Both the position numbers and the translations under genes were made by a program. Under the pieces are notes generated by a model. It ran no database searches. It was not told the DNA's origin and saw only the letters and a list, made by a program, of their open reading frames with translations. From Polyangiaceae bacterium (GTDB taxonomy: Bacteria > Myxococcota_A > Polyangia > Polyangiales > Polyangiaceae): a DNA stretch of 64,000 nt. Below are positions 1 to 64,000 of the stretch, piece after piece (the first letter of the stretch is position 1; the number at the start of each line of letters is the position of its first letter). The stretch is from NCBI GenBank assembly GCA_044376115.1, contig JBILLK010000010.1, positions 32,001 to 96,000 of the forward strand, in the 5' to 3' direction.

Positions 1-44
1 GCGGCTTCCACTGGAAACCTTCGGTCACGGCGCCGTTCGTTCAT
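1..44 (-). CDS. 5' end of a probable PilZ-domain protein running off the left edge of the window
   Basis: Reverse strand reads ATG at 44, then MNERRRDRRFPVEA. The RxxxR motif is typical of a PilZ N-terminus. Only 14 codons are visible. Confidence 0.35.
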   Translation of the reverse strand, partial: MNERRRDRRFPVEA

Positions 45-343
45 CGAGTCCCCGAGACTTCAGCACGTTCTGAGCTTTCTGCCTACCTCAAGGTGCGAAG
101 CCAACCATCAGAAAAAAAACCTCCTGCGATGAATGGCCTGCATTCAACTGCGTCCAACCCTCGCCTGCGCTCCGGCCCAATCGGCAGCAACCGCAAAGCT
201 CGGAGGCCCAGGCGATTCAGCGGAGATCCGGCTGGATCGATTGGCCCTCACCTTTCCTATCAGGCGCATCCTCAATTCCCCGCGATCGGCTATACAATCC
301 GCGCGGCACACAGCTTGCGATAAACCACCGCTAAGGAGTGACT

Positions 344-757
344 ATGAAGATCGGTTTCGCGTTTGCAGCTCTCGGCCTCGGCGCCTTTGCCACCACCGCA
401 GCCCTCTCCCTGACCGCCACGGCGGAAGAGCCGCTCGAGAAGCGGGTGGTCGTTGAAGCCAAGCTGGACGCCAAGGCTGGTAAGGCCTCCATCGTGCTGA
501 AGGGCATTGATGGCGCCTACATCAACAAAGATTTCCCGATCAAGTGCGACGTCACCATCGCCGAGGGCGGAAAGCTCGAGAAGGCCCAGCTGACCAAGGC
601 TGACGCCAAGTTTGAGGACGCAGGCAAAGAAGGCAAAGCCAAGAGCGCCTCCTTCAGCGTCGGTGCCGACAAGTCGATCTCGGGTGAATGCAAGCTGGTC
701 GCATGCAGTGACTCGTCCTGCTCGTCGCCCTTCAAGCTCCCGTTCAAGTCCAACTGA
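344..757 (+). CDS. Secreted hypothetical protein
   Basis: AAGGAG RBS before ATG 344, N-terminal signal peptide, Lys-rich mature part with Cys residues. Confidence 0.75.
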   Translation: MKIGFAFAALGLGAFATTAALSLTATAEEPLEKRVVVEAKLDAKAGKASIVLKGIDGAYINKDFPIKCDVTIAEGGKLEKAQLTKADAKFEDAGKEGKAKSASFSVGADKSISGECKLVACSDSSCSSPFKLPFKSN

Positions 758-847
758 GCCAAGCGGCTTCTTCGCTGGCGGGCCTCTCGCTAGCTCGTCT
801 GAAAACAGCAGCCTCGCCCCGCGAAGCTGCTGTTCTCGCGTTTGTCG

Positions 848-1855
848 TCAGAGACCGAACCAAGGGGATGCCGCAACAGCACGCCCCTCTTTGCGAAGCT
901 CGAAGGTGAGCACGGCTTCGCCACCGACCTCCACCACCGGGCCAAGTGCGGAGCCAGTCTGAACGCTCTCGCCGACCTTGACCTCACTCGCTTGCATGTT
1001 GCTGTACACGGTGAAGTAGCGCTCGCCGTGGTCCAGGATGATCGCGAGCCGGTCCCACTCGTCACGATCGACGAAGACGACGCGCCCATTGGCCACCGCG
1101 CGCGCCGTGGCGCCACGCGCCGAATGCAGCTCCACCGCGGTCCCCGGACCAGAGCTCCCCTCGACCACGCGCACCTCAGTGCGGCCAGCCAGCGGCATCG
1201 GTAGAGTTCCGTGGAGCGACGCAAATACGCCGGTCGGAGCCTCGCCAGGCGAAACCTCGCGGCCGTACACCGTCACGGCCTCAGGCGGCGACATCGACGA
1301 ACCGAACGCGCGATCGAAAGCAGCTCGGCGTTCATCGGCCTGACGGAGGTAGGCCTTAGCGCTGTCCCACGCCTTCTTCTGAGCCGCGAGCGGCGCGCGG
1401 TCGGCGTCGATCGCGTGGAGCCGCAGTTCGATCTCGTCGCGGCGTTTGCGCAGTTGTTTGACGAGCTCGAGGTCACGCCGAATCGAAAGGTGATTGCGCT
1501 CTACGCGCGCCGCGTGGTCGACGAGTTCGTCGAAGCCGCCGCCGACCGGGAGCATGCCAGCCCTCAGCTGCTTGTAGTAGGTGCGCCCGCGTGCGTTTAC
1601 GCGGGCCTCAGCGGCGGCCAGCGTGGAGGCGATATCGGTGGTTTCGCTCTCGAGCTCGGCCTTCTCGGTGAGCAGCGCCTTGAGGGCGATCTCAACGTCG
1701 GTGGGCGACAGCGTGCGCGGCTTGGCCTTCGCTGCGGGCTTATTGCGCTGACTCAGCGCATCGAGCGGCCCGGTGGGCGTGCCATTGACGGCTAACGCTG
1801 CGCCCGATCCGAGCAGACAGAGGAGAGCGATTGGCGCGATGAGTCTCCTTCGCAT
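848..1855 (-). CDS. envC: Murein hydrolase activator EnvC-like protein (coiled coil + degenerate M23 domain)
   Basis: Signal peptide, long coiled coil, C-terminal LytM-like domain lacking the HxxxD/HxH Zn ligands (LTFELR). Immediately downstream of ftsX. Confidence 0.8.
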   Translation of the reverse strand: MRRRLIAPIALLCLLGSGAALAVNGTPTGPLDALSQRNKPAAKAKPRTLSPTDVEIALKALLTEKAELESETTDIASTLAAAEARVNARGRTYYKQLRAGMLPVGGGFDELVDHAARVERNHLSIRRDLELVKQLRKRRDEIELRLHAIDADRAPLAAQKKAWDSAKAYLRQADERRAAFDRAFGSSMSPPEAVTVYGREVSPGEAPTGVFASLHGTLPMPLAGRTEVRVVEGSSGPGTAVELHSARGATARAVANGRVVFVDRDEWDRLAIILDHGERYFTVYSNMQASEVKVGESVQTGSALGPVVEVGGEAVLTFELRKEGRAVAASPWFGL

Positions 1856-2749
1856 TTAGACCGTCGCGATCTTTCGCAGGCTGAAGAAGGCCGTCGTGCC
1901 TCCGAGGAACGCACCGAGCGCGATCATCGCCAAGGCCACCGGCAGCGGGAGGAAGGTGGGCATCAAGCCTGTGAGGTTGGAGAGCTGCTGATCGAAGCGG
2001 TCCTTCACGATCAGGAACAACACGAACAACACAGCGATCGCCAACCCCGCGCCCATCGCGCCTTGCGTTGCGCCCTCGACCACGAACGGCGTGCGCACGA
2101 AGTTGTCGGTGGCACCCACCAAACGCAGGACCTCCACCTCGATTTTGCGCCGCTGCAGCAGCAGGCGCATCGTTGACCCGACCACGCTGACCACCGCACC
2201 GAGCACGATCACGGCCAGGAACAGCGCCGCTGTGACTCCGCCGCCGAGCAGCGCAGACAACCGATCGGTCCACTTTTCATAGGTCTCCACCGTATCGACG
2301 GCCGGCAGCGCCCGTAGCTTGAGGGCAATGGTCTGCAGCTGGTCGTCGGTGATCGAGTCATTGAAGGCGATCTCGAGCGAGCCGGGGAAGGCCTCGACCG
2401 GCAGCGCCGCGAGCGACTCATCCGAGCTGATCACCTCTTTGCGCGCTTCTTCGGCGGTTACCCGGCGAACCCGCGAAACACCCTCGGTCTGGGAGAGCGC
2501 TTGCGAGAGCGCCGCGACCTCCGGCTCTTTTGCGGAGTCTTTGAGGTAGATGGTCGCACGCCCAGCGCGTGACCAGCGGTCCCGCAAGGCCTCGACGTTG
2601 GTCACCACCAAGATCGCCGCTGCGAGGCAGATAAAGGCCACGGAGAGCGAGAACACGCTCAGAGCCTGCAACCGCCAATCGCGTCGGCCTGCTCGCCAGG
2701 TGCCGAATATGCCGCGCGACACCGAGCTATTCGAGTTCTCTAGGTCCAT
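1856..2749 (-). CDS. ftsX: Cell division permease FtsX
   Basis: Four TM segments with a periplasmic loop after TM1, EVEVLRLVGATDNFVRTPFVVEG motif, follows ftsE. Confidence 0.9.
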   Translation of the reverse strand: MDLENSNSSVSRGIFGTWRAGRRDWRLQALSVFSLSVAFICLAAAILVVTNVEALRDRWSRAGRATIYLKDSAKEPEVAALSQALSQTEGVSRVRRVTAEEARKEVISSDESLAALPVEAFPGSLEIAFNDSITDDQLQTIALKLRALPAVDTVETYEKWTDRLSALLGGGVTAALFLAVIVLGAVVSVVGSTMRLLLQRRKIEVEVLRLVGATDNFVRTPFVVEGATQGAMGAGLAIAVLFVLFLIVKDRFDQQLSNLTGLMPTFLPLPVALAMIALGAFLGGTTAFFSLRKIATV

Positions 2750-2757
2750 GGTGCTCC

Positions 2758-3573
2758 TCAAGCCGCTTCTTCTTCGAGGTCGAAGTCTTCGTCGCCGCCG
2801 TCGTCTTCGGTGTGCTCCTGGAGCCCCGCCGGAACATCGGTGGCCTTGCCTTCATCGAGGATGACGACGCGTCGCGGTCGTACATCGAGCAAGGAGCGAT
2901 CGTGCGTGGCAAACAGCACCGTCGTCCCGGTCTCGTGGATGTCCTCGAACAAGCCGAGGATGTCGATCGCCAGCTGCGGATCGAGGTTGCCAGTGGGCTC
3001 ATCAGCTAGAATCAGCGCCGGCTCGTGCACCAACGACCGAGCAACCGCGACGCGTTGCTGCTCTCCACCCGAGAGGACGCGCGCTGCGTCACCACCTCGT
3101 CCAGCGAGCCCCACGCGCTCGAGCGCTTCGCCAACGCGCGTACGAATCAAGCGTTTGGCGATCCCCATCACCTCGAGGGCGATGGCCACGTTGTCGTAGA
3201 CGCTCCAATCGGGCACCAGCCGAAAATCCTGAAAGACGACGCCGATGTTGCGACGAAGCGCCGGGATGGCAGAGGACGAAAGGCGTGAGACGTCACGTCC
3301 CAAGAACAGGATCCGGCCGTCATCGAGCTGCTCGGTGCGATGAATGAGACGAAGCAAGGTGCTTTTGCCGGAGCCCGACGGCCCCGTCACAAACACGAAC
3401 TCCCCTCGCTCGATCACCAGCGACATTCCGCGCAAAACCGGCTGGTCTGGGCGGTAGGACTTGAAGACCTCCTCAAAAACGAGAATCGGTCTCGAGGCCG
3501 CCGAAGGGTCGTAACGGTGGCCGGCTCGTAGAGCCTGATTACGAAACGAACTCTGCTGACTCGAAGCGCCCAT
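2758..3573 (-). CDS. ftsE: Cell division ATP-binding protein FtsE
   Basis: Walker A GPSGSGKST, LRRNIGVVFQDFRL, LSGGEQQRVA, LADEPTGNLD. Start uncertain (3573 or 3591). Confidence 0.92.
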   Translation of the reverse strand: MGASSQQSSFRNQALRAGHRYDPSAASRPILVFEEVFKSYRPDQPVLRGMSLVIERGEFVFVTGPSGSGKSTLLRLIHRTEQLDDGRILFLGRDVSRLSSSAIPALRRNIGVVFQDFRLVPDWSVYDNVAIALEVMGIAKRLIRTRVGEALERVGLAGRGGDAARVLSGGEQQRVAVARSLVHEPALILADEPTGNLDPQLAIDILGLFEDIHETGTTVLFATHDRSLLDVRPRRVVILDEGKATDVPAGLQEHTEDDGGDEDFDLEEEAA

Positions 3574-3640
3574 CCCGAGCGCGAATAGCAAGTCGCACGA
3601 ACAAGGAAAACTTTTCGGCGCCGCGTGTAGAGTCTGGCCC

Positions 3641-4516
3641 GTGAGAATCGCGTTCCTGGGATTGCCGCTCGGCGCGTGTTTGTTGCACCACGACGGTCAC
3701 GAGATCGTGCTTTGCGGGCTGAGCCGAATCGACTCACCGGGGGTGCGCCGCATCCAGCGCTTGCTGGGCGACAAGGTGCTGCTCAAGCCGCGACTCGAGA
3801 AGCACTTCATCGCTCGTTTGCGCGCAGCAAGACCGGACCTCGTGGTGAGCTGGTTCTGGACCAACCGCATTCCCACCGCGGTGATCGAGGTGGCGCCGCT
3901 TGGCGGCTTTGGCGTGCACCCGTCGCTCCTTCCGCGACACCGCGGCCCCGATCCGACGACCTGGGCGCTCCTTTCGGGCGACCGAGAGACCGGGGTTACC
4001 GCGCATCGCCTGGCCGCCGAGTACGACACCGGCGCCATTCTCGCCAGCGAATCGCTGAACATCGACCCGCGCTGGAACAGCTGGGAACTTGCGCGAGCCC
4101 TCGACCGCCCGAGCCTGCGGGTGTTGCGCGCCGTTACGCGCCGCTTTGCGCTTGGGGACCCGCCGGAAGAGCTGCAACAGGATGAGGCCCAGGCAACCAG
4201 CGCGCCTTTCCTCTCGGACGAGGAGGCCGTTTTGCACTGGACCGAAAGCGTCGAGCAAATCACCCGGCTCGTGAGGGCCTTGGCACCTTCTCCTGGTGCA
4301 AGAATGGAGATCGCTGGAGAGGAACTCGCGGTGCTGGAGGTCGAGCCGCTGCCACTCCCCAGTTACCTCGAGCAACCAGGCGAGATGGTGCTCGAGCAGG
4401 GGCGCCCGCGTATTGCCTGTCGAGACGGCAGCGTTCGGGTGCTCCGCGCTGAATGGGGTGGTGAAGAGGTGAGCCCCGAGCAATTCAAGCGGCTGTTCAG
4501 TGGACAGAGCGGCTGA
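3641..4516 (+). CDS. Formyltransferase (methionyl-tRNA formyltransferase family)
   Basis: HPSLLPRHRGPDP and ETGVTAH...YDTG motifs plus a formyl_trans_C-like tail. Confidence 0.85.
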   Translation: MRIAFLGLPLGACLLHHDGHEIVLCGLSRIDSPGVRRIQRLLGDKVLLKPRLEKHFIARLRAARPDLVVSWFWTNRIPTAVIEVAPLGGFGVHPSLLPRHRGPDPTTWALLSGDRETGVTAHRLAAEYDTGAILASESLNIDPRWNSWELARALDRPSLRVLRAVTRRFALGDPPEELQQDEAQATSAPFLSDEEAVLHWTESVEQITRLVRALAPSPGARMEIAGEELAVLEVEPLPLPSYLEQPGEMVLEQGRPRIACRDGSVRVLRAEWGGEEVSPEQFKRLFSGQSG

Positions 4517-4681
4517 CTGACTCCGGCCAAGTCGAACCAGGGACGAATGATCGCAGCGCTTACGCCTTGAGACGATGGATCCGCTTGTCTTGCCGTGTCC
4601 CTGTCCTACCACCCCAACGCATTCGGTACGGGTTCTAGCGAGCGTGATAACCTCCGGCCTCCCCAACCTGGGAGGACTGCT

Positions 4682-5962
4682 TTGTCGACCCCTGATGTAT
4701 TGGCAAAGGCCGCACGTGAGCGATTGGCCGTTGCACTAAACGCGCTTCAAACCAGCACCGATCCGCCCGTGGAGTTGCTTGAGCTCGCGGAGCCCATCGC
4801 CCAAACCATGGGCATCCTGCATCGCATCGAGCGATCCAAAGGGCAGGATTTGGCCGGCCGCGAGTCGATCGTCGTCAACATCCGCAAAGCCCTGGATGTG
4901 CTGCAGAACTTGACGGTCAGCCACGAAGCGGTGGACGCCGTGATGGAGCAGGTGGCGGGCTGTCTTTCGAGCGCCCATCAGCTGAGTCGCTTGCCGGCCC
5001 CAAGCGGCGCTGGCGCTGCAGCTGCGCCCGCACAACCCGCTGCCGCTGCGGCCGCCGCAGCACCCGTGGCGCAGTTGGTGGCCAACATCCCACCGCCACA
5101 GCCGGTCGCTACCGCGCCCGCGTTTCAGCCTGCAGCAGCGCCCGCTGCGGTTCCAGCCGTGGCCCCGGCGGTCAGCAAAGGGCCGCCGGGCGCAGGGCAA
5201 ACCGTGCGCCTCGACGCTGGCCCCGCGATTCAGCAGGCCGCTCAACAAGCGCAGCTCGCAGCTCAACAACAAGCCGCTCAACAGGCTCAGCTCGTCGCGC
5301 AGCAACATGCGGCGCAACAGGCGCAGCTCGCAGCTCAACAACAAGCCGCCCAACTCGCAGCCCAACAGCAAGCCGCGCAGCTCGCGGCCCAACAACAAGC
5401 CGCCCAGCAGGCGCAGCTCGCAGCTCAGCAACAAGCCGCTCAGCAGGCTCAGCTCGCAGCTCAGCAACAAGCCGCTCAGCAGGCTCAGCTTGCAGCTCAG
5501 CAACAGGCTCAGCTCGCGGCTCAACAACAAGCCGCTCAACAGGCGCAGCTCGCAGCTCAGCAACAAGCCGCGCAGCCTGCTCAAGCAACGCCGGTCATGT
5601 CCAAGGCACCAGCCCCGGCTGCGCGTCCTTCACAAACGGGCAACGTCGTGGTCGGGCTCGGCGCACACTCGGTGTCCAACTTCTACAAGGGCCTCGGTGG
5701 TAACGACGTGATCGAGTACGGCGGGCTGTTCGTCAGCACCTACCAGATCCCCAAGATCGGCACGCCGGTGAACCTTCACGTCAAGCTGCCTGGAGACCTT
5801 GAGTTCCAAGCCTCCGGCGTGGTGCAGTGGATTCGCGAGGCCTCGGGAGAAGGCGTGGATCCAGGCTTTGGTGCGCGGTTCACCCAGATCACCCCGGAAG
5901 GCCGCCAGCTCGTTTACCGATACACGCGGAACCGCGAGCCCATCCTTTACGACGACCTGTGA
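4682..5962 (+). CDS. Ala/Gln-repeat protein with C-terminal myxobacterial PilZ-like (TIGR02266-like) domain
   Basis: GGAGGA RBS before TTG 4682. C-terminus SNFYKG...GGLFVST...GVVQW...PGFGARF...REPILYD. Confidence 0.75.
   Translation: MSTPDVLAKAARERLAVALNALQTSTDPPVELLELAEPIAQTMGILHRIERSKGQDLAGRESIVVNIRKALDVLQNLTVSHEAVDAVMEQVAGCLSSAHQLSRLPAPSGAGAAAAPAQPAAAAAAAAPVAQLVANIPPPQPVATAPAFQPAAAPAAVPAVAPAVSKGPPGAGQTVRLDAGPAIQQAAQQAQLAAQQQAAQQAQLVAQQHAAQQAQLAAQQQAAQLAAQQQAAQLAAQQQAAQQAQLAAQQQAAQQAQLAAQQQAAQQAQLAAQQQAQLAAQQQAAQQAQLAAQQQAAQPAQATPVMSKAPAPAARPSQTGNVVVGLGAHSVSNFYKGLGGNDVIEYGGLFVSTYQIPKIGTPVNLHVKLPGDLEFQASGVVQWIREASGEGVDPGFGARFTQITPEGRQLVYRYTRNREPILYDDL
5231..5575 (+). repeat. Intragenic imperfect tandem repeat encoding QQAAQQAQLAAQ units (36-nt and shorter variants)
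   Basis: Recurrent gcagctcgcagctcarcaacaagccgct units, about 10 copies. Confidence 0.9.
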
Positions 5963-5969
5963 GCGGCCT

Positions 5970-8900
5970 GTGAGCGGCCTGCGAGCCCGCCGAAGCAAGC
6001 GACCGTACGCGGCGTTCTTCCGCGAGGTTCTTCACGGCGCCCTGCTCGTGCTCGTGGCGTTGGTTGCGTGGGGTCCGCCTCACGCAGCCTTCGCCACAGA
6101 CGATCCGTGGCTCGACTATTGGACGCTCGAGTCCGAGCACTTTCGCGTTACGTACCCACACAACCTCGAGCGCCAAGCCCATCGGGTCTTGACGCTCTCG
6201 GAGAGCATCTACGAGCGGCTTACGCCCTCGATGCAGTACGCCCCCGACAGCAAGACTGAAGTCTTGCTGACCGACGATACCGACAGCGCCAACGGCTCCG
6301 CCACGCCTGTTCCCTACGACGCAGTTCGGCTGTTCGTGACCGCGCCAGACGACGTCTCGAATCTGGGCGACTACGACGACTGGCTGCTGGCGCTGATGAC
6401 GCACGAGTACACGCACATCCTCCACACCGGGAACATCAGCGGTGGAGCGGCGATCGTCAATCGCGTGATCGGTAGAACCCTCTCGCCCAATTCGGCGCAA
6501 CCTCGCTGGGTGATCGAGGGACTGGCTGTGGTTTACGAGAGCCAGTTTACGAGCGGTGGGCGCATTCGCTCCTCGCTGTTCGACACCTACTTACGAGCCG
6601 ACGTGCTCGAAGACAACTTCGCGCGGCTCGACCAGATCTCGAGCGGAGCCGACCGCTGGCCGTACGGAAACATCCACTACCTTTACGGCAGTCGCTTCAT
6701 CCGCTGGCTCACCGAGGTCTACGGACTCGACATCTACTCAGCCATCTCGGCCGACTACGGCGCAGCCTCGATCCCGCTGGCGATCAATCGCGCCATTCGG
6801 CGAGTGACCGGCGTGACCTACGAAGAGTTGTACGACGCATGGCGGCTGCACCTTGAGGCGCACTTCAAGAAAATGGTGGAAGAGGTGGATGCTCGCGGTC
6901 GACGCGAAGGCAAGCGGCTCACCTTCCTCGGCGGCGAAGCGGCCTACCCGCGCTTCGTTCCCAGTGTTGCCAAGGCCGATAAAGCCGCGCAAGAGCTCGT
7001 CTACTACCGCGACGATCTCAACACCCCGCGCGGGCTGCATCGGCTGACCTTGCGTGGAGCCGGCGTCGACGAAGACGAACCGCAAGACGAGCTGTTCATC
7101 CGCACCAACGGGGATTCGGTGGCCAGCTTCACCCGCGAAGGCGACGTGCTGTTCGCCGATACCGCGGTTTGGAGGAATCTCTACAATCGACGCGACCTCT
7201 TCTCGCTGCCAGTGGGGGAAAGCTCCGAGCTCGGCTTCGACTTCGCGCGCAAGCGCCTAACGGAGGGGCTGCGCGCCTCCTACGTGGACGTGAGCCCCAG
7301 CGGCCGCGAGGTGGTGTTCTCGGTCAACTCGCGCGGAACCGGGACCTTGACGATCGCCGAACGAAGCGCGGAAGGACGACTCGGAACACCGCGAGCCTTG
7401 CTGCGCGGGGAGGAGTACGACCAAGCCTACACGCCTCGTTTTTCACCGGACGGAACGTCGGTGGTCTACAGCGCTTGGAGCAAAGGTGGCTTTCGCGACC
7501 TGCGCCTCGTCAACGTCAAAGACGGTAGCTTCATCGATCTGACGCGCGATCGATCGCTCGACGTGCAGCCCTGCTGGTCGGCCGACGGCAAGACGATCTA
7601 CTTCGCGTCCGACCGCACCGGGGTCTTCAACATCTACGCGATGGATGTCGCGACTCGTGCGACCAAGATGGTCACCAACGTCGTCAACGCCGCGCTGGGG
7701 CCGGCAGTGAGTGAAGACGGTAAGACGCTCGTCTACGTTGGCTACACGAAGGCTGGGTACGACCTCTTTTCGATGGAGCTCGACGAGAGCCAATTCCTCG
7801 ACGCACCCTCGGGCGAAATCGCGAGGCCACAGCCCTACGCTGAGCCGCCGCCCGTTTCGGTCAGCAAGCAGCGTTACAACCCGCTCGTAACGCTGCGGCC
7901 TCGCAGCTACTTCCTCGACATTGGCCCGGGGAATTACGGCTCCACCGCGGTCACCTTCTCGGCCAGCGGCTCCGACTTGGTTGGACGTCATTCGCTGTCA
8001 GCGGCCGTGCGCTTCGATCCGGGCGCCCCCGAGCCACGCATGTCGCTCGCCTATACTTACGGCGGGCTACCGGTGGATCTCGGCCTGCGGCTGACGCGAG
8101 CGACCGTACCGCGCGAATCGGGCTTCAGTTTGGGCGCCGGTGAGCTGCCCTACAACGAGACCAGCACCAACGTGAGCACCAGCGTCTCGTTGCCGATTCG
8201 CAACCCGTTCGCCTCACAGTTCGTGTCGCTCTCGTATACCGCTGCGCTCTATCACCAGAACCTCACCACCACGACCACCCTCGATCCGTTTGGGCCCCGC
8301 CCACAAAAGCCTGAGGGCGGCTTCCTGAGTCAGATCGGCGTGAGCTACTCGCTTTCGACCTCGCAGTTCTCGGAGAACACGGCAGGCGGTGGGCGCTCGG
8401 GCTTCGACCTCAACGTTGGGCTCAGCCTGGCCGACGAGAACACCGGTAGTACCTCCTCGCTCTACGAGTTTGATGCGTCGATGTCGGGCTACATACCGAT
8501 GCCGTGGCCCGGCTATCACACGCTCGCGTTGCGCGCTGCCGCCGGGGTCAGCGGTGGGGACTACCCGCGACGCGGTCGTTACTTCGTCGGTGGCTACGAC
8601 CTCGTCAATAACGGCCCGCTCGATACGCTGGTCAGCGGTATCTACGACGGCGCCTTCGTCTTGCGCGGCTACGACGCAGGAGCCTCCAACGGAACCGCCT
8701 ACTTCCTCTCCACCGCCGAGTACCGCGCGCCGATCTTCACCCCCAATTGGGGGCCTTCCACCTTGCCGATCTTCCTGCGGCAAGTCGATGCGTCGGTGTT
8801 TGCAGATTGGGGCGGTGCGTTCGACAAGTTCGACTTCGAAGCGGTGCGCTTCTTCCACAACAGTCATCCCATCGACGCCAAAGAGCTGAAGACCTCGATC

Positions 8901-9035
8901 GGCGGTGAGGTTTGGCTGACCACGGTGCTGGCCTATCGCATCCCGACCAATTTCCGCGTCGGCTATGCCTACGGCTTTGACCCGGGAGCGGTCCCCGGCG
9001 GCCAGCTCTACTTCCTGAGTACCAGCGCCTTCTGA
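5970..9035 (+). CDS. Outer-membrane protein: Zn-peptidase (HExxH) + TolB/PD40 beta-propeller + BamA/Omp85-like barrel
   Basis: Signal peptide, LMTHEYTH...WVIEGLA, PD40-like repeats (PRFSPDG, PCWSADG, PAVSEDG), LRGY motif, terminal Phe. In-frame GTG at 5970. Confidence 0.75.
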   Translation: MSGLRARRSKRPYAAFFREVLHGALLVLVALVAWGPPHAAFATDDPWLDYWTLESEHFRVTYPHNLERQAHRVLTLSESIYERLTPSMQYAPDSKTEVLLTDDTDSANGSATPVPYDAVRLFVTAPDDVSNLGDYDDWLLALMTHEYTHILHTGNISGGAAIVNRVIGRTLSPNSAQPRWVIEGLAVVYESQFTSGGRIRSSLFDTYLRADVLEDNFARLDQISSGADRWPYGNIHYLYGSRFIRWLTEVYGLDIYSAISADYGAASIPLAINRAIRRVTGVTYEELYDAWRLHLEAHFKKMVEEVDARGRREGKRLTFLGGEAAYPRFVPSVAKADKAAQELVYYRDDLNTPRGLHRLTLRGAGVDEDEPQDELFIRTNGDSVASFTREGDVLFADTAVWRNLYNRRDLFSLPVGESSELGFDFARKRLTEGLRASYVDVSPSGREVVFSVNSRGTGTLTIAERSAEGRLGTPRALLRGEEYDQAYTPRFSPDGTSVVYSAWSKGGFRDLRLVNVKDGSFIDLTRDRSLDVQPCWSADGKTIYFASDRTGVFNIYAMDVATRATKMVTNVVNAALGPAVSEDGKTLVYVGYTKAGYDLFSMELDESQFLDAPSGEIARPQPYAEPPPVSVSKQRYNPLVTLRPRSYFLDIGPGNYGSTAVTFSASGSDLVGRHSLSAAVRFDPGAPEPRMSLAYTYGGLPVDLGLRLTRATVPRESGFSLGAGELPYNETSTNVSTSVSLPIRNPFASQFVSLSYTAALYHQNLTTTTTLDPFGPRPQKPEGGFLSQIGVSYSLSTSQFSENTAGGGRSGFDLNVGLSLADENTGSTSSLYEFDASMSGYIPMPWPGYHTLALRAAAGVSGGDYPRRGRYFVGGYDLVNNGPLDTLVSGIYDGAFVLRGYDAGASNGTAYFLSTAEYRAPIFTPNWGPSTLPIFLRQVDASVFADWGGAFDKFDFEAVRFFHNSHPIDAKELKTSIGGEVWLTTVLAYRIPTNFRVGYAYGFDPGAVPGGQLYFLSTSAF

Positions 9036-9042
9036 ATCACCG

Positions 9043-11655
9043 TCAACGCACGAGCCTCGCGAGCTTCTCCATTACGCTCTGAATCTCGGGTCCGCCGGCA
9101 AGCAACTCAGCCATCGGGTCGCCTTCTGCCGCCACCCGCGCGGGCACCGTGGCGATCGTGAACTGCGCTGGGTCGAGCGAAGGAACGACCTCGCTCCAGC
9201 GCAGCGGAGTCGACACCCGAGCTCCGGCCGTCGCGCGCACCGAGTACGGCGCGACGATCGTCCGCGAAGGGCCTGTTTGCCCTGTATCGACGTAGACCTT
9301 GGCGCCACGCTTCGCCACCACCCGCTCTACCGTCGCGAGCGTGGGATGGGCGTCGACGATCAGCCGGCCAAGCAGATCCGTCAGCACCCGCGCAGCCTCT
9401 GGCGCGACCCCTTTACCAAGCGGTACGAACACATGCAGACCGGTCTGACCGCTCGTCTTCGGATAGCCGGTGAGACCCAGCTGCGCCAAGATCTCTCGCA
9501 ACGTGTGCGCGAGCACCACCGCGTTCGCCAACGTCGAGAGGTCCACGTCGAAGTCGATGGTCAGAAAGTCACACTGCTCGGATGCACCGACCCGTGAGCC
9601 CAACATGTGAATCGGGATGCAAGCGAGGTTCGCCACATAGAGCAGGCTCTCAACGCGGTCGATCAGGAACACATGTTTCGTCGCGTCGCCCTCGTCAGCG
9701 CTCTTTTGATGTTTGCCCAGCAGCACCGAACGCACCCACGAAGGCATGCCGTGGGGCACGTTCCATTGGTAGAAGTTCTTGCCCTCGATCCCGTCGGGGT
9801 AGCGCACGAGCATGATCGGTCGGTCCTGCAAGTAAGGCAGAATCACCGGCGCCATGGTTCGGTAATACTCGACCAGATCGCCCTTGGTTTGGCCCGAGTC
9901 GGGCCAGAACACCTTGCTCTGGTTGCTGAGCCGAACGCTGATCTCCTCGCTCGGAGCAGCCTCCTGCGCTTTTAGCAGCGGTAACCTCGACGGGTCGTCG
10001 GACTGCGGTCTGGCGCGACAATCTTCGGGCCGAACATTCGGTTCAACGCCCAAGAACACGGGGAATCGCAGGGCGCCCTCATCGCTCCACTCGAGGTAGC
10101 GCACGCGCACGACCAGAAACGGCTCGACGTAGGAGCGACCCCGCGGAGCCGAATCGTAGCCCCCGATCGCGGTCTCCCGCGGCCGTTCATGACCCTTGAG
10201 CAGCTCGCGCAGCTCGTCGACCCGCGCGTCATTGAGCCCCGATCCGACCTTGCCCCGAACCACCCATTGCGCGCCGTCGAAGGAGGCCAAGTCGAGCGCG
10301 CCGAGCCGGTTGCGGCTGCCCTCGCCCACCGTGTAACCGACGACGACGAAGTGGTCTTCGCGCTCGCACTTGGTCTTGACCCAGTCGGCGGTGCGCTGCG
10401 GACCAGGGTGATAACGCGAGTCGGCCCGTTTGGAGACGATGCCCTCGAGCCCCTGCTGGCGACAAAAGTCGAACAGCCGTTGCCCCGAATCCTCCAAATG
10501 ATCGAGCACGCGCAGTAGCCCGGCCGCGCGGATCAACCGCGCGAGCAGGCGCTTTCGTTCGCGCAGCGCGACATCGAGCAACGGCACGTCACCGATGCGC
10601 AGTAGGTCGAACACCATGTAGACGACGGGCGTCTCCGAAAGGGCCAAGGCGATGTCCGGGCGTGTTGAACGATGGATCCGCGTCGCCAAGCGCTCGAAGT
10701 TTGGTTTGCCGGCCTCGTCGAAGGCGACGACCTCCCCATCGAGCACCAACTGCGCGGGCGGAAGGGCCGCAACGGCTCGAGCGATCTCCGGGTAAGCCGA
10801 CGTCGCGCTGCGTCCGCTGCGATAACGCAGCTCCACGCCTTCGGGCGTCTTGGTCGCGACCACGCGCACGCCGTCCATCTTCAGCTCGTTCAAATAGCCA
10901 ACGCCCTTCGGCACCTCGGCGAGTTGGCAGAGCATGGGCGAGAGCTTTCGTCCGTCGAAGGGCGCGCGGTTCTTGGTCAACGAGGCGGCCTCTTGCTCAA
11001 CCTCGGCGGCGATGCGAGGCGACTCACGCAGCTCGTCGAGGGTGAGCCCGGAGAGCACGCTGGTTGGTTTGGTGCGCGTGATGTCCTCTTTGCTGACGCC
11101 AGCGTCGGCCTTCTTGATGAACAGCCACTCAGGTGGGAGCTTCGGATCTTTGGGCTTCATGCGCACCAGGCCGAAGCGGCCCCACACCTTGCGACCCTCG
11201 AGTTGGAAGTGGAGCTTCCCGTCGCGCAGCCCTTCCTCGGCCGAAGTATCGAGATAGCGAACTACACCGAGATCCCAAACGATCATCGGGCCCGCGCCGT
11301 AGGTGCCCGCAGGGATCACCGCCTCGAAGTCGAGATACTCGATCGGGTGGTCCTCGGTCTGCATCGCGAAGTGCTTGACCTCGGGGTCGAGCGTCGGGCC
11401 CTTCGGCAGCGCGAAGCTGAGCAGCGCGCCGGCCATCTCGAGCCGCAGGTCGTAGTGAAGATGCGTCGCGTCATGTTGATGAATGACGAACGCCCCACGC
11501 CACGTTGCAGCGTCTCGGGCTCGCACCAGCGGGTCAAACACCGGCTCGTTGGTGCGGGCTAGGTCGCGCTTGGCTCGGTAGGCAGCAGCAGCGTCATTCG
11601 CTGGCCCTTCAGCGGAACGTACCGGGCTTGGGCTCTTGGTACGGCGCGAGGCCAC
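9043..11655 (-). CDS. ligD: NHEJ ATP-dependent DNA ligase D (phosphoesterase-ligase-polymerase)
   Basis: PE domain HDATHLHYDLRLE, ligase motifs ELKMDGVR and EGIVSK, polymerase motifs RYPDG, DFD and KTSGQTGLHVFVP. Confidence 0.95.
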   Translation of the reverse strand: MASRRTKSPSPVRSAEGPANDAAAAYRAKRDLARTNEPVFDPLVRARDAATWRGAFVIHQHDATHLHYDLRLEMAGALLSFALPKGPTLDPEVKHFAMQTEDHPIEYLDFEAVIPAGTYGAGPMIVWDLGVVRYLDTSAEEGLRDGKLHFQLEGRKVWGRFGLVRMKPKDPKLPPEWLFIKKADAGVSKEDITRTKPTSVLSGLTLDELRESPRIAAEVEQEAASLTKNRAPFDGRKLSPMLCQLAEVPKGVGYLNELKMDGVRVVATKTPEGVELRYRSGRSATSAYPEIARAVAALPPAQLVLDGEVVAFDEAGKPNFERLATRIHRSTRPDIALALSETPVVYMVFDLLRIGDVPLLDVALRERKRLLARLIRAAGLLRVLDHLEDSGQRLFDFCRQQGLEGIVSKRADSRYHPGPQRTADWVKTKCEREDHFVVVGYTVGEGSRNRLGALDLASFDGAQWVVRGKVGSGLNDARVDELRELLKGHERPRETAIGGYDSAPRGRSYVEPFLVVRVRYLEWSDEGALRFPVFLGVEPNVRPEDCRARPQSDDPSRLPLLKAQEAAPSEEISVRLSNQSKVFWPDSGQTKGDLVEYYRTMAPVILPYLQDRPIMLVRYPDGIEGKNFYQWNVPHGMPSWVRSVLLGKHQKSADEGDATKHVFLIDRVESLLYVANLACIPIHMLGSRVGASEQCDFLTIDFDVDLSTLANAVVLAHTLREILAQLGLTGYPKTSGQTGLHVFVPLGKGVAPEAARVLTDLLGRLIVDAHPTLATVERVVAKRGAKVYVDTGQTGPSRTIVAPYSVRATAGARVSTPLRWSEVVPSLDPAQFTIATVPARVAAEGDPMAELLAGGPEIQSVMEKLARLVR

Positions 11656-11656
11656 G

Positions 11657-12055
11657 TTACTCGGGCAACATGCGACGAACGAGGTTGCGAACGTCCTCGA
11701 GCGCGAAGGGCTTGCCGAGAAAGCCCTGGCACGAAAGACCGTTGAGCACGTCCTTCGACTCTTCCGCCGACAAGCCGCTCATGATCACTACCGGCAGGTC
11801 CACCCGCAGCCGCTGGATGGCCTCGAGCACCTTGCGACCGCCGGGCTCGGGCATCGTTAGATCGAGCATCACGAGGTCATAGCGAAAAGGCGCGAGCTCG
11901 AGTTTGCGCATGGCTTCCAAGCCGCTGCGGGCCGTGTCGACTTCCACCGGCAAGCGACGCAGTAGCCTCGCCGCTACACCCAGGATGAGTTCCTCATCAT
12001 CCACGACGAGCACCCTGCGCGGCTTAGGATAGGTGGAAGGAGTGATCACGGCCAT
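11657..12055 (-). CDS. Single-domain response regulator
   Basis: VLVVDD, MLDLTMP, MSG and KPF receiver motifs. Confidence 0.9.
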   Translation of the reverse strand: MAVITPSTYPKPRRVLVVDDEELILGVAARLLRRLPVEVDTARSGLEAMRKLELAPFRYDLVMLDLTMPEPGGRKVLEAIQRLRVDLPVVIMSGLSAEESKDVLNGLSCQGFLGKPFALEDVRNLVRRMLPE

Positions 12056-12304
12056 GTTGGAGCGACAAAGCTACACGAACTTCGCAACCATCGGCTACGC
12101 GAGATAGGCCAAGTTTTTGCCTACATGTAACGACCAGGCCCGCCTCGAATTGATTGCGAAATCGCGTTCGACCGTCGCAAGCGAGCCGCCACGACCTGAG
12201 GCTTCGACTCAGCAACTGAACGGATCGATTCTCATCGTGTGTGCAGCAGCAGCCTCTTCCGCGCGTTTCTTTTCGTGCACGCCATACGCAGTTAAAGTTG
12301 CTCC

Positions 12305-13168
12305 ATGGCGGCACGATCTACCGGCTCAGGCAACATCTCCTTTGGCCTCGTCTCGATCCCGATCAAGACCTTCACCGCCACCTCGGCGCAGTCGGTTTCG
12401 TTCAATCAACTTCACTCGAAGTGTGGCGGGCGCATCAAACAACAGCTGTTTTGCCCGCTCGACAACGAGATCGTGCAGCGCACCGACATCGTCAAAGGCT
12501 ACGAGTATCAGAAGGACAAGTACGTGCAGTTCAGCGAGGACGAGCTCAAGCAGCTCGAAGCCGAACGCACCGACCGCATCGACATCCTCGAGTTCGTGCC
12601 CACCGACACGGTCGACTTCATCTACATCGAGAAGACGGTCTACCTCGGACCCGACAAGGGCGGTGATCGCGCGTACAAGCTCCTCTCCGAGGCGATGGTG
12701 CGCACCAACCGAATTGCGGTTGGTCGCTTCGGCACCCGCGGCAAGGAGCAGCTGGTCTTGCTGCGACCGTACCAGGGTGGCCTGGTGATGCATCACGTGT
12801 TCTACGCCGACGAAGTCCGTAGTTTTGCTGATGTCGATCGCCCTGGTGAGCTCGAGTTCAAACCGGTCGAAGCCGAACTTGCGGACAAGCTGATCGAGCA
12901 GCTCTCCACCGAGTCCTTCAAGGCGGAGCAGTATCACGACGAGTATCGCGATCGCGTGATGCAGGCTGTCGAGCAAAAGGCTGCAGGGGAAGCGGTAACG
13001 GTCGCGCGTGAAGCACCGCAGGCGCAGATCATCGATCTCTTCGAGGCGCTCAAACGTTCACTCAAAGGGGACGGCGAGGCTGAGAAGTCTGCGAGCGAAG
13101 ACAGCGTCAAGCCTGAGGTGCACAAGGCTACCCCGAAGACACGCGAGCAGAAGAAGGCGACCGGCTGA
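12305..13168 (+). CDS. ku: NHEJ DNA end-binding protein Ku
   Basis: ISFGLVSIPIK, IVKGYEY, DEYR and IDLFEALKRSL motifs, basic C-terminal tail, divergent from ligD. Confidence 0.95.
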   Translation: MAARSTGSGNISFGLVSIPIKTFTATSAQSVSFNQLHSKCGGRIKQQLFCPLDNEIVQRTDIVKGYEYQKDKYVQFSEDELKQLEAERTDRIDILEFVPTDTVDFIYIEKTVYLGPDKGGDRAYKLLSEAMVRTNRIAVGRFGTRGKEQLVLLRPYQGGLVMHHVFYADEVRSFADVDRPGELEFKPVEAELADKLIEQLSTESFKAEQYHDEYRDRVMQAVEQKAAGEAVTVAREAPQAQIIDLFEALKRSLKGDGEAEKSASEDSVKPEVHKATPKTREQKKATG

Positions 13169-13239
13169 CGGCCCCTGGCGGCCGCCAACGATTTTTAGCG
13201 ACCGACGCAACTTCGCGAGGCTCATGACGATGGAGCGGC

Positions 13240-14379
13240 ATGCACAAGCTGTCCGTTCCCTCGCTGGTCGTTTCTGCCCTCCTTAGCGCCTGCCAAGCCG
13301 AGTCCATCGGCACCCTCGTGTTCGAGGACGGCGTGCGCCCCAACGAACCTTTGCAGCTTATGAGTGAACCGGCGTTCTTTCTTGGTCAGGTCGGCGCTCG
13401 CATCGTCCGCGTAGACGCGTCCGCCTTGAGCATCCGTGACGAGGCTGATTTCACCGAGGTCAGCGAAGAAGCGGCAGTGGTTGACGCCGCAGCCTTCGAA
13501 TCGAAGCACGCCTTGGTCATGCTCTCGAAAGGCGAGGAACAGCTGGGAGAGGTGTTCTCGCTCGATCTCGGCCATGACGCCCTGGGAGCTCCGAAACGGC
13601 TCGCGCGCTACGGAGGAGAGGTACGGCTCTTGGCGCTGCCGTTCGGCGCGCTGGTACTTCAACGAGAGGACGGTACGCGCTGGAGCTTGGCGCGCTTCGA
13701 CAAGGACGCTGTCCCGAGCGTTCCCTGCCCTATTCCGCAATCCATCCTCTCCATCAGCAGCCCATCGTACGAGCAGTCGAAGGTCGAGGCGGTGGCGCTT
13801 TCGGAGGGGACGTTGGTTCGGCTCGACGTCGACGTCTCGAGCGCTGGCCTGCAATGCACGCAAACCGAGCTCGGGCTGCCGCCACCCATCTCCGATTCGG
13901 TGCGCGCCGTGCGCTTCGAGCTGGCAGGCTTTGACGCTGCCGTGGACGTGCGCGGTGGAGCCCTCGCGGTGGCCCCGCTCGAACTGGGTGCTGCCGGATT
14001 TACCAGCACGCTGGTTGCTGCCGAGCGCATCGAGGACGTCGCGGCCTTCGAACAGGACGATCGTCAGGCTGTGCTCGTCCTTTCCGACGGCCCGCCTTCG
14101 CTGACGCTGCTGGAGCTCGGTCGCAACGAGGGCACGCTGGAGGTGGTGGATGTAGTGACCCAGCCGCTGGCAGCCGCGGATGCGGTAGGCGCCCTCACGC
14201 ACGCGGATTTCGGCTTCCGCAGGCTGCTAGCGTTGGTGCAGAGCCGGCTCTTCGTAGCGACGAGAACGGGCACGCTCGGGTTTGACGTCAGCTTGTCGCC
14301 TGAAGTTGGCTTGACCGCCATCGAACTGCCCGCCGAGGTCGCGGCGCTGCGTGCTCCGCTAACAGTGATCGAACCATAG
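13240..14379 (+). CDS. Hypothetical lipoprotein
   Basis: Lipobox LLSAC, GGAG RBS, 379-aa ORF. Confidence 0.65.
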   Translation: MHKLSVPSLVVSALLSACQAESIGTLVFEDGVRPNEPLQLMSEPAFFLGQVGARIVRVDASALSIRDEADFTEVSEEAAVVDAAAFESKHALVMLSKGEEQLGEVFSLDLGHDALGAPKRLARYGGEVRLLALPFGALVLQREDGTRWSLARFDKDAVPSVPCPIPQSILSISSPSYEQSKVEAVALSEGTLVRLDVDVSSAGLQCTQTELGLPPPISDSVRAVRFELAGFDAAVDVRGGALAVAPLELGAAGFTSTLVAAERIEDVAAFEQDDRQAVLVLSDGPPSLTLLELGRNEGTLEVVDVVTQPLAAADAVGALTHADFGFRRLLALVQSRLFVATRTGTLGFDVSLSPEVGLTAIELPAEVAALRAPLTVIEP

Positions 14380-14417
14380 CCCTTGTAGCCTTTGGGGCCT
14401 CACGAGATGATGCGCTT

Positions 14418-16154
14418 ATGAGCAGCGCATCTTCTTCCCGGGGTCTCCGATCTGCGACCCGACCGCTAAAAGGCAAGCTGCTGACAGCCATACTGCCGGT
14501 GCTGTTCGCCTGCGGCTCGGATCCAACCGACGGATCGAAGCCGCTGCCCCAACCGAGCGGTGGCGGCACCACGGTTGGAGGCAACGCTGGCGAGGGTGGT
14601 GACGGCGGAACCGGCGGGGACGGCGGCCTTGGCGGAGCCGGTGGAGGCGGGAGCACCGTTGGCGGTAACGGCGGCATGGGCGGCATGGGCGGCGCAGGGG
14701 CGAACGGCGGGATGGGTGGTGACGGCGGTATGGGCGGCGGCCAAGGGGCTTGTGACTCCGCAGGCCCGGTGGTGGAGAGCGCCGGGTCGCCCACCAAGTT
14801 GCTGTTGCGCGGCACGTTGTTGCTCCCCGCCGGTCCGCTCGAGGGCGAGCTCGTAGTGGATGGCAACCTCATTGTTTGTGCCGCTGCTTCCTGCGCCGCG
14901 CAGGCCAACGGAGCGACGGTGATCGAGACCAATGGCGTGATCGCGCCGGGCTTCTTGGATGCCCACAATCACATCCTGTTCGACATCTTCGACGAGGACG
15001 ACTGGTCGCCGACCCAGACGTACCAAAACCACAACCAGTGGCCCAATGATCCCCGCTACGGCGCGGTGGTGGACGCAAAACAATGGCTCGAGGGGCAAGG
15101 CGCCTCACCCGTATCGCTCGAGTGCGAGCTCAACAAGTACGGCGAAACCAAGGCCCTCATCGCTGGTACCACCAGCGTGCAAGCCTCCGCGGGCTCCAAC
15201 AGCTGCTACGGCTCGGTCTCACGCACGATCGACACCAGCGCCAATGACCTGGGCAGCGACACGATGCAGACCGCTACCATCTTCCCATCGAATAGCTCGG
15301 CCGACGGCGTGTGCGCGAACTTCGCCGATGGCGACACGACGGCCTACGTCATTCACATCGCCGAAGGCGTCGACCAAACCTCGCGCAATGAGTTCACCAC
15401 GCTGAACACCATCACCACCGTGGACGGTTGCTTGATCGACGGTAAGACCACCATCATTCACGGAACAGCGCTACAGCAGCCCCAGTTCGCGACCATGGGG
15501 CAAGAAGGCATGGGCCTGGTTTGGTCTCCCCGCTCCAACGTCTTCCTCTATGGCGCCGGCACCGACCTCACGAAGACCACCGATATCCCCACCGCGTTGA
15601 ATGAGGGAATTAACGTAGCGATCGCGCCCGACTGGTCGCTCGGTGGAAGTCAAAACATTCTGGATGAGCTGCGTTTCGCCGACGAGGTAGACAACGCGCA
15701 GTTCGGCAACATTCTCACGCCGCGCGAGCTATTCGAGATGGGCACCATCCACGCAGCCGAGGTGCTAGCGGTGGATGCACAGCTCGGCTCGCTGGAGGTC
15801 GGAAAGCGGGCAGACATCGCCGTGTACCTCCCGCTCGCCGCCGATCCCTACGACACAATCCTGGCCGCTACGCCGCGTGAGGTGACGTTGGTGCTGGTGG
15901 ACGGTCGCGTGCTCTACGGCGATGGGGACCTTGATTCGCTGGCCCCAGCCAACAGCATCGCAGAGCCGGTGGATATCTGCTGTCGCTCGAAGTTCCTTGC
16001 GCTAAGCGAGTCGGGCGGAACGCCGACGAACAAGCTCGGCCAGACCTTCAGTGAGATCCAGAGCGTGCTCGAGACGGAAATGGCGAACTACGACGCACTG
16101 GACTTCTCGCAGTGGGACTTCGCCCCCATCACGCCGATCGTGAAGTGCCCGTGA
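14418..16154 (+). CDS. Amidohydrolase-superfamily lipoprotein with Gly-rich linker
   Basis: Lipobox LFAC, PGFLDAHNH, IHIAEG, IIHG, APDW, GSLEVGKRAD. Confidence 0.85.
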   Translation: MSSASSSRGLRSATRPLKGKLLTAILPVLFACGSDPTDGSKPLPQPSGGGTTVGGNAGEGGDGGTGGDGGLGGAGGGGSTVGGNGGMGGMGGAGANGGMGGDGGMGGGQGACDSAGPVVESAGSPTKLLLRGTLLLPAGPLEGELVVDGNLIVCAAASCAAQANGATVIETNGVIAPGFLDAHNHILFDIFDEDDWSPTQTYQNHNQWPNDPRYGAVVDAKQWLEGQGASPVSLECELNKYGETKALIAGTTSVQASAGSNSCYGSVSRTIDTSANDLGSDTMQTATIFPSNSSADGVCANFADGDTTAYVIHIAEGVDQTSRNEFTTLNTITTVDGCLIDGKTTIIHGTALQQPQFATMGQEGMGLVWSPRSNVFLYGAGTDLTKTTDIPTALNEGINVAIAPDWSLGGSQNILDELRFADEVDNAQFGNILTPRELFEMGTIHAAEVLAVDAQLGSLEVGKRADIAVYLPLAADPYDTILAATPREVTLVLVDGRVLYGDGDLDSLAPANSIAEPVDICCRSKFLALSESGGTPTNKLGQTFSEIQSVLETEMANYDALDFSQWDFAPITPIVKCP

Positions 16155-16206
16155 GCGGCTGGCCGCTTCACGATTGCTCCTTGGCTCGCTAGCCTAGCCG
16201 CCCACA

Positions 16207-17745
16207 GTGCCGGTTCCCGAGAGTCTCAGTCGCCAACCCGGAGTCTTCGGACCGCTCGGTTCGTTGGCTTTTTCGCACGTGCGGCCCACCGCGGGGACAA
16301 GCGCCATGCGCGCGCTCTCGTGGCAAGACCTAACCCAGCGACTCGGGCTCAATCTTCCGTTCTTCATGGTGCACGACATCGGAATGTTGTTCGCGGCTCC
16401 CCGCGAGCAATACGTGATCGGCGCACGCGCCGATTTGCGGCAGGTCCTTGGCGACCGTGAAGCACGACAGCTGACCAGCGCCACCGAGCTCTACGCGAAG
16501 CTGCTGGAAGAGCTCACGGACGCTGAAGCGGTGCGTCGAGCGCGACAGCTCCGGCTCGGAGACGATCTGATCGCGACAGTGCTCGCTCGCCTATTGGGGG
16601 TGGTTTCGGCGAGGCTCTCGACCCGAGCCAGCTACCCGACGGCCGTCCCCTTCGATCCAAACCTGTTCGAACGAATCGAGCCGCAGCTCACGTCGTTGCT
16701 CTCGGCGGCAGACCGCACGTTCGAGAAGAACGCGCTCGAGACGCTCGCGTCGGTGCGCCTTTTCGTGCTCACCCTGGCCGACGCCATCGACACCGACACG
16801 CTGACGTTGCTGGGGCTACTCGGGTCGGACACCGGTGAAGGAGCGATGGCGCAGGTTGATTTGCTGAGCGCCTTCCAAAGCCCCGAGGCCAACGACATCG
16901 TGAATTTCTCGCTCGAGATCCTGCCCAGCGTGCTCGAGTCGAGGCCGCGTCCGGCCGCAGGAACCACCGCATCTTTCGGCTACAGCGGGATCGGTACGCG
17001 CGGGTCGATCGACAGCATGGTGCTCTCCGAGTTGGCCTGGGATAACCAAGAGCTCGCCCGCCGAATCGCAGACAACGAGCTGCTCTATTACGCACGTGAA
17101 CAAAGCCAAGAGGAACAGCGCCGCGTTCACTACCTGCTCGTGGATGCCTCCGCGTCGATGCGAGGAGACCGCCAAACCTTCGCGCGCGGCGTCGCGCTAG
17201 CCACCGGTAAGAAGCTGCTGCTCGAGGGGGAAGAGGTCGTGTACCGCTTCTTCGACTCCCGCCTATACGAACCTGCGCGCTCCAAAAACGGCCAACTACC
17301 GACAGCGTTCTTGTTGGCGTTCAAAGGCGAGCGCGGCCGCAACCCAGCACGGGTCTTTTCGCAGCTCGCCTCGGATCTCGAGCTACAGCGCAGCCGGGAT
17401 TCACGCAGCATCCTGGTGCACATCTTCACGCACGCTGCGCTCTACATCCCCCGCGAGCTGGTGCAACGCCTGAGGCAATCGGCGAACGTAGCGGCGGTCT
17501 TCATTCTGCCCTCCGGCGGTACGCTGGACTTGGCGTACCTCGACGTGCTGGACGCACACTGGGTCGTGGACCACGAGACCCTGTCCAAGAAGGAGGCCCG
17601 CAACAAGGCTGCACGGTCCATCCTCGGGGAGGCGGAGTCCCTACGTCGCGATCTCGACAAGCACGCAGCCGAAGGGCCCGTAAGTCAGCGCCGCGGCAGT
17701 GACACCCAAGGTCCGGAGAGCGCTCCAATGAGCAGGCGCTCGTGA
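16207..17745 (+). CDS. vWA-domain protein of the MoxR-associated type
   Basis: GYSGIGTRGSIDSMVLSELAW...NELLYYARE followed by MIDAS DASASM. Start may be 16306. Confidence 0.75.
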   Translation: MPVPESLSRQPGVFGPLGSLAFSHVRPTAGTSAMRALSWQDLTQRLGLNLPFFMVHDIGMLFAAPREQYVIGARADLRQVLGDREARQLTSATELYAKLLEELTDAEAVRRARQLRLGDDLIATVLARLLGVVSARLSTRASYPTAVPFDPNLFERIEPQLTSLLSAADRTFEKNALETLASVRLFVLTLADAIDTDTLTLLGLLGSDTGEGAMAQVDLLSAFQSPEANDIVNFSLEILPSVLESRPRPAAGTTASFGYSGIGTRGSIDSMVLSELAWDNQELARRIADNELLYYAREQSQEEQRRVHYLLVDASASMRGDRQTFARGVALATGKKLLLEGEEVVYRFFDSRLYEPARSKNGQLPTAFLLAFKGERGRNPARVFSQLASDLELQRSRDSRSILVHIFTHAALYIPRELVQRLRQSANVAAVFILPSGGTLDLAYLDVLDAHWVVDHETLSKKEARNKAARSILGEAESLRRDLDKHAAEGPVSQRRGSDTQGPESAPMSRRS

Positions 17746-19550
17746 ACTACGACGACGGCAATCAGCGCGCACAACTGCTGCGCACTCTCGGCCAGACGCT
17801 GCGTGACGACGACTACGCGATGGTCGTTCAAGAGATGCGCAAGCTGCTGCAAGGCTCGGGGGACGTGCGCGGGATGGCCACGCTGGATTGGTACCTCGAC
17901 CCGAACCGCGTCCCCAAGGACCTACTGGCCCGCCTGCCGGTTCGAGATCGCGCGAGGACCTCGCTTGCGCTTGCTGAGCGTGCCGAGCGCGAACGCGATG
18001 CAAACCGCGCACAGCGTCACTTCGCTGAGGCCGCCACGCTTTATGAGAACGCAGGCTTCATCGCGCGCGCAGCGATCTGTCGCGAGAAGGCGAACGACCC
18101 GGCACAGGCGGGAGTGCTCTACTCGCGACTCTCGCAGGTTCTACTCGGCTCGGAGTCGGAGTCCTACGCCGCAGCCCTCGCGCGCTTCAATGTCGCGCGG
18201 ATGCTCAAGTTGACTGGGCAGACCGCGAGTGCGCGCGAAGCCTTGGTATCCGCGGTGCACTTGCTCGAACAAGCAGCGGACACCTTCGAGACGATCGGCC
18301 AGCGCGAGCGGGCCTTCGACTGTTTTCAGGTGCTGATCGCCGTCGGCAAAGAGAGCAAAGAGTTCGAGCATGTGCTCGAGGGCTATGTGAACGTCATCCG
18401 GATCTTGCGCGAAGACAACCTCCGCCACTACGCCATTCAGTCGTACGAAGAGGTTGTCCAAGCAGCAGAGAAGCAAGGCGAGCTAGCGGCCGCCGCCACG
18501 CTTGCTCGTGAGATGGCGACGTATGCACGCACCCAAGGGCTGGCGAACGTCGCCAATCAGGCGGTGCTCAATCAAGCCAAGTTGTGGCAAGACGTCGCTT
18601 CCACCAGCATCTCCCGCGGCTCACCACCGGAGATCGCCGAGAACGCTCTGCTAGCGGCTGTGCTCGCCTTCGGCGAGGCTGGGCAGTTTGGCAGGGTCGG
18701 TCTCTTGTACCGCCAGCTCGCGACCTTGGAGCTGAGCGAGGCCCGCCGCGGTCACTACGCGCGTGCTCAAATGCGCTACGGAACGGCCACGGATCTGGCG
18801 ATCGACGCTTCCCCGCTGCCAACCCATCTCCGTCACGAAGTAGGATTTCCCGAGGTTTGGCACGTTGATCTGGTGGAGTGGGAACAACGCGGGAGCGCAA
18901 CCGAAGCTTGCGCCGACGTCGTACTGGATCCTGCTTGGGGAGACGCGAGCCGACGAAAGGCGCTGTGTGCAAGGTTGGTAGCCATTGGTGTCGATGGCCA
19001 TGAGGAAGCGCGTCAACAGCCACCGTCTGCGCTGCTCAGCCATGTGGCTGGTCTGCTCGGGGAGATCCGCCTTTACTCAATCTTGGCCCCGCTCGAAGCG
19101 CTAGCGCGTCACCAAGATCCAGCCGTGCGCGTCTCGGCGATGCGGGCACTGGCGCAGTTTCTGTTCAAGCGCACCTTCATCGCCGTTCGTGACGGCCTCG
19201 CCGATAGCAACGACCACGTGGTCAACGAGGCAGCACGGACGCTCGAGGTCTTGCACTTCGCCCCGGCGCTCGATCCGCTGGTTCGCATCTTCCAAGAGTC
19301 CTCCGACGCACGAGCTCGCCAAGGAGCCTTGCGTGCCTTGGTTCGAATCGATTCGGCCGAGGCGGCTTCCTTCTTGCTGGACGTGCTGGCGCATGAACGA
19401 AACGTCGAGCGTAGAATCGCCGTGGAAGCCTTGAAGACCGCCAGCGGCTCTCGGTTCATCGATGCTGCGCGGCAACGCTTCCCACGGATGACCGACGACG
19501 AAAAAAACACCTTGCGTGAAGTGTTCCGCGCGCGCGGTATTCCGCTCTAA
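17742..19550 (+). CDS. TPR/SNAP-like + HEAT-repeat protein
   Basis: All-helical, with C-terminal HEAT-like units (DPAVRVSAMRAL, LADSNDHVVNEAARTL). GTGA overlap with the vWA gene. Confidence 0.75.
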   Translation: MNYDDGNQRAQLLRTLGQTLRDDDYAMVVQEMRKLLQGSGDVRGMATLDWYLDPNRVPKDLLARLPVRDRARTSLALAERAERERDANRAQRHFAEAATLYENAGFIARAAICREKANDPAQAGVLYSRLSQVLLGSESESYAAALARFNVARMLKLTGQTASAREALVSAVHLLEQAADTFETIGQRERAFDCFQVLIAVGKESKEFEHVLEGYVNVIRILREDNLRHYAIQSYEEVVQAAEKQGELAAAATLAREMATYARTQGLANVANQAVLNQAKLWQDVASTSISRGSPPEIAENALLAAVLAFGEAGQFGRVGLLYRQLATLELSEARRGHYARAQMRYGTATDLAIDASPLPTHLRHEVGFPEVWHVDLVEWEQRGSATEACADVVLDPAWGDASRRKALCARLVAIGVDGHEEARQQPPSALLSHVAGLLGEIRLYSILAPLEALARHQDPAVRVSAMRALAQFLFKRTFIAVRDGLADSNDHVVNEAARTLEVLHFAPALDPLVRIFQESSDARARQGALRALVRIDSAEAASFLLDVLAHERNVERRIAVEALKTASGSRFIDAARQRFPRMTDDEKNTLREVFRARGIPL

Positions 19551-19591
19551 TTTGGGTTGCTAGCGAGCGCACAGTCCTGGACCATCGCGTC

Positions 19592-20896
19592 GTGACCATC
19601 ATCAAGAGTTTCGACGTCTCCATTCCTGTCCGCAGACTGCCACCGTTGACCGCTGAGGCGCTCACGCGCGAGTTGGTTGAACTTGGGCTGCAAGTGGTTC
19701 TGCCAGACCAGCTGCGGATCGACGAAGAGCTGCGTTACACGCCGATCCGCATCCTACTGAAGGATGGTCGCGAGATTCGTACCGGGCTGGCCTTGACCTG
19801 GGCCTCGCCGGCCAGCGAGGACGAAGACGAGGACGAACAAGCTGATGAGCTCGAAGAGAATGAAGAGCTCGACGAGGAAGCATCGGACGACGAAGAGGAA
19901 GAGGATGAGGTCGCGAGCGAAGACGAACTAAACGAAGAAGAGCTCGACGACGAGGACGAGGACGAGGACGAAGACGACGAGGACGACGACTCCGATCTGG
20001 ACGACGACGACGAGGACGAAGACGACGAGGACGACGACTCCGATCTGGACGAGGAGGACGAGGGCGCCGACGCTGAGGACGACGCCGATGAAACCCCGAC
20101 CATCGACGGAGAAATTGGAGCGGTCCAGCTTTGGGCCAAGAACGCTCCTCAGCCCACCGACGAGAATGAGGTGCTCGTGGCGCTTTACTTCGCGGCCGCG
20201 ATTGCCCGCTTGGGGGACGGCGAGGTTGTCGTTCACGACTGGGACGGCGGGCCTCGCTCCGCGCAGGAGATCTTGGAGCGGATCGACGGTGAATTCGACG
20301 CTTCGACGCCCGCCTGGAGCGAGTATCCCTACGACTTGTTCTTGGCGGCTGAAGACGGAGATGCCGCCGCGGTCGGACAGGCGCTCGCCGCAGGCGCTGC
20401 AGTCGACGCAATGAACAACCAAGGTGTCACGCCGCTGATGTTGGCGCTCGCCAACGACCGGCCAGCCGCCAGCTGGGAGCTCTTGCGGAACGGCGCCAAT
20501 CCGCGCGCGGTCAACTACTTTGGCAAAGCGGCGGTGGAGTACGCCGATTCGTGCAGCGACGATTGGCTGCGAAGCGAGATTGAACGGCGCGCGACGTTTC
20601 CGCATCACGAGCTGTTCGAGCTGATCGCAGAAGGCGACTCGAACGGCGTGCTCGCCGCGCTCTCGGCGGGCGCCCCCGTGGACGCTGCGACACCTGAAGG
20701 CTTTACCTTGCTGATGGCGGCGGTCAGGGCGGAGGACGAGAACCTGGTGGACGCGCTGTTGCGTCGCGGCGCAGAGGTGAACCGACTCACGTCGAGCGGG
20801 GTTTCAGCGTTGGACGTCGTTCACGCTGTCGACAATGTCGGCCTCAAAAGAATGCTGTTGGCACACGGAGCGGTCAGCGGACACCCTTCGCGCTGA
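19592..20896 (+). CDS. Ankyrin-repeat protein with long Asp/Glu tract
   Basis: GVTPLMLA and GFTLLMAAV...LLRRGAEVN ankyrin motifs; acidic stretch of about 95 aa. Confidence 0.8.
   Translation: MTIIKSFDVSIPVRRLPPLTAEALTRELVELGLQVVLPDQLRIDEELRYTPIRILLKDGREIRTGLALTWASPASEDEDEDEQADELEENEELDEEASDDEEEEDEVASEDELNEEELDDEDEDEDEDDEDDDSDLDDDDEDEDDEDDDSDLDEEDEGADAEDDADETPTIDGEIGAVQLWAKNAPQPTDENEVLVALYFAAAIARLGDGEVVVHDWDGGPRSAQEILERIDGEFDASTPAWSEYPYDLFLAAEDGDAAAVGQALAAGAAVDAMNNQGVTPLMLALANDRPAASWELLRNGANPRAVNYFGKAAVEYADSCSDDWLRSEIERRATFPHHELFELIAEGDSNGVLAALSAGAPVDAATPEGFTLLMAAVRAEDENLVDALLRRGAEVNRLTSSGVSALDVVHAVDNVGLKRMLLAHGAVSGHPSR
19961..20052 (+). repeat. 48-nt-period direct duplication inside the acidic tract
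   Basis: gacgaggacgaagacgacgaggacgacgactccgatctggacga occurs at 19961 and 20009. Confidence 0.85.
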
Positions 20897-20960
20897 CGGT
20901 CGCAGAGCCTGCGCGAGGCATTCTGTTGCTCCGTGGGCCTGCGGTTGTTAAGAGCGCGGG

Positions 20961-22055
20961 ATGACGCTCGAGATCTTCAAGAAGCAACCTCTCGGCGGCG
21001 TGGACCGCCGAGCAATGGTCGGCGCACTCGCGGAGCATGGCACGCGCGTAGCCGTTGAATCCTTGTCCGCCGATCGCAAGCTGGTGACGCCTGCTGCGGG
21101 TGGTCTGGCCAAGGACGCGGTGGTCCTCATCCTCGGGGGTTCCAACGGCATCACCCGCGGCTTGGCCGTTCAGCTGGTCTTCGGGGAGAAGGCCGCCATC
21201 TGCTGTGTTCACCTCGACAGCGAGAAGATGCAGATTGGGCCGCACCACACCAAGGTGCTCGCCGCCGAGGCGGAAAAGAGCGGCGTCTTCGCCAAGTTCT
21301 TCAACGAGGACGCAACCAAGCCGGACACCGTGAAGATGGTGGTCGAGGCGCTCAAGGGCCAGTTCCGCGTCGTGCACCTGATCAACGGGATCGCCGCCGG
21401 CGCAACCAAACGCTACGAAGAGCACGGACCCACGCAAGTGAAAGACGTGGACGTCGCCTTCGACACCGTTCTGCAAACGCCCGACTTCAGCAAGCGCGAG
21501 AACATCCGCAAAGTGGGCCTCGTCGAGGTTGAAGTAGCAACCGCCGTGGACATCGAGCGGACCAACAAATTCATGGGCACCTCCTCGCTGTTGTGGGCGG
21601 AAGCGTTAGCGGAAGCCGGGCTGCTCGTGCGTGACGAGAGCATCGTTTCGTTCTGCGACTACGACTACCCGCCCGATGATCCGGTCTACGCGATGGGGCC
21701 GCTCGCCGGCGCGAAGAAGCTGCAGCGCGAAACGATGAAAGAGATTCGTGAGCGCTTCGGAGCGAAGACGATGCGCCTCTGTTACCCAGCCGTTGCGACC
21801 ACCGCGCTAGGTGCGATCCCCGGCGGACTCTTGATGTTCGGGATGACGGCCGAAATTCTGCTCGAGCGCGGCAAGTTCAAAGGCATCCCCGCCTTGTCTT
21901 CGGAGGTGATGTCGATGTGGGCCAGCAAGGAGCAACACAGTGAGTTGCGCTTGGACGCCGACTATCAGGAAACGTTGCCCGAGTTTTATCGTCGACGTGA
22001 CGCTCTCTCACCAGACACTCTCGCGACAGCCTTTTCGCTGCTGACCAACGGTTGA
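20961..22055 (+). CDS. fabV: FabV-like enoyl-ACP/trans-2-enoyl-CoA reductase
   Basis: LILGGSNG nucleotide-binding motif, Y-x8-K catalytic motif (YAMGPLAGAK), TTALGAIPG, LRLD. Confidence 0.65.
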   Translation: MTLEIFKKQPLGGVDRRAMVGALAEHGTRVAVESLSADRKLVTPAAGGLAKDAVVLILGGSNGITRGLAVQLVFGEKAAICCVHLDSEKMQIGPHHTKVLAAEAEKSGVFAKFFNEDATKPDTVKMVVEALKGQFRVVHLINGIAAGATKRYEEHGPTQVKDVDVAFDTVLQTPDFSKRENIRKVGLVEVEVATAVDIERTNKFMGTSSLLWAEALAEAGLLVRDESIVSFCDYDYPPDDPVYAMGPLAGAKKLQRETMKEIRERFGAKTMRLCYPAVATTALGAIPGGLLMFGMTAEILLERGKFKGIPALSSEVMSMWASKEQHSELRLDADYQETLPEFYRRRDALSPDTLATAFSLLTNG

Positions 22056-22280
22056 CAAGGCGTCGCAAGAAAACTTGCGCCTACGCCGGCGGATGTGATT
22101 TGTTGCGGGCCGTTGGTCGGGGTGCGTGGCTGCGTTTTGTAATCGCCAGCCAACCGTCACAAGATCGCCCTCGACGGCCTTGGTTTTTTGGCACAGGCTA
22201 TGGCTTGTAACTTGGTTGTCTCCGCAGCGTCAAAAGCGCGCGGGGAAGTCGGGCTCCCCGGGGAGCTTCTTGGAGGACTC

Positions 22281-22733
22281 ATGAACGTTAAGCTTTTCGG
22301 TGTGTTGGTTTCGGTTTTCGCACTCGCAGCCTGTGGTGACAGCGGCAGCAGCAGCGGTGGCAGCAACAGCGGCGGCGGCGGCAGCACCACCGACGGCGGC
22401 GGCGGCAGCACCACCGACGGCGGCGGCGGCAGCACCACCGACGGCGGCGGCGGCAGCACCACCGACGGCGGCGGCGGAGCTGGTGGCGGAAACCCCGAGT
22501 GCCCCGGAGCCTGCGCGGCCCTCTACGACTGCGGCGTCGAGGACATGAACTGCATGTTCACCGGTGACCAGGCCGAGAAGGATGCCTTCATCGAGGGTTG
22601 CATCCCCGGCTGCAATGAAAACGCAGTGCTCATCGCTGTGATCGATCCGGCCAACTGCGCGGGAACGATCGCCACGGTCAAGGGCGCCAGCGAAGACTTC
22701 GCTGCCTCTTGCGACAACGGCATCGGCAACTGA
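22281..22733 (+). CDS. Small Gly-linker, Cys-rich lipoprotein
   Basis: GGAGGA RBS, lipobox LAAC, GGGGSTTD repeats, CxxxCxxLYDC helical Cys domain. Confidence 0.8.
   Translation: MNVKLFGVLVSVFALAACGDSGSSSGGSNSGGGGSTTDGGGGSTTDGGGGSTTDGGGGSTTDGGGGAGGGNPECPGACAALYDCGVEDMNCMFTGDQAEKDAFIEGCIPGCNENAVLIAVIDPANCAGTIATVKGASEDFAASCDNGIGN
22371..22477 (+). repeat. Perfect 24-bp tandem repeat x4 (VNTR) encoding GGGGSTTD
   Basis: ggcggcggcggcagcaccaccgac at 22371, 22395, 22419 and 22443, plus a partial fifth copy. Confidence 0.95.
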
Positions 22734-22765
22734 GCTAGCACCGAGCGAGCTTCCGTCTCGTTCGC

Positions 22766-22805
22766 AAACGCGAGCAACCGCAAGGTTGTTCGCGTTTTGC
22801 TTTTC
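22766..22805 (+). terminator. Intrinsic terminator
   Basis: 14-bp stem aaacgcgagcaacc / ggttgttcgcgttt (one G-U pair), GCAA tetraloop, T-rich tail, about 30 nt after the lipoprotein stop. Confidence 0.7.
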
Positions 22806-22871
22806 AGAGCCGCAGGTCCAATTGAACCTTCGACTTGGCAGGAGTCAGCAAACTGAGGCAAAGAGGACGGC

Positions 22872-23636
22872 ATGCGCGCGATCATCATCGGAGCCGGACG
22901 CGGCAGCCGACTCGAGAATCTGACAGACGACGTTCCGAAGACGTTGGTCGAGGTCATGGGACGCCCCATGCTCGATCAAATCTTGGAGGCCCTGCAAAAC
23001 GCCGGCTTTGCACGAAAGGACATCGTCTTTGTCTGCGGCTACAAGCAAGAGGTGGTTCGGGAGCGGTACCCCGAGTTCACCTTCGTCGAGAACCGCGACT
23101 GGGAGTCCAACAACATCTTGCTCTCGCTGATGCACGCGCGTGAGCACTTCGCGGGCGGCTTCGTCGCCAGCTATGCAGACATCGTCTACAGCGGCGACAT
23201 CGCCAAGCGGGTCACTGAGTCGGCGCACGAGATCGCGCTCGGCTGCGACACCGATTGGCGTCGTCGTTACGTTCGGCGCACCCACCACCCCGAAACCGAC
23301 GCAGAGAAGCTCACGGCCGATGGCGAACGTGTCACTCGGCTCTCGCGCAAGATCGTCAGTGAAGAGGCGGCCGGAGAGTTCATCGGCGTGATGAAGGTCG
23401 GCAAGAGCGCCGTTCCGCAGCTGCTCCGCGAGTTTGATGCGTTGGCTGCGCAATATGACGGCAAACAATTCCGTGAGGGGCGCAGCTTCCAAAAAGCCTA
23501 CCTGCTCGACTTCCTGCAAGAGCTCGTTGAACGAGGTCACGCCCTGCATCGCGTGGACACGCACGGCGGCTACATGGAGATCGACACCTTGCAGGATCGT
23601 GCGTTCGCCGCGGATTGGTGGGCGGGCCGGAGCTAG
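22872..23636 (+). CDS. Nucleotidyltransferase (phosphocholine cytidylyltransferase/LicC-like family)
   Basis: MRAIIIGAGRGSRL...PKTL, YADI, GEFIG, MEIDT. Confidence 0.85.
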   Translation: MRAIIIGAGRGSRLENLTDDVPKTLVEVMGRPMLDQILEALQNAGFARKDIVFVCGYKQEVVRERYPEFTFVENRDWESNNILLSLMHAREHFAGGFVASYADIVYSGDIAKRVTESAHEIALGCDTDWRRRYVRRTHHPETDAEKLTADGERVTRLSRKIVSEEAAGEFIGVMKVGKSAVPQLLREFDALAAQYDGKQFREGRSFQKAYLLDFLQELVERGHALHRVDTHGGYMEIDTLQDRAFAADWWAGRS

Positions 23637-23663
23637 GCAAGCAGCGCGCGAAGCCGCGCACGC

Positions 23664-24386
23664 TCAGCTGCCGAACTCGTCGTCCTCTTCTTCTTCATCG
23701 TCGTATGGGCCAACCGGCGGCTCTGGCAGCTTGGCCGCGCGGCTGACTCCGCGGAACACGTAGTCCGCGTAGGCGTACGGCGTCTCCGACCAAACCATCA
23801 AATCGGCGCCCAGGATGCCCATCGGTGCGCCGTCACAAAGCTCCACCACCGAGAGAGCGGGCAACTCCATGCACAGCGGCTCGGAGGCATTTACCTCCTC
23901 GCCAGAGTCTTCGAGCGCGGCCAAGACGCCCGCATGAGACTCGACATCAAGCTCATCCACCGGCAGCAGCGTCCAATCGCACAGCAAGAGCTCAGGAAAG
24001 GGCGGTGACTCAGGATCGCTCTCGAACGGTGCGTGCTCGGCTATCGGCAGCCCCGCTGATTGGAGCGCGACCACCAGCTTGCGTCGGCGCTCAATCGCCT
24101 CGTCCGACGGGCTCCAGAAGGCTGTGAGCACCGCCACCACCTCATCGGCCGTGGCCGAACGCCACAGTCGTGGATCACGGGATCCAAGCTCGAGCCCCTC
24201 TTCTATTCGGCGTTTCTCGAACAGAGCACGGGCAGCGTCGAACTCACGCAGATCCGAGAGAGCCTCATCGACCGACCAGTGAATTCGATGGTCAAACTCT
24301 TTTATATAGCGATGTTTGCCGAGAGCGCGCACCAAGCGAGCAACTTCATCGATCATGCGGGCGGCAAACGTCCAAGCGAGCATCAT
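23664..24386 (-). CDS. Hypothetical protein
   Basis: ATGA overlap with the upstream gene, acidic C-terminus. Start could be 24357. Confidence 0.65.
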   Translation of the reverse strand: MMLAWTFAARMIDEVARLVRALGKHRYIKEFDHRIHWSVDEALSDLREFDAARALFEKRRIEEGLELGSRDPRLWRSATADEVVAVLTAFWSPSDEAIERRRKLVVALQSAGLPIAEHAPFESDPESPPFPELLLCDWTLLPVDELDVESHAGVLAALEDSGEEVNASEPLCMELPALSVVELCDGAPMGILGADLMVWSETPYAYADYVFRGVSRAAKLPEPPVGPYDDEEEEDDEFGS

Positions 24387-24733
24387 GGTAAGCCTCGAAC
24401 TACGCGAAAGGTGCCTTCGAACCAAACAAGTTGTCCATCCGAGCGACGCACGACGCGCGGATAGGCGTAAGCCGACTTCGGCTTGAGGGTTTGCCACTCC
24501 CCTGGCTCCCACGTCCAGCGACGACCGCGGAAGACCCATTGCCCATCGACCCAGACCGGGTTGTCCATTCCCACGGGCGGATCGCCGATGATATCGACGC
24601 GAGCAGGCGGCGGCGGATACGGGACGACCACCGGGGTTGCGCCCTCTTGGGAGGCCACCGGCGGCGTGGGCAACGCTGGGTAACATCCAATCAGGAAGGC
24701 GAAAAAGAGGCTCGCTCTCACGGCTGTACCCAC
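24383..24733 (-). CDS. Small Pro-rich lipoprotein with YXWGXW-like repeats
   Basis: Lipobox LIGC; VWVDGQW, WTWEPGEW, VWFEGTF. Confidence 0.7.
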   Translation of the reverse strand: MGTAVRASLFFAFLIGCYPALPTPPVASQEGATPVVVPYPPPPARVDIIGDPPVGMDNPVWVDGQWVFRGRRWTWEPGEWQTLKPKSAYAYPRVVRRSDGQLVWFEGTFRVVRGLP

Positions 24734-25680
24734 AGGAAAAACGCGTCGCGCAGGGTGTTGCCGAAGAGCAGCAGCTCGAGGCCTGCTAGCCCAATGAACG
24801 GCCCGAACGGCAACGCCGCAAGCATGCCTTCACCCGGCGCTTCAGCGGCCTCATCTTCATCTTTCCACTGCTGCATCGCTTCTTCGCGCTCGTCCTCCGG
24901 AAGCTCCTCGATCTCTTTCAAGATCGCAGCGCGCTCCTCCGCCACGCTCGCCGGCTCCTTCACCTTGCCACCGAGCGCCCAGAACAAGATCAAGAGCACG
25001 GTGCCTTGCACCGCTCCTCCGAGCAGCGCAAATAGAGCTCCCGGCCAGCCAAACCATGCGCCCACGACGCCGAGCAAGACCGAGTCTCCCGAGGCGAAGC
25101 CTGGCCGCCCGCGAAGCAGCTTGTAGATGCCGTTGATCGCGAGACCTGCGCCCAACCCAACGGCGACGCCGATCAAACCATCAACGAAAGACGACTCACG
25201 CAACGAGGCGGTCGCGAGCCCCAACACAGCCAGTGCCGCGTTGGCTTTATCGGGCAACACCGAGAGGTGCTCGAGGTCGATGAAGACCGTTGCAACGAGT
25301 GCCAATGCGAAACAAAGCCCCGCCGAATAGATCGCCAAGGCTCGCCAAATCGAGGTATCCGGATGGGGCAGCGGGAGCACGGTGAGCTCGAGCACCGCCA
25401 ACGACAGGACTCCGCCGATGAGCTCCACCATTGGATAGCGCGGCGACATCTTCGCCCCACAACACGAGGCTCGACCGCGCAGGATCACATACGAGAGCAC
25501 CGGCAGATTGAGCCAGGGCCGAACAGGCTTTGCACACGCCGGACAATGCGAAGGCGGGTACGCCACGCTCATTCCGCGCGGCACACGATAGATGACAACG
25601 TTGAGGAAGCTCCCCCACAAGAGCCCAAACAGGCCGGCGAAGACGCGCAGGAAGGTGGGAGGAAAGTCGAGTAACGTCAC
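24718..25680 (-). CDS. pilD: Prepilin peptidase / N-methyltransferase (A24)
   Basis: GSFLNVVIYRVP, SHCPAC, RYPMVEL, FID, GD, LPFGPF. Start uncertain (25680-25716). Confidence 0.92.
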   Translation of the reverse strand: MTLLDFPPTFLRVFAGLFGLLWGSFLNVVIYRVPRGMSVAYPPSHCPACAKPVRPWLNLPVLSYVILRGRASCCGAKMSPRYPMVELIGGVLSLAVLELTVLPLPHPDTSIWRALAIYSAGLCFALALVATVFIDLEHLSVLPDKANAALAVLGLATASLRESSFVDGLIGVAVGLGAGLAINGIYKLLRGRPGFASGDSVLLGVVGAWFGWPGALFALLGGAVQGTVLLILFWALGGKVKEPASVAEERAAILKEIEELPEDEREEAMQQWKDEDEAAEAPGEGMLAALPFGPFIGLAGLELLLFGNTLRDAFFLWVQP

Positions 25681-25753
25681 GAGCCGTTGCACCGTACCAC
25701 GAGAGATGCTCGGCATTGACCCGCTAGAACCGGTCTGTCATAGCCAAGCGCAC

Positions 25754-26938
25754 GTGCGTAGCCTGGCCACCTCTCTTCTTTTCGCAGTCGCTTGTGGCAA
25801 CGCCGATAGTGGTTCCTCGCCAAGCGCCAGCAGCTCGGCTGCCGCGCCCGGCGCAGGTGCGGTGCTGCAGGCGGCCGAGAATCAGACCGCGACCTCCTCT
25901 TCGGCCAAGGCCGCGCCAGCGGCGAAGCCCGTGGTCGACATTCCCGCCGGGAGCTTCAGCTTTGGCAGCTTGCCTGGGGATCGCGGGCGCAACGCCGCAC
26001 TTGAGCCGGTCGCTGCGCAGGTTGAGGTCTCCGCGTTCGACATCGACCGACTCTACTATCCGAATGAGCCTGGAACCCCTCCGCTCTTGACCGCCTCACG
26101 GGAGAAGGCGGCTGAGCTTTGTAAGAGCCGCGGTCGCAGGCTGTGCACAGAGCTCGAATGGGAGCGCGCTTGCAAAGGCCCCGATGGCAACGAGTATGCA
26201 GGTCAGGGGCTGTGGGACTCGGCCTGCAGCGAGAGGCCTTCCAGCTGCGCGTCGGGCTTTGGCGTACTCGGCCTCGGAAGCTATCGCGAGTGGACGGCGA
26301 GCTCCCGAGAAGGTGAAGGCAAATCCCAAGGCATCATCAAAGGTGCGCCCAAAGGCGGCAGTGATCTCGAGAGGCGATGTGCAGCGCGCAAACCGCTCGA
26401 ATCATCGAACAGCGATGGCAGCGTTGCCTTTCGATGTTGTGGTGGCAGCGCCAATGAGCGGGCCGTTCCCGAGCCAATCGCCAAGCCATCGTTTGAGAAG
26501 ACCGAGCTCGCCCCAGCCGAGCTCGAGCTCATTTTTTCGGCCGTGCCCGAACTCTCGAAGCTGAAGCCTCCGGTCAAATACTTCGAGGAAGAGTCGGCGA
26601 AGAAGGAGGTCGTGCAGCGCGCCAAGGAGCCCGATACGAAGGGCTACGAGCTCATCACGTCACCGCTCATCTGGCGTCCTGAGCGGGGAGAGGAGCTCGT
26701 TTTGGTCACCGGCCAAGCGGGAGAAGACGCGTTCATCCTCGCGCTCCACCGGCTTCCCGAAGGCAAGCACCGCATCGCGAGCAGCCTGATTCTGCGCAAA
26801 GAGCCCGCGCCGGTGGTGCTCGCGTTCGATCGCTCGGTGAGCACCCGCCTCGCGTGGGCGACCTGCTGGCAGTGCCCCTCAGAGTCGGGGAAGATCAGCT
26901 ATCGCGACGACCGGCGCATCATCATTACGCAAGAATGA
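25754..26938 (+). CDS. FGE-sulfatase (SUMF1/EgtB/PvdO)-domain lipoprotein
   Basis: Lipobox AVAC; RLCTELEWERACKG, EWT, AFRCC. Confidence 0.75.
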   Translation: MRSLATSLLFAVACGNADSGSSPSASSSAAAPGAGAVLQAAENQTATSSSAKAAPAAKPVVDIPAGSFSFGSLPGDRGRNAALEPVAAQVEVSAFDIDRLYYPNEPGTPPLLTASREKAAELCKSRGRRLCTELEWERACKGPDGNEYAGQGLWDSACSERPSSCASGFGVLGLGSYREWTASSREGEGKSQGIIKGAPKGGSDLERRCAARKPLESSNSDGSVAFRCCGGSANERAVPEPIAKPSFEKTELAPAELELIFSAVPELSKLKPPVKYFEEESAKKEVVQRAKEPDTKGYELITSPLIWRPERGEELVLVTGQAGEDAFILALHRLPEGKHRIASSLILRKEPAPVVLAFDRSVSTRLAWATCWQCPSESGKISYRDDRRIIITQE

Positions 26939-27857
26939 CGGCGGGCGGGGCCTCGGTCAGCGGGGCTAACGCAAGATCGAGAAACGCGTTGATGCGCTGC
27001 TCAACGGCTTCACGCTGCTCCAACGGGACAGCGTGTGTTCCCTCGAGCATGAGCAGCTCGCCCTTGGGCATGGCCTTCGCCATTTCCTCCGCAAGTCGCG
27101 GCGGAGTGAACGAGTCCCGATCGCTGGCGATCACCAACGCTGGAACCTCCACGTTCGGCAACAGGTCGAGCGCCGAATGATCGCCGGCAAGGCGCAACAT
27201 CTTGAGGAACATCAGCGGATCCATGTCCACCATGTGTTCGAGGTAAGGCAGCAGATCCTCGGGCGACATCCGCTTCGAGTCGACCTCCCCAAGGGCAAAC
27301 GCCATCTTGAGCGCCAGCTCCGGAGGGACACCGCCCCATAGTGCCCGCGTCAAGTACGGGTGCCGCGTTACCAGCTCAATCAAACGAGGGAGCAACTGCG
27401 CGAGTGCATCCGACCCTTTGAAGGTATGGGTCACACGTCCAGGGGCACCACAAATCAACACGATGCCGCGAACCCCAGCCGAGTGCTCACGCAGGCTCTC
27501 GAGCACGACTTGGCAGCCCATCGAATGGCCAAACAGGACAACCTCCGGGTTGCCGAGCGAGGCCCGCACCGCAGCCAAGTCTGCCGCGTGCTGAGCTACC
27601 CCGAGCCGCTCCGGATCCCGCGGTACCTGCGAACGGCCGTGTCCCCGATAGTTCCAATGGGCAACGCTCGTCCGAAGCGCCAGCTGCTCCCAGAGATACT
27701 TCCAGATGAAGCCGTCACAGGCGATCCCATCGCAGAGCACCGAGACGATCTCTGATGGCCCAGCCCTTCGTCGAGTGAAGAGCTGGGTCCCGTCGTCAGC
27801 GGCAACGATGACGTCGCGAGGCTCAGTCTCCAGCGTCGTCGTCGTCGGCAACGTCAT
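26925..27857 (-). CDS. Alpha/beta-fold hydrolase
   Basis: YRGHG, GHSMG nucleophile elbow, Asp (DSFTP) and His (GTH). Confidence 0.88.
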   Translation of the reverse strand: MTLPTTTTLETEPRDVIVAADDGTQLFTRRRAGPSEIVSVLCDGIACDGFIWKYLWEQLALRTSVAHWNYRGHGRSQVPRDPERLGVAQHAADLAAVRASLGNPEVVLFGHSMGCQVVLESLREHSAGVRGIVLICGAPGRVTHTFKGSDALAQLLPRLIELVTRHPYLTRALWGGVPPELALKMAFALGEVDSKRMSPEDLLPYLEHMVDMDPLMFLKMLRLAGDHSALDLLPNVEVPALVIASDRDSFTPPRLAEEMAKAMPKGELLMLEGTHAVPLEQREAVEQRINAFLDLALAPLTEAPPAVILA

Positions 27858-28044
27858 TGACGCTGGGGAGCTTTTTGATCTCGAGGCGCGCAAGCTTCCA
27901 AGCCCGCTGCACAACCCAGGATAGCGAACGGTCCAGACGAGCTGCCTCGTCCTTGATCTCCTGAAGCATAGACTCTGGGAAGTAGAGACTCTGCTTCCTC
28001 TTGTCCGTCTTCGACGCTTCCGAACTTCGGTCTTTGTCGTTCAT
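27823..28044 (-). CDS. Small myxobacterial TIGR04563-like (ribbon-helix-helix-like) protein
   Basis: DKRKQSLYFPESMLQEIKDEAARLDRSLSWVVQRAWK is the recognisable family signature. Confidence 0.85.
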   Translation of the reverse strand: MNDKDRSSEASKTDKRKQSLYFPESMLQEIKDEAARLDRSLSWVVQRAWKLARLEIKKLPSVNDVADDDDAGD

Positions 28045-28155
28045 AGCCAGAAGAAGAACTACACGAGCCAATGAATAAACTCCAGCGTAGTGTTCCGACA
28101 CACGAAGTAGTACCCGTGTCTAAGGTTCCGCCGAAGCTGCGCAGTAAACGCGTGT

Positions 28156-28539
28156 CTAAGGTTTGAGGCTGCGCTTGCGATCGAGTTGGCTTCGCACCTG
28201 TTCCACCAACACTCGCAGTGGCACGGGCTTCGTGAACTGGAACACGGCCCCTCGTTTGAGCGCGCTCATCCGCATCTCGTCGCTCTGATCGGCGGTTACC
28301 ACAAACACAGCCGTACCCGCGTGTTTGCCCTCCGAGAAGGCTTTGTCGAGCACGTCCAGGCCCCCCATGCCGGGCATCCGTAGATCCAGGATCACAGCGT
28401 CGAAGGACCGGACGGCCAGCATGGCTACGGCTGCCAAACCGCTCTCGGCGACTTGAACTTCGCCGAGCTGCCCGAGCGCTGTGGCATAAAGTCGGGCGAT
28501 CGCCGCATCGTCATCGACCACGAGAATGGACTTCGTCAT
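28156..28539 (-). CDS. Single-domain response regulator
   Basis: ILVVDD, ILDLRMP, VTA, KP. Confidence 0.9.
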   Translation of the reverse strand: MTKSILVVDDDAAIARLYATALGQLGEVQVAESGLAAVAMLAVRSFDAVILDLRMPGMGGLDVLDKAFSEGKHAGTAVFVVTADQSDEMRMSALKRGAVFQFTKPVPLRVLVEQVRSQLDRKRSLKP

Positions 28540-28606
28540 GCGGGCGAATCAACGATACCCCGCTCCAACCACCCCCGCCAACTTCTCACGAGACTACCGG
28601 CTACCC

Positions 28607-29374
28607 GTGCCCTCCCCCTCAGCTGCCTTTCGTCCCCGCGCAACACGGCCCGCAATCGTGGGTCACCGAGGCTCACGTGGTGTGTTCGCTGAGAACACGC
28701 TTTGTTCCATTGAGGAGGGCCACCGCCAAGGAGCGGACGCCGTCGAGATCGACGTGCGGCCCTGCGGCTCCGGTGAAATAGTCGTCGTCCATGATCCCGA
28801 CATGTTGCGGGTTTCGGGCTGTTCTGCGCCCGTTCACGAGCTTTCGCTAACGGAGTTGCGCAGGCTCGATCTCGGGGGTGGAGCGACGGTGCCAACGCTC
28901 GAGGAGGTGCTTCGACGAGCCCGGCAGCTGCGCTTGGGAGTCAACATCGAGCTCAAGCACGACGTTCCTTCCCGCTGGGCACTGGCGCGTGGTGTAGCCA
29001 GCGAGGTGGCCGACTTCCGCGACGTCGAGCTGCTGATCTCCTCCTTCGATCCGCGCGTGCTCGCGCTTCACCGCCTGCTGCAACCACGGCTTTGCCACGC
29101 CCAACTCATCCACCGCTCCGACTATCACGACTGGGCGTTTCGCATCGCCAGGACCCGGGTATTTGACGGCGTCAACCTGGAGGATTGTTTGGTTCACCGC
29201 CAACACCTCGCGTGGTTCGAGCGGCGCGGCTTCGTCAACGCTTGGACGGTCAATGATGCGACGCTCGCAAAGCAGCTGTTCTCCGCAGGCGTGGGAGCCA
29301 TCATCACCGACGTTCCGCAACAAATTCTGCAGGCCTTCACGGCTGAGGAAGAGACGCGAGCGGAGCAACGTTGA
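28607..29374 (+). CDS. Glycerophosphodiester phosphodiesterase
   Basis: GHRG, ENT, EIDV, HD, NIELK, SSFD, WTVN, IITD. Start uncertain. Confidence 0.9.
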   Translation: MPSPSAAFRPRATRPAIVGHRGSRGVFAENTLCSIEEGHRQGADAVEIDVRPCGSGEIVVVHDPDMLRVSGCSAPVHELSLTELRRLDLGGGATVPTLEEVLRRARQLRLGVNIELKHDVPSRWALARGVASEVADFRDVELLISSFDPRVLALHRLLQPRLCHAQLIHRSDYHDWAFRIARTRVFDGVNLEDCLVHRQHLAWFERRGFVNAWTVNDATLAKQLFSAGVGAIITDVPQQILQAFTAEEETRAEQR

Positions 29375-30903
29375 GCAAGCCCCCGGCCCTAACCGATCCC
29401 TACGCCGGTGGCGACTCCGAGCCCCCCTCGTCCGAGGCTCCCGCTTCGTCCGAGGGGCCGGCCTCAACGCCAGAAAGCGCGCGCATCGGTTCGCCGATTC
29501 ACCACGGCTTGCTCCCCAAAGGTCCTCCGCCGCGGCCGCGCAAGCGCACTCGACGACGCCCTCGCCGATGGCGCAGTGCCTTACTAGCGATTGGCCTCGC
29601 GAGCGGCCTAATCGGGCTCAGCCTCCTCGGGTATCTCGGCTATCAACGTTTGCTCAAGAGCTCCCCGGGCGCTGTCTTCCCACTGAACCATCCTGGGTCT
29701 TTGCCTGCAAACACGGTCGCCGTTCAGCGCTTCACGCGAACCAATCCCCCCGGCTTCGTCGACCACGAGGCCGCCCTTTGGTCCTATCTGGCCGCAACCT
29801 TCTGCGGCGGGGAGGATCTATTTCGAGCGCTAGCCAACTCGGACAACAGCGGCTTCCGTGAAGAGGCCGCCCGCATGCTGAGAGAGCCGCGCGCCACGCG
29901 CGACAGCCTGCTGTGCGGACGCAGCTTTGCTGACGTGGCAGACGAGGACACCTTCGTCATTCACGCGCTCGGCGAGCCTAGCTTGCCCAGCGAGACCGAT
30001 GAGCAGCCGAAGGCCGTGCCCAGCGCGCCGATTCGAACAGCGACGCTGATGAAGCTGAAGCGCCGCGAAGCGCCCAAATCACGCCGCCAATACGCCTTCG
30101 CGCGCGAGGCCCTCGGCCTCGGCGAGGTGCGTTGTCTGGTCGAAGATCCCGCTGCCATCACGACCTGCTCGCCGGCGAGCCCCGCCAGCGCTCATCTCGA
30201 GGGCACCGACTATTGGCTTGGCGGCAGCTCGCTCGACACCATCGTTATGCTGGGCCGAACCCTCTCCCCAACCAAAGGGAATGAGTGGGCGGACCCAACC
30301 GATTTGACAGCGTTGGCGGCTAAGGTCTCTTCAGCCCAACGCGCTGCGGTGGGCAAAGGTGCCTTCATGAACCCAGACTTCTTGCGGCTAATGGGCGTCA
30401 ACGCGCATGAACCCCCAGAAGTAGCAGCGCTGATTGCGCTGCTCGCGGACAAGGACGCGCTCTTCGCCGAGGCCGACGACGTCAGCTTCGCAGGGGGCCG
30501 CTACAAACTTTTTCTACTAGCCTCTCAGGCACCTGATGCCATCGATATCGAACAGGGGCTGCGCGCCCTTCACGAGGCGGTGCTTTCACCCGAATCCGAG
30601 CACTCGCCGAAGCGCGATCAGGCCTTCAGCCGTTTTGAGCGAGCGCAGCACGAGGCAGGCGTTCGAGCCATCAAGCTCGCCACCGTCGAACGCGACGAGC
30701 GCTGGGTTATCGCGAGCTACGAGGTCAGTCTGAACGACGAGCAACGGGAGGCAACACAGGAGTGGCTGCTCGAGCAAAACCAGCGGCGCGCTGGGGCTGC
30801 GGAGATCATCGATCAACTCGTCACCGACGAACCAATCAGCAACGAAGCCTTGGTTCGGACAGGAGGCGCGGCCTTGCTCGACCGAGTACGCAGGCGCCAG
30901 TGA
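29371..30903 (+). CDS. Single-pass membrane hypothetical protein
   Basis: TTGA overlap with GDPD; basic stretch followed by one TM helix; 510 aa. Confidence 0.65.
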   Translation: MSKPPALTDPYAGGDSEPPSSEAPASSEGPASTPESARIGSPIHHGLLPKGPPPRPRKRTRRRPRRWRSALLAIGLASGLIGLSLLGYLGYQRLLKSSPGAVFPLNHPGSLPANTVAVQRFTRTNPPGFVDHEAALWSYLAATFCGGEDLFRALANSDNSGFREEAARMLREPRATRDSLLCGRSFADVADEDTFVIHALGEPSLPSETDEQPKAVPSAPIRTATLMKLKRREAPKSRRQYAFAREALGLGEVRCLVEDPAAITTCSPASPASAHLEGTDYWLGGSSLDTIVMLGRTLSPTKGNEWADPTDLTALAAKVSSAQRAAVGKGAFMNPDFLRLMGVNAHEPPEVAALIALLADKDALFAEADDVSFAGGRYKLFLLASQAPDAIDIEQGLRALHEAVLSPESEHSPKRDQAFSRFERAQHEAGVRAIKLATVERDERWVIASYEVSLNDEQREATQEWLLEQNQRRAGAAEIIDQLVTDEPISNEALVRTGGAALLDRVRRRQ

Positions 30904-30952
30904 CAACCTAGTTCTACGTGACGCTCGCTGGCGCTCGATCTATTGAAGCAAC

Positions 30953-31501
30953 GTGCAACGGAAGATCAGCTCTGCGCTGCTCGTCGACGACGACACCGCC
31001 TTTCGCTGCGCTCTTCAGGGAGCGTTGCGCAGGCGAGGTGTGCGCGCGGTCACCGCGGCCAGCATCGATGAGGGCGCGCACCTCTTGAGTGACGAGACCG
31101 TCGACCTCGTGGCCGTGGACTTTCGCATGCCGGGCGGGGATGGGCTAACGGCGATCAGCCGCTACCGCAAACTCTGCCCCGACGCTGTGATCGTGATGCT
31201 GACTGGCTTCGGAGACATCCCGCTCACAGTTGCCGCCATGCGCGAGGGCGCCGACACCTTGATGACCAAGCCGGTGGACGTGGAGAAGTTGCTCCGTGAA
31301 GCGGCGTCCATTCGACCGAACGAGCTGCGCAGCGAGTCGCGCGCTCCGGTGTCCGCTCGCAGTTTGAAGCTGGCGGAAGTGGAGCGCGAAACGATCGAGA
31401 CGGCCCTGGCCAATGCTGGCGGCGTAGTCGCAACCGCCGCCAAAATGCTCGGTATCGACCGCAGAACGCTGCAGCGGAAGCTGCGACGCCTCGGAAGTTG
31501 A
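30953..31501 (+). CDS. RegA/PrrA-type response regulator (receiver + Fis HTH)
   Basis: LLVDDD, DFRMP, LTGFG, KP, AKMLGIDRRTLQRKL. Confidence 0.88.
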   Translation: MQRKISSALLVDDDTAFRCALQGALRRRGVRAVTAASIDEGAHLLSDETVDLVAVDFRMPGGDGLTAISRYRKLCPDAVIVMLTGFGDIPLTVAAMREGADTLMTKPVDVEKLLREAASIRPNELRSESRAPVSARSLKLAEVERETIETALANAGGVVATAAKMLGIDRRTLQRKLRRLGS

Positions 31502-31505
31502 GCCC

Positions 31506-33116
31506 ATGTCTACGCTTCGAAAGAGCCTCCTCGCCTCGCTGTCTCGTGAACCCTTCGATGTGCTCGTCATCGGCGCGGGCATCAACGGCGCCGTAACGGC
31601 GGCGTGCCTAGCCGCACGCGGAGCCAAGGTCGCGCTGATCGATCGAGGAGACTTCGCTGGCTTCACCAGCCAACACTCCTCCAATCTGGCCTGGGGCGGC
31701 ATCAAGTACATGGAGAGCTTCGAGTTCGGGCTCGTCCGTAAACTGTGCAAGTCGCGCAACCACCTCATCGACAGTTACCCTTCCACGGTCCGAGAGATCC
31801 GCTTCTTGGCCACCCATGAGCGCGGGTTTCGGCACGGACTCTGGAAGCTCGTGATTGGCACCTGGCTTTACTGGCTTATCGGCAGCTTCTTTACGAAGCG
31901 CCCGCGGCGCCTCTCGGTAGGTGAGCTAAGCGCTGAGGAGCCTTTACTCAACGCAGATATTTGCGACGGTGGCTTCGAGTACTCCGACGCCTTCCTGCAT
32001 GACAATGACGCCCGCTTCGTATGGGGCTTCGTCAATCGTGCAATCGAGTCGGGCTGCGCTGCGGTCAACTATGTCGAGGCCGAGGGCGGCTCCCGCGAGG
32101 GCGACCATTGGGTGGTTCCGGCCCGCGACAAAAGCAGCGGCGCCGCGTTCACCATCCGTGCCCGTGTACTGGTCAATGCCGCTGGCCCCTTCGTCGATGC
32201 GAACAACGAGCAAACGGGCGTAACGACGACGACGAGACACGCCTTCTCCAAGGGCATTCACCTGCTCGTTGACCGGCTTACCCCCCATGACCGAGTCCTG
32301 GCCTTCTTTGCCGACGACGGTCGCCCCTTCTTCGTGATTCCGATGGGCCCGCGCAGTTGCCTCGGCACCACCGACACCCCCGTCACAGATCCCGTGACCG
32401 CCGTGACAGAGGAGGATCGACGCTTCGTTCTCGAGAACGTCAACAAGCGCCTCAAGCTCAAAAAGCCGCTCTCCGAAGAAGACATCATCGCTGAGCGCTG
32501 CGGCGTAAGGCCGCTCGCCGTCAGCGGCGCCTCCGGCACGGGGGATTGGATGTCGCTGTCGCGCAAGCACGTGATCGAGGTCGACTCAGTGCGCTCCCAC
32601 GTCAGCATTTTTGGGGGCAAGCTGACCGACTGCATCAACGTTGGCGAGGAGATGTTTCACGAGGTAACCAAGCTCGGCGTCAGCTTCTCTCGGCCAAAGG
32701 AGCGCTGGTACGGTGAACCTGCCGCAGACGCGCTCGCGGAGTTCATGCAGAAGGCGGCGCAGATTCGGCTGGACGAAATGACGTCGCCGCAATCCTCCGA
32801 GCTACTTTCTACGCGCTTGTGGCGTCGCTACGGGAAAGATGCCTTCACCCTGCTCGATCGCATTGCTGCAGATCGAACAGCGGCCGAGGTGCTGATTGAG
32901 CGCGCTGAATATCTACGTTGCGAGATTGAGCTCGCGGCCGAGAAGGAAATGATCGAACGGCTCGAGGACTTCCTCAGGCGCCGCTCGAAGATCGCCTTGG
33001 TCGTTCGGCATGAGGACATCGCGCGGGCTCCAGGGCTCCGCGAGGCCTGCCGCATCCTGTTCGCCGATCAGGCTGAAGCGAAGCTCTGCGAGTGGCTCGA
33101 AAGCTCGGCCAGCTAG
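31506..33116 (+). CDS. glpD: FAD-dependent glycerol-3-phosphate dehydrogenase/oxidase
   Basis: DVLVIGAGING, GGIKY, NAAGP, KGIHL, GTTD, GVRPL, GGKLT. Confidence 0.85.
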   Translation: MSTLRKSLLASLSREPFDVLVIGAGINGAVTAACLAARGAKVALIDRGDFAGFTSQHSSNLAWGGIKYMESFEFGLVRKLCKSRNHLIDSYPSTVREIRFLATHERGFRHGLWKLVIGTWLYWLIGSFFTKRPRRLSVGELSAEEPLLNADICDGGFEYSDAFLHDNDARFVWGFVNRAIESGCAAVNYVEAEGGSREGDHWVVPARDKSSGAAFTIRARVLVNAAGPFVDANNEQTGVTTTTRHAFSKGIHLLVDRLTPHDRVLAFFADDGRPFFVIPMGPRSCLGTTDTPVTDPVTAVTEEDRRFVLENVNKRLKLKKPLSEEDIIAERCGVRPLAVSGASGTGDWMSLSRKHVIEVDSVRSHVSIFGGKLTDCINVGEEMFHEVTKLGVSFSRPKERWYGEPAADALAEFMQKAAQIRLDEMTSPQSSELLSTRLWRRYGKDAFTLLDRIAADRTAAEVLIERAEYLRCEIELAAEKEMIERLEDFLRRRSKIALVVRHEDIARAPGLREACRILFADQAEAKLCEWLESSAS

Positions 33117-33172
33117 CGCCAAGCGCGCCACAAAAGCGTGCCGCCCGAAAGCGAACGGGCTAAGGCGCTCGG

Positions 33173-34228
33173 ATGCTGCGCTCGAAAATCCTGGGCCTGG
33201 GCTCGTACGTCCCCGACCGCATCGTCACCAATGATGACCTCGCTCACTTCGACAATCGGCACGTGCGCCACGCCGAAAAGCAGATCGACATCACCGACGA
33301 ATGGGTGCGCGAGCGCACGGGCGTTGAACAGCGCCGCTACGTGCCGAACGACGAATCCACCACCTGCAGCGACTTGGCGCTGCGCGCGTCGCTGGCCGCC
33401 CTCGAGGACGCTGGCGTAGCGGCGAAGGAGATCGACTGCATCATCTACGCGACCCTTTCGCCCGATATTCACTTCCCCGGGTCGGGCGTCTTCCTGCAGA
33501 CGCGACTCGGGATCGGCGGAGCGGGCGGCTGCCCTTGCTTCGATATCCGTCAGCAGTGCTCGGGCTTCATCTACGGCCTGCAGATGGCCGACTCACTGGT
33601 TTTGACCGGCCACTACAAGCGCGTATTGGTCGTCGGCGCGGAGCTGCACAGCCACTCTCTGGACTTCACGACCCGCGGGCGTGACGTAATGATCCTGTTC
33701 GGGGATGGTGCAGGCGCGGCCGTCGTTGGCCCCGTTGAAACCGAGAACCCTCGCGAGGGCATCCTCTACACCAAACTCGGTGCAGACGGTGGCGGCGCCA
33801 AAGACCTTCACCTCAACGTGTTCGACTCGCGGCGTATGCCACATATCGAGTACACGGCCGAGTGGGGGGTACCGGCCCAAGCCTTCCCGCAAATGAACGG
33901 TAAGAAGGTGTTCCTCAATGCAGTAAGGGCGATGAACCTCGGCACCCGTGCAGCGCTCGAGAAGATGGGCTTTGGCTGGGATGACGTGGATTGGTTCGTT
34001 CCCCATCAAGCCAACCTCCGCATCAACGAGGCGGTCGCACGGCTCGCTGAGATTCCGGCTGAGAAGGTGCTCAATACCATTCAGTTCTACGGCAACACCA
34101 CCGCAGCCACGGTGCCGCTGACGATTGACCACCATCGCAAGGCCGGTCGCGTAAAGAAGGGTGACCTCGTGGTCTCCAGCGTGTTCGGCGCTGGCTTCAC
34201 TTGGGGTACGGCGATCTTCTCGGTCTAA
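33173..34228 (+). CDS. fabH: 3-oxoacyl-ACP synthase III
   Basis: QQCSGF (Cys), LFGDGAGA, PHQAN, YGNT, FGAGFTWG. Confidence 0.93.
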   Translation: MLRSKILGLGSYVPDRIVTNDDLAHFDNRHVRHAEKQIDITDEWVRERTGVEQRRYVPNDESTTCSDLALRASLAALEDAGVAAKEIDCIIYATLSPDIHFPGSGVFLQTRLGIGGAGGCPCFDIRQQCSGFIYGLQMADSLVLTGHYKRVLVVGAELHSHSLDFTTRGRDVMILFGDGAGAAVVGPVETENPREGILYTKLGADGGGAKDLHLNVFDSRRMPHIEYTAEWGVPAQAFPQMNGKKVFLNAVRAMNLGTRAALEKMGFGWDDVDWFVPHQANLRINEAVARLAEIPAEKVLNTIQFYGNTTAATVPLTIDHHRKAGRVKKGDLVVSSVFGAGFTWGTAIFSV

Positions 34229-34276
34229 CGTAGCTTTCTTGGCCAGCGTACGCGTTGTGGCGTAGGGCCTGGCGCT

Positions 34277-35089
34277 ATGCATCGAATGACTCGCAATGGC
34301 TCGGTCGCCCCGTTATCCGAAGAGTGCGGCCGAAAGGCAGATGGCGTTCGCCATACTGTGCAACGGCGCGTCGGTGCGATGTTGGTAACGGCTTCGCTGC
34401 TCTCGGTTTCGGGCGCAGCAGCCGCCACCTCCGGGCGCGTTACGCGGTCCTTCGTGGTGGACGTTGAGCCCGGGAACGCAACCATGCTCGGCACCATCGA
34501 GATCGTTGGCAACGAGCCCAAAGAGAAGGGCGACAAGACCCGCGTCGATCTCTCGATCACCCCCGCTGGGCTCGCCGAAGGCAAGCCCGTCGCTGGCGAC
34601 AAGAAGAAGAGCAAGGGCACCGCCCCGAAGACCCACGAGCTTCATGTGGACGTGACGGTGTCGGCCAAGGACGCCGTGCAGTCGATCGAGGTGAGCGATC
34701 TCAACTTCGATGGCTACCGCGACCTTTGGATTTTACGTGAGAACAGCGCAGAAGGCGCTCGTTATGAGGCCTTCATCTTCGACCCGAAGCGCGGAAAGTT
34801 CAGCCAATCAGCCTTCTCGAGCGAGCTCGGTAAGCTGACCAACCCCGAGCTGGATCCTTTGGCCAAACACTACACCTCGCGACGCACCGGAGAGTCCCCG
34901 ACTCGGGTGGTTCACCGCGTGACGCAGGGCAAGCTCAGCGTGATTGAGAGCTGCGAGTTCAAGCCCTCAGCTAAGCCCGCCGATGGTGCTACCCAAGGAA
35001 CGTTGACGAAGAAGAAGCTTGTCGACGGCACCATGAGCGTCTCGAGCAAAGAGGTCGCGATCCCCAAAGGCTTCAACCCCTGCGAATGA
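34277..35089 (+). CDS. Secreted hypothetical protein (XAC2610-like, DxNFDG motif)
   Basis: Signal-like segment, DLNFDGYRD...FIFDP...LTNP. Start may be 34379. Confidence 0.6.
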   Translation: MHRMTRNGSVAPLSEECGRKADGVRHTVQRRVGAMLVTASLLSVSGAAAATSGRVTRSFVVDVEPGNATMLGTIEIVGNEPKEKGDKTRVDLSITPAGLAEGKPVAGDKKKSKGTAPKTHELHVDVTVSAKDAVQSIEVSDLNFDGYRDLWILRENSAEGARYEAFIFDPKRGKFSQSAFSSELGKLTNPELDPLAKHYTSRRTGESPTRVVHRVTQGKLSVIESCEFKPSAKPADGATQGTLTKKKLVDGTMSVSSKEVAIPKGFNPCE

Positions 35090-35096
35090 GCCGAAC

Positions 35097-36905
35097 CTAG
35101 AACCACCCGTCTTCCATCTCGAGGGTGGTGGTATCTCTCGCCGCAAGCACGGAGAGCCAAGCGTCCACCTTGGGCAACTCGTAGCCGAAGAAGTAGCGAC
35201 ACGCCATGAGCTCGCCCCGATAGAACGATTCATCGTCCGCCGGCCGGTCAGCCCGCGTTGCCACGATGGCGAGTTCGAGCCATGTCCAAGCAAGGACGAT
35301 GTGCCCGAGCGCCTGCATGTAGTTGGTCGCATTGGCGAGCGCGGCCTTTGGGTCGCCGCCGGCAAACAGGGAGGAGGTCACCGACCCAAGCTCCATAACC
35401 TTGCCCGCCAATGCCTCTCCCCACGGCTGCAGAGCTGGCTCTAGCGAGGCTTTGCTCACGGTCCGTTGGATTCTCTCGGACAGCGCAAACAGCGCTGCGC
35501 CACCTTTCATCGTCACTTTCCGTCCCAAGAGGTCGAGCGCTTGAATGCCGTGGGTGCCCTCGTGAATCGCGTTTAAGCGATTATCCCGGTACATGCGCTC
35601 TACTGGATAGTCCCGAGTGTAGCCGTACCCGCCGTGCACTTGGATCGCTAGGCTATTGCCCTCGAGGCAAAACTCCGAGGGCCAGCTCTTGGCGATCGGC
35701 GTTAGCAGCGATAAAAGCAGCGATGACTGCTCGCGGACGTGAGCCTCCTCCGCGGTGCGCTCCTCATCGACTAGCCGCGCGCAATAGAGATTGAGCGCCA
35801 ACGCGCCCTCCGCATAGGCCTTCTGCGCAAGCAACATTCGCCTTACATCCGCGTGCTCGATGATGGGGACCTGAGCGGACTCTTGATTACGTTCTCCAAG
35901 TCTGCGCCCTTGGGGGCGGTTCCTCGCGTAATCGAGCGAATGCAGAAACCCCGTCATGCCAAGACAAGCAGCGCCCAATCCCACGGTGATGCGTGCCTCA
36001 TTCATCATCTGGAACATACAAGCGAGCCCCTGATGGACCTCCCCAACGAGATAGCCCAAAGCCCCTGGCGCCGAGCCGGGGAGAAAGCGCCCATCGCCAA
36101 AGGCCAATAGCGTATTCACTGTACCGCGATAGCCCATCTTGTGATTGAGCCCGACCAGCGAAACATCATTCCGCTCGGCCAACTGACCCTGTTCATTCAC
36201 GAGAAAGCGCGGCACCAGAAAGAGCGAGATGCCCTTGCTCCCAGGCGGCCCACCCGGAATCTTGGCGAGCACCAAATGCACGATGTTCTCCGCGAGCTCG
36301 TGCTCACCGCCAGAGATCCACATCTTGCTGCCGAAGAGGCGATAACTACCATCGGCTTGCGGTTCAGCTCGCGTGGTCAAGTCTCCGAGGGAGGACCCAG
36401 CTTGCGGTTCCGATAGGCACATTGTGCCGAAGAAGCGACCTTCCAACATCGGTTTGAGATAGTGCTCGATCTGGCTTTGCGAGCCGTAACGCGCCAGCAG
36501 ATTGGAGGCGCCAATGGTCAGTAGCGGATAGGACGCAGTCGCAACATTGGCAGCCAAGAACCAGGCAAAGCCCGCCTTTTCAACCACCATCGGCAACTGC
36601 ATCCCGCCGATCTCCTCGTCGTGGCCGGCGGCAACCAGACCCGCCTCACCGAAGGCGCGGAGAGCTTGCTGGATCTCGGGGATGAGCATTACCTGGCCGC
36701 CCTCGAGCCGCGGCTCGTGCTCATCCGACTTCTTCGCGTGCGGAGCAAACAGCTCCGTTGCCATCCGTTCGCAGGTCGCCAGCATCACCTCCAGGTTCTC
36801 TCGGGTGTGGCTCTGATAACGCGGTCGCTGAAGCAAAGCCTCCGTATCCAACCACTCGAAAAGCAGGAAGGAGAGCTGACGACGCGAGAGCAGCTTGGAG
36901 TTCAT
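35097..36905 (-). CDS. Acyl-CoA dehydrogenase
   Basis: GTMCLSEPQAGS, KMWISGG, KMG, MMNEAR, IQVHGGYGY, IHEGTHGIQ. Confidence 0.95.
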   Translation of the reverse strand: MNSKLLSRRQLSFLLFEWLDTEALLQRPRYQSHTRENLEVMLATCERMATELFAPHAKKSDEHEPRLEGGQVMLIPEIQQALRAFGEAGLVAAGHDEEIGGMQLPMVVEKAGFAWFLAANVATASYPLLTIGASNLLARYGSQSQIEHYLKPMLEGRFFGTMCLSEPQAGSSLGDLTTRAEPQADGSYRLFGSKMWISGGEHELAENIVHLVLAKIPGGPPGSKGISLFLVPRFLVNEQGQLAERNDVSLVGLNHKMGYRGTVNTLLAFGDGRFLPGSAPGALGYLVGEVHQGLACMFQMMNEARITVGLGAACLGMTGFLHSLDYARNRPQGRRLGERNQESAQVPIIEHADVRRMLLAQKAYAEGALALNLYCARLVDEERTAEEAHVREQSSLLLSLLTPIAKSWPSEFCLEGNSLAIQVHGGYGYTRDYPVERMYRDNRLNAIHEGTHGIQALDLLGRKVTMKGGAALFALSERIQRTVSKASLEPALQPWGEALAGKVMELGSVTSSLFAGGDPKAALANATNYMQALGHIVLAWTWLELAIVATRADRPADDESFYRGELMACRYFFGYELPKVDAWLSVLAARDTTTLEMEDGWF

Positions 36906-36920
36906 CGCGTTCGACGGTGC

Positions 36921-36958
36921 GAACAAACGAAGCGCGATGCAAGTGGCATCGCGCTTCG
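36921..36958 (-). terminator. Perfect 13-bp hairpin with U-rich tail (terminator or operator)
   Basis: cgaagcgcgatgc-N5-gcatcgcgcttcg at 36928-36958, followed by TTTGTT on the minus strand. Confidence 0.65.
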
Positions 36959-37017
36959 AGTTCCCTTCGCTGCAGTTCTTTCGGACTGGGAGCGAGGCTG
37001 CTTGGTTGTCGGAAGTG

Positions 37018-38553
37018 TCAGCGGGTGAGCGCGTCACGAGCGGCGTCGGCAACGCCTTCGTAGTGCGACTGTGTCAGCTGCGTGAGCATCTTCTTGGCGG
37101 CGGGATGCTCGGCGTGCCGACGCAGCCCGTTGAGCACAGCCCACGCCATATCGCTCGAGCCATCCTGGGTCAGGAGCTGGCCATAGAGCTGGGCGGCCTG
37201 CTCCGGTCGCATCATGACGGCCATGCTGCCGATACACTCGTAGCGAACCTCCGCTGAAGGATCTTGCTGAGCGGCTTGCTGAGCGAGGGGGAGCAATTGC
37301 GGGAGCTCCTCGAGGTTGCAAAACTGGAACGCCATCGCCCGCCGTACTTCCTCGTCTTGGTCGCTCATCAAGCGCGAGGCGAGCCCCCAGATTCGCTGGA
37401 AAGCCTCTTTGGGCAGACAATGAAGGCTGCTCGCGATCTCCTTCTTCACTTCGCGGTTGGGGTTTGCCGCGTGCTTCTCGAACACGGTCAGCGTGAGCTC
37501 GCCCATCCCGTAGTGGTGAGCGAAGGCGAGCGTCGACATGCACGCCGCCTGCACCTCGGCGCTAGGGTCTCGATCAGCCTGATTGGCGACGCCATGCATG
37601 ACTTGTTGGTCGTCTCGATAGCTGGAGAAGCCACCAATCGCAGCCGCACGCACCTGGGGATCCGGGTCCTGAGTCAGTGCGATCAGCAGCTCGCGCTTGC
37701 CATTGAACTTCTCCGCTGAGTGAAAGCGCAACCCGCTCGCGACTTCGCGTCGGATGTGAGCGTCACCCGCCTGGGCTAACTGCTGTACGAGCTGATAGGC
37801 GCCTTCCTCGGCGAACTTGCAGGCCGCCACGATCACCTGATCAAAGGTGGCTTGATCGAGCCCGGGGATGTTGGCGACGGCGTAAAGCGTCTGCAAGTGC
37901 TGGGGCTTTACTCGATTATCCACCAAGTTGGCCCAGGCCGTCAGCGCGGCGCGACGAACGTTGACCGTCCCCTGCGCCATCAAGTGAGACAGATAAGGCT
38001 CAATCTCCATTAGTTGCGAGCCCTCGGAGTAGCAGGCAATGAACAAGTCATTGAGCGCGTCCTCGAGTTCGTGCTCTTGCTGGCTTCGCAGAGCGGGATA
38101 GCGCGAGAAGATCTCCTCGATCGGCAACAGCCTGAATTCGTCATCGGAGGCGTCCACCACCTTGAGCTCTTTGCTGTCGCTCGGGTCCTTCACGCCGGGA
38201 ATGTCGGCCGCGGCCATGACCGTGTACGAGACGTTGTGCGCTGTGGTCTCGGTGCCGTGCGGAACGGTGAAGCGGAAGGCGAAGTTCTTGACCGACTCGG
38301 GCGCGAGGTCTTCACCAGCGGCCACCGTCTGAGTGAGTAGGATCTCGGTCTTGATGTCCGGCAGACTTTGACCTTCTCGCGAATGCACCGAGACAAAGAG
38401 CAGTTTGACCGTGAGTTCCGTGAGCTTGAGCGGCTTCTTACCGCCGTGCAGGGTGATCTTTCCGCCAACCACGCCGCCTGCCGAAGCCTGCGGAGTGTCG
38501 AGTGTCATCGTGAGTTTGGTTCCCCCGCCGAACATCGAATCGAGCATTCCCAT
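37018..38553 (-). CDS. Spo0M/arrestin-N-like domain + HEAT repeats
   Basis: N-terminal MFGGG...GKITLHGG...FRFTVP...ADIPGVKDP, multiple DPDPQVRAAA-type HEAT units, GGAGG RBS. Confidence 0.75.
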   Translation of the reverse strand: MGMLDSMFGGGTKLTMTLDTPQASAGGVVGGKITLHGGKKPLKLTELTVKLLFVSVHSREGQSLPDIKTEILLTQTVAAGEDLAPESVKNFAFRFTVPHGTETTAHNVSYTVMAAADIPGVKDPSDSKELKVVDASDDEFRLLPIEEIFSRYPALRSQQEHELEDALNDLFIACYSEGSQLMEIEPYLSHLMAQGTVNVRRAALTAWANLVDNRVKPQHLQTLYAVANIPGLDQATFDQVIVAACKFAEEGAYQLVQQLAQAGDAHIRREVASGLRFHSAEKFNGKRELLIALTQDPDPQVRAAAIGGFSSYRDDQQVMHGVANQADRDPSAEVQAACMSTLAFAHHYGMGELTLTVFEKHAANPNREVKKEIASSLHCLPKEAFQRIWGLASRLMSDQDEEVRRAMAFQFCNLEELPQLLPLAQQAAQQDPSAEVRYECIGSMAVMMRPEQAAQLYGQLLTQDGSSDMAWAVLNGLRRHAEHPAAKKMLTQLTQSHYEGVADAARDALTR

Positions 38554-38632
38554 ATGGACCTCCAGGCTCTCGATACGATGAGAGCGAGCCAGGCCTTGTA
38601 CGGCGAACCGAGGGTATTCCCCCCTGCTGCAG

Positions 38633-39010
38633 CTAGCGGCTACTCTCGCGCGAGTCCGCCATCGCTTGAGCCAAGCCCTGACTAAACTTTTGGCGGTCGG
38701 AGAGGATCGTAAGGTCGCGACCGATCACCAACGCTGACACGCTCAAGGCCATCGCTAGGACCTTGGACTTCACGAGGAAGACAGGGAAGACCAACTTTTC
38801 TTTGGTAGCTGCCCAGTCGCGGTAGGGCGAGCGCACCTCAGGGTCAAAGCCGGTGATACCCGTCCAGTCATGAAAGACCTGCAGCGTTTGACCTTTCATC
38901 AACAGGCGATCGATACGTTGCGTGTAGAAGTGCAGCGCGTCCAATTCGACGTGCCCGCTGACGCGGGTGCATACAAGCGTCGGCGTCAGCACCCAAAACA
39001 GCGCCTCCAT
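38633..39010 (-). CDS. Small hypothetical protein, STAS/SEC14-like
   Basis: VFHDW...FDPEVR...FLVKSK pattern seen in small myxobacterial STAS-like proteins. Start 39010 or 39094. Confidence 0.55.
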   Translation of the reverse strand: MEALFWVLTPTLVCTRVSGHVELDALHFYTQRIDRLLMKGQTLQVFHDWTGITGFDPEVRSPYRDWAATKEKLVFPVFLVKSKVLAMALSVSALVIGRDLTILSDRQKFSQGLAQAMADSRESSR

Positions 39011-39138
39011 CCGTTGCCCGGCCAAACGCTCGGCCTTCTCCTCGTTGAGCTCCACCCGGCGATGAGGGTAGTCCAACTCGCAGCCGATTCGCACCCCTTC
39101 TCACGCTAACGACGTGAATCGAGCGCAGCGGTCCTCCG

Positions 39139-40347
39139 TTAGCGCAACACACCCAAGCGTCTTCGAGGAGTCACGCGGCTGGGCTGCCAATTCGTCTCCG
39201 TTGCCGCAGGCTCGACGATGACGTCCCACTGCCCATGGTCGAAGGGAGAGCCATCTCCAACCGCAACAGGAACGAGTCGCTCACGCAGCCCCTGCTCCTT
39301 CATCTTGAGCGCGCGGTGATGGCAATACGGGTTATTGCCTCGCCGACCAAAGAATACGTGCGCTGTCCAGGAGCAACCGCCTTTGCAGATCGTGCGATAG
39401 TAGCAACCGCCACAATAGCCCCATAGCTCCGCCATACGGTCTTGGCGATTGAAGGTTAGCGCCGAAGCGTTTTGCCAAATCGACTCGATGCTTTGGCTGC
39501 GCACGTTGCCCCCGACGTAGCCCGCGGTTGGCAAGGAAGGGCAGCCCTTCACAGCGCCGTCTGCCTCTAGCCCAAGCCCGGCGATTCCAGCGTGACAGCC
39601 CTGGAAGTGGGCCACTTCTCCGGGCCGCGCCACCACACCGCGCAGCTCCTGCTCATGGGGCCCGAAGTATCCAACGTTGTTGCCTGGGAAAAGCCGCAGC
39701 CCCCCAGCCTTCGCTCTTCTCGCCAGCTCAGCCAACTTGGGGAACACGAGCAGAAGGTCCTCGGGTTGGAACAGCCAATCCGGATGCTCTTGGGCACGCC
39801 CCATCGGGACCGTCATAGCGACCTGCCAGCCGTGCGCCCCGTGCGCGAGGAACAGGTCCAACATCGCGTCGAGGTCAGGGAACGATAGGCGGTTGAGCTG
39901 GGAGTTAGCGGAGACAGGGACGCCGGCCTCACGCAGGTTCTCGAACGCGTTCACCGCCCGTTCAAAGCTGCCCACCACACCGCGTTGCACGTCATGGGTC
40001 TCGCCGATCCCGTCGACCGAGATGCTCACGCTATCCACGCGAGCGGCCTTGGCCGTGCGTGCCAGCTCCTTGGTAAAGCCGCGCCCGCCCGTCACCATGC
40101 TGCAGATCATCCCAGCATCCGAGATCGCGCTGGCGATCTCCGCCCAGTCTTCTCGAAGGTAGGCCTCACCGCCGATCAGCGACACTTCGCGCGCGCCCAT
40201 CTGGGCTAGCTGCGAAACGACGTCGAGCGCCTCCCGCGTCGAGAGCTCCCCTTCCCGCTTCTTGGCCGCTCGCGAGCCGCAGTGCCCGCACGCTAGATCG
40301 CAGGCGAGCGTCAGCTCCCAAACGACGTGCCGAAGGGTCGTTGCCAT
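39139..40347 (-). CDS. Radical SAM/SPASM peptide maturase, PlpX (splicease)/TIGR03913-like
   Basis: VWELTLACDLACGHCGSRA (CxxxCxxC), IGGEAYLREDW; SPASM GCHAG...LEADGAVKGCPSL...LWGYCGGCYY...CKGGCSWT...GNNPYCHHRAL. Confidence 0.9.
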   Translation of the reverse strand: MATTLRHVVWELTLACDLACGHCGSRAAKKREGELSTREALDVVSQLAQMGAREVSLIGGEAYLREDWAEIASAISDAGMICSMVTGGRGFTKELARTAKAARVDSVSISVDGIGETHDVQRGVVGSFERAVNAFENLREAGVPVSANSQLNRLSFPDLDAMLDLFLAHGAHGWQVAMTVPMGRAQEHPDWLFQPEDLLLVFPKLAELARRAKAGGLRLFPGNNVGYFGPHEQELRGVVARPGEVAHFQGCHAGIAGLGLEADGAVKGCPSLPTAGYVGGNVRSQSIESIWQNASALTFNRQDRMAELWGYCGGCYYRTICKGGCSWTAHVFFGRRGNNPYCHHRALKMKEQGLRERLVPVAVGDGSPFDHGQWDVIVEPAATETNWQPSRVTPRRRLGVLR

Positions 40348-40359
40348 CGCACTTACCGA

Positions 40360-40782
40360 CTACTGCCGTTGCTTCGGATCGCGCGGGGGCGGGCCGTACA
40401 CCTTGACCGAGGGCTTCACGGTGGGCGCGGCGCTTGGAACAGCGCTTGGGGTGGCGCTCGCTGATGCGCTCGGGACAGGCGTTGGGAGCGGCAATTCCCG
40501 AGCAGACGGGTCTACCGGCGGAGGACCGTAGACGGCCACCATCTCATTCGGATTGGGCGTTGGTGCTGTATCAGCCGATTGGGCTGCGCTGGCGGAAACG
40601 CGCGCGTCCGGGTCGACCGGCGGAGGGCCGTAAACGTCATTGGGCGCGCTGCAGGCTGCGGCGAGACTGAGCACCGCGGTGAGCGCCAAAAGGTTGGGGC
40701 GACCACGCAGCCCGCAATGAGGACAGGCAACTTCAGCACCGAAGGCGTGGCAACCGCACGAGGGACAGACGACCAGCGACAT
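40360..40782 (-). CDS. Putative precursor A: CxxC-CxxC leader, lipobox, three VYGPPP motifs
   Basis: CPSC...CPHC, LAAAC, Tyr codons at 40632, 40530 and 40398. Ends 12 nt before the rSAM start. Confidence 0.8.
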   Translation of the reverse strand: MSLVVCPSCGCHAFGAEVACPHCGLRGRPNLLALTAVLSLAAACSAPNDVYGPPPVDPDARVSASAAQSADTAPTPNPNEMVAVYGPPPVDPSARELPLPTPVPSASASATPSAVPSAAPTVKPSVKVYGPPPRDPKQRQ

Positions 40783-40805
40783 GGCCCGAAGTTACCACGC
40801 CCACC

Positions 40806-41135
40806 TTACTTTCGTTGATTTGGATCACGCGGCGGCGGACCGTAGACCTCGCTCGGAGAGTTGGCCGTATTGGGCAATTCGGTAGCCGACGGCTCGCTGG
40901 AGGCCGGCGCCGAGGCGGAGGCCGAGGTTGCGGCCTCGCGTGCGGATGGATTGACCGGAGCTGGCCCGTAAACACCTACTACATGGTCTGCGTGGTTAGT
41001 GCATCCGACCGCCGCCAAGCCCAACGCCAACGAAAGCGCAAGCAGCGTAGGCCTACCGCGAAGACCACAATGAGGACACTCGGCCTCACTCGCGAACGCA
41101 TGTCGTCCACACGAGGGGCAAACGATCAGCACCAT
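40806..41135 (-). CDS. Putative precursor B: CxxC-CxxC leader, lipobox, two VYGP motifs
   Basis: Internal ATG 41135 (MVLIVCPSC...CPHC), AVGC lipobox, VYGPAP and VYGPPP. Paralogue of precursor A. Confidence 0.8.
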   Translation of the reverse strand: MVLIVCPSCGRHAFASEAECPHCGLRGRPTLLALSLALGLAAVGCTNHADHVVGVYGPAPVNPSAREAATSASASAPASSEPSATELPNTANSPSEVYGPPPRDPNQRK

Positions 41136-41191
41136 GCGCTGAACCCTATCATGCGCGCAGCAAGCTCGTCTGCGGTCCGCAAGCCGTCTGA

Positions 41192-41213
41192 TGCATCCAC
41201 CTTCGGCGGAATG
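41192..41213. repeat. 22-bp intergenic hairpin repeat, copy 1
   Basis: tgcatccaccttcggcggaatg; exact reverse complement of 61544-61565. Confidence 0.75.
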
Positions 41214-41228
41214 GACTAGCCTGGGCGG

Positions 41229-42011
41229 GTGAAACGCACCTTCGTCATTGGCGACATTCACGGGGACATGTTCCACCTCACGCAGCTCATGGCCAAGCTG
41301 CCGCCGCTGGGAGCCCGCGATACGCTGGTATTTCTTGGTGACTACCTCGATCGCGGACCGGCCTCGGCTGGGGTCATTGAGTACGTTATGAGCCTCCCGC
41401 GAAAGACCCCCGCGCGGGTGGTCGCGCTGCGTGGAAACCATGAAGACGCCTGGTTGCGGGTGCTCGACCAAGGCTGGCCCGAGTTCGTCATTCCGCGTAC
41501 CAACGGCTGCCTCGAGACGCTGCGCTCCTACAAGCGACAGCCAGCACCTCAACCGGATGACGCGCCGGAGCCTCACGAGTTTGGCGAGATGCTCAAGGGC
41601 TCATTCTTCCCGCCTCACGTGGTCGAGTGGATGCGCAGCCTGCCGTATTACTACGAAGACGAATTCGCTATCTACGTGCACGCTGGCATTCCCAAGAAGG
41701 ACAACGAGTTTCGCCACCCGAGCATGGTCGAACCGAAGACCGCGCTGCTTTGGACGCGGGATAGCGACTTCTTCAGGAACTACCGCGGTAAGACTGTCGT
41801 CTTCGGCCACACCAAGACAGCGCTATTGCCAGCGGAGCTATCGCAGTACACGCCCGAGGATCCGGAAGACATGTGGGCGGGACCGGCGGTGCTCGGCTTG
41901 GATACCGGCTGCGGCAAGGGCGGGTTCCTCACTGCGGTAGAGTTCCCGCGCAAACGCGTCTACGAATCTCGCAAGCGCCGGCGCAATGCCCCCCCACGTA
42001 CCGTGCGCTAG
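41229..42011 (+). CDS. PPP-family metallophosphoesterase (Ser/Thr protein phosphatase-like)
   Basis: GDIHG, GDYLDRG, LRGNHE, HAG, FGHT, LDTG. Confidence 0.92.
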   Translation: MKRTFVIGDIHGDMFHLTQLMAKLPPLGARDTLVFLGDYLDRGPASAGVIEYVMSLPRKTPARVVALRGNHEDAWLRVLDQGWPEFVIPRTNGCLETLRSYKRQPAPQPDDAPEPHEFGEMLKGSFFPPHVVEWMRSLPYYYEDEFAIYVHAGIPKKDNEFRHPSMVEPKTALLWTRDSDFFRNYRGKTVVFGHTKTALLPAELSQYTPEDPEDMWAGPAVLGLDTGCGKGGFLTAVEFPRKRVYESRKRRRNAPPRTVR

Positions 42012-42013
42012 CG

Positions 42014-42877
42014 CTAATTATTATAATAAATGAAGTAATCGTCGCCGTTGGTGACGGTCACGTAGACGATCGTGTCGGCCTTGATGGCTGGGTCAATCAT
42101 GTCGTATGCGGCGACCAGTGATGCAGCGTGCTCGTCGGTCTGGGCAATCACCGCGAGAATCTGCTTTTCCCAGGCGTCTTCTGGAGCCACATTCATCGAG
42201 CTTTGAAGGATGTCGGAGAGCTTCCCCTCGAGCACATTGAGGGCTTGCGATACGGGGTAAGCCGTCCCCTCTGGGAAACTCACGGCGCGCACGACACTGA
42301 CCCCAACCTTCTCGCCGTCAATCCCCACGAGCAAGTCAGTCTTCTTGCCTTCAGTTTGGTAGACAATCTCGGCCTCGCCCTTGAGGTACTCGGCGCCTTC
42401 ACAGCGAAAGAGCACTTCATAGGCGAAGATCTCGGAGTAAAGCGAGCTACCCCCGAGGTTGCCATCGGCGAAGATCTGCTGGCCGCCTGGGCTGAGCATC
42501 TCCGGCTGTAGAGCCGGTTCACCACTAAGATCTAGCGTGTTCTCGAGATACTCGGGCGCAGGCGACGCAATATCGTCGAGATTGACCTCACCACAGGTGC
42601 CAGAGATCAGGCCGTAGTAGTCAGGCGCGCTCCCACCGGCGCCGCCTAGACCACCCTGCCCACCAGCGCCCCCCTGGGCGCTGCCGGCGCTGCCACCACC
42701 GCCGAGGCCACCTTCACCGCCAGCCCCGGCGCTAGCGCCCTCCCCCATCCCCGCGGTCCCACTGCTGCTGGAACCGCCGGAGGAGGAGCTGACCGGCGAG
42801 CCACCAGCGCCCCCCGAGCCTTCTCCATCGCCACAGGCCACGAGCGTCACCAAGAGAGATAGAGCGAGTGCGCGCAT
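42014..42877 (-). CDS. Lipoprotein with Gly linker and AAC4-like (possible restriction-endonuclease-fold) domain
   Basis: Lipobox LVAC; NLGGSSLYSE...E...LKGEAEIVY...KKTD...GVSVVRA. Confidence 0.6.
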   Translation of the reverse strand: MRALALSLLVTLVACGDGEGSGGAGGSPVSSSSGGSSSSGTAGMGEGASAGAGGEGGLGGGGSAGSAQGGAGGQGGLGGAGGSAPDYYGLISGTCGEVNLDDIASPAPEYLENTLDLSGEPALQPEMLSPGGQQIFADGNLGGSSLYSEIFAYEVLFRCEGAEYLKGEAEIVYQTEGKKTDLLVGIDGEKVGVSVVRAVSFPEGTAYPVSQALNVLEGKLSDILQSSMNVAPEDAWEKQILAVIAQTDEHAASLVAAYDMIDPAIKADTIVYVTVTNGDDYFIYYNN

Positions 42878-42916
42878 GGCCGGCACTATCTCATGAAATC
42901 GGCGATTTGCTAAGGC

Positions 42917-43957
42917 TCAACCAGGCTCGCACACGCCGTTCTGACATTGAAGATTGTTGCCGCAATCGTTGTCTTGAATGCACTCAACACAGTTGCCGTT
43001 CTCGCTACAGAAGGGTGACGCCTCGGTGCAATCCGCGTTCAGCAGACACTCGACGCACTCGAAATTGTTATCGCAAAGCGGCGCGCCCGGCTCACCGGCG
43101 CAGTCGGCGTTGTCGAGGCATTGCTCACAATTGTTGTTGGGTGAGCATACCGGGTTATTCCCGCCGCACTCCGCGTCTACCACGCACTCGACGCAGATGC
43201 CTTCTGCTGTATCGCAGGCCGGCTGCTCAGGGTTGGGGCAATCTGCGTTGGTTGCACAGGCGGCGACACAGTTATTGTTGAGGCAGAGCGACCCGCTCGG
43301 GCAATCCGGGTCGATGATGCACTCACGGCAGCGGCCGGCACTGACTTCACAATGAGGCTCTGCCAGAGCACATTCGGAGTCCATCGTGCACTCGGCACAA
43401 ATACCTAATTGGCTATTGCACAGCGGCTGCTCACCGGGGCAATCATTGGCGCTCAAGCACTCGACGCAGGCGCCAGTCGCTGCATCGCAGAAATCAGCCT
43501 GCCCTTGGCCACAGTCGTTGTTGCTCGTACAGGCCGTATCGCACTCGTGGTTGGTCGGGTGACAATACTGATTGGCGCCACAATCGGCGGTGGTCGCGCA
43601 TTCTTCGCATTGACCAAAGAAGCAGGCCGGCTGCCCAGGATCGAGGCAATCCGCGTTGGTAGCGCACTCCACGCAACCAAGCTCCGGGTCACAGAATTGA
43701 TTGACGTTGCATCCTGAGCAGACGTCTGTTCCGCCGCCGGTGCCGTTGCCACCGGTAGCGTTACCGCCGTTCCCTCCGTTGCCCATTCCCCCAGCGCCAC
43801 CGCCACCACTCTGCGTGCCCCCCGCGCCGCCAGCGCCAGCGGTACCGCCACCACTTCCCCCGGAAGCCCCAGTAGCCCCAGTGCCGGTCGAGCCGTCGTC
43901 AGAGCACGCAACCAACGAAAAGCCGAGGACGGCAGCGAGAAGCGAATAGCGCATCAT
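42917..43957 (-). CDS. Cys-rich repeat lipoprotein
   Basis: GGAGG RBS, lipobox LVAC, Gly linker, 11 CVECxxxxDC-type repeats. Confidence 0.85.
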   Translation of the reverse strand: MMRYSLLAAVLGFSLVACSDDGSTGTGATGASGGSGGGTAGAGGAGGTQSGGGGAGGMGNGGNGGNATGGNGTGGGTDVCSGCNVNQFCDPELGCVECATNADCLDPGQPACFFGQCEECATTADCGANQYCHPTNHECDTACTSNNDCGQGQADFCDAATGACVECLSANDCPGEQPLCNSQLGICAECTMDSECALAEPHCEVSAGRCRECIIDPDCPSGSLCLNNNCVAACATNADCPNPEQPACDTAEGICVECVVDAECGGNNPVCSPNNNCEQCLDNADCAGEPGAPLCDNNFECVECLLNADCTEASPFCSENGNCVECIQDNDCGNNLQCQNGVCEPG

Positions 43958-44069
43958 GAGAACCTCCAATGAAGATTAGTGGGTTGTGCAAAGGCGCGCG
44001 GCCGCACCCCTGACTTGCCAAGGGTAGAGGAGCCATTCGCACTGCAGGCTCGGGAACGGAGCCTGTCAG

Positions 44070-45335
44070 CTAGTTCGCGTGTTCCCCGAGAACACGCGCT
44101 GCGCGCTCGCCAGCTAGCAAGCCAGCACGCGCTGCGATCAGCATCGTCCGCGCGTGGCCCGCGACGATATCGCCGGCGGGAAACACGCGAGGGAAGCCGC
44201 GCAAACTACCGTCGGGCTCGAGCACCAGCCCCACTCTCTCAAGCGCCCCCGCTTGCGTCCCGCGCGGCCAAGCCGAAGCGTCGAGCACAGGCCCTTCAGC
44301 CGAACCGACGAAAGCTGGCCCGTGCTGCGTTGCAATGGCTCCCTCCAGCCCTTTCAACGAAAGTTCGAAGCTTGGCCCAATCTTCGTCGCGCCGTCTGCA
44401 GGAGCACCAAACGACGGCGGCGAAAACACGATGCCGCCACCGACCAAACCGCCTGTCGCCAAGACCACACAATCTGGCTCGAGCGTTTGACCATCCCCGC
44501 GTAGAACGAGCCCTGAGCCCTCTTGCTCAACACTCGCCACCTCACGATCCGAGAGCGTGATCGCCAGCCGCTCACACAGCCGCGCGCGCGCGCGTTCAAA
44601 GCGAACGCCAAACGTTCCTGAGTGCGGGGCAACGATCTCGCCGACAGGCGCTCCCGCAGCGGCTTCCAACACCGAGATCGAGTCCGCCTCGCGCCCGAGC
44701 CACGGCCCCAAGAGGAACGCGACCTCACCGGGATGAGCCTGTTTGGCTCGCACCAACTGCTGGCCTAACCAGCGCCTCCGCTCCGGCTCATCAAAGCGCC
44801 GTGCGAGCTCCAAATCAGAGATGAAGCTCTCATCGTCAAAGCGCAGGATGGTCGCGGCCGACTCTTGAAAGCGAAGGCCATGCGCATTGTCATTGAGGGA
44901 CCGCACCAAACTGGCCGAGTCCCAATGAGGACGATCGACAGCGGGTAGGAGCACGGTCCGGCCGCGCGCCCGATTGAGGTCCAAGATCGCGCTGGCATGA
45001 GCCAACGTATGACGAAGGATGCCGCCTGTGGTTGCGACCAAGGGCCGCTCGAGCGGATCGCCCTCACGTCCAGCCGCTTTTAAAGCGAAGATACCGAGTT
45101 CGACCAACAGCTCAGCGCAGGCTGGGTCAATGGCCCAGGCGGCGCTTACGCCGGTCACCTTCTCCGCCTCGGCCACGACGTCCCAAGGGGTCTCATCGAG
45201 CGCGCCGGGCGATAATGAAGTAGCGCCTATGCGGCCCGTTATTAATGTTATCTGCAAGGAAGGGCGCCGGCGTTTCGCCGCGTACGCGGCAGCAACGCCA
45301 GCGATACCGCCACCGACGACTACCAGCTTGTTCAT
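44070..45335 (-). CDS. glpB: GlpB-like FAD-binding subunit
   Basis: MNKLVVVGGGIAG, GATSLSPGALD, VLATGGLVGGG. ATGA-coupled to the glpA C-terminal part. Confidence 0.65.
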   Translation of the reverse strand: MNKLVVVGGGIAGVAAAYAAKRRRPSLQITLITGRIGATSLSPGALDETPWDVVAEAEKVTGVSAAWAIDPACAELLVELGIFALKAAGREGDPLERPLVATTGGILRHTLAHASAILDLNRARGRTVLLPAVDRPHWDSASLVRSLNDNAHGLRFQESAATILRFDDESFISDLELARRFDEPERRRWLGQQLVRAKQAHPGEVAFLLGPWLGREADSISVLEAAAGAPVGEIVAPHSGTFGVRFERARARLCERLAITLSDREVASVEQEGSGLVLRGDGQTLEPDCVVLATGGLVGGGIVFSPPSFGAPADGATKIGPSFELSLKGLEGAIATQHGPAFVGSAEGPVLDASAWPRGTQAGALERVGLVLEPDGSLRGFPRVFPAGDIVAGHARTMLIAARAGLLAGERAARVLGEHAN

Positions 45336-47040
45336 CGCGGCTCCGACTCGCGTTGCGACTCGAGGTCGACGTCGGCAACCCCGAGCTCGGCGCGAACCGT
45401 CGCCTGATTCAGAGCCTCCTGGCGGGCCTGGGCTGGACTCAGCGCCACTGAGCGAGTGCGCGCCTGGCGCAAGATGAAGCGCAGCGCCATTTCGCGACCG
45501 TAGCGCGGCGGCAGACCTCGCTCCTCGGCTACGATTTGCCCGCAACGCGCCGCGCACTTCATACCGCCACAAGCTCCAAGGCCAAGGCGCGTTCTGCGCG
45601 AAACATCCTCCACGCTACGCGCATATTCGCTCGCCACCACGTGGCGAACCTCAGCCTCGAGGATCGGCTCACAGGGGCAGACGACAACAGCCTCTCGCGG
45701 CCGCTGCTTGATGCGCTCCTCGATCCGCTCGACGCGACTGCCATGCCGATAGACGAGCCGGCGCGCTGCAACACCATCAATCTCCAGCCGCTCGGCGAGC
45801 TCACGCGAACTTACCTTCCTATCCCCACCGGGAAGAAAGACCTTGTGCGTGGTGCAGGTTGCACCCAAGGCGAAACGCGCTGCCAGGATGTCCGTCATCT
45901 CCTCGGCAAAGAGCCGGTAGCTCGCGAGCTTGCCCCCGACCATCGAAAATAGCCCTTTAGCGCCGTGCTTGCCGTGGTCGATGATTTGGTGGTCGCGGCT
46001 GAGGCCGTCCTCATGCGGGCCATAGGCATATAAAGTAGGCCGCACACCGGCATAGGTATGTATCGCGCGGGCCCCGGTTATTGCGGGAAACACCCGAGCG
46101 ATCCCCTGCACCAAGTAGCGGACCTCCTCGCTGGTAGCGACCACATCGTCGAGATCACCGTAGTAGTCATCGTCGGTCGTCCCGATGATGCTCATGTTCT
46201 CCCACGGCTCGAGGAAGATTTGACGATGGCGTAGTTGGTTAGGCGACGGTCATACGCGATGTGGATGCCCTTGCCGCCACGAACGCGAGCCTTGGTGGCT
46301 GGCAGCCCCGCGCCGGAGGCGGTGATCGGCGCCCAAGCGCCCGTCGCGTTCACCACCGCCGAGGTGGTGATGCGACCAGTCTTGCCGTTGCGAACATCGC
46401 GGTAACGGACCGCGAATACCTCTCCGGTGTCTTCCCGTCGCTCGATCTGCTCGACGGTGGTGCCGCCGAAGATCTTGGCGCCCCTCTCCGCTGCGTCTAG
46501 CACATTGGCAATCACCAAGCGCGGACCGTCGATCCCCCACTCATCGAAGGAGAAACCTCCGAGCACGTCGCCGCGAAGCCCCGGCTCGAGCTTCGCTAGC
46601 TCCTCTGGGGTCAACTTGGCGTGAGGCTTTCCATGTTTGAGCGGCTGATAGTCGTCGTACGCGTGAAAGAAGGCGTCCATCAGGGTGAACATCACTTTGG
46701 CGCTGGCGGACTTCTCAACCGGTACCAGGAACGGAATGCGGAAGAGCAGGTGGGGCGCGATGGTCTGAATATGGCCGGAATCCCTGCAGCTCGTCTCGGT
46801 GACGGCCGGGTCATAGGTGAGATAGCGCGGGCCACCGTGAATCATTCCGCTCGAGTTGCCGCTGGCACCAAAGGCAAAGTCGTTGCGCTCGAAGAGCGCC
46901 ACCGAGAGGCCGCGCAAGGCGGCGTCCCGCGCAACGCCCGCGCCATTCACTCCTCCGCCGATCACCACAACGTCAACCTCGCGACCGCCGCGGATCGAAG
47001 GCGCAGGCGCATCGCTGTCTCGCGTCAGGGGGCGCGTCAT
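45332..47040 (-). pseudogene. glpA: GlpA-type glycerol-3-phosphate dehydrogenase split by a frameshift near 46225
   Basis: N-half (46192-47040): GGGVNG, SGMIHGGPRYL, NATGAW, KGIH. C-half (45332-46195): IGTTD, GVRP, GGKL, CPCE...GACGGMKC. The two halves are in different frames. Confidence 0.8.
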
Positions 47041-47088
47041 GGGCGAGGGTATAGGGCCGTCGGGAGAGCGCGTCGAGCGGCAAGCCGG

Positions 47089-47826
47089 TCAGCTCGGACG
47101 TGGGCTCTTTCGCAAGGCAACGAATAGCTTGGCCAAGCGAACGAATACCGCTGGAACGCGGCGGGCCAAATGAATGCTCGGTAAGCGCTTCTCTGCGATG
47201 GTGATGGGGATCTCGGCCACTCGCAGGCCCTCCTGCTCAGCGCGCAAAACGAGCTCGCTCGCGAAAACGTCCTTGTCTACCACACAGCGCCTCACCACGG
47301 GTAGCAGCGCCTCGGCTCGCAGGACTTTGAGACCATGGGTGTCGGTACCTGAAAAGCCGAACAAGCTACGCAGCAACTGACTATAGGCTCGGCTCGCGAC
47401 CCGCCGATTCAGGGGCCGACGATCGCGCGAGTTCGTCATTAGCTTCGAGCCGATCACAAGGTCGGCGGCATCTTGCTCGAGCAGCTGGAGCGCGCGCTGT
47501 TGGAAATCGAAGTCACAAAGATCGATCTCTTCGCAGACCAGGTACCGACCACGCGCTAGCAGCAGCCCAGTGAGCAGCGCTAAGCCGTAATTAGGCTGGG
47601 GCACCGAGACAAATCGAACCTCAGGCAACTCCGCTGCTAGCTGCTCGAGGACGCCGATGGTGCCATCCCACGAGCCGTTTTCAGCAAGCAGCACCTCGAA
47701 GGAGTCCCCCGTTGCACGCAGCTCGTCGCACAACCCGCGGACGGCCTTGGCGACCAGCTGCTCCTCATTGAAGACCGGAATCACCACGCTGAGTAGCGGA
47801 CGATCCTCAGCGGAAGCGTGGCTCAT
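47089..47826 (-). CDS. Glycosyltransferase family 2 (DPM-synthase-like)
   Basis: LSVVIPVFNEE, ENGSWD, DTHGLK. ATGA overlap with the upstream gene. Confidence 0.88.
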   Translation of the reverse strand: MSHASAEDRPLLSVVIPVFNEEQLVAKAVRGLCDELRATGDSFEVLLAENGSWDGTIGVLEQLAAELPEVRFVSVPQPNYGLALLTGLLLARGRYLVCEEIDLCDFDFQQRALQLLEQDAADLVIGSKLMTNSRDRRPLNRRVASRAYSQLLRSLFGFSGTDTHGLKVLRAEALLPVVRRCVVDKDVFASELVLRAEQEGLRVAEIPITIAEKRLPSIHLARRVPAVFVRLAKLFVALRKSPRPS

Positions 47827-49127
47827 GTTGCGCCCTCGGCCAATAGCGCTTGCGCTGCGCATTGGCCAGCGAAGAGGGCGTCTTCCATTGAGCTGTATTC
47901 CCAAGCGCCGTAGCGGCCAACCGAGTGGATGCGGTGCTGCGAGAGGAAGGAATGAAGCACGTTCAGCGCCTGTTCACGGCGCGCGTCGTAAAGAACGTAA
48001 GCGTTGGGGATACGGCGCAGGCGAGCAAAGCGAATAGCGTCGCGCCCACGAATGATACCCATCTGAGTCAGCGCGTCCGCGACCTCGGGCAACACTTGAC
48101 CAAGCGTTGGAGGCGTCTTGGAGGCGAGCTCGACGTAGAGCGACGCCTTGGCCGTAGGCGCCATCAAACGAGAAAAGTTGGAATAGGCGCCGACCCGGTA
48201 GAAGGGTATCTCGGGTTCTGGCACGTACACCCAATGGTAAGGCAGCTCTACCGGTGTATTCAGCGCTACATCCAAGTAGTGCAAATCGACCGAGCGCAGC
48301 TCCGAGGCTGCCTGCCGTATGTGCGCTGGGAGCGGAGTCAGCTGGCGAAACAAGTTGCTCAGGCTCATCGTCGACAGCAGTTGATCGAAGGCCACTTCAC
48401 TGTCCCCTGCGCGCAGCGTCCGGCGCTCGAGGTCGATTGCCGATACCGGTGTAACGAGCTCGACCGGATTTGCGCGTTCGACCAGGGCGTCCACCAACAT
48501 GCCCATACCGCGGCGTGGATAAACGAAGTGCGCGTTGTAACCCATCGCTGGGTTGGGCAGCCCCACGGCACCGCGCAACACCTCATCGAGCGTTGGTCGC
48601 GGGACGAAGCGCTCGCACCACGTTGCGGCCAACTCGCGCGGATGAACGCCCCATACCTTTTCGTTGTAGGGCACCATGAAGGCCTCACTCATGGCCCGAC
48701 CAAAGTGCGTAACGCAGTAGTCCTCGAAGGTTACGATATCCGGCTTGGGCTCTTGAAAATGGGCTTTGACGAAGTCGCTGACACAGCGGAACGCCAGCTC
48801 CTTGGGCAGGCCGAAGACGTTGGCTTGGAAGGGATACGGGGTGAACGTGCCGTGCGAGTAAACGGCACTGCGACGCTCGATCTGCAGCAGGTTGTCCTCG
48901 CCCAGAAGCTCGCGAATCAACTCCGCCATCTGCGGCTTGCGCAGATGCAGTAGGTGGCCGGTGCAATCGAAGGAGTAGCCAGCTTCGGTCACTGTCCGAG
49001 CGAGCCCGCCAACCGCGTCGCTCGCCTCGAGCAGCCGGTGGGGCTGGCCTTTGCGACGCAAGTGCATCGAGGCGGAGAGGCCTGTGAGGCCAGCGCCGAT
49101 CACGAGCAAGTTGGGGGCATGACCCAT
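47823..49127 (-). CDS. FAD-dependent oxidoreductase (protoporphyrinogen-oxidase/UDP-galactopyranose-mutase-like)
   Basis: IGAGLTG, VGGLART, FDCTGHLLH, PYNEKVWG, FYRV, GRYGAWEY. Confidence 0.8.
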   Translation of the reverse strand: MGHAPNLLVIGAGLTGLSASMHLRRKGQPHRLLEASDAVGGLARTVTEAGYSFDCTGHLLHLRKPQMAELIRELLGEDNLLQIERRSAVYSHGTFTPYPFQANVFGLPKELAFRCVSDFVKAHFQEPKPDIVTFEDYCVTHFGRAMSEAFMVPYNEKVWGVHPRELAATWCERFVPRPTLDEVLRGAVGLPNPAMGYNAHFVYPRRGMGMLVDALVERANPVELVTPVSAIDLERRTLRAGDSEVAFDQLLSTMSLSNLFRQLTPLPAHIRQAASELRSVDLHYLDVALNTPVELPYHWVYVPEPEIPFYRVGAYSNFSRLMAPTAKASLYVELASKTPPTLGQVLPEVADALTQMGIIRGRDAIRFARLRRIPNAYVLYDARREQALNVLHSFLSQHRIHSVGRYGAWEYSSMEDALFAGQCAAQALLAEGAT

Positions 49128-49243
49128 CGCGGGGGGACCTTAGCAGCCCCGCCGGCTGTTTTCGGCAGGGGAATGCGTGGGCCCCGCTGGGTAGCTCGCT
49201 CAGGCTTCGGGTTGGCGCGGCCCTGGCTCCGATCTAAGGGCTA

Positions 49244-51250
49244 ATGATGAGTCGCCCTGACCACGTGCAGATCTCGGGTCGCATCCTCTACCTAACGGAA
49301 GATGCCGACCTCTTGTCGAAACAGCTCGCTGGCACTGATCTCAGTGAAGAGGAGGTCAAGCGCGTCGATGACGGCTCGCTCTCCCTGATCGACAACATCT
49401 CGACCGATGAGCTCACGCCAGGCTGGGTTTGTTACTACTACGACGAAACGCTGGCACGCTATTGCCTGGTCGGCTTGCGCGGCAACGTTGTGCAGAAGGA
49501 CTCGATCAAGCAGGGCAAGTTCGAGGTAATCGTGAGCGGCCGCTCAAAGGGCTGCGGCTCCTCACGCGAGACGGCGCCGTACTCCGAGCTCGAGGCCGGA
49601 GTGAAGGTCGTATTCGCCAAGAGCATCGAGAAGATCTACGGGCAAAATTGCCAAAACATCGGTCTCCTGACCACCACCGATCCAGCCGTCTTCGCACGCC
49701 TTCGGCGCGGAGAATCGGTCGAGGTCGATGAGTTCACGCGGGGGCTCGATGCCATCAGCGCTGGCGTGGTTCGCGCAGGCGGGCTGTTTGCCTACAACAA
49801 GAGCCGACTCGCGGGAGAGGTGTCGCCACCAGCCATCACCACCGAGCAGCGGCCGATGACGCTGGCCGAGAAGATCATCGCGAGTCGCGCCATTCGCGAC
49901 GCGCGCAGCGGTGAAGTCGGAGTGCCCTTCGTCAAGCCGGGCGATTCGTTGTTCGTTCGAACCGACGTCCGCTTTTCGCACGAGTACGTGACGCCGATGG
50001 CTGAGTCGCTGTTCGTCGCAGCGCTCGGTAAAGACGCAACGGTGACGGATCCCGCGAGCGTCTGGGCATTCCGCGACCACCTCACCTTCCTCGACAAGGT
50101 GATGCCGGAGGCCCACCTGAAGCTCGGACTTCGCGAGCAGGCCAATCAGCTGGCGACCGTGCAGGAGGCGTTCACCAAGCGGCACTCGGTGAAGCTGTAT
50201 GGCGAGATCGTGCGGGACGGCAAGACGGTGGGTTCCGATGCGATTTGCCACAACAAGGTGATCGAAGCGATCGCGCTGCCAGGTCAGGTGGTCGCCGGCA
50301 CCGATTCGCACACTTGTATGGCCGGCGTGCTTGGCTGCTTCGCCTTCGGCGTTGGCTCCACCGACATGGCGAACGCTTGGTTCAGCAAAGACATCCGCGT
50401 GGCTGTACCGGAGACGGTTCGTTTCAACTTGCACGGGCGCTTGCCTGCAGGCGTCACAGCGAAGGACGTCATGTTGCATTTGCTCGCGCAGCCCTTTTGG
50501 AAGGGCGGCCAAGGCATCGGGAAGGTGCTTGAGTTCGCCGGAGAAGGCGTTACCAACATGCCTCTCGACGAGCGCGCAACGTTGACCAACATGGCCGTCG
50601 AGGCAGGCGGCTTCACCGGCATCATCGAGGCGGATGAGGTGGTGGTCGAGTACCTTGTCGCCCAGCGCGGGCTCAATGCCGAGGACGTGCGCAAGCGGAT
50701 CGTCAAGGCCGATGCGAACGCCGAGTACTTCGAGTCCTTCGACTTCGACCTCTCGACCTTCGAGCCAATGGTTGCGCTGCCCGGTGATCCGCGAAACGGC
50801 GTTCCGCTCGCCAAGCTGCGTGAACAGTCGGGTGGGGACGTCGCGATCAACATCGCGTACGGCGGTTCGTGTACCGGCGGCAAAAAGGCCGACATGGATA
50901 TGTACGCCGACGTACTGCGGCAGGCCGTCGAGGCCGGACGCTCCGTCGCACCGGGCGTCCATCTCTACATCCAGTTCGGTTCGCAGGACATTCGCGCCTA
51001 CGCCGAGTCGCGCGGCTACATCGAGATCTTCCTGAAGGCCGGCGCCGAGCTCGTGGATCCTTCATGTGGAGCTTGCATCAAAGCCGGGCCAGGCGTTTCG
51101 TTCACCAAAGAGGAGGTAACGGTCAGCGCGATCAATCGCAACTTCCCTGGCAGAAGCGGCCCCGGCAAGGTGTACCTGGCGAGTCCGCGCGTAATCGCGG
51201 CCAGTGCAATCGCGGGGCGAATCGTCTCCCCGACCAGCTTCCTCGATTGA
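49244..51250 (+). CDS. Aconitase-family hydro-lyase, fused small (swivel) + large subunit
   Basis: N-terminal NISTDEL and GCGSSRE; then MTLAEKI, DH, ICH, TDSHT, NMAVE, GGSCTGG, CGAC, NRNFPGR, YLASP. Confidence 0.9.
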   Translation: MMSRPDHVQISGRILYLTEDADLLSKQLAGTDLSEEEVKRVDDGSLSLIDNISTDELTPGWVCYYYDETLARYCLVGLRGNVVQKDSIKQGKFEVIVSGRSKGCGSSRETAPYSELEAGVKVVFAKSIEKIYGQNCQNIGLLTTTDPAVFARLRRGESVEVDEFTRGLDAISAGVVRAGGLFAYNKSRLAGEVSPPAITTEQRPMTLAEKIIASRAIRDARSGEVGVPFVKPGDSLFVRTDVRFSHEYVTPMAESLFVAALGKDATVTDPASVWAFRDHLTFLDKVMPEAHLKLGLREQANQLATVQEAFTKRHSVKLYGEIVRDGKTVGSDAICHNKVIEAIALPGQVVAGTDSHTCMAGVLGCFAFGVGSTDMANAWFSKDIRVAVPETVRFNLHGRLPAGVTAKDVMLHLLAQPFWKGGQGIGKVLEFAGEGVTNMPLDERATLTNMAVEAGGFTGIIEADEVVVEYLVAQRGLNAEDVRKRIVKADANAEYFESFDFDLSTFEPMVALPGDPRNGVPLAKLREQSGGDVAINIAYGGSCTGGKKADMDMYADVLRQAVEAGRSVAPGVHLYIQFGSQDIRAYAESRGYIEIFLKAGAELVDPSCGACIKAGPGVSFTKEEVTVSAINRNFPGRSGPGKVYLASPRVIAASAIAGRIVSPTSFLD

Positions 51251-51282
51251 GCTCAGCGGGGGACTCTCCTAGAGAGAAGCGC

Positions 51283-52320
51283 ATGTCCTCGTTCGGGCTT
51301 CGCACAGTTTCTCGCGTGCTCTTGACCGTGCTGGCTTCGTCGCTCGCAGCGTGTGCACCTTCCATGTTGCGCGTCGGCGTGGTCGACGGCGCGGTCATTC
51401 TTCACAAGGCACCGGGAAGCGAGGTGCTCTCGCTCAACGCCAATACCGGCGAGCCGCTTTCGACATGGACGCATGACGGCGCTGGAAGTGCGCCCACCAC
51501 CGTGCCAACCGACGTCTTCGGTCGCGCGGTGGTGTTGGTGCACGGGGCGAATGGCGTAGCCGTTCGCGACGCGCGCACGGGCGAGATAACGCAGCGAATC
51601 TTTGCGGCCATTGACCCGCACGACCGTCCCGTCTTGTCGCGGACCGCGATGTTCCTGCCAACCTGGGCGGGGGAGAGTTCAGTGTGGGTTGGTTTTGATC
51701 TGCAGACGGGTCGACGCAGCCTCAACTTGCGTTGCGATTCGCATGCTCCGTTGATCGCGAACGACGACGTCCTCGCAACGATGAAGGAAGGCGTCCTCGT
51801 TGGCTACAGCGCGGACGACGGCCGTGAACGCTGGCGTTCAAGCCTCGTCGTTGAACGTCCGGTGCTGATTCGCGGCAGCCATCTGCTGGCGCGGCTGGAA
51901 GATGACGTGCTCGGCGTCTTCGTCGCTAGCTCGGGGGCGCTCGCGCGCAAGCTCGAGCCCAACTCGGAGGTGTTCGGCACCGGCCTCGGCGGCGCACCGA
52001 AGCTCGTAGCGTGGGAGAACTCACTCGGAATGCTGACGAGTGAAGGGCTCACGGTCGTGGACCTTGAAACGGGTCGGAATCAGTTCCGTCACGAAGGCGC
52101 AGAATCCTGCGTTTACTCGGGGTCGAGGGTCGTGGTCTCGGTGGGAACTGAGCTGCGTGGGCTCGACGCGGCAACCGGCGCAACGCGCTGGAAGCAAGAA
52201 CTCGGCGCAAAACCTGTTGCAGTGACGGCGGACGCCCGTACCACCCTTGTTCAACTCGAGGACGCTCTCGTGGCTCTGGACGCGACCTCTGGAAAGAAGC
52301 TCTTTACGCGGCCGAATTGA
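51283..52320 (+). CDS. PQQ-like beta-propeller lipoprotein
   Basis: Lipobox LAAC; repeated LDAxTG..W units. Confidence 0.75.
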   Translation: MSSFGLRTVSRVLLTVLASSLAACAPSMLRVGVVDGAVILHKAPGSEVLSLNANTGEPLSTWTHDGAGSAPTTVPTDVFGRAVVLVHGANGVAVRDARTGEITQRIFAAIDPHDRPVLSRTAMFLPTWAGESSVWVGFDLQTGRRSLNLRCDSHAPLIANDDVLATMKEGVLVGYSADDGRERWRSSLVVERPVLIRGSHLLARLEDDVLGVFVASSGALARKLEPNSEVFGTGLGGAPKLVAWENSLGMLTSEGLTVVDLETGRNQFRHEGAESCVYSGSRVVVSVGTELRGLDAATGATRWKQELGAKPVAVTADARTTLVQLEDALVALDATSGKKLFTRPN

Positions 52321-52401
52321 GCAGCGCCCTAGGCGAGGCCTCGGCTTTGGGGTTGATCGCTTGGGAGAATGAGCCGCAAGGAGTAGCATCGGGAACAGCG
52401 G

Positions 52402-53724
52402 ATGCTCGGCACAGTCCTCGCCAATCGCTACAGGCTCGCTCGGATCATCGGTTCGGGTGGGATGGGCGACGTTTATGAAGCTCAGCGCATTTCCGACGGG
52501 TTCCGCGTTGCCATCAAGATTCTGCGTGAGGAGTTGGTCCGCGAGCATGAAGCTGTAACGCGTTTCCACCGCGAAGTGCGCGCGGCTGCCGCGTTGCGAA
52601 GTCCGTACGCCGCGAGGATCTTGGACTTTGGCGAGGGACCCAACCGCCAACCGTACATGGTGATGGAGTACCTCGAGGGTCGGGATCTGATGGCGGAGAT
52701 CGAGGCCCGCGGAATCATTCCCGTCGCAGAGGCCACCAACTACCTGATGATGGCCTGTGAAGCGATGGCCGAGGCCCACGACCTCGGCATCGTGCATCGT
52801 GATCTAAAGCCACCGAACCTCTTTCTCGCCAACGACAACGGCCGGCGCATCGTCAAGGTGCTCGACTTCGGTATCTCGAAGGTGAATCAACTGCTCGACG
52901 GCCACATCACCTCCACCAAGATGTCGTTCGGGTCACCGCTCTACATGTCGCCGGAGCAGATCCGTTCGACCAAGCTCGTCGACGGGCGCAGCGATGTTTG
53001 GTCGTTGGGAGTCATCTTTTACGAGGCCATCACGGGCGAGCCGCCCTTCGTCGCAGACTCGCCGAGCGGCCTCGCGGTGGTCATTTCGGTAGACGCTCAT
53101 GTTCCACCGTCCCTCCGTCGTCACGGCATCTCCAAGAAGGCCGATGAGATCGTCGAGCTTGCGTTGCAAAAGGATTGGGCCAAACGCTACCAAAGCGTGC
53201 GCGCGCTCCACAGCGCCCTTGGCGAACTTGCTCGCGAGCTCGCTGTGGCGGATCCCGAGACGGCAGCGGACTCGCGCCGCTTCACCGACTCGCGGCGTGC
53301 GGCAGAGGTTGGGGCGGCTTCCCCCGGACGCATGACGCTGGGCCCAGCCACCACCGATCCGCCGGAGACTTCACCGCAGAACGAGCGGCTCGGAAGATTG
53401 GCCGCCGCCGTATTGATACCGTTCGGGGCGATCGCCTTCGCCTTCACGATCTGGCTCTACATGAATCGCCGACCATCCGAAGAGTCGACAAGGTCGGTGG
53501 CGGCGAGCGGTGCACTTTCAGCTGAGGCTCCGGCGTCGAGTCCTGTGCTTACCGCCGCCGCACCTGTTGTAATGAGCGCTCCCAAAACGACCGCGAGCGC
53601 GCAAGCCAGCTCGAGCGCAGCCGCTACAGCAGCGTCCTCGGTTGCGTCGGCGAAGGTGAAAGCTACTCCCCCCGGCTCGAAGAAGAAGACGAAGGAAAAG
53701 CCCAGCCCAGGCAAGCTTCGTTGA
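52402..53724 (+). CDS. Membrane-anchored Hanks-type Ser/Thr protein kinase
   Basis: GSGGMG, VAIK, HRDLKPPN, DFG, YMSPEQ, TM helix. Confidence 0.95.
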   Translation: MLGTVLANRYRLARIIGSGGMGDVYEAQRISDGFRVAIKILREELVREHEAVTRFHREVRAAAALRSPYAARILDFGEGPNRQPYMVMEYLEGRDLMAEIEARGIIPVAEATNYLMMACEAMAEAHDLGIVHRDLKPPNLFLANDNGRRIVKVLDFGISKVNQLLDGHITSTKMSFGSPLYMSPEQIRSTKLVDGRSDVWSLGVIFYEAITGEPPFVADSPSGLAVVISVDAHVPPSLRRHGISKKADEIVELALQKDWAKRYQSVRALHSALGELARELAVADPETAADSRRFTDSRRAAEVGAASPGRMTLGPATTDPPETSPQNERLGRLAAAVLIPFGAIAFAFTIWLYMNRRPSEESTRSVAASGALSAEAPASSPVLTAAAPVVMSAPKTTASAQASSSAAATAASSVASAKVKATPPGSKKKTKEKPSPGKLR

Positions 53725-53755
53725 GCTTGTGCCAGCTAAATCGCGGAAGGTAGCC

Positions 53756-55039
53756 TCAGTTGCGTAGGACCACTTCGTAGGCCTTGGCCAGCGCAAAGTC
53801 CTTCCCCGTGGATGGGTTTTGAGGAACGTCGGAGAGGCGCACTGTGGGTTGCGCGGTTGAAGCCGGTGCAACTACCACTTCTTGATTCGGCCTCGATGCG
53901 ACCTTCGCCTCGGCCTCGAGGTGACCATCCAAATCGCGCTCGCGGATTGGATCGGTCGCTTTTGCAGGTTGGATCAAGACGTCGGGATCGATGCCTTGCG
54001 CCTGTATGGCCCGCCCGTTGGGCGTGTAATAACGCATGGTGGTGAGCCGTAGACCTGCGCCCCCGGGCAACTCGAAGATCGTCTGCACTGAGCCCTTACC
54101 GAACGTGACCGTGCCTACGACCTTGGCGCGCCCTTGATCCTGCAACGCACCAGCGACGAGCTCGGCGGCGCTGGCGGAGTACTCGTTGACGAGGATCACC
54201 ACTTTTGCACGAGACAGCGCGCCGCCGGCCGTCGCCTCAACCACGTCAAGCACGCTACCGCGATGACGAGTCGAATAGATCACGCCCCGCGGCATGAACT
54301 CATCGGCGACGAGCTCCGCTTGATCGACGAGCCCGCCGGGGTTGTAGCGCATGTCGAGCAAGACCCGCTCGATCGGCGCAGGGGACTGTTTGCGTAGATC
54401 GGCGATCACGCGCAGCAGCTCCTCATGCGTGGACTCCTGAAATTGCTTGAGCCGAATGAAGGCGACTCCCCCCTCGAGCCGCTTTCCCTCCACGCTCGCT
54501 ACGCGAACGATGGCCCGCGTGATCTCGAGGGCGATCGGCTCGTCAACGCCACTGCGCCCGATCAAGACGCGCACTGTCGTTCCGGGCTCGCCGCGCATCA
54601 GGTCCACGATGCGCTCGATCTTCGTCCCTCGCACCGGCCGACCATTGACCGCGAGGATCTGATCGCCCGGGAGAACGCCGGCCTTGGCAGCTGGAGAGCC
54701 GTCGATTGGAGCAACCACCGTGACCCGGTCGTCTCGCACGTCGACCTCGACCCCGATGCCTGCGAACTGCCCCTCGGTATCGCTCTGAAACTCCGCAAAT
54801 TCCTCTGGGTTCATGTAGCTGGAGTGCGGGTCGAGCTCAGAGACCATGCCGCGCATAGCCCCGTCGAGTAGGCGTTCGCGATCGGCCGGCTCGACATAGC
54901 TCTGCTCGACCATCAGCAGCACCCGGGCCATTTGATCAAAGGGAAGGTACGGACTGGTGGGCTCGGGCTTGGCCAACCCAGTAGAAGGGCTCGAAAGTAC
55001 TGCAACCACGCCGCCCAACACCGCCCAAACTCGTGCCAT
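53756..55039 (-). CDS. ctpA: Carboxyl-terminal processing protease (S41, PDZ)
   Basis: LDPHS, GIG, DMRYNPGG, SASAAE, TFGKGSVQ, YYTPNG. Confidence 0.92.
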   Translation of the reverse strand: MARVWAVLGGVVAVLSSPSTGLAKPEPTSPYLPFDQMARVLLMVEQSYVEPADRERLLDGAMRGMVSELDPHSSYMNPEEFAEFQSDTEGQFAGIGVEVDVRDDRVTVVAPIDGSPAAKAGVLPGDQILAVNGRPVRGTKIERIVDLMRGEPGTTVRVLIGRSGVDEPIALEITRAIVRVASVEGKRLEGGVAFIRLKQFQESTHEELLRVIADLRKQSPAPIERVLLDMRYNPGGLVDQAELVADEFMPRGVIYSTRHRGSVLDVVEATAGGALSRAKVVILVNEYSASAAELVAGALQDQGRAKVVGTVTFGKGSVQTIFELPGGAGLRLTTMRYYTPNGRAIQAQGIDPDVLIQPAKATDPIRERDLDGHLEAEAKVASRPNQEVVVAPASTAQPTVRLSDVPQNPSTGKDFALAKAYEVVLRN

Positions 55040-55294
55040 GGCCCCATGCTACTCCCCACAAAGCCCAAACGCCCCGGAATTGCGGGGATTTGCAGGGAGC
55101 GCAAGAATTCGGGGCCGAACCGAAGAAGCACCCAAGGGAGCGAAGAGCTTGTTTGTCCAAGTGATCGTGTTCGGTTATCGTCGCGCTCTCGCCGATACGG
55201 CTTGCCAACCCGGTTGTGGGAAGGTGGACGTGCACGATGCCGGAAAGATGCGCCGGCCATGTTGTTCGTCCCGGATCGTCGTGAACGTGAAAGC

Positions 55295-55882
55295 ATGGGA
55301 GGCGCTTCCGACCGTGAACTCATCGACCGCGCAAGAGGCGGTGATACAGACGCGTTCGGACTATTGGTTCGTCGCCACCAAAGACGGATCTACAGGCTGG
55401 CGGCACACATGCTGCGCAACGCGTCAGAGGCCGAGGACGTCACCCAGGACGTATTCGTCCGCGCCTTCCAGGCCCTCGACCGCTTCGATGGCCGCAGCGA
55501 ACCCTTCACGTGGCTTTACAGGATCGCCGTGAACCTCTCGTTGAACCAGATCCGCTCGAAAAAGACGCGGGGCCGAACCACCGGCGGGGATGATCCTCGC
55601 ATGTTGTCGGTGCTGGCCGAGACCAAGGCCGGGATGAGTAGTGACCCTGCCGAAGACAGCGAGAACCGGCAGATTGCTGAGGCGCTCTACAGCGGCGTCG
55701 ACAAACTCTCAGAGAGCTTGCGAACGACGCTGATTCTCGTCTGCGTCGATGGGCTCTCTCACGAGGACGCAGCGCAGATCCTCGGCTGTCCCGAGGGGAC
55801 CATCGCTTGGCGCGTCCACGAGGCGAGGCGCAAACTCAAGGCGCACATGTCCGATCGTGGCTTTGGAGGCGAGACCGAATGA
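55295..55882 (+). CDS. ECF sigma-70 factor
   Basis: AEDVTQDVF, FTWLYRIAVN, GLSHEDAAQILGCPEGTI. Start 55295 or 55259. Confidence 0.92.
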   Translation: MGGASDRELIDRARGGDTDAFGLLVRRHQRRIYRLAAHMLRNASEAEDVTQDVFVRAFQALDRFDGRSEPFTWLYRIAVNLSLNQIRSKKTRGRTTGGDDPRMLSVLAETKAGMSSDPAEDSENRQIAEALYSGVDKLSESLRTTLILVCVDGLSHEDAAQILGCPEGTIAWRVHEARRKLKAHMSDRGFGGETE

Positions 55883-57246
55883 ACTCCCCCAAAGACAAGC
55901 TAAGCCAGCTTTTTGACCGCACCGAGGTCAAGCCGCCGCCGAGTGTGCAGCAAGCCGACGCAGCAGGCTGGGATGACTTCGCAGAGCGAGTTGTACGTCA
56001 GATCAGTGTGCGTTCGCGTCCTCAGCAGGAGGACGTGGACCAATGGTTGGCGCCCCCCCTGCTCGAAGCAGAGGACGGGGAACCGCGCCTTGCAACAAGC
56101 AACGAGTCCGTTAGAACGAGCCGTAACACAGGAGCAGCGACCATGTCTGAAAGTGACCGTCCGAAACCCTCAATCAAACGCCCGAGCCTGAAAGAGCTGG
56201 CCGAGCGGGTTTCGAAGGCACCGCCGCCGTCGGTACAGACGCCTCTGCCGGTTTCGCGTGCCGCGTCGCCAAGCGAAAGCGCTCCGGCCAGCCTGGCGCC
56301 GAAGAGCCTTGCGCCTGCGAGCGTCGCACCGCCGAGCCTTTCAGCGCGCGCACCTGCGAGCGTCGCGGCTCCTAGCGTCGCGCCTGCGAGCGTTGCACCA
56401 GCGAGCGTTGCCGCTCCTAGCGTCCCGCCGGCGAGCGTTGCGCCAGCGAGCGTCGCGCCGCCGAGCGCGGCAGCGCCCAGCGAAGCGGCGGCCAAGGTCG
56501 TTGCGTTGCCAGTGAAGAAGGTCGAGGAGGAGAAGTCCGGCGGCTCGATGACAGGGCTGTACATCGCCGCCGCTGGGCTCGCTGCGGCAGCAGGCTTGTT
56601 CTTCTTCCTTCGCTCGTCAGACAACACCCAGCCAAAGACGGCAGCTCCGAAGGCTGAGGTAGTGGAAACGACCACCGCACAGGCTGCGACCACAGCCACC
56701 GCAGTCGAGACGGCGGCTCCTGCACCTGCAGCGGAGAAAAAGGATGACGGCGCGCTTGATCTTGCCGATCTCGCGTCCGACTCAGCGGCCCCGGCAACCG
56801 AGCCAGTTCCCGGTTCAACAGGCGCTGTCGCTCAGTTGGGCCCGGACGCAGCCAAGCCGGAGCGGCCGGTGAAGATCGAGATGGAGGGCACGCTCGAGGA
56901 CAAGATGAAGGAGACGGTGGGCCCAATCGAAGAGAAGACGGCGGCCGTGCCAGCAGCAGGTGAGGTAGTTCCCAAGAACGTCCCAGACCAGCCGCCGCAA
57001 GGTTCGGTAACCGCAGCCGTTGGCAAGGTCATGGGCTCGGCCAAGGCCTGCGTAGCGGGCGCCGATGAGCCTTCACGCGCGACCATCACCTTCGGCTCTT
57101 CTGGCGCGGCACAGAACGTCAGCGTCGGTGGTTGGGCAGCCAAGAACCCTTCCGCTTCATCGTGCATTCAGGGCGCGTTGAAGGGAGCGAATGTTGGGCC
57201 CTTCTCCAAGCCGACCTACTCCTTCAGTGTGACGATTCGTCCCTGA
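55879..57246 (+). CDS. Single-pass putative anti-sigma protein with Pro/Ala/Ser repeats and AgmX/PglI-C (TonB_C-like) tail
   Basis: ATGA overlap with the sigma gene, APASV/APSV repeats, one TM helix, C-terminal AKAC...SCI...PF domain. Confidence 0.65.
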   Translation: MNSPKDKLSQLFDRTEVKPPPSVQQADAAGWDDFAERVVRQISVRSRPQQEDVDQWLAPPLLEAEDGEPRLATSNESVRTSRNTGAATMSESDRPKPSIKRPSLKELAERVSKAPPPSVQTPLPVSRAASPSESAPASLAPKSLAPASVAPPSLSARAPASVAAPSVAPASVAPASVAAPSVPPASVAPASVAPPSAAAPSEAAAKVVALPVKKVEEEKSGGSMTGLYIAAAGLAAAAGLFFFLRSSDNTQPKTAAPKAEVVETTTAQAATTATAVETAAPAPAAEKKDDGALDLADLASDSAAPATEPVPGSTGAVAQLGPDAAKPERPVKIEMEGTLEDKMKETVGPIEEKTAAVPAAGEVVPKNVPDQPPQGSVTAAVGKVMGSAKACVAGADEPSRATITFGSSGAAQNVSVGGWAAKNPSASSCIQGALKGANVGPFSKPTYSFSVTIRP

Positions 57247-57282
57247 CGTTCGCGAGGCCCGCCGCCAGCGCCGCCGATGCAG

Positions 57283-58977
57283 CTATCGGTAGGCGCCTCG
57301 GCGGGTCGCTCCGGCTAGCGCCGCACGCAACGCGGCGAGCGCCGCTAGCGCCTCAAGCAGCTCGCTCGGGTTCGTGACGACGGAGCTTCGTACCAGGCGC
57401 AATTGCGGCCCCTCGAGCGAGAGGCCGGGCCAACGAGACGCCGCCTCTTGGATGCGTGCCTGAGCCGTCGCTGCGTCCAACAGCTCTGCGCCCAGTGGCA
57501 TCGTAACGACCGTCTCCTGAGCCTCGCCGTCGTTGGACCAGGTCGTCTCGATTTCGACCTCCGTGTCGTCCCAGGCGAAGGAGCGCAACGAGAGACTGCC
57601 GACTTCAAGCCGTGCGCGGTGCACCGCGGCGAACTCCTGCCACGCCGGTAGCAGCGCGGCTGCACGGGCCGGCGGCGGAACGTCAGCGATCGTTCGGTCG
57701 AGGAGCCGAGCCAACTCGAGCACGTTGGTTGCGACCTCGAGCAACGTGTTGGTGCGCTGGGAACCGCGCGGGAAGCGGACGAGACAGGAGCTGTCATCGA
57801 CTTCGAACGACTCGAAACGGCTGAGCACTGCGACCAGTGCGGCGCCGCAGAACGGGGCGACTTGCGGTTCCTCGCGCGCCGAAACGAAGAGCCCCTCGAC
57901 CGGCGATTGCTTGAACAGCCGAAAGCCGTCGGTCCAATCCGACCTGCGCATACGCAGCTCAATCCCAAGTGAGGGCCACGAGAGTTTGCCCTCCAAACCG
58001 AACTCCCCCGTAACCCCACGCAACTCCACGCTCACGTTGCCGACGGTCTTGCTCAACAGCTGCGCGTTACCGCTGAAGGTCATGGCCAGTCTACTACCAA
58101 CCTCCGCCCAAACACGCAGCTGGCGCTCTTCACCGATGGGCGGCAGCGCGACGACGGGCGGCGCGCTCTGGAGCGTCGCCATCTCCACCGGGATCTGCAA
58201 GCGCAGCGGCGCACCACGCGAGAATTCGGCGCTCAACTCGAAGACCCAGTGAATGCGAGAGAGCGACAGCTCGAGACTCGGGACCTCATTGGCCGGGACA
58301 GCAACCGAAAACAGCAAGCGTCGACCGGCTTGTTCAGGCTGGCCCAAGGTCGCTTCGTAGCGCCTGAGGATCGCGGGGGAGCCGCCGACTGCACGGGTTG
58401 GCGTACTCATGATCAGTAGCCCTGCCCGCAACCGTTTGGGGACGAGCGAGATCGATACGGCGCCCTGAACTTCGCCGCCAAGCGCAAGTGCCCCCGGGTC
58501 GAGCGTGGCCTCCATGTATGGGTCTCCCTGCTTGGGCCCATCCGAATGCGTGGCAAAAACCTTTGCGCCGCGCGGGTTGGCCGGCACGAGTCTTGGACCG
58601 AACTGCAGCGCAAAGTTCTCCTCCAGTGTGAACCACCATGGGATTTCAACCCGGACGGTCAGTGTTGCGCTGACGCTCGTACTTCCCTCAAACGTGGGGG
58701 GCAGATTCCCTGGCAGATCGAAGAGGACCGAGATCCTTTTCGTACCTGGCTCGAGCACCTCCGCTCCGAAGGTGGCCTCGAGCCGAATGAGCTCAACGAC
58801 GACAGCGGACGACTCTTGCCCCGCCGCGACACGTCGCTCGCTGACCGCCAGCGTAACGACGATTCGCTTAACGGGAGTGCGACTCTTGCTCGTGAGGGCA
58901 AGCCACACTGTCAGCCTGTCACCTGCCCGCGGCACAGCAGGTGAGGTCTTCACATTGAGCTTGGGTTTGCGTCGCAC
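57283..58977 (-). CDS. Hypothetical protein with arrestin-N-like beta-sandwich domains
   Basis: FDLPGNLPPTF...VRVEIPWW and VPSL...IHW motifs. Confidence 0.6.
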   Translation of the reverse strand: MRRKPKLNVKTSPAVPRAGDRLTVWLALTSKSRTPVKRIVVTLAVSERRVAAGQESSAVVVELIRLEATFGAEVLEPGTKRISVLFDLPGNLPPTFEGSTSVSATLTVRVEIPWWFTLEENFALQFGPRLVPANPRGAKVFATHSDGPKQGDPYMEATLDPGALALGGEVQGAVSISLVPKRLRAGLLIMSTPTRAVGGSPAILRRYEATLGQPEQAGRRLLFSVAVPANEVPSLELSLSRIHWVFELSAEFSRGAPLRLQIPVEMATLQSAPPVVALPPIGEERQLRVWAEVGSRLAMTFSGNAQLLSKTVGNVSVELRGVTGEFGLEGKLSWPSLGIELRMRRSDWTDGFRLFKQSPVEGLFVSAREEPQVAPFCGAALVAVLSRFESFEVDDSSCLVRFPRGSQRTNTLLEVATNVLELARLLDRTIADVPPPARAAALLPAWQEFAAVHRARLEVGSLSLRSFAWDDTEVEIETTWSNDGEAQETVVTMPLGAELLDAATAQARIQEAASRWPGLSLEGPQLRLVRSSVVTNPSELLEALAALAALRAALAGATRRGAYR

Positions 58978-59009
58978 GTTGAGCTTTGTTCTGTATACTC
59001 TTCGCTCCC

Positions 59010-60413
59010 GTGAGTGACGACCACCTCAACCTACCGGCAGGCACGACGCTCGACGGCAAGTGGTGCATCGAGGGCCTGCTTGGAGCAGGCGGGATGGGCA
59101 CCGTATTCCGAGCACGCCACGTTCGAAATGGCCGTGAAGCGGCGATCAAAGTGCTTCACCCGATGGTCGCGGCAGACCCTTCGGCCAAGGAACGCTTTCT
59201 TCACGAAGGCTATGCGGCCAACCAAGTGGGGCACCCCGGTACCGTACAAGTCCTCGATGACGGCATTGCGCGCGAGGGCGCCTATCTCGTCATGGAGCTC
59301 CTCGAGGGTGCACCCGTTGACAAGCTCGCAGAGACCAACGGCGACGTTTTGCCGCTACCAGCGATGCTCTCGATCGTTGATGCGTCGCTTTCGGTGCTCG
59401 CGGCAGCTCACGAAAAGGGCATCATCCATCGGGACTTCAAGCCCGAGAACCTGTTTCTGACTTCGGACCGCCAGCTGAAGATGCTCGACTTCGGTCTTGC
59501 CCGCGTTCGCGAAACCACGACCGGGATGCGACTCACGGCGACGGGCGTGCCGATGGGCACACCAGCTTTCATGCCGCCCGAACAAGCTTTGGCGCATTGG
59601 GACGAAGTAGACGCGCGCAGCGACATCTATGCGGTGGGCGCTACGATGTGGACGCTCCTCACCGGCCAGCTCGTTCACGACGCGCGCACCGCCCCGGAGC
59701 TTTTGGTGATGGCTTCCACCAGGCAAGCCCCGTCGATCCTTACGAAGTATCCCTCGTTGCCTCCTGCAATTGCTGCGGTCGTCGACCGCGCGTTGGCGTT
59801 CAATCGGATGGCTCGCTACGCCAACGCCGGAGAGATGAAGCTCGCGTTGAGTCGAGCGGTCCACGAGTCGGGGATGACCTTCGCTCCGCTCGCCGCGGCT
59901 GAGCTCACCGGCCCCGCGACGCATGATCCGTCGGAGAACCCAACCACGCCGAAACAGCGAGCCGCTGCTGCTTTTCAGCCGACCGCAACGGTGGCGCCGA
60001 TCACCACGGATAGCCAGAGCGCACGCAAGAGCAAAGCTCAGGTCTACGTGATCATGGGCATCGCGGCGTTCGCTGGGGTTGCGGGCGGAGCAGGCTTCTT
60101 CTTCTTTGGCGCCGCTCGGAACAACTCCCCGACCACATCCACAACGCTCTCCGCCGACGAGACGCCACCGTCCACTTTGCGATCAGCTTCGACCTTGGAG
60201 GTGAGCGCTGCACCAAGTGGCGAACCAACGCCGACGGTCTCAGCGAGCGCCCAACCAACGGTGTCGGCGGTGGTTTCGGTCTCGCAACCAACCGCGAGCG
60301 CTGTAGTGCGCACGACGGCCGCGCCCAAGACGGCCACGCCCGTTGCCACGTCACAACCCACGGCTCCGCAGCCTCCGAAGAAGTGCGATCCGTTCAAAGA
60401 GTATTGCAAGTAA
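59010..60413 (+). CDS. Membrane-anchored Hanks-type Ser/Thr protein kinase
   Basis: GAGGMG, AAIK, HRDFKPEN, DFG, GTPAFMPPEQ, TM helix, CDPF-like tail. Confidence 0.95.
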   Translation: MSDDHLNLPAGTTLDGKWCIEGLLGAGGMGTVFRARHVRNGREAAIKVLHPMVAADPSAKERFLHEGYAANQVGHPGTVQVLDDGIAREGAYLVMELLEGAPVDKLAETNGDVLPLPAMLSIVDASLSVLAAAHEKGIIHRDFKPENLFLTSDRQLKMLDFGLARVRETTTGMRLTATGVPMGTPAFMPPEQALAHWDEVDARSDIYAVGATMWTLLTGQLVHDARTAPELLVMASTRQAPSILTKYPSLPPAIAAVVDRALAFNRMARYANAGEMKLALSRAVHESGMTFAPLAAAELTGPATHDPSENPTTPKQRAAAAFQPTATVAPITTDSQSARKSKAQVYVIMGIAAFAGVAGGAGFFFFGAARNNSPTTSTTLSADETPPSTLRSASTLEVSAAPSGEPTPTVSASAQPTVSAVVSVSQPTASAVVRTTAAPKTATPVATSQPTAPQPPKKCDPFKEYCK

Positions 60414-60454
60414 CGCCGGGCAATCGCGCGACCAAGGCCGCGTAGCTCTGCGCG

Positions 60455-61423
60455 TCAGAACTGCCCGAGCACTCGCAGTCCGGAGCTGCTGCCGTTGGAG
60501 AAGAAGGAGAGCGCTGCCTTCGCCCCGGGCGCACTCGGCGTTCCGTCATCGTCGGTAGCTTCCAACACGAAGAAGGTCACGGAGAGCCCGCTGGCGATGC
60601 CTGCAGCAACCCAGAGAACGGCGTTGGAGATATTGAGACCAGCGTCGGGCGCCTCAAGAGTGGAGTCATTGAGGCATTCACCGCACTTATCAAGCCAGAC
60701 TGCACTCGTTGCGGCGACACCACCCCACGCCGCAACACCGATGCCGAACGTGATCCACGCAGGCAACGCCCAGTCGGTGTCGTTGCTCGCTGGCACCGGC
60801 GTTGGGCCTGGGCCTGGCTTGGGGTCTGTCGTCTGCTGTGCGGCGCCGGCCAACAGCTCGACCGTCACAACCCCGCGCTCAACGGTCACTTCTTTTTCTT
60901 CGCGCTCGGCGCCCAACGTGGCGACTACGACGTGTTTGCCCACATCGACTGCGAATGGGGCTCCAGGATCTGCCGCTTCACCGTCGATGGTGATAGCCGC
61001 GCCGTTCGCTCGGGGACCTACTTGCACGACGATCTTCGGCAGCTTGTCGGCAATCGAAGAGGCACCACCCTGGGCCAGGATCTGCGCGGTTGAATCGCCC
61101 TGCGAGCGCGCGAGGTCTGCAGCTTGCTGCCAGGTCTTCAACGCCACTCGCATGCGCCCTCGCGCTTCCTCACAGCGCGCGAGGTTGAGCAAGGGACTCA
61201 GCGATTTCTCCGCGGCAAAGCTCTGCTCAAACTTGGAGCACGCCTCGGCGTAGAGCTTTTGATCGCCACTCGCCTTTGCCTTATCGAGCAGCTCCAGCCC
61301 TTCTTTGAACAGCCTTTCCCCATCACTTGCCTGAGCAGCAACGGGAAGAGCAACGATGGTTACGGCCACCAAAAGGAGGAACGGCAGCAAACGAAAGAAG
61401 GGGACCGACACGGGCGGAAGCAT
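60455..61423 (-). CDS. Myxobacterial TPR + PEGA-like exported protein
   Basis: Signal peptide, EACSKFEQS...LLNLARCEE TPR, ITIDG...VDVGKH PEGA-like segment, terminal GQF. Confidence 0.75.
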   Translation of the reverse strand: MLPPVSVPFFRLLPFLLLVAVTIVALPVAAQASDGERLFKEGLELLDKAKASGDQKLYAEACSKFEQSFAAEKSLSPLLNLARCEEARGRMRVALKTWQQAADLARSQGDSTAQILAQGGASSIADKLPKIVVQVGPRANGAAITIDGEAADPGAPFAVDVGKHVVVATLGAEREEKEVTVERGVVTVELLAGAAQQTTDPKPGPGPTPVPASNDTDWALPAWITFGIGVAAWGGVAATSAVWLDKCGECLNDSTLEAPDAGLNISNAVLWVAAGIASGLSVTFFVLEATDDDGTPSAPGAKAALSFFSNGSSSGLRVLGQF

Positions 61424-61543
61424 AGAAGCGCACAGCAACCGCCGTCCACACGACATTCAACCTAAGCTTGATCAAGCAATCAGAACTTCGAGAGAAACGG
61501 CCGAAGGCTCGCTAAGGCCCGTCGGTCCCGACTTGCCGCGAGT

Positions 61544-61565
61544 CATTCCGCCGAAGGTGGATGCA
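61544..61565. repeat. 22-bp intergenic hairpin repeat, copy 2
   Basis: cattccgccgaaggtggatgca; reverse complement of 41192-41213. Confidence 0.75.
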
Positions 61566-61649
61566 GCAAAACAGAACGAGCCGCGAGAACGCCGCCCTCG
61601 AGAGAGTGGACGGAGTCCCGCAGCGTCGCTTGGCACGAGCGCGTTGCGG

Positions 61650-62627
61650 TCAGGAGTTCGTGGGCGTCGGCGTGCTGGGCAGTGGCGTCGAGTCGACCTC
61701 TTGTGGCTCCCTAGGAGGCAAGGTCTGATCGTCCGTTGGACTCGACTCGAAGGCCACATCCTTGGCTTCTGCTGCCCCGCGAATCACGACGACTGGACGG
61801 TGCGATGAAGGAGCGTCCTCCGACACTTCAATGCGAATGGCGAGGGCGGTGATGTTGTCTTCTCCACCCAAGTCGTTGGCTCGCTCGACCAGGCGGGTGC
61901 AAAGCTCCTCCAACTGAGCCAAGCTCCGCTCCGGACCTGCATCCTCCGAGGGGAATGAAATGACCTCATCGAGAATGATCTCGTCGGCGAGCATGCCGGA
62001 GAGCCCGTCCGAGCAAAGCAAGTAGACGTCCCCCGGGTGACTCTCGTCGCTCGTGAGATCCACCACGACGTTGTCCTGCATGCCCAACGCGCGAGTGATG
62101 ACGTTCTTCGGCAGCTCGGCTCGCTCGGCGTCGGACAACTCAGGGAACGGCTCATTCGCCAAAGAATGATCGCGCGTTAGCTGCTCGATCTTGCCCCCGC
62201 GAATGCGATAGGCGCGGCTGTCACCAACGTGGCCCACGTACATGCGCTGGCGCTTCGACGAGAAGTGCGCCCCAACTACCGTCGTCCCCATACCGGCGAG
62301 CGAGCGCATCGACTGGCTCTGCTCGAAGATGCGACGGTTCGCGATACCGATGCTAGTGACCAGCCGATTCTCCTCATCGGAGAGCGATCGATCAAACTGC
62401 GAAGGCCATGTGACGTCCTCGCTCGAGAGCGTGCGGAAGAAATCAGCGATGGTGCTCGTTGCAAGTCGACTAGCGACATCCCCCGCCGAGTGACCGCCCA
62501 TCCCATCCGCCACCACGAACAGACCGTGGTCCAGATCGATGGCGTAGCTGTCTTCGTTGTGTTCACGTTGGCGGCCGACATCCGTCATTCCGGCAGCAAA
62601 CGCTCGCACCGAGATCGCGCGACGCAT
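61650..62627 (-). CDS. PP2C-family Ser/Thr phosphatase (Stp1-like)
   Basis: TDVGRQREHNED, VADGMGG, MGTT, HVGDSRAY, LTRDHS, LCSDGL, GGEDNIT. Confidence 0.95.
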   Translation of the reverse strand: MRRAISVRAFAAGMTDVGRQREHNEDSYAIDLDHGLFVVADGMGGHSAGDVASRLATSTIADFFRTLSSEDVTWPSQFDRSLSDEENRLVTSIGIANRRIFEQSQSMRSLAGMGTTVVGAHFSSKRQRMYVGHVGDSRAYRIRGGKIEQLTRDHSLANEPFPELSDAERAELPKNVITRALGMQDNVVVDLTSDESHPGDVYLLCSDGLSGMLADEIILDEVISFPSEDAGPERSLAQLEELCTRLVERANDLGGEDNITALAIRIEVSEDAPSSHRPVVVIRGAAEAKDVAFESSPTDDQTLPPREPQEVDSTPLPSTPTPTNS

Positions 62628-62734
62628 GCGATCGACGGTCCCACTATGTAGCTCTTCTGTCAAGGCGACCTTTCGGTGACGCAACTGCGCCCTTGGAAGC
62701 AAAATTCTTGCCGCGATAGACACTGACCGAAAGG

Positions 62735-63292
62735 TTAGACTTCCATCACGTCTTTTTCTTTACCCGCGATCACCGTTTCAACGGCTTTCACGAGTTCGGC
62801 GGTCGTGTCCTCAATCTTTTTCCGCCCGCGCTCGGCATCATCCCCGGGAACGTCGCCGTCTTTCTCGAGCTGGTCGATCATTTCCATCGCATCTCGGCGA
62901 TGCTTTCGGATGGCGACTTTGCACTCTTCGCCGTTCTTCTTGATCACCTTGACCATCTCTTTACGACGGTCTTCGGTGAGCGCAGGAATCGGTATGCGGA
63001 TGAGATCCCCATCGACCTGGGGATTGAGACCGAGGTCCCCCTCACGAATCGCCTTGTCGATCGCCTTGACCTGACCCTTGTCCCACGGTTTGACCGTAAT
63101 GAGCCGCGGCTCCGGCACGTTCACCGTAGCCATCTGCGCCAACGGGGTCGTCGTGCCGTAGTAGTCCACGCGAACGCCGTCCAACATCGACGGGTGCGCC
63201 CTTCCAGTTCGAACTTTGGCGAGGTCGCGACGCAACGCCTCCATGGCTTTGTCGGCTGAGCTTCGCAGGTCTGAAAACACGTCATCGAGCAT
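62735..63292 (-). CDS. frr: Ribosome recycling factor
   Basis: VRTGRAHP, VDYYG, LGLNP, PALTEDRRKE, KEKDVMEV. Confidence 0.97.
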   Translation of the reverse strand: MLDDVFSDLRSSADKAMEALRRDLAKVRTGRAHPSMLDGVRVDYYGTTTPLAQMATVNVPEPRLITVKPWDKGQVKAIDKAIREGDLGLNPQVDGDLIRIPIPALTEDRRKEMVKVIKKNGEECKVAIRKHRRDAMEMIDQLEKDGDVPGDDAERGRKKIEDTTAELVKAVETVIAGKEKDVMEV

Positions 63293-63369
63293 GGTCTTAA
63301 CCTCGGGCTGTGGGACCGCGCGGGAGCTTAACAGCACCTTTGGGTCGGAGCGAGGCTATCCTCTGCCGG

Positions 63370-64000
63370 ATGGAGGAGATCGATTACAAGAGCTTCACGG
63401 TCCTCGTGGTCGACGACGAGGAGGACAACCTCGACGCCTTCCGATTTTCTTTTCGAAAGACCTTCAACCTTTCTTACGCAAACGGTGGGGTTCAAGCGCT
63501 CGATCTGCTGGATCGGCTCGATGCAGCGGTGATCGTCAGCGACCAGCGAATGCCGAAGATGAACGGCATCGACTTCCTGCGAAAAGCCAAAGAGCGGCGG
63601 CCCGATGTTTTTGCGGTGCTGCTCACGGCCTACGCAGACCTTGCCGTGCTCGCTGAAGCGCTGAACTCCGGCTCGGTCGATCGTTACATCCAAAAGCCCT
63701 GGGATTCGAAGGAGCTGACCGCGATCATTCGGCAAGGCATTCGCAACTTCGCCACCTTGCGCGAGAACAAGCGCCTGCGAGAGCAACTTGCGCAGTACGC
63801 CGGGTATTTGGAACGCGAACAACGAGACCCAATCGACTACGGGGTGCTCGCCGGGGAAAGCGCCGCGATGCGACTCGTAGCCAAGCGCATGGAGCAGGTC
63901 GCTGATTCCTCAACGCCGGTGGTGATCGAGGCCGAGCCTGGCTCTGAGCAGGAGGTCGTCGCGCGGGCGCTACACGTTGGTTCGAGACGTGAGGAGCGCC
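63370..64000 (+). CDS. Receiver + sigma-54 activator-like protein (NtrC family), truncated by the window end
   Basis: Read directly from DNA: MEEIDYKSFTVLVVDDE...SDQRMP...LLTAY...KPW...GESAAM...PVVIEAEPGSEQEVVARALH. No stop codon before 64000. Confidence 0.85.
   Translation, partial: MEEIDYKSFTVLVVDDEEDNLDAFRFSFRKTFNLSYANGGVQALDLLDRLDAAVIVSDQRMPKMNGIDFLRKAKERRPDVFAVLLTAYADLAVLAEALNSGSVDRYIQKPWDSKELTAIIRQGIRNFATLRENKRLREQLAQYAGYLEREQRDPIDYGVLAGESAAMRLVAKRMEQVADSSTPVVIEAEPGSEQEVVARALHVGSRREER

What the first reader, a model, noticed from the sequence alone, without database searches (positions are those of the whole stretch)
39139..41135. Radical SAM 'splicease'-type operon with two multi-YG precursor proteins
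Seen: three co-oriented genes separated by 23-nt and 12-nt gaps. Two small paralogues carry five V-Y-G-P motifs in total (Tyr codons at 40970, 40844, 40632, 40530, 40398), and these account for every Tyr in both proteins. A radical SAM/SPASM enzyme follows. Known: its signatures (VWELTLAC, LEADGxxKGCPSL, LWGxCxxCYY, GNNPYCHHRAL) match the PlpX-type/TIGR03913-like family, whose characterised members excise tyramine at X-Tyr-Gly sites to leave alpha-keto-beta-amide backbones. Inference: this is a RiPP/protein-splicing system that modifies up to five Val-Tyr-Gly sites in a VYGPPP context. The family is known; whether this substrate class is already described needs a literature and database check.
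Basis: partly seen in the sequence, partly recalled or inferred. Interest (0 to 1): 0.9.

Follow-up and report, generated by a model that had tools for sequence, protein, structure and literature searches.

The report
Splicease-type enzyme with zinc-ribbon lipoprotein substrates
A myxobacterial three-gene operon pairs a radical-SAM enzyme of the backbone-splicing ("splicease") kind with two small envelope proteins that each carry a zinc-ribbon head, a lipoprotein export signal and two or three Val-Tyr-Gly-Pro target sites, so the cell probably makes lipid-anchored proteins with chemically rewritten backbone sites.

Summary
Three co-oriented minus-strand genes sit 23 and 12 nt apart, and all five Tyr lie in VYGP(P/A)P. 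The enzyme is a full radical SAM/SPASM protein. It scores far higher on the two splicease-related NCBIfam models (TIGR04103 491 bits, TIGR03913 424) than on any other model (164), but below both cut-offs.

Each small protein has an N-terminal CPxCG…CPHCG zinc ribbon, then a lipoprotein-type signal with a lipobox Cys, an Ala/Ser/Pro linker and repeats of VYGPPPxDPxxR.

This pairing recurs:
- 8 of 16 such proteins in the own genome lie within 1.5 kb of one of 9 enzyme paralogues, against 0.06 expected.
- 30 of 41 homologous loci hold such a partner.

A complex prediction passed (0.65 against 0.01 for the best control). It docks the zinc ribbon on invariant enzyme residues and brings in the middle VYGPPP.

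The chemistry, tyramine excision, is inferred and untested. I rate this a new variant of a known kind. No curated family and no paper in the library describes this precursor class, but I could not read the main survey (Scott et al., Chem 2022). This scan has noted the same theme in other myxobacterial genomes.

The parts
40806..41135 (-). A1, precursor 1 (109 aa): zinc ribbon, lipoprotein-type signal and two VYGP(A/P)P sites
   Evidence: The L009 orthologue matches at 75% identity over the BLAST alignment. dN/dS is 0.06.
41067..41120 (-). A1 zinc ribbon, residues 6-23 (CPSCGRHAFASEAECPHC)
   Evidence: Read from the sequence. In alignment A1, C20, P21, H22 and C23 are invariant, and C6, P7, C9 and H12 are kept in at least 90% of rows. 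There are weak sub-threshold hits to zinc-ribbon models.
41001..41057 (-). A1 signal-like segment, residues 27-45 (RPT-LLALSLALGLAAVG-C), ending in a lipobox Cys45
   Evidence: Read from the sequence. A Cys closes the hydrophobic run in all 16 aligned homologues. Calling it a lipobox rests on the established [LVI][ASTVI][GAS]C rule; processing was not tested.
40965..40970 (-). A1 site 1, Tyr56-Gly57 in VGVYGPAP
40839..40844 (-). A1 site 2, Tyr98-Gly99 in SEVYGPPPRDPNQRK (C-terminal)
   Evidence: invariant column
40360..40782 (-). A2, precursor 2 (140 aa): zinc ribbon, lipoprotein-type signal and three VYGPPP sites
   Evidence: The L009 orthologue is 85% identical. dN/dS is 0.08.
40714..40767 (-). 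A2 zinc ribbon, residues 6-23 (CPSCGCHAFGAEVACPHC)
   Evidence: In the complex model, precursor residues 1-5, 9-12 and 21 touch the enzyme with the lowest expected error.
40651..40707 (-). A2 signal-like segment, residues 26-44 (RGRPN-LLALTAVLSLAAA-C), ending in a lipobox Cys44
   Evidence: Read from the sequence; alignment
40627..40632 (-). A2 site 1, Tyr51-Gly52 in NDVYGPPPVDPDAR
40525..40530 (-). A2 site 2, Tyr85-Gly86 in VAVYGPPPVDPSAR
   Evidence: invariant V84, Y85, G86, P87, P89, R95. Residues 82-90 are the only non-ribbon part of the precursor at the predicted interface.
40393..40398 (-). A2 site 3, Tyr129-Gly130 in VKVYGPPPRDPKQRQ (C-terminal)
   Evidence: invariant Y129, G130, P132, R139
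39139..40347 (-). X, radical SAM/SPASM enzyme of the splicease superfamily (402 aa)
   Evidence: TIGR04103 491.3 bits, TIGR03913 424.3 bits, next family 164.5 bits. PF04055 76.4 bits, PF13186 27.7 bits. Trees.
40279..40302 (-). CxxxCxxC radical SAM cluster motif (C16, C20, C23)
   Evidence: All three are invariant in 40 homologues.
39322..39597 (-). SPASM region with seven Cys (C251, C269, C312, C315, C321, C325, C342), including Cx2Cx5Cx3C
   Evidence: all seven invariant
38633..39094 (-). Downstream co-oriented ORF of 153 aa with no family. It is probably not part of the module.
   Evidence: No Pfam or NCBIfam hit. It is conserved only in the close orthologous locus L009 (81%) and was not found in L010, L011, L018, L019 or L034.

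Best explanation
This is a self-contained A1-A2-X module of the spliceotide kind, in a binary form with no separate helper (Y) protein. X is a cytoplasmic radical SAM/SPASM enzyme of the splicease superfamily. A1 and A2 are its substrates.

Each substrate begins with a small zinc ribbon that acts as the leader or handle and docks on a conserved surface of X between the barrel and the SPASM domain. The disordered tail is then threaded so that one VYGP(P/A)P site at a time sits in the barrel next to the SAM cluster.

The most likely reaction is the one known for this enzyme kind. A tyramine equivalent (C8H9NO, about -135 Da) is excised from Tyr in X-Tyr-Gly and the backbone is rejoined as an alpha-keto-beta-amide. 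Here that would be a Val-derived ketoamide followed by Gly-Pro-Pro-Pro, at up to 2 sites in A1 and 3 in A2.

Directly after the ribbon comes a short basic stretch, a hydrophobic run of about 14 residues and a lipobox Cys. The modified protein is therefore most likely exported by Sec, lipidated, and cut at that Cys, which would also remove the ribbon leader. That would leave a lipid-anchored, proline-rich tail studded with electrophilic ketoamides. A plausible role is an envelope-tethered inhibitor of serine or cysteine proteases.

What is shown: the gene order, the motifs, family placement by HMM and tree, recurrent co-location, and purifying selection. What is supported by a model only: ribbon docking and the YG site entering the enzyme. 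What is inferred: the chemistry, export and lipidation, and the physiological role.
For: **Enzyme identity**
- X aligns full-length to TIGR04103 (491.3 bits) and TIGR03913 (424.3 bits). The next family, the heme b synthase AhbD, scores 164.5.
- PMC11002830 (passage read) places PlpX in InterPro IPR026482. That this entry corresponds to TIGR04103 is my recollection.
- CxxxCxxC and seven SPASM Cys are present and invariant in 40 homologues.
- In a tree with 28 cluster representatives and 8 outgroups, X lies inside the clade that holds the one representative passing TIGR03913 (P0140, 771 bits) and the one nearest TIGR04103 (P0142, 551 bits).

**Substrate motif**
- 41 of 41 Tyr in 16 family members lie in [VI]YG[PA], and the columns are invariant.
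- Among 40 related neighbour proteins, the 65 YG sites have Pro at +3 in 55 and Ala or Pro at +2 in 49.
- The PlpA-derived splice tags read ...PLYGLPI, that is YGxP (PMC10533398, Table 1 passage).

**Linkage**
- The own genome has 9 paralogues of X. Of 16 zinc-ribbon, hydrophobic, YG proteins, 8 lie within 1.5 kb of a paralogue, against 0.059 expected (binomial P = 4e-16). They cover 7 of the 9 paralogues.
- In other genomes, 30 of 41 loci with an X homologue of at least 46% identity hold such a neighbour.
- All 4 metagenome loci of the VYGPPP subfamily that reach past the last precursor continue straight into X.
- Motif type tracks enzyme clade. Related loci share labels by descent, so this is weak evidence on its own.

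**Binding model**
- The score was 0.65 (runs 0.60, 0.65, 0.79) against 0.01 for the best of 3 controls. The tool's mark was reached by 116 of 157 solved complexes and 2 of 215 mismatched pairs. The counts hold only roughly, because my own alignments were used.
- The runs agree in at least 89% of contacts, and the partner's pLDDT is at least 63.
- The interface consists of precursor residues 1-5, 9-12 and 21 (the ribbon) and 82-90 (VAVYGPPPV). The ribbon pairs with enzyme residues 228-233, 245, 247, 316-317, 320 and 344.
- F228, G229, E232, Y316, Y317 and H344 are invariant in 40 homologues.
- No splicease complex has been solved: the best PDB sequence hits are SkfB and PqqE over the N-terminal half only, and PMC11414181 (part 1 read) says no experimental structure exists. 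Recall of a solved complex is therefore unlikely.
- That paper reports that AlphaFold2 likewise puts XYG sites of known substrates in the active centre.

**Real genes**
- dN/dS is 0.06 to 0.08 for A1, A2 and X against L009.

**Possible role**
- Characterised spliceotides inhibit elastase, chymotrypsin and cathepsin B only when spliced (PMC11626197, passages read).
Against: - X passes neither curated cut-off (725 and 591.75). None of the 7 paralogues and 5 homologues tested passes either. Equivalence of function to PlpX is therefore not established by the curators' own standard.
- No experimentally characterised splicease sequence could be fetched, so the tree lacks PlpX, PcpX and RhaX.
- 11 of 41 homologous loci showed no YG partner within 3 kb. 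Some of these contigs are short. One locus (L048) has a zinc-ribbon lipoprotein neighbour with Tyr but no YG.
- Two of the 9 paralogues in the own genome have no such neighbour nearby.
- Known binary spliceases use an alpha-helical leader as activator (PMC11414181). A zinc ribbon is a different element, and its role rests on one structure prediction.
- A separate rSAM lineage, closest to TIGR04133, also sits next to VYGPP-repeat envelope proteins. The motif alone therefore does not prove splicease chemistry.
- A cytoplasmic enzyme has to act before export, and nothing here shows how that timing is achieved.
- Lipidation and signal cleavage are read from the sequence only. No signal-peptide predictor was available.
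Confidence: 0.55

Rival explanations
1. The enzyme and substrates pair as described, but the chemistry differs. X makes another radical modification at or near the invariant Tyr, such as a C-C or C-O cross-link, beta-hydroxylation or epimerisation, rather than tyramine excision.
For: X and all 12 relatives tested fall below the TIGR04103 and TIGR03913 cut-offs. A second, unrelated rSAM/SPASM lineage (TIGR04133-like, 285-292 bits) also pairs with VYGPP-repeat envelope proteins. The motif may therefore attract different enzymes. No mass data exist.
Against: The only conserved reactive side chain in each repeat is the Tyr. No conserved Cys, Trp, Lys or second aromatic residue sits at a fixed distance to serve as a cross-link partner. 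Gly directly after Tyr is invariant (65 of 65 counted sites by construction; 41 of 41 Tyr in the close family), which is the splicease signature. X is about 50% identical to a protein that passes TIGR03913 (P0140).
Confidence: 0.2
2. The proteins are modified as proposed but are not lipoproteins. The hydrophobic run is a signal anchor, the zinc ribbon stays as a cytoplasmic domain, and the proline-rich tail spans the periplasm, as in a TonB- or GltJ-like bitopic protein.
For: One related neighbour (L011) combines the same ribbon and hydrophobic run with an AgmX/PglI C-terminal domain (NF033768, 31.7 bits, below its cut-off of 40). Others carry CarboxypepD_reg or OmpA-like domains, so the class shades into real envelope proteins. 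An N-terminal extension of about 26 residues before a lipoprotein signal is unusual. From my own knowledge, GltJ of Myxococcus has an N-terminal zinc-finger domain; for PMC11135422 I saw only the search listing and the start of its abstract.
Against: The hydrophobic run is only about 13-17 residues. It follows basic residues and ends in a Cys with small residues at -1 and -2 in all 16 aligned homologues and in most of the wider class. This fits a lipobox better than a transmembrane helix.
Confidence: 0.25
3. A1 and A2 are not substrates. They are membrane-tethering or regulatory partners of X, and the true substrate lies elsewhere.
For: Binding is supported only by a model, and the strongest contacts are with the ribbon rather than the YG site. 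No protease or exporter gene lies in the operon.
Against: The invariant part of the tail is precisely the X-Tyr-Gly-Pro motif, which is the known splicease target, while the linkers drift. The model also brings residues 82-90, which contain Tyr85, to the enzyme. Multi-copy tandem partner genes (2-4 per locus) are typical of precursors, not of regulators.
Confidence: 0.05

Closest known systems
Type I spliceotide systems PlpX/PlpY/PlpA and PcpXYA of Pleurocapsa (NCBIfam TIGR04103; IPR026482 per PMC11002830)
   Same: The enzyme is a radical SAM/SPASM protein, and X's best HMM is TIGR04103 (491 bits over model positions 4-382 of 412). The target is X-Tyr-Gly, often followed by x-Pro (splice tag ...PLYGLPI; PMC10533398). 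One precursor can carry several sites, and precursor genes are multiple.
   Different: X is below the 725-bit cut-off. No Y (PqqD-like) helper was found in the operon. There is no Nif11 or NHLP leader; the leader here is a zinc ribbon fused to a lipoprotein-type signal. The residue before Tyr is Val rather than Met or Leu. The host is a myxobacterium, not a cyanobacterium.
Binary type II spliceases RhaX/RhaA, RcsX/RcsA and RasX/RasA of Rheinheimera (PMC11414181, PMC11626197)
   Same: Both are two-component systems of enzyme plus precursor, with an N-terminal part of the precursor predicted to dock on the enzyme and the XYG site placed in the active centre by structure prediction (for Rha; here).
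   Different: The Rha leader docks through an alpha-helix and acts as an activator. Here the docking element is a four-Cys zinc ribbon, followed by an export signal. Rha and Rcs cores are short peptides with one spliced site, whereas these are 109-140 aa proteins with 2-3 repeated sites. I could not make a sequence comparison with RhaX, because its sequence was not obtainable.
TIGR03913, GDL motif peptide-associated radical SAM/SPASM maturase
   Same: It is the second-best HMM (424 bits). A representative that passes this model (P0140, 771 bits) is 50% identical to X and forms the sister clade in the tree.
   Different: X is below the 591.75 cut-off and lacks about the last 80 model positions (it matches 20-394 of 477). 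The partners here have no GDL motif. I did not see any paper on what TIGR03913 enzymes do.
TIGR04133 'rSAM_w_lipo' radical SAM/SPASM family
   Same: Three low-GC metagenome loci pair a TIGR04133-like enzyme (285-292 bits, cut-off 425) with a lipoprotein or membrane protein carrying 3-5 (V/I)YGPP repeats. The substrate theme is the same.
   Different: This is a separate enzyme lineage. It is 24-32% identical to X, and X scores only 154 bits on TIGR04133. There is no zinc ribbon, and the chemistry is unknown.
Anaerobic sulfatase-maturating enzymes (anSME/AtsB), recalled from general knowledge and not tested here
   Same: A cytoplasmic radical SAM/SPASM enzyme modifies a protein that carries a signal peptide before it is exported.
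   Different: The chemistry differs (formylglycine from Cys or Ser), as do the substrates. There is no zinc-ribbon handle.

Membership tests
Radical SAM superfamily (PF04055) | CxxxCxxC cluster motif and a Pfam score above the gathering threshold | tested here: met
   C16-x3-C20-x2-C23 is present and invariant in 40 homologues. PF04055 scores 76.4 bits against a cut-off of 29.5.
SPASM domain (PF13186) | C-terminal seven-Cys region including Cx2Cx5Cx3C for two auxiliary clusters | tested here: met
   PF13186 scores 27.7 bits against a cut-off of 21.5. C251, C269, C312, C315, C321, C325 and C342 are all invariant.
TIGR04103 (nif11-class peptide radical SAM maturase 3, the PlpX type) | Whole-protein score at or above the curated cut-off of 725 bits | tested here: not met
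   X scores 491.3 bits over model positions 4-382 of 412. None of the 90 representatives scanned passes; the best is 550.6.
TIGR04103 (PlpX type) | Nif11 or NHLP-type leader on the precursor and a PlpY-like helper | tested here: not met
   The precursors hit no Nif11 or NHLP model. Neighbouring ORFs hit no PqqD or RRE model.
TIGR03913 (GDL motif peptide-associated maturase) | Whole-protein score at or above the curated cut-off of 591.75 bits | tested here: not met
   X scores 424.3 bits over model positions 20-394 of 477.
Spliceotide system (functional class) | The enzyme belongs to the splicease clade of rSAM/SPASM proteins | tested here: inconclusive
   X lies inside the clade that holds a TIGR03913-passing representative and the representative nearest TIGR04103. 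Its HMM scores are about three times those for any other family. However, no experimentally proven splicease could be included.
Spliceotide system (functional class) | Adjacent precursor(s) with conserved X-Tyr-Gly motif(s) | tested here: met
   There are five VYG sites in A1 and A2. The motif is invariant in homologues. Partners are present in 30 of 41 loci and at 7 of 9 paralogues.
Spliceotide system (functional class) | Loss of C8H9NO (-135.06 Da) at Tyr with formation of an alpha-keto-beta-amide | not testable with these tools
   This needs co-expression and LC-MS/MS.
Bacterial lipoprotein (signal peptidase II substrate) | Basic n-region, short hydrophobic h-region and a lipobox [LVI][ASTVI][GAS]C | tested here: inconclusive
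   A1 reads RGRPT-LLALSLALGLAAVG-C and A2 reads RGRPN-LLALTAVLSLAAA-C. A Cys ends the run in all 16 aligned homologues. The 26-residue zinc ribbon in front is atypical. No predictor or experiment was available.

The most novel reading that the evidence does not exclude
Myxobacteria, and some Planctomycetota, may use a zinc ribbon fused to a lipoprotein signal peptide as a RiPP-style leader. A cytoplasmic splicease would first install ketoamide (beta-amino acid) warheads, and the same N-terminal element would then send the product through Sec and lipoprotein processing, which would also remove the leader. With 9 enzyme paralogues and about a dozen such substrates in one genome, this would amount to a whole arsenal of lipid-anchored, covalently reactive envelope proteins, for example tethered protease inhibitors for a predator that secretes many proteases. 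The VYGPP-repeat lipoproteins next to TIGR04133-type enzymes in low-GC bacteria would then be a second, independent enzyme lineage aimed at the same kind of site.
Probability: 0.3. Interest if true: 0.8.

Novelty: new variant of a known kind. Interest (0 to 1): 0.58.

Why it matters
Tyramine splicing is the only known ribosomal route to alpha-keto-beta-amino acids. According to the 2022 review PMC9811515 (passage read), no final spliceotide product had been isolated from a native host, so the native function of spliceotides was still unclear. This class offers three things:

- **A built-in address label.** The lipoprotein signal says where the product goes, which makes the physiological role directly testable in the myxobacterial envelope.
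- **A different kind of leader.** The leader is a compact zinc ribbon predicted to bind invariant enzyme residues. If that holds, it could serve as a small portable handle for protein engineering with spliceases.
- **Multi-site, repeat-type substrates.** The repeats have Val, and in sister clades Pro, Ala, Lys or Glu, before the Tyr. This widens the set of ketoamide side chains that nature seems to make.

It also shows that one genome can hold nine such enzyme-substrate sets.

Tried and rejected
- **Main survey paper.** I tried to read the spliceotide survey (Scott et al., Chem 2022) by DOI and Haft & Basu 2011 by PubMed id. Neither is held. One title search failed on a format error.
- **Library searches.** Eight searches ran. 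None returned a paper that links spliceases or spliceotides to zinc ribbons, lipoproteins or myxobacteria. The one overlap, PMC11117315, holds one mention each of splicease, spliceotide and Myxococc-; I did not open it. TIGR04103, TIGR03913 and TIGR04133 occur in no held text.
- **Precursor profile against PDB sequences.** Only chance-level hits appeared (E of 0.57 or worse): cytochrome c551 and the ribosomal zinc-ribbon proteins eL37 and Nop10.
- **Curated families for the precursors.** Pfam and NCBIfam gave none for the window precursors or for 10 related ones. The only hits were incidental CarboxypepD_reg and AgmX/PglI C-terminal domains in larger relatives.
- **Promoter and terminator scan of 38500-41500.** It found 0 promoter-like sites and 1 terminator-like site, against 2.0 expected. 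This is not informative in a high-GC myxobacterium.
- **ESM Atlas.** It returned only unnamed Myxococcota clusters.
- **Helper protein.** I considered the 153-aa ORF at 38633-39094 as a PlpY-like helper and set the idea aside. It has no family hit and is conserved only in the near-identical locus.
- **TIGR04103 members.** I tried to obtain bona fide members for the tree through the representative search. Of the 150 hits, 90 were scanned; none passes TIGR04103 and one passes TIGR03913.
- **Earlier notes of this scan.** Look-ups by place and by enzyme sequence returned nothing.
Full report
**What is there**

On the minus strand lie three tightly packed genes. A1 runs 41135..40806 (109 aa), A2 runs 40782..40360 (140 aa) and X runs 40347..39139 (402 aa). 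The gaps are 23 and 12 nt. Each lies in V-Y-G-P, and they are the only Tyr in the two small proteins.

The ORF finder's longest frame for A1 reaches 41576. That stretch overlaps the divergent metallophosphoesterase gene (41229..42011), and homologues start at M-x-L-V-V-C-P, so 41135 is the start I use.

Against the 93%-identical orthologous locus L009, dN/dS is 0.06 (A1), 0.08 (A2) and 0.06 (X). Both small ORFs are therefore real, constrained genes.

**The enzyme**

X has the CxxxCxxC motif (C16, C20, C23) and seven SPASM Cys including Cx2Cx5Cx3C. All are invariant in 40 homologues.

Its best NCBIfam models are TIGR04103, the nif11-class maturase 3 (491.3 bits, near full length), and TIGR03913, the GDL motif peptide-associated maturase (424.3 bits). 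The next family scores 164.5. PMC11002830 (passage read) places PlpX in IPR026482. That this InterPro entry corresponds to TIGR04103 is my recollection.

X is below both curated cut-offs (725 and 591.75). So are all 7 full-length paralogues of the same genome and the 5 homologues I tested.

I scanned 90 of the 150 best cluster representatives, taking those that covered most of the query. One passes TIGR03913 (P0140, 771 bits, 50% identical to X). None passes TIGR04103; the best is P0142 at 550.6 bits.

In a FastTree of 28 of these representatives, 8 outgroup representatives and 18 loci, X falls within the large clade that also holds P0142. The TIGR03913 group is sister to that clade. X is therefore inside the splicease-related superfamily, but it is not a called member of either named family. 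No experimentally proven splicease sequence could be included.

A1 and A2 are not plain peptides. Each starts with a four-Cys zinc ribbon, CPSCG(R/C)HAF..E..CPHCG. Then come RGRP, a hydrophobic run of 14-15 residues and a Cys preceded by small residues (LAAVG-C in A1, LAAA-C in A2). After that come an Ala/Ser/Pro-rich linker and repeats of VYGPPPxDPxxR.

A database search found only 17 relatives, all from metagenomes or MAGs. One of them is a fragment of the window's own protein.

For alignment A1 I used 16 sequences: the two window proteins and 14 of the 17 hits. I left out P0002 (own fragment) and P0009 and P0016 (long N-terminal miscalls). In that alignment the ribbon residues, the Cys that ends the hydrophobic run and the V-Y-G-P-x-P...R blocks are invariant or nearly so, while the linkers drift. 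All 41 of 41 Tyr lie in [VI]YG[PA].

No Pfam or NCBIfam family covers these proteins or 10 wider relatives.

By the established lipobox rule, the short hydrophobic run with its closing Cys reads as a lipoprotein signal. The 26-residue ribbon in front of it is unusual, and I could not run a predictor.

**The pairing is recurrent**

The window's genome (10.1 Mb, 94 contigs) holds 9 paralogues of X, one of them with an in-frame stop.

A pattern scan of all its reading frames looked for a zinc ribbon, then a hydrophobic run, then YG. It found 16 frames, one of them (C92) clearly spurious. Eight of the 16 lie within 1.5 kb of a paralogue, against 0.059 expected (P = 4e-16), and they cover 7 of the 9 paralogues.

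A collection scan returned 61 loci. I analysed the 41 with an X homologue of at least 46% identity (L009-L049) and dropped the 20 distant or fragmentary ones.
- 30 of the 41 have a zinc-ribbon plus hydrophobic neighbour, and 28 of those carry YG.
- Looser scanning added L029 and L040, where the frame seems broken, giving 30 of 41 with a YG partner.
- Eleven have none within 3 kb. One of these, L048, has such a neighbour with Tyr but no YG.

Over 65 YG sites in 40 neighbour proteins, the consensus is x-Y-G-(A/P)-P-P. Pro is at +3 in 55 of 65 sites. The Plp-derived splice tag reads ...PLYGLPI (PMC10533398, Table 1 passage).

Motif subtype follows enzyme clade. Examples are VYGPPP here, a C-terminal PYGAPPARRRxV in Kofleriaceae and Haliangiales MAGs, and CAYGMPP. 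Relatives share labels by descent, so this is weak evidence.

Some partners are larger proteins with CarboxypepD_reg, OmpA-like or AgmX/PglI C-terminal domains. Four loci are from Planctomycetota MAGs.

A metagenome scan with the precursor profile gave 8 loci. Five belong to this subfamily, with 1-3 precursor genes in tandem. All 4 that extend beyond the last precursor run straight into X.

**Do they bind?**

One complex prediction was run, with X as a 40-row alignment and A2 as a 16-row alignment.
- The median score was 0.65 (runs 0.60, 0.65, 0.79). The best of 3 controls scored 0.01.
- The tool's mark was reached by 116 of 157 solved complexes and 2 of 215 mismatched pairs. These counts hold only roughly with my own alignments.
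- The runs agree in at least 89% of contacts. The partner's pLDDT is at least 63.

The confident interface on A2 is residues 1-5, 9-12 and 21 (the ribbon) and 82-90 (VAVYGPPPV, with Tyr85). The lowest-error pairs join the ribbon to enzyme residues 228-233, 245, 247, 316-317, 320 and 344. F228, G229, E232, Y316, Y317 and H344 are invariant in 40 homologues.

The other enzyme contacts (6-9, 54-58, 81-85, 105-108, 144-148, 172-177 and more) include residues just before the GGE motif (G59-G60-E61). By elimination I assign them to the YG segment in the barrel. That assignment is my inference.

No splicease structure or complex has been solved. The best PDB sequence hits are SkfB and PqqE over the N-terminal half, and PMC11414181 says the same (part 1 read). 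A pass from memory is therefore unlikely. That paper reports that AlphaFold2 places XYG sites of known substrates in the active centre and that the leader or Y protein docks through an alpha-helix. Here the docking element is a zinc ribbon.

**Mechanism proposed**

- Shown: the operon, the motifs, the family placement, the co-location and the purifying selection.
- Model-supported: the ribbon docks on X and a VYGPPP site reaches the enzyme.
- Inferred: X excises a tyramine equivalent at each V-Y-G and leaves a Val-derived alpha-keto-beta-amide. The protein is then exported, lipidated at Cys44 or Cys45 and cut there, which would also remove the ribbon leader. The lipid-anchored, proline-rich tail then carries 2-3 ketoamides.

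No protease or exporter gene lies next to the module, which fits export by the general lipoprotein route.

A protease-inhibitor role is suggested by the finding that spliced, but not unspliced, Rheinheimera spliceotides inhibit elastase, chymotrypsin and cathepsin B (PMC11626197, passages read). This is a guess for the present proteins.

**Rivals**

- The pairing is as described but the chemistry at Tyr differs (0.2).
- The hydrophobic run is a signal anchor rather than a lipoprotein signal, giving a TonB- or GltJ-like bitopic protein (0.25, on the fate question only).
- The small proteins are partners rather than substrates (0.05).

The main fact against reading too much into the motif comes from three low-GC metagenome loci. 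They pair (V/I)YGPP-repeat lipoproteins or membrane proteins with a different rSAM/SPASM lineage closest to TIGR04133 (285-292 bits against a cut-off of 425; 24-32% identical to X).

**Comparison with what is known, and novelty**

The system works like a binary spliceotide pathway: one enzyme, precursors with XYG sites and an N-terminal docking element. It differs in four ways:
- the leader is a zinc ribbon rather than a helix, Nif11 or NHLP;
- there is a lipoprotein-type signal;
- the sites are repeated, with Val before the Tyr;
- the systems are multiplied, with nine enzyme paralogues in one genome.

Eight library searches returned no paper that links spliceases to zinc ribbons, lipoproteins or myxobacteria.

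The key survey (Scott et al., Chem 2022) is cited in PMC10533398 as reporting 27 characterised and 939 predicted systems, and in PMC10849128 as covering 189 genera. It is not held. It may already list these loci among its types, and I could not see its supplements.

Earlier AI notes of this scan describe the same theme in other myxobacterial genomes (e1-7823790, e1-6610142, e1-6636959). I reached my reading before I saw them, and they are not independent evidence.

**Verdict**

I rate it a new variant of a known kind, of moderate to good interest, and directly testable by co-expression and mass spectrometry.

Noticed in passing
G000 contigs outside the window: C43:4993-6102, C43:447973-449088, C39:134050-135159, C74:3455-4555, C57:132263-133417, C57:94855-95976, C84:192309-193460, C32:12335-13489: There are eight further paralogues of the splicease-like enzyme in the same 10.1-Mb genome, 45-52% identical to X. 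The C32 copy has an in-frame TAA. Most have their own zinc-ribbon/lipobox partner with a different site: RYGIAP, KYGMPP, EYGVPA, IYGA plus an OmpA-like domain, or a YG directly after the lipobox Cys (MACYGGG).
   Followed up: partly
G000 C43:425145, C43:425663, C43:438139; C57:2156; C82:4694: Five zinc-ribbon/lipobox/YG proteins have no enzyme gene within 1.5 kb. The two PYGAPP-type ones on C43 lie 22 kb from the C43:447973 paralogue. That paralogue's clade pairs with PYGAPP partners in other genomes, which suggests action in trans.
   Followed up: partly
L075:703-2323, L076:2995-4055, L077:2605-4448 (metagenome contigs): These low-GC loci pair a lipoprotein or a DUF805-like membrane protein carrying 3-5 (V/I)YGPP repeats with a different radical SAM/SPASM enzyme. 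Its best family is TIGR04133 'rSAM_w_lipo' (285-292 bits, below the 425 cut-off). The same kind of site is thus paired with a second enzyme lineage.
   Followed up: partly
L022, L024, L025, L029, L030, L032, L033, L035, L045 (Kofleriaceae, Haliangiales and related MAGs): These loci hold one to four (usually tandem) partner genes that all end in the near-invariant C-terminus (K/M)PYGAPPARRR(V/I/F/L)V. Several have a CarboxypepD_reg domain between the lipobox and the tail. This is a folded-protein version of the substrate class.
   Followed up: partly
L011:2303-2983: The partner of the second-closest named enzyme homologue combines the ribbon, a lipobox and one VYGPA site with an AgmX/PglI (GltJ/GltG-type) C-terminal domain (NF033768, 31.7 bits, below its cut-off of 40).
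   Followed up: no
window 42917-43969 (-): This is a 350-aa Cys-rich lipoprotein-like protein with Myxo_Cys_RPT repeats (TIGR04201, 47.4 bits) and sub-threshold similarity to the outer-membrane exchange protein TraA. It marks the genome as myxobacterial.
   Followed up: no
window 37018-38553 (-): This 511-aa protein has an N-terminal SpoOM-like domain (PF07070) fused to HEAT repeats. It is 97% identical in the orthologous locus L009.
   Followed up: no
L014, L016, L031, L034: Enzymes about 60% identical to X occur in Planctomycetota MAGs. In L014, L016 and L034 they sit next to zinc-ribbon/lipobox proteins with 3-5 (A/E/V)YGAP(P/M)P sites, so the class is not confined to Myxococcota. L031 shows no such partner.
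   Followed up: partly
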